This document shows positions 1 through 27,123 of a stretch of DNA of 27,123 nt, one piece after another. Numbering within the stretch: position 1 is the first letter of the stretch; each line of letters opens with the position of its first letter. The notes beneath the pieces were generated by a model. It searched no databases. It was not told the DNA's origin and saw nothing but the letters and a program-made list of their open reading frames with translations. The DNA lies in assembly GCA_963770935.1 (NCBI GenBank), contig CAVYRJ010000018.1, positions 1 through 27,123 on the forward strand, read 5' to 3'. The position numbers and the translations under genes were made by a program. This stretch comes from Candidatus Bathyarchaeota archaeon (lineage in GTDB: Archaea > Thermoproteota > Bathyarchaeia > Bathyarchaeales > Bathycorpusculaceae).

Positions 1-140
1 ACACTGGTAAGTCAGTTTTTGAGGCAGTTGTGGGGCAAAATCAAAACTATCTTTTGGGATATTGCAAGAGTACGTCTCTTCCAAAGAATCAAGGAGCTTA
101 TGCATCATGAAAGCACTTTTTCTAAAGTTAATCCCTAATT

Positions 141-173
141 TTAGATGATGGGGAGTTTCCAGCCTTCTTTTTG
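141..173 (-). repeat. Repeat copy R1: orphan 3' end of RHH gene (reads QKEGWKLPII*)
   Basis: 151-172 gggagtttccagccttcttttt is identical (22/22) to 1722-1743; the stop codon lies at the same offset (141 vs 1712). Confidence 0.85.
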
Positions 174-193
174 TATGAAAAAGCTTTTTCATA
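174..193. repeat. Perfect 20-bp palindrome tatgaaaaagctttttcata
   Basis: Read directly from the sequence; abuts R1 and covers the kelch gene stop codon. Confidence 0.8.
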
Positions 194-1424
194 ACACTTC
201 AATGAACGCTTGCATCATAAGATTTCTTTGTTGCGAGGTTGTTTGGGTTTTTCTTTTGTGGTAGACAATTAAGCCGGTACTGACCGCAACAGCTATAGCG
301 ACGGCGACGACCACTATGGGCAAGGGTTGAGCGGGCTGGTCTGGTTCTTTTTGCGTAGGATTGCTCGACGCGGGTGGCTGCACGGTGCCATAACCAAAAG
401 GCGTATACACCTCCACAGCACTTGTTTGATTGCCTATCCAGGCGCCATCCATTTTTGTTCCTCCGCCCAACGCGTAGATTTTATCGTCCACTACGGCAAC
501 CGCAGGGCTGTAGCGTGCAGTAGGCATATCTGCGGCTCTGCTCCAGGTATCCGACGCCGGATCATACCTGAAAACTGCATTCACACCATCCTGATAAGTC
601 AAACCGTGGATGATGGCGCCGCCTACGATGTAGATTTGCTTTGGAGCATGCTCGCCTGTGGTTGCGACTAGGCGGCTTTGCTTGTAGAATGTGGGCAGGG
701 TTGCTCCTGTGCTCCAAGTATTTGTTGCTGTATCGTAAATTTGCAGCTTGCCTTCGCCGATGGTTACGGCGACGCCCCTACTGGTGTCTGATATTACGTA
801 TATTTTATCATCTACTGCAGACGCGAAAGTGGGGTCTGATACTTCTTGGGGCAATTCGGATATTCTTGTCCAAATGTCGGTTTCTGGGTGATATGCGTCT
901 ATGTTTGAACCTGTACTAGTCATGGTTGAACCATAGAATTTTCCACCGCTGTAGATTGCGTATATTTTACCGTTAACGGTGTTTGCAATCAGTTGGGTGC
1001 TCTGATCGATTGTGGGTTGTTTTGCTTCCCAAGTGCCTGTTTGCGTATCATAGGCTTCGGTGACATTGGTGGGGTAGCTTCCTTTAGCACCGCCTGGAAT
1101 GGGATAGTGGTGGGACCCGCCTATTGTGTAGATTTTGTGGTCTACTACTGCTATGCCGAAGCCTGCTCTGTTTGTTGGCATGGGTGCTGTTTGGGTTAAT
1201 GTTTGGCTTTGAGGGTCGTACACAAAAAGGCGGGTAGTATACTCCTGGCTGCTGAATATGTATATTTTATCGTCTACCGTTACTGCGGTGCCGCTTAACT
1301 GTTCAGGCAGGGGCTGTAGGGTTTGCCAAGTGTCCTCTTCTGTTGCGAGAGTATTTTGGAAATTAACAAAAAGTAATGAAGAAAGAACCATTAAACAAGC
1401 CAGCGCTAAACAAGCCCTAGACAT
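189..1424 (-). CDS. Kelch-repeat beta-propeller cell-surface protein with signal peptide and C-terminal membrane anchor
   Basis: Repeated kelch motifs (KIYTIGG..YD..T.TW, MPTARYSPAVAVVDDKIYALGG); hydrophobic N-terminus; P/Q-rich linker; TM helix followed by HKRK. Confidence 0.9.
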   Translation of the reverse strand: MSRACLALACLMVLSSLLFVNFQNTLATEEDTWQTLQPLPEQLSGTAVTVDDKIYIFSSQEYTTRLFVYDPQSQTLTQTAPMPTNRAGFGIAVVDHKIYTIGGSHHYPIPGGAKGSYPTNVTEAYDTQTGTWEAKQPTIDQSTQLIANTVNGKIYAIYSGGKFYGSTMTSTGSNIDAYHPETDIWTRISELPQEVSDPTFASAVDDKIYVISDTSRGVAVTIGEGKLQIYDTATNTWSTGATLPTFYKQSRLVATTGEHAPKQIYIVGGAIIHGLTYQDGVNAVFRYDPASDTWSRAADMPTARYSPAVAVVDDKIYALGGGTKMDGAWIGNQTSAVEVYTPFGYGTVQPPASSNPTQKEPDQPAQPLPIVVVAVAIAVAVSTGLIVYHKRKTQTTSQQRNLMMQAFIEVL

Positions 1425-1711
1425 ACTGCTTCAATAGGAGCCATTTGGCTTTTCTAGGCTTATATAATTTACTCTATCAATGCAAACTCATTAAATCATC
1501 ATATTGAAGCCACAGAATTCGTTTTTCCTAAATACAGCAAACTGTTCGAGCCCATTTTCACCAAAGTATTCGACTTTGATGCCAAAGAAGAGAACGAAAC
1601 CATAACAGTCGTATTTACACAAAAACCTCCTATCTCCAACACTAACTGCGCGCTCAAACCAAAAATAATTGTTAGAAGGTTTTTCCTTGGAAGATGTCTT
1701 AAATGGAGATG

Positions 1712-1750
1712 TTAAACTTCTGGGAGTTTCCAGCCTTCTTTTTTCTTCCT
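1712..1750 (-). repeat. Repeat copy R2: native 3' end of RHH1 (RKKKEGWKLPEV*)
   Basis: Core tctgggagtttccagccttctttt shared with the other copies. Confidence 0.85.
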
Positions 1751-2107
1751 GCCGATAAGATTTTTTATATCTGGTTGATCTAAGGCAAAGCGGATGTGTT
1801 CACAGTTGCTTGCATCACATATTGGGCAGTAAATTCCTTCGGGGGTGATTTTGATGTCCGCTACTTGGCCTAGCCTTACGTCTCTGACTTTTACGCCATC
1901 ACTGGTGCGATTTAGCATTTGAAAGTGTTTATCTGCCCCGTAATTGTCGAGTAGCTCTCTGAGTGCTACTTTAACGATTTCTGCCTTGCTTTTGAACCCT
2001 TTTTTGCCGATTAGTTTGTCTGCTTCTTGGGAGAGTTCTTTGGGTATTCTCACTGTGACGTAATCGTCTTCTTTGCCGCTTTTTTCGTCTTTTGTTTTTT
2101 CGGACAT
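1712..2107 (-). CDS. RHH (CopG/Arc/MetJ-like) regulator with C-terminal Cys/His zinc-binding-like domain (RHH1)
   Basis: YVTVRIPKEL...GFKSKAEIVKVALRELL RHH pattern; C-terminal CPIC..NCEH; paralog of 4760-5170. Confidence 0.85.
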   Translation of the reverse strand: MSEKTKDEKSGKEDDYVTVRIPKELSQEADKLIGKKGFKSKAEIVKVALRELLDNYGADKHFQMLNRTSDGVKVRDVRLGQVADIKITPEGIYCPICDASNCEHIRFALDQPDIKNLIGRKKKEGWKLPEV

Positions 2108-2124
2108 ATTTTGGCCTTCTTGGT

Positions 2125-2184
2125 TTAGCGTCGGATAGTTTCCAGTCCTCTTTTCTTTTGTTGTGGATTATTTTTTTGGCTTAA
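2125..2184 (-). repeat. Repeat copy R3: degenerate orphan RHH 3' end (reads KKIIHNKRKEDWKLSDA)
   Basis: 2137-2173 matches 2669-2705 at 34/37 nt; ends 17 bp before the RHH1 start codon. Confidence 0.8.
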
Positions 2185-2527
2185 CGGCAGCTCTGACTCG
2201 TTTTTTATGATAATCTGGGTCGATAGTTGCAGAGATGTCAAAGTCTATCGCTCTAAGTCGCCTCTGTAAGCAGATCCTCTTGGGTGCGTCTATTGATTGT
2301 GTCTTCTGCCATGTCCATAAGGAGGCATTCGCAGATTACGCAGCGATAAATGCCTTTTAACTGGTCGTGAAATAAATCGGTTTTTGCCAAAACCAAAACA
2401 CATCTTCTTTATCCGCGGCTAACATGGAAATTTCAGAGATGCAGATTTGAGAGCTTAGTTTCTCAAGAATGGTTTTTACCTCTTGTTCAGTTCTACGGCA
2501 TATCCAGCATTGTTTTTCTTTACTCAT
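2168..2527 (-). pseudogene. Small double-CxxC zinc-finger protein, frameshifted (not in ORF track)
   Basis: ATG at 2527 gives MSKEKQCWICRRTEQEV... (stop 2357); an overlapping frame continues ...KGIYRCVICECLLMDMAEDT; the 3' end is uncertain. Confidence 0.55.
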
Positions 2528-2655
2528 CAACCTTTCACTAAACCCAATAGGGGATTTAGTTATGTTATAAAGAGAAGGTTGTATAGACCTATTTTGTAAG
2601 GGGAGGGTTACTTGAAAGTGGTAACTTTGTTCGGACGAATTTTTTTAGGAGATTT

Positions 2656-2716
2656 CTAGATGTCTGGGAGTTTCCAGCCTTCTTTTCTTTTGTTGCGGAT
2701 TATTTCTATAATTTCT
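2656..2716 (-). repeat. Repeat copy R4: orphan RHH 3' end (reads EIIEIIRNKRKEGWKLPDI*)
   Basis: 2657-2716 vs 4761-4820 match at 56/60 nt, ungapped. Confidence 0.92.
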
Positions 2717-2835
2717 TGTTGTAAGATGAGGTGTAGGTTGGGAGTTGGATTTTGAGGGATTAGTCTTGACGTGTTTTTCTTTAGTCAAGCGCTGATTCAA
2801 GTAAACTATGTAAGCACCCCTAACCATGTAGACTT

Positions 2836-4509
2836 ATGAAATACTTGGGGAAACTCGTCACAATCATATTGATTAGTGCGATCGTTTTATCGAGTTTTAC
2901 TTTAATTAGCGGAATTCAGGCATCGGTAGGAGGAAACATCACTTCCAATACAACTTGGACCAAAGCCGACAGCCCCTACACTTTAACTGGAACCGTGACT
3001 GTGGACTCTGGCGCAACTTTAACAATTGAACCTGGAGTCACCATACGAATTCCCAACGATTGCACGTTGCAGGTAAACGGCATTTTGGTTGCCAGAGGTA
3101 CAAGTTCTGAAAAAATCAGTTTTACAGGCGGGGACGTTTCCCTTGGTGGAAGCGGTTCAGGCAGCGTGATTGAGAATGCAATCTTAGATCCTACTAATCT
3201 TATTATTGACAGTTCAGCTACAATTAATGGCAACACCATCATTGGGCGAGGCTCAGCAAATAGCTTCGAAGCAGTGTTAATCAATGGTGGAGCACCCAGC
3301 ATTTTGAACAACCTTATTTATGGAGCAGACAGCCAACGTGGAATTCGCATAACCGGGGGGTCCCCAACAATTAGCTCAAACGGCATAATGGGCATGATAA
3401 TCAGCGAAGGCAAAAACGTGGGGACCCCAGTTATTTCCCATAACACCATTGAGGGAGGCATCTCATTGTCAAAAAGCGGCGCAACCATTACAAATAATCT
3501 AATCACTGGATTTAAGTATGTCAACTTCAACGGCGACGTTGATAGTCTCTATACCTTGATATATGACAGCTGGCTTGGTAGCGGTATTGGCATTACGGCA
3601 GACTACGAAAATATACAACATGGCGCAGGCGCAGTGATCACTGACAACGTTATCACAGGTTGTGAAGATGGGATTTCTGTTTTGCAAGGCGGCACAACAA
3701 CCATAGAGAGAAATCTAATCATTAACACCTCAAGAGTAGCACTTCACGTATCATCCGACGCCATCATCAGCGATAACACGATAAGAAACAACCAAAAAGG
3801 TATAGTGGTAGGCAACGCGCCGACCTTGACTGTGAGAAACAACAACCTGGAAAACAATGGCAATTACAGCTTTTACCTCTATACAGGCAATAATGTTGAT
3901 GCAACAAGTAACTGGTGGGGCACAAACGACACCCAAATCATCGAAAACAGCATTTGGGATAGCACCTTTGAGCCATACGACGGAACGGTAAGCATTAATC
4001 CAATTCTAACCTCGCCAAACCCACAAGCACATCCCAACTCCATGATATTCCCAAGCATTAACATGCCAAACAGCGACGGCTCAGATAGCAACCCCTTCCA
4101 CATTGGAACCAACAGCACCGTAACCGACGTATTCTTCAACCCCGAAAATGCAACACTCAGCTTCACTGTCAGCGGCCCAAGCGGCACCGAAGGCTCTACC
4201 AATGTAACCATGACCAAATCTGCTATGCCAAACAGCGGGACCCTCAAAGTCACCATAGACGAAAAACAAATTAATTATGCCCTTGCCGATAACGGCGATT
4301 CATGGAATTTAGGCTTCACCTATATCCACAGCGCTCACAGAGTAACCATCACAGACGGAGTAAACCAAACCCAACCCACACAAACGCCAACCTCAACACC
4401 AGTTTCTGCTGCTGACGAATTCAACATCCTGCCAATAGCATTATTCCTCATCACAGCACTCGCAGCTGTAAGCCTTATTATTGTTGGGTTAAAAAGAAAA
4501 AAATCCTAA
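2836..4509 (+). CDS. Secreted/surface right-handed parallel beta-helix (NosD/pectin-lyase-like) protein with C-terminal membrane anchor
   Basis: Signal peptide; TTWTKADSPY...TLTIEPGV motif; many I..N.I repeats; NWWG motif; PT linker; TM helix plus KRKKS. Confidence 0.88.
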   Translation: MKYLGKLVTIILISAIVLSSFTLISGIQASVGGNITSNTTWTKADSPYTLTGTVTVDSGATLTIEPGVTIRIPNDCTLQVNGILVARGTSSEKISFTGGDVSLGGSGSGSVIENAILDPTNLIIDSSATINGNTIIGRGSANSFEAVLINGGAPSILNNLIYGADSQRGIRITGGSPTISSNGIMGMIISEGKNVGTPVISHNTIEGGISLSKSGATITNNLITGFKYVNFNGDVDSLYTLIYDSWLGSGIGITADYENIQHGAGAVITDNVITGCEDGISVLQGGTTTIERNLIINTSRVALHVSSDAIISDNTIRNNQKGIVVGNAPTLTVRNNNLENNGNYSFYLYTGNNVDATSNWWGTNDTQIIENSIWDSTFEPYDGTVSINPILTSPNPQAHPNSMIFPSINMPNSDGSDSNPFHIGTNSTVTDVFFNPENATLSFTVSGPSGTEGSTNVTMTKSAMPNSGTLKVTIDEKQINYALADNGDSWNLGFTYIHSAHRVTITDGVNQTQPTQTPTSTPVSAADEFNILPIALFLITALAAVSLIIVGLKRKKS

Positions 4510-4759
4510 CTATAAATCAGGTCATCGAAAACTTCATTGAAGAACGGTAAAGGCAAAAGCAAAACGCATGAATTCTTCACTTTCGCGCAAGCCTCCACCG
4601 CTCGCTCGCACCCTTTGGATAGTTTTAAAAGGCTATCAGAAAATAGAGAAGATGGTAGTTGAAAACCAAAGTTATTTACGTAGAAACTGGAAGGAGATAA
4701 TATATTTCAAAAAACCCCACTCAATAATTCCAAAATCTCATTTTATTTATCTAAGTAGC

Positions 4760-4820
4760 TTAGATGTCTGGGAGTTTCCACCCTTCTCTTCTTTTGTTGC
4801 GGATTATTTCTTTGATTTCT
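4760..4820 (-). repeat. Repeat copy R5: native 3' end of RHH2 (EIKEIIRNKRREGWKLPDI*)
   Basis: 56/60 identical to R4. Confidence 0.92.
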
Positions 4821-5170
4821 GGAACAGTTAATGCAAATTCTATGTGTCCGCAGTTCTCGCTTTCGTCTAGTTCGCAGTATATTCCTTCTGGTTTGAAGCG
4901 TATGTCTGCTATTCTGTGGAGTTGTCGGTCGGTGATTCTTACGCCATGTACGCCCATGTTGAAGTGGTCGTAGCGTGGCAGGACCGGCATGACTGGTTCG
5001 GGGGGCTTGTATTTGGTTAAGAGTTCGCGTAGTGCTTCTTTGACGATTTCTGCGCGGCTCTTAAAGCCGTATGTGCCGATTAATTTGTCCATTGAGTTAA
5101 CTAGGTCATTTGGCAGTTTTATTGTGGTGTAGTCGCCTTCGATTGGTTCTTTTTCTATTCTTCTTGGCAA
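4760..5170 (-). CDS. RHH regulator with C-terminal Cys/His domain (RHH2), putative element repressor
   Basis: YTTIKLPNDL...GFKSRAEIVKEALRELL; EGIYCEL..ENCGHIEFAL; TTG start; divergent from the integrase operon. Confidence 0.85.
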   Translation of the reverse strand: MPRRIEKEPIEGDYTTIKLPNDLVNSMDKLIGTYGFKSRAEIVKEALRELLTKYKPPEPVMPVLPRYDHFNMGVHGVRITDRQLHRIADIRFKPEGIYCELDESENCGHIEFALTVPEIKEIIRNKRREGWKLPDI

Positions 5171-5183
5171 TTTTTACCCTTGA

Positions 5184-5265
5184 GTAATGTATTAGTAACG
5201 TGCTTGTTTAAGTATTTTTGGCAATTTATCACCTATAGCGATGCCATAGATTACTAATAAATTAC
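5184..5265. promoter_or_regulatory. Inverted repeat pair in divergent promoter (putative RHH operators)
   Basis: gtaatgtattagtaa (5184-5198) and ttactaataaattac (5251-5265) are reverse complements at 14/15 nt; AT-rich intergenic region between two RHH genes. Confidence 0.6.
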
Positions 5266-5321
5266 AATAAAACCTTAAATGGAATACATCTAATATAAAC
5301 CAATTAATAATAGGTGAATAA

Positions 5322-5477
5322 ATGACACAGGAATATGTAACTATAAAACTGCCCTGCAACATAGTCAACGAAGTCCTCGACCCGCTAGTTGGAACACATG
5401 GCTACTCAAGCAGAGCCGACGTCCTAAAAGACGCACTACGAAGACTATCCGAAAAATACAAATCATCGGCAAACTAA
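5322..5477 (+). CDS. Small stand-alone RHH protein, 51 aa (RHH3; not in ORF track)
   Basis: MTQEYVTIKLPCNIVNEVLDPLVGTHGYSSRADVLKDALRRLSEKYKSSAN; ggtga RBS; clear similarity to the RHH1/RHH2 N-domain. Confidence 0.85.
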   Translation: MTQEYVTIKLPCNIVNEVLDPLVGTHGYSSRADVLKDALRRLSEKYKSSAN

Positions 5478-5535
5478 GAGGTTTGTGTTCTTGGGGAATA
5501 AGCTTTCTCTGGATTTTGCTTTTAGGAGGATTCGC

Positions 5536-5652
5536 GTGTCTAAACACCACGCCATTTGTATTCTGACAATTTTTGAAGCCCTTCTCCCCGATTCAAAAAG
5601 CTTCCTAAGCAAGAACACATCATCTCTTTGGCTCGGAGGGCGCTGCTTATGA
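5536..5652 (+). CDS. Putative 38-aa small protein
   Basis: aggagga RBS at 5524-5530, GTG start, and TGA stop overlapping the next ATG (atga). Confidence 0.4.
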   Translation: MSKHHAICILTIFEALLPDSKSFLSKNTSSLWLGGRCL

Positions 5653-5891
5653 CGGTTTTTGACGATCTTAAAGAAAAGTTTCTTGTTTTGCCCGTTGATG
5701 ACTTGGGGGATTGTATTGCCATTCCTGGTGAGGAGCTTGATCTTGATTGGATTTTGATGTTTCTAGAAGAGGGCTATCGCTTTGAGGGTTGTCTTATTGA
5801 TGGATATCCGTTTGTTTTAGTGCAGGTTAAGCCTATAGTTATCGATAGACCAACTGAAACCTTGAGCACTCGCGAAGGGGACTTTAACTAA
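5649..5891 (+). CDS. Hypothetical acidic protein of the integrated element
   Basis: ORF track 5628-5891; ATG at 5649 has a ggaggg RBS; abuts the next ORF. Confidence 0.6.
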   Translation: MTVFDDLKEKFLVLPVDDLGDCIAIPGEELDLDWILMFLEEGYRFEGCLIDGYPFVLVQVKPIVIDRPTETLSTREGDFN

Positions 5892-6419
5892 TTGGTTGAA
5901 GGGCAAGGACAAGCTGGTCTTTTTGTCTCTGCAGAGGAATGCGTATTTGACACTAAAGCCGGACCAAATTCCTGCAAGTCAGAGCCAACTTTGAACTCTA
6001 CTGACGCTAACCCTCAAATTTCCAAATCCATTCTTGAATTCAAAAATTTAGTTTATATCCGCTACAATGACCATGCTCACTTTCACCAGTCATCTGCAAT
6101 GATTATGGCGCCAATTGTTAGGGAAGCTGTTGGTTGGCTTGTCTATGAATGCGATCAGTACATAACGTTAGTTTTTGATAGAGATGCAAGGCCGCCAACT
6201 CTGAAAGGTAGTGTGGATCCTAAAGCCTCAGGGCTGGTTCTTTTGCGTTCAGATCTTGTGGAATTTAAGAAATTAGATGATTTTTTGCCTCTAATTGGCT
6301 TGGAGCATAACTTAAATTCTCAGAGTGCCTACAAGAATGATCGAGAGTATGCGCACCTAGCCAAAGGAAGCGAAAAACTCCCAAAAAAGTCCAGAAAAGG
6401 AAGTAAAGAACTTGATTAG
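5892..6419 (+). CDS. Hypothetical protein (small beta-rich core), upstream of integrase
   Basis: 175-aa ORF with a core LVYIRYNDH...EAVGWLVYE...GLVLLRSD; overlaps the integrase start. Confidence 0.65.
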   Translation: MVEGQGQAGLFVSAEECVFDTKAGPNSCKSEPTLNSTDANPQISKSILEFKNLVYIRYNDHAHFHQSSAMIMAPIVREAVGWLVYECDQYITLVFDRDARPPTLKGSVDPKASGLVLLRSDLVEFKKLDDFLPLIGLEHNLNSQSAYKNDREYAHLAKGSEKLPKKSRKGSKELD

Positions 6420-7845
6420 CCGAGCGAACACTATAAACCCCGCAATAATTAGAACCCGCAACCTAACTGTTGAAGAACTAAAAAACCTTAATCTTCCGCT
6501 GATAATCCAAGGCAACTTTGTGATAATTGAAAGAAGCTTAAACAACTGGAAACTCAAAACACCCATAACTGTCGAACTTGACAAAATCTTAGCAGCCAAA
6601 GAAAAAGGTCTCGTTGATTACGTTATCCGCTCCTGCCTAAACGATAGACCAACCATAATTCCATACATCTTCAACAACGAAAGTTTACTCAAACTTTGCA
6701 GACATTTTCTGCGGCACTGCTCAAGCTCATACGATAGCTGCATACTATACTCAATTAATGTCCGAAAATACGCCGAATGGTTAAGCTATAGCCCAGACGC
6801 AATCATTAAAGATGCAAAGCCAGTTGGAGCAATTCCCGACCCATTAATGGTTCAGAACCACTGCGGATTTTTAAACGACTACTTAGCAGAGCTTCAAGAT
6901 TCAGGTCTTAAACCAGGATCTATCTGCAACTGCATCAAAGCCGTTAAAACCTTCTACCGAGTAAACGGCGTCAAAAAAGTAGAACTTGACGAGCCGCTTA
7001 GCAGAAAAGTCTCCTACAAAGACCGCGCACCAAAACCCGAAGAAATCACTACAATACTAGATAAAGCAGCAACGCGAGAAAGCTTTATCATCGCAGCAAT
7101 AGCATCAGGCGGATTCCGAGAAGGAACTTTTGTAAAACTCAAGTATCGACACGTAAAAGAAGATCTAGAAGCTGGACGAGTACCAATACACATCCATGTC
7201 GAGGCAGCTATCACTAAAGGAAAATACCACGATTATGACACTTTTATCAACACCGAAGCATGCAGACTGCTAAAACTCTACATAGACGAAAGAAAACATG
7301 GCACTCAAAAAATGCCTCCAGAACAACTAACAGATGAAGCACCACTTATTCGAAACAGCCGCATCGCAAAAAAAGTGTTAGGCGTCAGTGAAAAAGCCAT
7401 CAGAAAAATCGTACACGATTTAGCAGTTGAAGCAAAAGTTGCGCAAAAAATACCAGGCAGCTGGATGTACAGCGTTAGAACACATAGCTTAAGAAAATTC
7501 TTCAGGACGCAAATGAGCACAGCAAAAATCGACTCAGAAATCATCGAGTATATGATGGGACACACCATCAACACTTACACAGACGTTCAAAGCTTAGGTA
7601 TCGAAACGCTTAGGAATATGTACTCAGCTGCAGGTCTTGCAATCCGCTCTAAAACACAGACCAACAAAATTGAGCAGCTAAAAGAAATAATTCGAGCCTG
7701 GGGAGAGAATCCTGAGGAAATTCTATCACAAGACGCTCTAATGCGGGGAAATATAACTGAGACAAGCGAGCAAGCAACAAACCATCAACTATCAATTCTA
7801 GCCGAGCAACTCAAACAAGTAATTAAAAAAGAGGCCTCAAAATGA
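6412..7845 (+). CDS. int: Tyrosine recombinase / phage-type integrase
   Basis: Catalytic set R (GGFREG), K (ITKGK), HxxR (HSLRK), H (MMGH), Y (NTY); ends 34 bp from the tRNA 3' end. Confidence 0.93.
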   Translation: MISRANTINPAIIRTRNLTVEELKNLNLPLIIQGNFVIIERSLNNWKLKTPITVELDKILAAKEKGLVDYVIRSCLNDRPTIIPYIFNNESLLKLCRHFLRHCSSSYDSCILYSINVRKYAEWLSYSPDAIIKDAKPVGAIPDPLMVQNHCGFLNDYLAELQDSGLKPGSICNCIKAVKTFYRVNGVKKVELDEPLSRKVSYKDRAPKPEEITTILDKAATRESFIIAAIASGGFREGTFVKLKYRHVKEDLEAGRVPIHIHVEAAITKGKYHDYDTFINTEACRLLKLYIDERKHGTQKMPPEQLTDEAPLIRNSRIAKKVLGVSEKAIRKIVHDLAVEAKVAQKIPGSWMYSVRTHSLRKFFRTQMSTAKIDSEIIEYMMGHTINTYTDVQSLGIETLRNMYSAAGLAIRSKTQTNKIEQLKEIIRAWGENPEEILSQDALMRGNITETSEQATNHQLSILAEQLKQVIKKEASK

Positions 7846-7879
7846 CTCCAAAAACAGTAGTTTTTCAATTCTGGAAAAA

Positions 7880-7977
7880 CGGGTCCGATGGGATTTGAAC
7901 CCATGACTTTCAGCTGTCTTCGCACCCTTAAGGGGTATTAGAAGGCTGACACGCTATCCGTACTGCGTCACGGACCC
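7880..7977 (-). tRNA. tRNA-Arg(TCT) with 23-nt intron at position 37/38 (intron 7916-7938)
   Basis: GGGTCCG/CGGACCC acceptor stem, TCAGC-CTTCTA^A-GCTGA anticodon arm, GGTTCAAATCC T-arm, CTTC/GAAG BHB helix; CCA not encoded. Confidence 0.95.
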
Positions 7978-8131
7978 ACAGGGCACTCTAAATGATGTGC
8001 TTCCAGATATAATTTTACCTATCGCTTTGAACTAAAACATGTCTGTTTAAGCAAGCGTTGATTAAAAATTAATTGTTCTTTATATGCTTAAAAATAATAG
8101 ATAATGGACAAAATCTCAGCTTAAAAGCGAT

Positions 8132-9239
8132 TTATGTTTTCCATCCTGGTCCAGCTTTTTTGCCGAAAGCAAGCACTTGGATATGTCCAACAACTATTAT
8201 TATCATCCAAATCGAGGAGTAGAAGAAATAATATACAAAAAGCTCATGCAGCTTAATTTGGAAACCCAATTTTCTTGAGAACCCATAGAAAACTGCGGCA
8301 GTAAACGCGAAACCCGACATTGAAATGAGTAGAATCTTTAGCACGTCAGCAGTTGCCAATGACAAAAGGAAAAGTGGCAAGGCAATATTGAATTTCACTG
8401 ACAAAAACAGTGAAACAACCAGTAGCGAATTGTACATCCAGAGGCTTGGAACAACCGCGCTTAAAAAGAACACGGCGACGGATGGGTAGAGGAAGAATAG
8501 GCTGGGCAAGAAAACCTGGGGTTTTTTAATGAAGCGTCTAGCTAACGGTTTGTACCAGTCTTTGAGCCATAACGCTTGTCCTATTGACCATCGCCTGCGT
8601 TGAGTAAGCCATTTTCTCCAATCCGAGTGGACCTCATTTTTTACTTCAACATCTGTAGTGTAGGCGAAACTGCTGTTCTCAAGGAAGGCGCGTGTAGCAA
8701 GGTCTATGTCCTCAGCAACAACTTTACGGAAGCCGTGGACTTTCTCGAACATTTCTCGTTTAATCGCGAAAGCAGCACCGTTTACTGCAGGGCACTTGTG
8801 CATGAATCTTGATGCCAGCCAAGCGCTTATGTTGAAAGTCAAATACTCGTAATAGGTCATTTTTGATAGGAAAGAATTATCTCTTGTAACTCTCTTCTTT
8901 ATGTCCAATATGTCTGTGTGCTGCATTTCCATGATGATTTTTCTGAGATAGTCAGGGTCGTTTGTTACGACGACGTCTGCGTCAAGGAAAAGCAGCACCT
9001 TTGCCAGTAGATAGTTTGACTGTGCTGTTTAGGGCGTTTGCTTTTCCAACGCGCTCCTTGTTAACGATGAATTGAACGTTCTCTTTCTCAAATTGAGGTA
9101 TTTTTTTTAGGAATTCTTCGGTTGGTTGGTCAACGGTTACAAAAATCTCTTTTGAAACATTCTGTTCGCCGAGCTCGTTTAGCATGCCTTCTAATTGACT
9201 GGATTCTCTGTAAATGGGGATGAAGATGCTGACGTCCAC
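8132..9239 (-). CDS. Family 2 glycosyltransferase (processive, membrane-bound type), frameshift near 9000
   Basis: ORFs 8982-9239 and 8132-8998 join: IFIPIY, GKANALN, FLDAD, AEDID, QRRRW motifs, C-terminal TM helices. Confidence 0.88.
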
Positions 9240-9346
9240 AACTAATCCTCAGTTATTAAACCACAAATGCATTGGGTTTATTCACTCTTGGCTTTTTAAA
9301 TTATTCTAGAATCAAAGGAGTAAGTAGTTGTTTAGCATGGTCAAAA

Positions 9347-10219
9347 CTAGAATTTCGTCGTAACCAATGCCACACCTAACACTGTCAAAACGATACTTAC
9401 GACCAACTTTGGGGAGACACGCTCAATCTTTCTCAGGTAAATAAAGGCAAACAACGCGACAAACACAGGTTCAATAGAGAGCAATGGGGTTATCACAGAA
9501 ACTTCATCAAAGCTTAAAGCGTAAAAACCCAGCATCCACGTGATTGCTTGACCAACGCCAGCAACCCAAAATAAGCGCATATCCCGCTTCAATGACAGCT
9601 CTTTTCTTGTGGGCACAGAAAACACCAGAATCCATAGAAAGGGCAGAAGCGAAGCTGTGTACGCAACGGCGACACCTAAAACTGGCGCGTCAAACTGGAT
9701 TAGTGCGTACTTACGCAGTATGCTGCCAACACCTAATGCTATACCGCCCATAACGGGATAAATCAAGTCTATTTTTGAATGTTTGTTTTGGTTATGGGCT
9801 TCGTGGCTGCTCCACTCAACCATTATTCCGCCTAAAAACACAAAAAGAATGCCAATCCAGTTGCCTGGCGCCAAAATCTCGGTAAGGAACAGCACGGCTA
9901 AGAGAGAAGTGTAGAGTGGGTAAATTGCGAAGAGAGATGAGTTGACTGATGCGCCAAGCTTTTTCATCCCCTGATAATACAGAAGCCTAACTAATCCCGG
10001 AGTTAAAACGCCGCTTAACGCAAAGAGCAAAATGCTAACAATGTTGGCTGACGAGAAATCAGTCAAAACCAATGCAAGCGGCCAAAGAACTAGCATTCCT
10101 ACCCAACTGATGGCTAAGCTGATGTTGAAAGTGCTTGATTGATTGGAGTATTTCCTAACCAGAACAACCGATAGGGCTGATGTTGCAGCTGATAGTATCG
10201 CCAAAGCTTCGCCAATCAT
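9347..10219 (-). CDS. EamA/DMT family transporter
   Basis: 290 aa, about 10 TM helices in two repeats. Confidence 0.88.
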   Translation of the reverse strand: MIGEALAILSAATSALSVVLVRKYSNQSSTFNISLAISWVGMLVLWPLALVLTDFSSANIVSILLFALSGVLTPGLVRLLYYQGMKKLGASVNSSLFAIYPLYTSLLAVLFLTEILAPGNWIGILFVFLGGIMVEWSSHEAHNQNKHSKIDLIYPVMGGIALGVGSILRKYALIQFDAPVLGVAVAYTASLLPFLWILVFSVPTRKELSLKRDMRLFWVAGVGQAITWMLGFYALSFDEVSVITPLLSIEPVFVALFAFIYLRKIERVSPKLVVSIVLTVLGVALVTTKF

Positions 10220-10334
10220 GCCTTTCCATGTGATGAAGCGATAATTAAGACTATTCGTGTTTAGGCTTTGCTAGCTTTTTTATTTTAAGTATATAGGTAA
10301 ATTATTATTTGTGACGTAAGATTATGTCAGCGTT

Positions 10335-11351
10335 ATGGTATGCGTTAAGGCAATTAGTTTGCTCTCAGGCGGCTTGGACAGCATCCTTGCCACAGAACTC
10401 ATTCGACGGCAAGGCATTGAAGTAATAACTTTTAACATTAAAACTCCATTCGGCATACCCAAAAAAGACGGAACCAGTGAAGCCGCCCAAGCTGCGGACC
10501 AACTAAGAGTCCCATTAAAGGTGGTCACTGTTGAAGGAGATTACTTAAAGATGCTGCGAAAGCCAAAGCATGGTTACGGCAGAAACCTGAACCCATGTGT
10601 AGACTGCAAAATCTTCATACTGAAAAAGGCAAAAAAATACGCCAAGGAAATTGGGGCGGACTTCATTTTTACAGGAGAAGTTTTAGGTGAGCGTCCAATG
10701 TCGCAGCATTATCCTGCTCTGAAGCTTATTGCTGAAGAATCAGGGTTGAAAGGGAAACTTTTGAGGCCGCTGTCAGCAAAGTTATTGCCTGAGACGGCTG
10801 CTGAAAAGAAAGGTTTAGTTGACCGAAACAAGCTGTTGAATATTCAAGGTAGGTCTAGGAAGCCCCAGTTTGAGCTTGCCAAAGAATTTGGGATTACGTC
10901 TTATCCTTCACCTGCTGGAGGCTGTCTTTTAACATGTGAAGAATACGCAAAAAAACTGCAGGACCTTTTCGATAATAAGAGACGTTTGTCCATGGCAGAT
11001 GTGGCTTTGCTACGGATTGGCAGGCATTTTAGACTAGGCAAAAACAAAATAATCGTGGGAAGAAACGAATCTGAAAACAAATTCTTAACCGCTAACAAAA
11101 TTCAGAGCGATTTCTATTTTGAACTCGCTGACATTGTTGGTCCAACAAGCCTTTTGCAGGGACCTAAAACAAGAATCGCAGTTGAAACAGCAGCTAAATT
11201 GACAGCCTTTTATTCAGACGCTAAATCTGGAGAAGTCACGGTGAAGTTCGGTAGAGAAACCCTCAACAAAACCATAACGGTAAGGTTGCCAGAGAAGGCT
11301 TATGTTGAAAAGCTTAGAATTAGAAACCTAAAGAAAACGGTTAAAAAATAG
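10335..11351 (+). CDS. PP-loop tRNA sulfurtransferase-like protein (ThiI/MnmA-related, DUF814-type C-terminus)
   Basis: SGGLDS PP-loop, PCVDCK, TGEVLGERPMSQ, PAGGCLLT, GRHFR motifs. Confidence 0.8.
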   Translation: MVCVKAISLLSGGLDSILATELIRRQGIEVITFNIKTPFGIPKKDGTSEAAQAADQLRVPLKVVTVEGDYLKMLRKPKHGYGRNLNPCVDCKIFILKKAKKYAKEIGADFIFTGEVLGERPMSQHYPALKLIAEESGLKGKLLRPLSAKLLPETAAEKKGLVDRNKLLNIQGRSRKPQFELAKEFGITSYPSPAGGCLLTCEEYAKKLQDLFDNKRRLSMADVALLRIGRHFRLGKNKIIVGRNESENKFLTANKIQSDFYFELADIVGPTSLLQGPKTRIAVETAAKLTAFYSDAKSGEVTVKFGRETLNKTITVRLPEKAYVEKLRIRNLKKTVKK

Positions 11352-11503
11352 TCCGTATTGTTTTACAAGATTGCAACACTTATCCTTTGACCAGACAAAG
11401 TAGCAAGTTGGGTTACTATATTGAGCTCAAAAGCTAACAGCATACTGAGGACGGACTCTGTTTCACTTTCATTGAGCAGTTATGGAAAGATCGCTAAAAA
11501 TAA

Positions 11504-12216
11504 TTATTCTTTCTTCATTGCTTCTGCTTTAAGCTCTTTAGGCATTAATTCGATAGCATACCTTAAAGCTGTTCTCGGCATAATTTTGCGGTTCATAATC
11601 ACATAATTGAAAACTTTCTTCTGGTGCTTTCGGCTTTCCTCTTTGAGCAGCCATCCATAACCCTTTCTGAACCATATCATCTCCATCTGTTAAGAGCAAG
11701 TCGCAGATTTCGAGCGCATCCTGCAAGAACAACCCTTTCTTAGCAGGAACAATAAGCGATACAGCTGAAGCCCGTTTGAGCCAGCGGTTTTCGCTTATAG
11801 CCCAACTCTTCATTTCCCCCACGATTTCTGGATATTTCTGGATTAGGTCGCCGATTGTGTGGTTGCAGAATCCGTCGCATTTTGCCCAATTGTTGATGTA
11901 GAGTTCAATCCACCGTTTGAAAGTTGCCAAATCGCTGGGCTCCAGATTATCCATGTAGTTGGGCAGCCAGAAGGCAACGATGAATGCTTCTTCAGTGTAA
12001 TCTGAACGATAAAGCTCCTCGCACAACGCAAAAATTGTCCTGTTTATCTAAAGTCTTTACTTGGCTCCAGTATTTCTTTGCTATTTTATCAACAGTCTCA
12101 GTTTTGACCCCGTAGAATTTTACTTGTTCTTTGAAGAAGCGCTGAAAACTCTTCTGTGTCTTTTGGTCTGTCGCAGCTTTGAGGTCTTTGCGGATTTGGG
12201 ATAGGATAGGGTTCAT
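11504..12216 (-). CDS. DNA alkylation repair enzyme (AlkD-like HEAT repeat), two frameshifts
   Basis: Three consecutive ORF pieces: FYGVK, NNWAKCD, W..SENRWLKRAS, DMVQKGYGWLLKE, MPRTALRYAIE. Confidence 0.85.
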
Positions 12217-12299
12217 ACAAAAAGAATCGATGGATTAGGAATAATAGCCTTTCTAGAATTAAAATAGAAATAAAATTCAAAATAAGTAAAGAGAGTGGT

Positions 12300-12587
12300 T
12301 TAGAAGTCTTCCATCTGGTAGAGACCGAAATCGATATTTAACGGTTTTTCAGGTCCACAGCTGTCTTCAAGGTCATAGAGGTGACTTGTAGCTTTTTCTA
12401 AACGGCTTTTTTTAACTGTCACTTTAGCTTTAACCATCCTGACTTTCATTTTCTCTTTAGGCTTACGCATAACATTGGATCCGCCAAGGACTAGGGTGTT
12501 GTCGATGATTTTTGGGGTAACTTCAACTTTGGCGTCTTCAATCAACAAATTAAGTTTCAGAGGATCTTCATTTATATTTTTAGTCAA
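12300..12587 (-). CDS. Hypothetical small Lys-rich protein, coupled to the upstream RHH gene
   Basis: ORF track 12300-12614; TTG at 12587 overlaps the end of the RHH gene. Confidence 0.55.
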   Translation of the reverse strand: MTKNINEDPLKLNLLIEDAKVEVTPKIIDNTLVLGGSNVMRKPKEKMKVRMVKAKVTVKKSRLEKATSHLYDLEDSCGPEKPLNIDFGLYQMEDF

Positions 12588-12735
12588 CGCCCTTGCGCCT
12601 CCAAACTTCAGCACTGATTAAATCTCGGATTGCGACTCGGATGGCTTCGGCACGGTTTGGATAGAACCGTTCGTCAACCAACTGGTCCAAAGCTTTTATA
12701 TACGTTTCAGGCAAATACAGAGTGATTAGTTTCAT
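12580..12735 (-). CDS. Small RHH regulator, CdrS-like, 51 aa (not in ORF track)
   Basis: MKLITLYLPETYIKALDQLVDERFYPNRAEAIRVAIRDLISAEVWRRKGVD; the (F/Y)PNR(S/A)EAIR motif is typical of archaeal CopG/CdrS proteins. Confidence 0.85.
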   Translation of the reverse strand: MKLITLYLPETYIKALDQLVDERFYPNRAEAIRVAIRDLISAEVWRRKGVD

Positions 12736-12947
12736 TAGGATTTCTCCCGTTAACTGGTGGGTTAATATATTAAAACGTATATTCTTGGTTATACTTCTAT
12801 ATATTATGTGGCAAATATGCTTATAACATGTTCGTTCTACTCTTTATAAAGGTTTGAGAGTGGGTACTGCAGTTATATGTCAATTCAGGCAGGATCAGGG
12901 ATTACGTTTTTATTCCCAGTTGAAGCAACTAACGTACTGATATCTCC

Positions 12948-14241
12948 ATGGTCTGGAAGGTTTTCATCAAAAACTTTGGGTGCTCCTCCAATGTAGCTGA
13001 TGGCGAAGTCTTAGCAGGTTGCCTAGCAAAAGCAGGATTCCACTTAACCACTACAGAATCGGAAGCTGACCTGCTAATCTACAACACCTGCGCAGTTAAA
13101 GGACCAACCGAAAATCGAATAATCAACGAACATAAAACATGCGCCAAAGGACAAAAAAATCGTGGTTGCAGGTTGCTTACCAAAGATTAGTTTTGAGCGG
13201 TTGCTGCGTGAAGTGCATTTTGATGGTGCAGTTGGTCCATCTGTTGGAGGAGAAATCGTGGATGTTGTTACACGTGTTCTGGCTGGCGAGAGAATAGTTG
13301 ACCTAGGCAATGAGGAAAAAAAACCATTATTGAGCCTTCCAAGGCAAACGTCAAATCCAGTGGTAAGTATTGTTCCTATCAACTATGGCTGCTTAGGCAA
13401 CTGCGCTTATTGTTGCGTGGTCCAAGCGCGAGGTCACCTCAGAAGTTACAGTATCCAAGAAGTCACAGAACGTGTGCAGAAAGATTATGCTTCTGGAGCC
13501 AAAGAATTTTGGGTAACTTCGCAAGATACAGCCAGTTATGGAAGAGATATAGGTACTGACCTTGCCGAGTTGCTTTTTGCGCTTGGCTGTTTGGGGGGCG
13601 ATTTTCGGGTTAGAGTTGGAATGATGACGCCAAACTTGGTTAAGGATATGCAGAGCAGGCTTATTGTGGCGTTTAAGGCTGAGAAAGTTTTCAAGTTTTT
13701 GCATTTACCTGTTCAAAGCGGTGACGATGCAGTTCTTCGTTGCATGCGAAGGTTCTATACCGCTGCTGAATTTAGAGAAACCGTTGATGCGTTTAGGGCA
13801 GACCACCCAGATTTAACGCTTGCCACAGACATCATCGTTGGTTTTCCAGGCGAAACAGCAGTAGCCTTTGAGAACACACTCAGGCTTTTGGAGGAAGTTA
13901 AGCCTGACATAGTTAATGTTTCAAAATTTTTCGCTCGACCTAAAACTGCCGCTTGGAAGATGAAGGATGGCTTGGTGGAAAAGGAAGAAATCAAACGCAG
14001 AAGCACCGTTGCATCAGAGTTGGTGAAGCGGCTTTCGGCAAAGAGAAACCTTCCTTGGATGGGATGGACTGGTGAAATACTAGTGGATGAGAAAGGCAAA
14101 GTCGAGGGTTCATGGGTTGGACGCAACTTCGCATACAAACCAATTGCCATAAAAAGCAATGACGACCTACTGGGCAAAACCTTGAAGGTTAAAGTGGTTG
14201 AGACTTTGGGAACCTACCTAAAAGGAGAATTAGAGGAATAG
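12948..14241 (+). CDS. mtaB: tRNA t6A37 methylthiotransferase (archaeal e-MtaB, radical SAM + TRAM), frameshift near 13131
   Basis: GCSSN, NTCAVK, AGCLP, CLGNCAYC, HLPVQSGDD, IVGFPGET, C-terminal TRAM domain. Confidence 0.88.
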
Positions 14242-14448
14242 AGCTTTAATTTCTATATTGAAGCAAGAAGGTTTCAAAGATATCCGTAAAACAAATTCCC
14301 ATAATATTCTTATTAATAAGAAAAAACAAGAATAGTAATATCCTTGCATCCAGGAAAGGACATTAAACTTGGATCACTAAGAGCGATCTAAGGGAAGCAG
14401 AGGGATGAATCGAGAAAAATTCCTCAAACTATTAAAGGAGAAATAAAC

Positions 14449-15867
14449 ACGACACTTTCAAATATTTGTCTTTTTAACACGTTAACGCGCAAAAAAGAAG
14501 TATTCAAGCCATTAGAAACCAATAAAGTAAAAATGTACACTTGCGGTCCTACAGTTTATGATTTTGCACATATTGGGAATTTTCGTGCGTTTTTGTTTGA
14601 GGATTTGCTTAAGCGTTGGATGGTTCAGCGTGGCTTTAAAGTTACTCACGTCATGAATCTTACAGACATCGATGACAAAACGATTAAAGGCAGCCAAAAA
14701 CAGGGTGTGCCGCTCCGAGAGTTTACGGATTTTTATGTTAAAGCGTTTTTTGAGGACATCAAAGCCCTAAATATTGAGCCTGCAGGCGTTTATCCTAAGG
14801 CCACAGACCACATCCCCGAAATGGTTGACTTAATAAATGCACTGATGGCAAAAGGTGTCGCCTACAAAGGCGAAGATGGCTCCATCTACTTCGCGGTATG
14901 CAAATTCCCAGACTACGGAAAATTATCACACATAAAAGTTGACGAACTTAAGGTAGGCGCCAGGGTCAGCCAAGATGAATATGCCAAAGAAGAAGCCCAA
15001 GACTTCGCACTCTGGAAAGCATGGACACCAGAAGACGGAGCCGTCTACTGGGAAACCGAATTGGGCAAAGGCAGACCAGGCTGGCACATCGAATGCAGCG
15101 CCATGAGCACGAAATACCTAGGCGAAACATTTGACATCCACTGCGGAGGCGTCGACAACATGTTCCCCCACCATGAAAACGAAATCGCCCAAAGCGAAGC
15201 CGCAACCGGCAAGAAATTTGTGAATTACTGGATGCATAATGAGCATTTGCAAGTGGAGGGCAAAAAAATGTCCAAAAGCTTTGGCAACTTCTACACGCTC
15301 CGCGACCTTCTCGCAAAAGGCTATGATCCAATTGCGATTCGATACCTGTTAATGTCTACGCATTATCGTCAGCAATTTAACTTTACATTTGAGGGTTTAG
15401 AATCTGCTAAGGGTGCGGTGGATAGACTTAGGAATTTTGTAAGACGTTTGCATGATACCGATGGCAAGGATAGCAAGGGAACAGTGGTTACTCTAATTTC
15501 GAAGCTTGAAGCTTGTTTTGGCGGCTCCATGGATGATGACTTAAACGTCGCTATAGCATTGGCATCTCTTTTTGACTTTGTGCGTGACATTAACAACCTT
15601 CTCGATTCGAACATGGTTAGCAAGGCTGAGGCATCAGATATCGGCGGTTTAATGATGCGTCTCGACGAGGTTTTAGGCGTTATAGGAAGAGTCGAAGTCA
15701 AAGAAGCCCTGCCTATTGACATTGATGCGTTGGTTCAGAAGCGTGAATTTGCACGTAAAGCCAAGAATTGGAAAGAAGCCGACGCCATCCGCGTGCAACT
15801 TAAATCGATGGGTATCATTCTTGAGGATACAGCGCAGGGTGTTCGGTGGCACAAAGAGAAAGCTTAG
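14449..15867 (+). CDS. cysS: Cysteine--tRNA ligase (true start upstream of ATG 14533, exact codon uncertain)
   Basis: [34 protein letters not shown]; in-frame upstream [14 protein letters not shown] matches the CysRS N-terminus. Confidence 0.95.
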
Positions 15868-15884
15868 GTTTTGCCGCTAAAATT

Positions 15885-16643
15885 TCACTGGTTTTTTGTA
15901 TATTTTTCTTTGTAGAGTTTGTTTGCAGTTTCCAATTCGGTTGGCGTTAATTGACCTTCTTCTAGCTGGATTTTCAAAATTGCTCTAAAGCCCTGTGCCA
16001 ATGCGTTGGCGACTGTTTCAGGCATAACTTGGTGCCCCAGTTCACCTTGGATGCTTGTTATTTTGCGTTTGGCGATGTCGGCAGCTTGGGTGCAGTTTGC
16101 GCTTTTTAGTTTTAATAGCTGAAACATTTTTGGCAAATCAACACTCCGCAATATGGTTCCGTGTTGGAGGACGACGCCGTGGGTTATGGTTTGGCTGCTG
16201 CCTGAAATTTTTTTGCCGTTTACAGTTAGGTTTGGGCAGTTTTTGGCGTCTCCGCTGCTGAAATCGGCTGGAACGCCGAGAAGGCGGAGCGCGTCGGTTA
16301 TTGCGTCATAGATTTTGTAGTAAATGGTGGTTAAATCTGCTGTGCCTAAATCAGAAGTTTTGGCTACCACGCTGTAGGTGACTTCGCCCTCGAAATCGTG
16401 GTAGACGGTGCCGCCGCCACTGATGCGTCTTACAACATCAACTCCCAATTTTTTGCAGGAATCCAAATAAACCTCGTTTTCAGGATTTTGGTTTTTGCCC
16501 ACGCTGACGGCGGAAGGTTTCCAACGATAAAACCGCAAAGTATTAGAAACTTTCTCGTTGATTCGCGAGTTCAAAATTGCCTCGTCAATTGCCATGTTCA
16601 TAAATGCATTGTTTGTTTCTAGCGGAAGTAGACGCCATGTATC
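15885..16643 (-). CDS. lplA: Lipoate-protein ligase A family (catalytic domain)
   Basis: NMAIDEA, RFYRW, RRISGGGTVYHD, GKKISGSSQ, LQHGT; ATG 16643 (MDTWRLL) preferred as start. Confidence 0.88.
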   Translation of the reverse strand, partial: DTWRLLPLETNNAFMNMAIDEAILNSRINEKVSNTLRFYRWKPSAVSVGKNQNPENEVYLDSCKKLGVDVVRRISGGGTVYHDFEGEVTYSVVAKTSDLGTADLTTIYYKIYDAITDALRLLGVPADFSSGDAKNCPNLTVNGKKISGSSQTITHGVVLQHGTILRSVDLPKMFQLLKLKSANCTQAADIAKRKITSIQGELGHQVMPETVANALAQGFRAILKIQLEEGQLTPTELETANKLYKEKYTKNQ

Positions 16644-16814
16644 CATTTTCTCAATCCGTTTCAAAGGAAAAACTAAGATGAGATTAAAAACCGTTATGCT
16701 GTCTGAAAACTTTACTGTACAAACTCAGTGGGAATTATTTCATCTCATAATTTAATTTCTTAAAAAAAATCACTAAGCTTTTTTTGAAGTTGCAAAAATA
16801 ATATATATCTTTTA

Positions 16815-17459
16815 GTGAATAAGCTTTTGGGTGTCTGTTTGAAATCTAAACTTTCAGGAACTTGTTTAATTATCTTAATGATGGTCGCAGCAATGTCTAC
16901 AATTGGTTTTGTTCTTGCTCAAACCTCCACAGATCGAATCACGACATCTCCGTCGACAACGCCTCAGATGGTTTCCGTAACGGGGTATGGCTGGATTGCG
17001 CCCGTGGGGAAAAGAGATGACTTTAGCTTCTTTGCGAGAGGTGGAACACTTAAGGCTGATGGCTGGCGATATAACTCAAATGCTCAAGCAAGCTTCACAG
17101 GCAGAGACTTCAAAAACAACCAGTTAATTCAAGTTTGGAGCACCAAAGTCTGGCGATTTAGAATTGATAGTGTTGACGCTGGCAAAAGAACCATCGTTGT
17201 GGGTACAGCTACAGTAAAAATTGGACAGCAAGAAGTGAGAAGCAATTGGTGGTTTAGGATCACCGCAAGAGACGCAACAGAAGGTAGCAAAGACACATTT
17301 TTGATTCAGCTATGGAGACCAATCGGCGCAAATAACGCAGGCGGGTGGGCAGCTGGCATATTCAAGGCTGATAGACCGGGTAGCTTGCAACTTAATGCAG
17401 ACGCATTTTACCAGATTCAAGGCCTACTTAAAGGCGGCAACATAGCAATTAGACCATAA
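16815..17459 (+). CDS. Hypothetical secreted beta-rich protein
   Basis: Hydrophobic signal-like N-terminus, T/S/P linker, Trp-rich beta-strand pattern. Confidence 0.7.
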   Translation: MNKLLGVCLKSKLSGTCLIILMMVAAMSTIGFVLAQTSTDRITTSPSTTPQMVSVTGYGWIAPVGKRDDFSFFARGGTLKADGWRYNSNAQASFTGRDFKNNQLIQVWSTKVWRFRIDSVDAGKRTIVVGTATVKIGQQEVRSNWWFRITARDATEGSKDTFLIQLWRPIGANNAGGWAAGIFKADRPGSLQLNADAFYQIQGLLKGGNIAIRP

Positions 17460-17491
17460 GCGGCGGAAAAATTCTGCCGTAACCCATTTTT
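17460..17491 (+). terminator. Hairpin followed by T-run
   Basis: gcggcggaa-aaa-ttctgccgt stem (with G-U pairs) directly after the stop, followed by a T tract. Confidence 0.4.
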
Positions 17492-17561
17492 TCAATTAAA
17501 CAAGACAGATAAAGCCTTAAAACCATAACCTGCATTTGTCTTCTGCAAAGAGGAATTTGCA

Positions 17562-18443
17562 TTGAAGGTTATCTCTGGTCCAGCGTCTAAAGAGCTTGCT
17601 GAAGCCGTTTCAGCGCAAACAGGTTACCCAAACGTGCCCGTTGTCTCCAAGATTTTCCCAGATGGCGAATCATACGTGCGCTTAGACGGCAACATTTCAG
17701 GCGAAGATGTAGCAATTGTACAGACAACTTGCCCACCAATGCAGGATGGCAGACTTTTTCAGTTAGCATTCTTGGCGGATTCTGCTAAGCGTGCAGGCGC
17801 AAAAAAAGTCACTGCCGTAGTACCTTACTTGGCATATGCAAGGCAAGACAAAATGTTTCTCTCCGGCGAAGGCATAAGCGTGGAAACCATCGCGCGGATG
17901 CTTAAAGCGGCTGGAATCGACGAGTTTCTAACAATTAACATTCACTCTGAGCCCACCTTGGCGCAATTTCCGTTTCCAGCCAAAACACTCAGCGCCATAC
18001 CCCTAATCGCTGAATACTTCGTTAAGAAAGGTTACAAAGGCGCATTCGCCCTTTCACCTGACAAAGGCGCCATGTACATAGCCAAACAGGCCCAAGCCGT
18101 CCTAGGCGGCGATGTGGGACATCTAAGCAAGACACGTGACCGCTACACAGGACAAACCGTACAAACCGCAGAGGGCTTAAACGTAGAAGACCAAACCGTC
18201 ATAATTCTGGATGACATCATCAGCACAGGTGGCACTATCGTTGGAGCAGCAAAAATATTGCGTGAACAAGGAGCCAAACATGTTTTCTGTGGTTGCGTCC
18301 ATGGCTTGCTTATCGGCGACGCGGAGAAACGCATTTTGGATGCGGGCGTGGAAGAAATCGTTGGAACCGACAGCGTCCCAAGCAGTGTAAGTAAGGTTTC
18401 GCTGGCGCCTCTGATTAGTCAAGCTCTTAAAGGCGCTATTTAG
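17562..18443 (+). CDS. prs: Ribose-phosphate pyrophosphokinase
   Basis: FPDGE, PYLAYARQDK, SPDKGA, ILDDIISTGGT. Confidence 0.95.
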   Translation: MKVISGPASKELAEAVSAQTGYPNVPVVSKIFPDGESYVRLDGNISGEDVAIVQTTCPPMQDGRLFQLAFLADSAKRAGAKKVTAVVPYLAYARQDKMFLSGEGISVETIARMLKAAGIDEFLTINIHSEPTLAQFPFPAKTLSAIPLIAEYFVKKGYKGAFALSPDKGAMYIAKQAQAVLGGDVGHLSKTRDRYTGQTVQTAEGLNVEDQTVIILDDIISTGGTIVGAAKILREQGAKHVFCGCVHGLLIGDAEKRILDAGVEEIVGTDSVPSSVSKVSLAPLISQALKGAI

Positions 18444-19490
18444 TGCCTAAACTCTTCTTTTTATTATCGGGCGAGAACGAGTCGCTGCCAGCCGCCGAAG
18501 TTAAGGCGATTTTAGAGGCGGAAGGTTACAGTTACTCGAATGCTTCAGAATTCGACCAGATCCTGCGGTTAGAAGCAGAAGCTGACAGCGTCCAATCTGT
18601 GCAGGTTCGCTCGGCGTACACCCGCTTTTGCGCTTTGGAACTTTTCGTGGCAAATGCAAACAACGAAGACATAGCAAAAGTAGTTTCCGAAACAGACTTC
18701 AAAGCAGTGCTGAAGCCCGGCGAAACTTTTGTAGTGCGGATAAACCGTATTAAAAACTATGCGGACAAAGACCTGAACACGATGACGCTGGAAGGCGATC
18801 TGGGCAAACAAATCCTAAGTCTTACCGAAGGCACAAAAGTAAACCTGAAAAACCCGGATAAAACTTTCATAGGAATAATCACAGACGAAAAACTTGTTTT
18901 AGGCTTAAAACTAACCGATATAACCAGCAAAACCTTCTCTGAGCGACGACCACGCAAAAAACCCTTCTTCCATCCCTCTGCTATGCCCTCAAAAATGGCA
19001 CGGTGCATGGTGAATCTGGCTCATGCAAAAGCTGAGTCGGTTTTGTTGGATCCGTTCTGCGGCACGGGCACTTCGCTTATTGAAGCCACCTACATCGGCT
19101 GCCGCGCAGTCGGCGTGGATGCTCAGCGTCGAATGATTTTGGGTACACAAAAAAACCTGAGGTTTTTCAATATAGTTGCCGGAAGGCTTGGTGCTGGCTG
19201 ATTCACGAAAAATTCCGCTGTTCAAGGTTGACGCGGTGGTTACAGACCCACCTTATGGGCGCTCGTCAAGCACGCTGAAATCCACAACTAAGCAGTTGGT
19301 GGAAGACGTTTTAGCTGCGTCGCTAGCTCTGCTTGGGGTGGGGCAAACGGATTTGTATCGCTTCCCCTAAAACATTAAACATCTCGCGAATAGGCAAGCG
19401 GTTGGGCTACAAGCATGTGGAATCCCATTTGCGTATGTCCATCAGTCTTTGACGCGGGAGATTGCAGTATTCGAAAAGGTGACAGCATGA
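18443..19490 (+). CDS. trm11: tRNA (guanine-10-N2)-methyltransferase (THUMP + MTase), about three frameshifts
   Basis: LSGE, THUMP-like region, PFFHPS, LDPFCGTG, TDPPYGRS, then YVHQSLTREI in later frames; the final TGA overlaps the rnz ATG. Confidence 0.85.
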
Positions 19491-20407
19491 GTATTCGTGT
19501 GGTGTTTCTTGGAACAAGCGGCAGCGTTCCAACGCTTAAAAGAAGTCTGCCCTCCGTTGTCGTTCAATGCCCACGTAACCAGTGGATGTTTGACTGCGGC
19601 GAAAACGTACAACGGCAAATGATGCAAGCAAAAGTCAGTTTCCACCGCAAAATGAAGATTTTCATAACTCACCTTCATGGGGACCATGTATTGGGTTTGC
19701 CTGGGCTTTTACAGACAATGGCGCTAATGGAACGCAAAGAACCCGTGGAGATTTATGGACCCATGGGACTCAAAGATTTCCTAGTCTGCACCAAAGAGAC
19801 ACTCAACTTCGGGTTAAACTACCCGGTAGAAATCAACCAAATCGTCTCCGAAGGCGTTGTCTGCAACGAAGAAGAATACAGCATTGCAGCCACCAAATCT
19901 AACCATGCGGTAGAGAGCTATGCTTTTGCGTTTTTAGAGAAGCCGCGTCCTGGAAAGTTCTATCCCAAATTAGCCCAAGCATTGGGAATTCCAGCGGGAG
20001 AGTTGTGGTCTCGGCTGCAACGAGGCGAAGAAATCACTTTAGCGGATGGCAAATCAGTTAAACCGGGCGACGTAATGGGGCCTTTGCGAGCGGGTAGAAA
20101 AATTGTCTACACAGGCGACACTAAACCATTCGAATCATTCGCCAAATTCGCGGAGGGAGCGGATTTGGTGATTCATGATTGCACTTTTGACGATTCACTT
20201 GTAGAAAAAGCTGGTGTGGATGGGCATTCAACACCAAGCCAAGCGGCAAATCAGGCAAAGGCTGCTGAGGCAAAACAGCTTGCTCTCTCACATATCAGCG
20301 CAAGGTACCCAAACGCTGGACTGCTTTTAGAACAGGCAAAAAAAATCTTTCCCAATACTGTGCTGGCTGAGGATTTTATGGAGTTGGAGCTGCCCTTAAG
20401 CGAGTAG
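19487..20407 (+). CDS. rnz: Ribonuclease Z
   Basis: FLGTSGSVP, DCGE, THLHGDH, exosite GIPAG, YTGDT, HST, HISARY. Confidence 0.95.
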   Translation: MSIRVVFLGTSGSVPTLKRSLPSVVVQCPRNQWMFDCGENVQRQMMQAKVSFHRKMKIFITHLHGDHVLGLPGLLQTMALMERKEPVEIYGPMGLKDFLVCTKETLNFGLNYPVEINQIVSEGVVCNEEEYSIAATKSNHAVESYAFAFLEKPRPGKFYPKLAQALGIPAGELWSRLQRGEEITLADGKSVKPGDVMGPLRAGRKIVYTGDTKPFESFAKFAEGADLVIHDCTFDDSLVEKAGVDGHSTPSQAANQAKAAEAKQLALSHISARYPNAGLLLEQAKKIFPNTVLAEDFMELELPLSE

Positions 20408-21179
20408 CTGTTTGAGCTTCTGGATGCTCTGTGGCACTTTATGCATGGATTCGACGACGACGGTTTTGTCATAACCGATTTTTTTGAGAGTCTCAGCAAA
20501 CCATAGATAGTCGATGTTTCCATCTTCAACCCCAAAATGTTGGTCGTCTGAGCCGTCATTGTTGCTAGCGTGGATATGCACAATTTTGTCGGCAACCAAA
20601 TTAAAGAACGGTTGAATTTGTCCCTCCAAGTTGGCATGCCCAAGATCCAGAGTTATGCCTACAGGCAAGTTGGTTTCCTTGTACATCTTCAGAAATTCCT
20701 CTGGTGTATTCATCAAAAACCAGTATTTTGCAGGCAAATTCTCCAGTGCAATGTTTATTCCATATTCCTCGGCGATTGCATGGAGCTTCTGGATGCTTTG
20801 GCACATAGTCTTGAAGTCGGCGCCTGGATAGAAGCTTCCGATTCCTGTGCGTTGCCCCGGATGAAACACCCACATCTTGGCGTCGATTGCGTTAGCGTTG
20901 GCGAGTGATTGTGCTAGGCGTTTTAATGAGGCGTTTAGCAAGGGCTTAACTGGCGAGGCTATGTTGACGTCAGCAAAGGGTGCATGTAAGCTGTATGTGA
21001 GGTTGTAGGATTTTGCGGATTCTCTGAGTGCAGCGTATGCGTTTTTTGTCAAGGTCATGGGTTCCGTCATCGAGGATTTCTATGTATTTGGTATCCATTG
21101 TGCCTAAGCGCTTAACCATGCGGTTGAATGGTTCACCCAGACAGTAGAGCATTGAAACGCCAACTTTGGGTTTAGACAT
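20396..21179 (-). CDS. Sugar phosphate isomerase/epimerase (AP endonuclease 2-like TIM barrel), frameshift near 21060
   Basis: ORFs 20970-21179 and 20396-21070 join; HAPF.DVNIAS, HPG, ALEN, LDLGHA, HIH...D.H, VVE. Confidence 0.85.
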
Positions 21180-21369
21180 GCATATTCATCTTCGAAATTG
21201 GAATGTTTCTGGTTAAAAGCTATACCTGCCTAAATAAGTTAATCCTCAAAAGAAGTCAAACCTGTTGGAAATAAATTTATGAATTTTGAAATTATTGATG
21301 CTAAGAGTGTCTAACGTAAGTTCACTTATGGGCTTCAGGTCAAACAAATAAATAATTTAGAATAATGTT

Positions 21370-21885
21370 TTAGGGGAATAGTTTTCTTCCCCATTGATTC
21401 AGTCCTATTGTCACAGGTCTTGTAGTTTTGTATTGTACCTGTCTTATACCTAGGGCGAGTTCAGTGAATTCTCTTATAGTTTTATAACGGAAGTCCCATG
21501 TTGGCGTGCCATAACGCAAACCACTGCACATGTTATCCGCGTAAACGTACAATTTATGCCCCATGTAATCGAATTCTGCTTGGTTGGGTTCGCCATATTT
21601 TGGTTCCGAGAGCACTTTGAAAGGCCAGATTTTGCAGGCTTCAGGTTTCATTGCCTGTAATCCGCAGAAGTAGGTGTTGGTTTTGTTGCAGAGAAACCCA
21701 CAGGAGCCGTCGCTGGTACGTTTGATGTAGAAGCGGTCTAAACCTGAAACTGTGGTTTCGATGCCGAAGGATTTGGAGATGTTGAGCCACTCAGGAAAGC
21801 CCAACACTACGCTGTAGAGTTTGCAGCAGTAACCGCACGCTTTGCAATGCCAATCTGAGACGTTTTGCCATGGAACAAACTGCAT
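21370..21885 (-). CDS. YkgJ family cysteine-cluster (Fe-S/Zn) protein
   Basis: CKACGYCC, CGFL, C......KPEACKIWPF. Confidence 0.85.
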   Translation of the reverse strand: MQFVPWQNVSDWHCKACGYCCKLYSVVLGFPEWLNISKSFGIETTVSGLDRFYIKRTSDGSCGFLCNKTNTYFCGLQAMKPEACKIWPFKVLSEPKYGEPNQAEFDYMGHKLYVYADNMCSGLRYGTPTWDFRYKTIREFTELALGIRQVQYKTTRPVTIGLNQWGRKLFP

Positions 21886-21959
21886 CTTACATAAGACACT
21901 CTTTTAGAAGTCAAGACGAAAAGAAGATTAAATATTTTTCCAAACAACTGAGAGAAAAA

Positions 21960-22442
21960 TTAGGGTTTTTTGTAGAGGTAAATGGTGTGTGAGGGATAGC
22001 CTAACTTGGGGTTTTCGCAGAAATTCTCAACTTTTGTCGGTTTCCAACCGATTATCTCGTAGTCATGCGAGACTATACGCGCACCCTTTTTGAGGTCGCT
22101 CTCAAGCTTTGGCTTGATTTTCTCGTTAGCACTAGTCGTCAAGTAAAGGTAGACTACGTCAGCAGAGGTCAGGTTCACGTTGAACATGTCATCGTTCATG
22201 ATGGTTACTCTGTCGTCAAGACCGTTCTCATGAATGTTGCCCATCGCTTTTTTAGCCAAATCCTCGCGCAACTCAATACCGACTCCTCGGGCGCCAAAAG
22301 TTTTCGCTGCCATAATCACGGTCCTGCCGTCTCCCGAACCCATGTCGAAGAGGACTTCGCCAGCTTTCAAATCAGCCAGCTTAAGCATATATTCTACAAC
22401 GGTTTGTGGACTTGGAACAAAGGGAGCTATAAACATACTCAA
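21960..22442 (-). CDS. Small class I SAM-dependent methyltransferase (protein-lysine MTase-like)
   Basis: APFVPSP, DMGSGDGR, GIE, VVYLYL, RIVSHDY. Confidence 0.88.
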   Translation of the reverse strand: MSMFIAPFVPSPQTVVEYMLKLADLKAGEVLFDMGSGDGRTVIMAAKTFGARGVGIELREDLAKKAMGNIHENGLDDRVTIMNDDMFNVNLTSADVVYLYLTTSANEKIKPKLESDLKKGARIVSHDYEIIGWKPTKVENFCENPKLGYPSHTIYLYKKP

Positions 22443-22472
22443 TTCCTACCCTTAACAAAGCCGGTCATGTTG

Positions 22473-22799
22473 TTATGCCACATAAGCGTCTTTTTTGGGC
22501 TGCGGGCGTTTTGCTTCGCCGCATTTGACGCAGCTTTGTGCGCATAGATCCAGGTATTTTTCTTCTTCCGCTGATTCGAGAGCTTTTGCTGCTTTGGTGC
22601 ACATTTCGCTGGGCTCTTTGCAGCCCTCTTCCTTACATAGGTTTGAGATGTATTGGCAAACTTGTTGGACATCTTTGGGCTCTAGAACTGCTCTGTTGGT
22701 ACGTACAAGTAAGCAGAGTTCCCGCGCCATTACGCAGGTTTTAACATATTTGATGCGTTCGAGAACTTCGTTGCGTAGGTTCTTTCGGCTAATTTCCAC
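22473..22799 (-). CDS. Hypothetical Cys-rich helical protein
   Basis: 108 aa with 9 Cys including CAQSCVKC; co-oriented with its neighbours. Confidence 0.7.
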   Translation of the reverse strand: MEISRKNLRNEVLERIKYVKTCVMARELCLLVRTNRAVLEPKDVQQVCQYISNLCKEEGCKEPSEMCTKAAKALESAEEEKYLDLCAQSCVKCGEAKRPQPKKDAYVA

Positions 22800-22889
22800 T
22801 TTCTATTCTCCTATGAATATAATAAGTAGATAGCAAAAATAAGAGGCTTTAAGCTTAAAAGCTTGCTGTTAAGTTCCTCGGAACAAACA

Positions 22890-23708
22890 CTATAAAGTCT
22901 TCAACATGCTGCCGGATTCATAACCTTCTAAGTCAAACGTTACATACTTGAAACCAAGTTTCTTCAGTTCAAAAGCCACCTTATCCTGCACATCAATGTT
23001 GCAAAACAAGATTCTTTCTGTTTTAGCAACCTCAATGCGGGCTAAACGGTTGTGGTCTCTGACGCGAACCTGCTTAACCCCCGTTACAGCCTTTACTGCT
23101 TGTTCTGCCCTATCGATTCGGCTTAACTTTTCAGCGGTGATCTTCTCATTAAACGGAATCCTCGAAGCTAAACAAGCCAACGCAGGTTTGTCATGAACGC
23201 TAAGACCCATCTGTTTGGCAACTTGGCGAATCTCAGTCTTACTAAATCCGTTTATCATCCAGGGGCTGTAGACGTCTTTTACTTCTTGGACGGCTTTGAA
23301 TCCTGGTCGGTGGTCGTTTAAGTCGGAAAAGTTTGTGCCTTCAAAAACCGTTTTGAACCCAAGTTTATTGGCAAAGTTGATTAGGGTTTGGAGGAGTTCT
23401 TTTTTACAGTAGTAGCAGCGGTTTTCGGGGTTTCTGCTAAAATCTGGGTTTTCCAGCTCATTGGTTTCTACCACGTACAAGCGGATTCCTATGTCCAAGG
23501 CTATTTTTTTTGCGTCGCGTAGCTCCTCAGAAGTGTAGGTGGGGGATTGAGCGATAACTGCTACTGCTTTGTTTCCTAAAACCTTATGGCTTAGGGCAGC
23601 CAACGTTGAACTGTCTACGCCTCCAGAAAAAGCGACAACCGCACCGTTTCTTCCTTTTTCCTGTATGAAATGTTTGATTAGAGCAAGTTTATCATTTAAT
23701 TTTTCCAT
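22890..23708 (-). CDS. larE: ATP-dependent sulfur transferase LarE
   Basis: AFSGGVDS, RCYYCK, D.RPG, ACLASRIP, RVRDH, ARIEV, GY.SGSM. Confidence 0.92.
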   Translation of the reverse strand: MEKLNDKLALIKHFIQEKGRNGAVVAFSGGVDSSTLAALSHKVLGNKAVAVIAQSPTYTSEELRDAKKIALDIGIRLYVVETNELENPDFSRNPENRCYYCKKELLQTLINFANKLGFKTVFEGTNFSDLNDHRPGFKAVQEVKDVYSPWMINGFSKTEIRQVAKQMGLSVHDKPALACLASRIPFNEKITAEKLSRIDRAEQAVKAVTGVKQVRVRDHNRLARIEVAKTERILFCNIDVQDKVAFELKKLGFKYVTFDLEGYESGSMLKTL

Positions 23709-23713
23709 GCAAA

Positions 23714-24965
23714 TTACCTATTTTTTAGAACTTCTCGTGCTTGTGAAACTGCAATTTCTGAGAGTTCTCTTAGAGGTTTTTTGGTTTTTTCAGCCAGCCT
23801 TTTAAGGTCCTCGTACTCGGGTTTTATGTGGATAATGTCTCCGTTTTGGTTTTTGGCAACTTTAACCCTAACGGTTTCCTTATTGCCCATCACAAGCAAA
23901 TCCACCATGTGCAATTCTCGGTTTATTATGTGCCGCTCGCAGAAGTAAACTCTAACGCCTAGCGTACCTGTTTCGTCAATTAGTACTTTTGAAAGGTGCT
24001 CAACATCTTTTTGGTCAGCAATTACCTTGATTATTTGTCCGGGTCTGTTCTTTTTGGTGAACATGGGAATGATGCTTACGTCTTTGGCGCCTTCGCTTAA
24101 CAGTTTCTCAAGCGTGTACCCCAGAACCTCACCAGTTGCGTCATCAATGTTGGTTTCTAAAACAGCAATCTCATCCTTCACAAGTCCACTCTCCAGCGAC
24201 TCGCCCATTGTTAGTCTTAAAACGGCAGGCATCTGGGCAAACTCTTTGGTTCCCGCACCGTAACCAATCTTTAGAGGCGTCATAGACGGGTAAAATCGGG
24301 TAACTTCGTCAACTAAATTAACTAAAATAGAAACACCCGTTGGCGTCGCCAACTCAGCTTCTATTGGTCCGCCTTGGAAGGGGAACTTTTTTGATTGAAG
24401 TATGGCTAATGTTGCAGGCGCGGGACTTGAAACTATGCCGTGGGAAAACTTGAATGTTCCTCCGCCCACCGCTACAGGTGTAGAGTAAATCTTTGAATCA
24501 AACAAGCCCTAAATCATCCAAAGCTACCGCAGAGCCAAGGATTTCGGCGGCGGTATCAACCATCGCCACCTCATGCAAATGCGCATCGTCAAACGAGGTT
24601 TTATGCAAATCTGCTTCGGCGCCGACTAGTGTGCGGATGACTTTGGAGGCAAACTGTTTGGCTTTTTGGGAAAGCTCAAGGTTGCCTGCGGCTTTTTCTA
24701 CTATGTCCACAAGTTCGCTGCCGCGTCTTTTCTGGGCTGATTCAGAGGTGACGTCGATTTGTGTAGCTTTGAATTCGCCCCTCATTACGGGGTTAATTTT
24801 TATTTTGATGTTTTTGTAGCCGTACTCCGGCTTTTCAAGCGTTTTTATGGCAGAGGTAATCTTTTCAACGTTGGCTCCAAGGTCAATTAACGCACCTAAA
24901 ATCATGTCTCCAGCAACACCTGAAGCCTGACAATCGATTAGAAGAATTTTCTTAGTTTCAGTCAT
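23714..24965 (-). CDS. larC: Nickel insertase LarC, frameshift near 24500
   Basis: GVAGDMILGAL, HLHEV, HG...PAPAT, TPTG, ETNIDD, KKNRPG, ETGTLGVR, PEYED. Confidence 0.9.
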
Positions 24966-25043
24966 AGTTTATCACAAAAAATCGTTTCAATCAAGCAAGC
25001 ATAATAGATATATTATCTTGCGTTTTTTAAATATTGTCTGTTT

Positions 25044-25835
25044 ATGTCATCGCTTAGAGAAGTTTTAGACAAAGTTGCTTCAAATCAGATTTCGCCTGCT
25101 GAAGCCGAAAAAATCCTGCAATTGCTCACAATTGACGAGGTTGGGTGTTTAGCTAAGCTGGATGGGAACAGGGGGCTACGTAAGGGGATTCCTGAGATTA
25201 TTTTGGCTGAAGGCAAATCGGCAAGTGATGTAGCGGAAATTTCTCGGCGGATGGTTGCTAAGTGTGGGCGAGCGATTGTGAGCCGGTGCACTAAAGAACA
25301 TATTTTGGCGGTTAAAGAAGCGTTCCAAAACGATGTACAGATGGAAATTAACGATAAAGCCCGAGATGGTGGTAGTCAAAAACGAAAGGTTTCAGCATTA
25401 CTCCAAGCGGGGGTCGAATTGGGATTTTAACGGCTGGAACCTCCGACATTCCTGTGGCTGAAGAAGCCAAAATCATCGCTCAAGAGATGGGCTGCACTGT
25501 TTATTCGACCTACGATGTTGGGGTCGCAGGAATTCACAGGTTGATTGAGCCACTAAAACAGGTATTCTCAAACGATGTTGATGTTGTCGTTGTTGTAGCT
25601 GGACGTGAAGGCGCTTTGGCGTCTGTGGTTTCTGGGTTGGTTGATGTTCCAGTTATCGCGGTTCCAACCTCGAATAGTTACGGTTTTGGCGAAAAGGGAT
25701 TGAGTGCGCTTATGGCTATGCTTCAGTCGTGTTCGTTGGGGTTGGCAGTTGTTAACATCGATGGTGGTGTATGCTGCGGGTGCAGTGGCGACGTTGGTTG
25801 CTAATCGCGCTGCCAAATTCAGAAAAAACCCTTAA
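25044..25835 (+). CDS. larB: NaAD carboxylase/hydrolase LarB (PurE-like), two frameshifts
   Basis: R.LRKGIPE...[43 protein letters not shown]. Confidence 0.9.
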
Positions 25836-26115
25836 CTTTTTTTGACAGGTTTCCTGAACATTACTTTGCTAATTAATAGACCCATAAGTAGAACCGTTAA
25901 TACACCAAAGATTCCAGCAAATAAAGTGGAAACATATGAGTTACTGATTGAACTAAAAGAATAATCTGATAGCAGACCGCTCCACAAGTTTTCATTTTCT
26001 TGGGCTCCATAAGTTTGTACTACCTTTTCAAGACCGTCTGGATTAGTCGACGCTAACGGTATAAAGAAAACTGAAAAACAATGACTAAAGCTGCAGCAAC
26101 GACATATTTTTTCAA
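25832..26115 (-). CDS. nikN: PDGLE-domain ECF transporter component (NikN-like), one frameshift; not in ORF track
   Basis: TTG overlapping the nikM stop; ...IPLASTNPDGLEKV...LLSDYS...AGIFGVLTV. Confidence 0.8.
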
Positions 26116-26777
26116 AGTATTTTTCTCTCCTTTAACAATGTTAAGCCACCCATGATTGTTGGGTTCAATCGCTGTATTGAGGTAACAAGCACAGTTGTAA
26201 TTGCGCCTTCTCCTATTCCGATTATTCCATGAAGTAACATCATGGAGGGAAGAGTAACAGCAATCCCGCCAGTGAATGCTGGAGCAACTTCAAAACTGGT
26301 AATTAAAGCGCCAAGCATCACTGAAGTCCATGATGCAATGAAAACACATGCAATGAACCATTTTTGACTCTTGTTTTTTTTAGTCAACAATTTAATCAGA
26401 AAGAAGCTCAATCCACCGATTATTGCCATGTTAAAGAGGTTCATGCCAAACGCAACTATGCCTCCATCGGCAAAAAATAGAGCTTGCATGCTCAAAACCA
26501 GAGTCATGCTTAAGATAGCTGCAAATGGACCAAGCAGTACGGCAAGGAAAGTTCCACCTATCAAATGTCCGCTTGTTCCAAAAGCTATCGGAAAATTAAT
26601 CATTTGTGCAGCAAACACGAATGCGCTTGATATTGCCAACAGAGCAGTTATTGAACGTGAATATGTTTGCTGTGCTTTTTTCCAAGACCATGCCAAGATG
26701 CCGACGGATATTATCCACATTGCTATGGCTAAGATGATTGAAGTGTTGTTTAGGATTAATCCATCAGAGATGTGCAT
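26112..26777 (-). CDS. nikM: ECF Ni/Co transporter substrate component NikM/CbiM
   Basis: MHISDG N-terminus, QMINFP, GTSGHLIG, QALFFADGG, GIGEG. Confidence 0.9.
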   Translation of the reverse strand: MHISDGLILNNTSIILAIAMWIISVGILAWSWKKAQQTYSRSITALLAISSAFVFAAQMINFPIAFGTSGHLIGGTFLAVLLGPFAAILSMTLVLSMQALFFADGGIVAFGMNLFNMAIIGGLSFFLIKLLTKKNKSQKWFIACVFIASWTSVMLGALITSFEVAPAFTGGIAVTLPSMMLLHGIIGIGEGAITTVLVTSIQRLNPTIMGGLTLLKERKIL

Positions 26778-26790
26778 GATTTAACTTCCT

Positions 26791-26822
26791 CAGTAACACT
26801 TTTTGAAATTTTAGTGTTACTG
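26791..26822. promoter_or_regulatory. NikR-type operator
   Basis: Perfect inverted repeat CAGTAACACT-N12-AGTGTTACTG (= GTAACA-N16-TGTTAC) between the TATA-like TTTTATAT (26826-26833, minus strand) and the nikM start. Confidence 0.75.
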
Positions 26823-27123
26823 GAAATATAAAAGTGTTTAGGAGCAAAAACAATCAGGTTAATCAACCAAATCCCAATTAGAACCAACCAAAATGCTCAA
26901 CAGCCCCACGTTTGTCTGCTTCTGTTGGTACCCTGATGTGACAACAAAACAATATATTCCATCAAAAGAATGGTGTATTTTGCCGGTTGAGGAACACGCT
27001 TCACGGTGACACGCAGTATTGGTCGCTAAGCCACTGCTAAATCGCAGCTGAGATCACATCAAGGATGCGAATTAGTAAGAGCTTCTGACTAGGCGGTGTT
27101 TCTGTGGGGTTTAGACTCAACCC

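Follow-up and report, generated by a model that had tools for sequence, protein, structure and literature searches.

How did five copies of the 3′ end of an RHH gene come to lie in one orientation within about 5 kb of archaeal DNA, with other genes between them and a tyrosine integrase nearby? The question is raised by contig CAVYRJ010000018.1 of assembly GCA_963770935.1, from a Candidatus Bathyarchaeota archaeon; the Bathyarchaeia are an abundant, uncultured archaeal class. An earlier note on this DNA had proposed that the integrase uses the RHH gene end as a reusable att site, adding cargo in the manner of an integron, and had named homology-driven module exchange at a conserved boundary as the alternative. 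We found that the alternative fits better than the att-site model. The array was probably produced by ordinary mosaic evolution of a tRNA-integrated element, in which general recombination left remnants of RHH genes behind. The window, i.e., the whole stretch of 27,123 nt that was analyzed, is the entire contig with the array at its start, and searches for further copies covered the DNA to its right and the assembly.

Five Copies of an RHH Gene End

A repeat search of the window returned five direct copies of the repeat (R1 to R5) on one strand, at 139-171, 1710-1742, 2122-2154, 2654-2686, and 4758-4790. When the window was scanned with an 18-mer core, allowing up to three mismatches, four matches were found as against 0.04 expected, and 0 of 100 shuffled windows reached that number; R3, the fifth copy, is more diverged than the other four. 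These searches confirmed the presence of five same-strand copies encoding a ...KEGWKLPxx* end, and translation together with a nucleotide profile of full-length RHH2 (396 positions), to which the orphans were aligned, bore out the division into two copies that terminate intact RHH genes and three orphans (Table 1). No decayed RHH sequence was detectable with the profile upstream of R1, R3, or R4. R3 has lost one base, which puts its stop codon out of frame; the stop is in frame in L056 and L057. A search of the remaining contig for further copies, suggested as a check on the earlier proposal, found none in 5171-27123, and none were present elsewhere in the 1.98-Mb assembly. When an 81-nt segment around every copy was folded and compared with shuffles, no hairpin emerged (z-scores of -0.85, -0.70, +0.37, -0.51, and +0.51). 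Read from the sequence, the core is an imperfect dyad, with 8-nt arms matching at 6 of 8 positions around a 6-nt spacer. The core sites of tyrosine recombinases are likewise dyads around a spacer.

Table 1. Features of the array, the integrase module, and the neighboring tRNA gene (nt positions in the window).
Feature	Position	Strand	Evidence or remark
C-terminal end of element-borne family B DNA polymerase gene	1-138	+	cut by contig start
R1, orphan RHH 3′ end	141-173	-	~30-33 nt; profile positions 366-395
Kelch-repeat protein, C-terminal membrane anchor (cargo)	189-1424	-	Pfam Kelch_6 1.3e-33
RHH1, intact regulator gene	1712-2107	-	131 aa; Pfam RHH_1 21.2 bits
R2, true 3′ end of RHH1	1712-1777	-	translation
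R3, orphan RHH 3′ end	2125-2177	-	~51 nt; profile positions 341-391
CxxC zinc-ribbon gene module (cargo)	2185-2621	-	longest ORF 2357-2530
R4, orphan RHH2-type 3′ end	2656-2720	-	~60-65 nt; profile positions 336-395
Right-handed beta-helix surface protein (cargo)	2836-4509	+	Pfam Beta_helix 1.4e-16, NosD 8.8e-10
RHH2, intact regulator of integration/regulation module	4760-5170	-	136 aa; Pfam RHH_1 27.4 bits
R5, true 3′ end of RHH2	4760-4825	-	translation
Small divergent RHH gene	5322-5477	+	head-to-head with RHH2
orf87 and orf175, conserved unknown genes of integrase module	5628-6419	+	tblastn
Tyrosine integrase	6412-7845	+	477 aa; Pfam Phage_integrase 1.4e-8; PHROG integrase families
tRNA-Arg(TCT) gene	7880-7977	-	23-25-nt intron; Rfam tRNA 56.2 bits vs. 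gathering score 29

A repeat-rich contig end might have been mis-stitched from several strains or elements. The array does lie at a contig end, public unitig contigs break at repeats, and the indels of the CxxC gene could be long-read errors. On the other hand, an independent 864-nt contig from another study (run X3), carrying RHH1, R3, the CxxC module, and R4, spans 1827-2686 with ~98% identity; it has extra bases at 2247, 2260, and 2399 in the CxxC module. Other public contigs span 1-215 (run X1) and 4103-4818, and three further assemblies have comparable structures of a gene plus an orphan. Since independent contigs have the same partial arrangement, they argue against misassembly, which we regard as very improbable.

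A Probable Location Within a tRNA-Integrated Element

The integrase stop codon is 34 nt from the 3′ end of tRNA-Arg(TCT), a gene that was missed by ARAGORN at default settings and found with its intron option. The element probably uses this tRNA gene as its attachment site. Among related loci, the integrase of the module adjoins a tRNA gene in 11 of 21, at gaps of 30-289 nt, the tRNA being Arg, Pro, Ala, His, Ile, Asp, or Leu. In G269:C5, the 3′ end of the tRNA-Ala gene recurs as a 30/33-nt repeat at a distance of 17.5 kb, with RHH2 enclosed between the two; in the six other 40-kb stretches, matches to the tRNA end were limited to 12-15 nt or absent. The synteny of tRNA-Arg(TCT) and a glycosyltransferase gene is retained in G237, G360, and G193, where no integrase match was found within 1.5 kb of the tRNA gene, and the left flanks of the tRNA gene differ between species over the 0.3-1.5 kb of flank compared. 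In these three relatives the site seems to be free of the element.

At the opposite side of the array, the window begins with the end of a PolB gene. The PolB of L043 (780 aa; Pfam DNA_pol_B 5.3e-35) matched this segment by tblastn (C18:3-98, 84%, residues 743-774), and blastn aligned window positions 12-118 with L043 2921-3026 (87%) and 12-65 with L053 9233-9286 (85%). PDB matches of the polymerase were the Pyrococcus and Thermococcus PolB proteins (1e-42 to 1e-36), and its score on NCBIfam NF004418 (357 bits) was below the cut-off. Neither the rest of the window's PolB nor the far end of the element is in the assembly, and from relatives we infer the limits of the window's element. Because an integrase sits beside a tRNA gene and a PolB end lies on the array's other side, the array looks to be located within a tRNA-integrated element, with the likely att site 2.7 kb away.

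Comparison of related loci points to an element of two modules. The first, next to the tRNA gene and devoted to integration and regulation, comprises the integrase, orf175/orf87, the small RHH gene, and, head-to-head with it, a regulator of 130-136 aa. The second, a replication and maintenance module convergent with the first, has genes for a ParE-like toxin, for PolB, for a RadA-like ATPase, and for a Pol-beta-type nucleotidyltransferase. The two meet at a seam, which is the stop codon of the RHH regulator; in each of the 12 loci alignable with the RHH2 module, homology ends at the RHH2 stop codon (window 4746-4760). The small RHH gene occupies the equivalent position in L038, L039, L041, L042, L048, L053, L054, and L055, at 86-92% identity, and tblastn placed orf87 and orf175, for which no Pfam or PHROG family was found, in the same order in relatives. 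The integrase itself is 71-72% identical in L052 and L055. Its best NCBIfam match was XerA_Arch (50.6 bits vs. a cut-off of 220), and none of the NCBIfam models for integron integrases matched it; for the module's other integrase family, the score on TIGR02249 was 70 bits, as against a cut-off of 265. Literature searches found no description of these elements, and they apparently form an undescribed family of tRNA-integrated elements in Bathyarchaeia.

Diverged Regulators With a Common End

RHH1 and RHH2 both exceeded the Pfam RHH_1 gathering cut-off (20.5 bits) and can be classed as CopG/RHH_1 regulators. An AF2 model of RHH2, whose homologs in relatives are 83-93% identical, consisted of an RHH and a beta/alpha C-domain (pLDDT 81.6); the N-domain matched the ParD RHH of 7ycw (probability 0.96), and the C-terminal 75 residues gave no PDB match. 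The proteins RHH1 and RHH2 are only 47% identical to each other. In two pairs compared, third-position identity was 50-55% overall, while the last 10 codons were 97% identical with 10/10 third positions the same, and the 30-nt core is homogenized between the two paralogs.

RHH1 belongs to a 450-bp unit (1707-2156) that is 93-97% identical at the nucleotide level in L040, L041, L042, L044, L056, and L057, with the same two boundaries and unrelated flanks in the seven genomes that have it. R3 lies 17 nt before the RHH1 start throughout, and none of the seven has RHH1 without the 3′ part of R3, which suggests that R3 may have been kept because it overlaps the RHH1 upstream region. L130 has an intact RHH2-RHH1 tandem, of which G357 and L165 have a truncated form, with a fragment of RHH2 preceding RHH1. 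With the L130 tandem as the starting point, lineages differ in where the RHH1 unit has been cut short, and five such points were seen.

The tandem and its truncated versions, like the constant R3 remnant, are what would be expected if RHH genes had duplicated in tandem within one element and decayed from their 5′ ends while unrelated genes were inserted, with no exchange between elements. Against such birth and death in situ, each of RHH1 and RHH2 is 90-97% identical to its own counterpart in other species; being closer to these than to each other, the copies were brought together, not duplicated locally. Moreover, R1 is like a third type of RHH gene; together with flanking sequence (window 119-174), it is 82% identical to the RHH3 gene end of L043, and it would be the remnant of an RHH gene natively facing the PolB module. 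The comparisons suggested that the five copies in the window do not form one group, and the classes of downstream flank have been re-assorted between RHH gene types and among genomes. Purely local duplication is in our judgment unlikely.

Cargo Genes and Orphan Ends

The kelch gene belongs to a large host paralog family, found in 79 of the 101 genomes of the genus, and neither R nor an RHH gene was found near its nearest relatives (L219, 75.5% nt identity, and L220). The CxxC gene is frameshifted by indels relative to its copies in L044, L057, and L038, which are 81-87% identical and have no R beside them. The predicted beta-helix protein has a signal and an anchor, and its gene is oriented opposite to the RHH genes. 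The description of the intervals as holding one gene each was thus roughly right, with the qualification that the CxxC gene is frameshifted and the beta-helix gene is inverted. Analysis of ORFs and Pfam matches revealed no recombinase gene in 174-4759.

Insertion of cargo behind an RHH 3′ end, with the displaced end left in place, was seen in the window, in G269 (1.2 kb of cargo), in G303 (6 kb), and in G357. The view of the RHH 3′ end as a recurrent junction for added downstream genes was therefore upheld, independently in at least four genomes. Such arrays are rare, occurring in 3 of 61 and 2 of 80 related loci, and the genes downstream of RHH are drawn from a shared pool. The orphans begin at profile positions 366, 341, and 336 in the window and 325, 271, and 250 in relatives, giving lengths of 30, 51, and 60 nt and of 71, 126, and 147 nt, respectively. 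The earlier note had held that ragged boundaries would speak against its proposal, and with six different orphan starts, as well as a G303 orphan that continues as a decayed pseudogene with three stops, ragged is what they are.

The proposal could nevertheless be recast such that the element's tyrosine integrase, or some other recombinase, acts in trans on the 30-nt core as a true recombination site; small circles that lack an integrase and carry a partial RHH end would have been inserted serially downstream of the regulator. Such integron-like accretion would explain why cargo insertions in the four genomes are flanked by a duplicated RHH end, why all copies have one orientation, and why crossovers map inside the core. 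Orphan length may equal the RHH homology carried by each circle, with which ragged 5′ ends are compatible; the fixed RHH1 unit, the dyad in the core, and an integrase divergent from the array, as in integrons, also accord with accretion. Yet the evident target of the integrase is the adjacent tRNA gene, which R does not resemble in any of 11 loci (11/11), and orphans co-occur with two different integrase families. The copies form no hairpin of the attC kind, the intervals lack a recombinase, relatives of the CxxC and kelch genes stand without R in other genomes, and one cargo gene is inverted. In addition, the G357 and L165 orphans derive from truncation of an intact tandem gene, and arrays are few. 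The contigs of four runs showed no R-to-R joint, although contigs are not able to reveal one. The use of the RHH end as a reusable att site is not supported by these observations, and we consider accretion quite unlikely. If true, it would represent a hairpin-free archaeal analog of integrons, stacking surface-protein genes behind a regulator, and the first known cassette-capture system in archaea.

Probable Mosaic Recombination at the Seam

Taken as a whole, the comparisons show that related elements have been re-assorted at the RHH stop-codon seam, where cargo genes, mostly encoding cell-surface proteins, accumulate; each event can leave a 3′ stub of the previous RHH gene. In the mosaic reading that we favor, the joins would have been made by general recombination among related elements, whether already resident together or newly arrived, either as homologous exchange or as Campbell-type insertion through the 30-nt core common to the paralogs, with illegitimate joins and deletions in addition. 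The role of the integrase would be integration at the tRNA gene. At least three rounds may be represented in the window: R1 would be what is left of the RHH gene originally opposite PolB, R3 would have come with RHH1, and R4 would be an RHH2-type stub.

The tRNA-adjacent integrases, the ragged orphan ends, and the occurrence of CxxC and kelch genes elsewhere without R fit mosaic recombination. So do the tRNA-end repeat of G269:C5, the tRNA-Arg sites with no integrase match, the PolB end in the window, the halt of homology at the RHH2 stop codon, the common pool of downstream genes, the varied truncation of the RHH1 unit, the homogenized last codons, and the re-assorted flank classes. Other observations fit it less easily. 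Of a gene of 396 nt, all six independent orphans retain no more than the final 30-147 nt; this limit is unlike random break points and could reflect a preferred crossover zone. The dyad and 6-nt spacer of the core recall tyrosine-recombinase sites, the RHH1 unit, with its fixed boundaries and unrelated flanks, looks like a mobile cassette, and the arrays have no leftover tRNA fragments, the expected trace of former tandem elements.

On present evidence, the locus is an unusually clear case of stub-leaving mosaic evolution. It defines the layout of the family, in which an integrase/RHH switch module faces a ParE-PolB-RadA-like module, and the seam behind the RHH regulator is where the elements swap parts and gain surface proteins of host type. 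Knowledge of this layout should aid the annotation of Bathyarchaeia MAGs and the finding of cargo.

Comparison With Known Systems

Mosaic phage and plasmid genomes exchange modules at gene boundaries and contain gene remnants and "moron" insertions. The present locus is similar in that break points fall at gene ends, otherwise diverged modules have short conserved boundary sequences in common, and truncated remnants accompany surface-protein genes added at a transcriptional seam. It differs in having three stubs of one gene family within 5 kb, each keeping the last 30-65 nt, and in the homogenized third-codon positions of the last 30 nt of its paralogs.

Integrons consist of IntI, attI, and attC cassettes, the attC sites being imperfect palindromes that fold as hairpins. 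Here, too, an integrase diverges from short units that follow one another in a single direction, each with a related sequence at its end; unlike in integrons, the integrase is tRNA-associated and below the cut-offs of integron-integrase models, attC hairpins are lacking, one gene is inverted, and cargo occurs elsewhere without the site. Integron cassettes are mobile units that carry their own site and recur in other arrays, and on this point the picture is mixed: the RHH1 unit recurs with fixed ends in seven genomes, and the CxxC (three other loci) and kelch (two nearest relatives) genes lack R beside them. In contrast to gene-targeting integrative elements, which restore the 3′ end of their target, the segments have no integrase of their own and the copies of the target end are not of fixed length.

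Among archaea, tRNA-integrated iMGEs and cryptic integrated elements with tyrosine integrases have been cataloged in Thaumarchaeota, including elements within elements, insertions in the 3′-distal portions of protein-coding genes, and arrays built through repeated use of one site (PMC6563490). As far as that catalog describes them, these elements resemble ours in the tyrosine integrase beside a tRNA gene, the variation between related genomes, and the carriage of cargo, and differ in that the present family is from Bathyarchaeia and has its repeats at an internal seam and not at the att site (PMC6563490). Pipolins, bacterial elements integrated at tRNA genes, are described as having PolB, a tyrosine recombinase, and a region of variable cargo, and to that extent are alike (PMC11551731; PMC5695915). 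The PolB of the present elements seems to differ, in that it matches archaeal DNA-primed type B polymerases. What characterizes the Bathyarchaeia family is its gene order: integrase, small RHH, RHH with a novel C-domain, and, convergent with these, ParE, PolB, and the RadA-like gene.

Repeat Copies and RHH Genes in the Window

A repeat search of the window returned a five-member family of same-strand copies (R1 to R5), whose minus-strand translation was ...KEGWKLPxx followed by a stop codon. The 18-nt core of the family occurred four times where 0.04 occurrences were expected, and none of 100 shuffles reached four, confirming that the copies of an RHH gene end described in the earlier note are real. 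Translation together with Pfam RHH_1 likewise bore out that two copies close intact RHH genes, while three (R1, R3, and R4) are orphans. Using a 396-position nucleotide profile of the full RHH2 gene, no RHH-like sequence was found upstream of the orphans in the window. The scan that the earlier note had proposed for the rest of the contig produced neither additional copies nor further RHH genes of this family, and the same was true of the 17 remaining contigs of the assembly (1.98 Mb). As the array starts at the first base of the window, which is a complete contig, the scan for copies covers the rightward side only.

Repeat copies and RHH genes of the array, with the span of each orphan on the 396-position RHH2 nucleotide profile
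Feature	Position	Strand	Profile span	Remarks
R1	139-171		366-395	Orphan
R2	1710-1742			End of RHH1
R3	2122-2154		341-391	Orphan
R4	2654-2686		336-395	Orphan
R5	4758-4790			End of RHH2
RHH1	1712-2107	minus		Intact; Pfam RHH_1 above cut-off; ends in repeat copy
RHH2	4760-5170	minus		Intact; Pfam RHH_1 above cut-off; ends in repeat copy

Twenty-three public sequencing runs were identified (best share, 0.44), and contigs from four of them (Logan) were broken at the repeats. Public contigs from other studies contained positions 1827-2686 (~98% identical), 1-215, and 4103-4818 of the window; since they hold parts of the array, the arrangement is not a private misassembly. Joints in the run contigs connected 4496 to 4708 (runs X2 and X3) and 5633 to 5684 (X2); none linked two R copies, which, in contigs broken at the repeats, weighs neither for nor against recombination. 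The 4496-4708 joint corresponds to 211 nt between the beta-helix gene and RHH2 (4497-4707) that are missing in contigs of these two independent runs, have no terminal repeats, and are single-copy in the genome. Several single-base frameshifts were also observed in the CxxC zinc-ribbon gene (2185-2621) when compared to three loci from relatives (L044, L057, L038), and the X3 contig shows additional bases at 2247, 2260, and 2399; these differences point either to gene decay or to indel errors from long reads.

An AF2 model of the RHH protein (pLDDT 81.6) showed an N-terminal ribbon-helix-helix matching the RHH domain of the ParD antitoxin (7ycw, probability 0.96). Its C-terminal domain, built of four strands and two helices, contains the invariant Cys, Cys, and His; it had no match in the PDB. 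Most simply, the RHH2-type protein would be the transcriptional regulator of the element, encoded head-to-head with a small RHH.

Association of the Integrase with tRNA Genes

Twenty loci around RHH homologs were taken from same-genus genomes, giving 21 with the window. One conserved module emerged, made up of RHH2, a small divergent RHH gene, orf87, and an integrase that is either of the window type, preceded by orf175, or of a second PF00589 family. In 11 of the 21 loci, the integrase gene has a tRNA neighbor (Arg, Pro, Ala, His, Ile, Asp, or Leu) at a distance of 30-289 nt. The window's own tRNA-Arg(TCT) gene (7880-7977, minus strand), which has a 23-25-nt intron, is missed by default ARAGORN and was found with its intron option and confirmed by Rfam (56.2 bits); its 3′ end is 34 nt from the integrase stop codon. 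The same tRNA gene is intron-less in six loci from relatives (L208-L212, L215) and intron-bearing in another (L213). One relative (G269:C5) has the tRNA-Ala 3′ end repeated (30/33 nt) at a distance of 17.5 kb, with the RHH2 gene enclosed; the other six 40-kb stretches gave matches of 12-15 nt at most, or nothing.

Relatives share the window's tRNA-Arg(TCT) and glycosyltransferase neighborhood; no integrase match was found in the 1.5 kb beside this tRNA gene in genomes G237, G360, and G193. In G318, a fragment of a window-type integrase (56% identical) adjoins another tRNA-Arg(TCT). The window's own genome contains, at C17:16869-17006, a 47-residue stretch that is 49% identical to the integrase C-terminus (residues 429-475) and may be a remnant of another element. 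At a locus in G303:C8 (L049, oriented 7335-7367), a second copy of the final 13 nt of tRNA-Pro(GGG) occurs 20 nt downstream, directly before the integrase gene, possibly as an integration or excision scar. Former tandem elements left as tRNA fragments in the arrays were considered and dismissed, as only 11-15-nt chance matches were seen. Records of related Bathyarchaeia came from peat, wetland, and soil.

These results bear on the proposal that the tyrosine integrase captures cargo through the RHH end in the manner of an integron, a reading that we consider improbable. The integrase is associated with tRNA genes, orphans occur with both integrase families, and R shows no likeness to the adjacent tRNA. 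The longest words shared by R and the adjacent tRNA measured 5-8 nt in 11 loci, no longer than shuffles gave, which also disposes of R as a tRNA-like secondary att site. A 9-nt match of R1, R2, and R4 to the tRNA-Arg anticodon arm was in inverted orientation and absent from R5.

In relatives, the genes on the opposite side of the RHH gene are convergently oriented; they encode a ParE-like toxin, a family B DNA polymerase, a RadA/Rad51-like ATPase, a Pol-beta-type nucleotidyltransferase, and several unknown small proteins. Positions 1-138 of the window encode the C-terminus of the element's PolB; the array therefore sits between two modules of one tRNA-integrated element, ~2.7 kb from the tRNA. 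The far end of this element was not found among the other 17 contigs. The polymerase, a diverged archaeal-type enzyme also seen in L043, L044, and L053 (as two ORFs in the last), scored 357 bits against NCBIfam NF004418, below its cut-off; its top PDB matches were Thermococcales PolB, and its neighbors in the elements are the RadA-like ATPase and the Pol-beta-type nucleotidyltransferase. In four loci (L053, L054, L055, L040), the ParE-like toxin gene follows an unknown 120-aa gene and is tail-to-tail with the RHH gene. The RHH N-domain is ParD-like in fold, yet its gene lies outside the toxin's operon.

A Seam at the RHH2 Stop Codon

In each of the 12 loci that could be aligned to the RHH2 module, homology to the window ended at the RHH2 stop codon (window 4746-4760). 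The sequence beyond was locus-specific, but its genes came from a common pool. These alignments place the seam of the mosaic element at the RHH2 stop codon. Three other assemblies have additional DNA at this seam that is closed off by a second RHH end: 1.2 kb with one membrane protein in G269, 6 kb encoding an MFS transporter, a TrmB-like regulator, and a collagen-repeat protein in G303, and a further case in G357. Such structures were uncommon (3/61 genome loci and 2/80 metagenome loci). The metagenome set comprised the best 80 of 270 relatives, and 45 of the 80 had at least one R match.

Cargo capture by way of R is also at odds with the cargo itself, which occurs elsewhere without R. The CxxC module was found in L044, L057, and L038 with ragged boundaries and no adjacent R. 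The kelch gene is a member of a large family of host genes, present in 79 of the 101 genomes of the genus; its two nearest relatives had neither R nor RHH within 1.5 kb. Moreover, one cargo gene is inverted and the intervals contain no recombinase. The uniform orientation of the R copies speaks in favor of capture.

Orphans as Truncated Genes

Six independent orphans are all short 3′ pieces, 30-147 of 396 nt, a point in favor of the integron-like reading, with profile starts at 366, 341, 336, 325, 271, and 250. The G303 orphan extends into a degraded reading frame interrupted by three stops. A metagenome contig (L130) contains an intact RHH2, then 270 nt, then RHH1. G357 and L165 have the same arrangement with RHH2 shortened to residue 89-92; L040 and L042 are shortened further, into the spacer; L041, L056, and L057 are shortened to 38 nt before RHH1, and the window to about 70 nt. 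On this sequence series, at least the orphans of the RHH2-RHH1 arrangement are what remains of genes that used to be complete, and their left ends are ragged.

Exchange within the Repeat

The protein identity between RHH1 and RHH2 is 47%. In two pairs (L041; L038/L040), however, their last ten codons were 97% identical with equal third positions in 10/10, compared to a third-position identity of 50-55% overall; the window's own pair gave 80% and 7/10. The sequences after the stop codon fall into a few classes that are re-assorted between RHH types. A 450-bp RHH1 unit, which begins with a partial R and ends at the RHH1 stop codon, recurred at 93-97% identity in seven genomes from different species; its upstream contexts numbered three and its downstream contexts at least five. 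The homogenized codons, re-assorted flanks, and recurring RHH1 unit mark the shared 30-nt core as the place of exchanges.

The fixed ends of the RHH1 unit, and an imperfect dyad in the core (8-nt arms matching at 6/8, 6-nt spacer), could be taken as signs of a recombinase site under the integron-like reading, against which stands the absence of a hairpin from the R copies. The core also encodes the nearly invariant GWKLPD tail and is under constraint for that reason; other family members differ at the synonymous positions. A regulatory RNA or terminator was rejected as the repeat had no stable fold and no Rfam family other than tRNA was found. In alignment A1 of RHH-family proteins (P0023, P0027-P0033), the N-terminal RHH part joined to a conserved C-terminal domain comes in no fewer than three unrelated variants. 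P0023 resembles a chimera, with an RHH1-type N-terminus and another type's C-terminus, suggesting that exchange also takes place inside the gene.

The analysis shows a tRNA-associated element, a recurrent junction at the seam, orphans that are gene stubs, and exchange in the core. General recombination probably does the joining, and the integrase would act at the tRNA site only. General recombination would here include homologous exchange or single-crossover insertion via the shared end, in addition to illegitimate joins and deletions. What stands out is the last 30 nt of the regulator gene, at which exchange recurs and surface-protein genes accumulate.

Comparison with Known Systems

One of the closest comparisons is with the mosaic genomes of phages and plasmids, which have gene remnants at module boundaries. 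The integrase-driven, integron-like system of the earlier note is improbable: the locus lacks two defining features of an integron, an integron-type integrase and attC hairpins, and its integrase is tied to a tRNA. If demonstrated, such a system would merit high attention. No description of RHH-end repeats was found in the literature searched, and nothing was found on the element in the available portion of PMC10848311. Among the closest systems are the tRNA-integrated archaeal elements with tyrosine integrases, which, according to PMC6563490, form arrays and insert into other elements and into the 3′ parts of genes.
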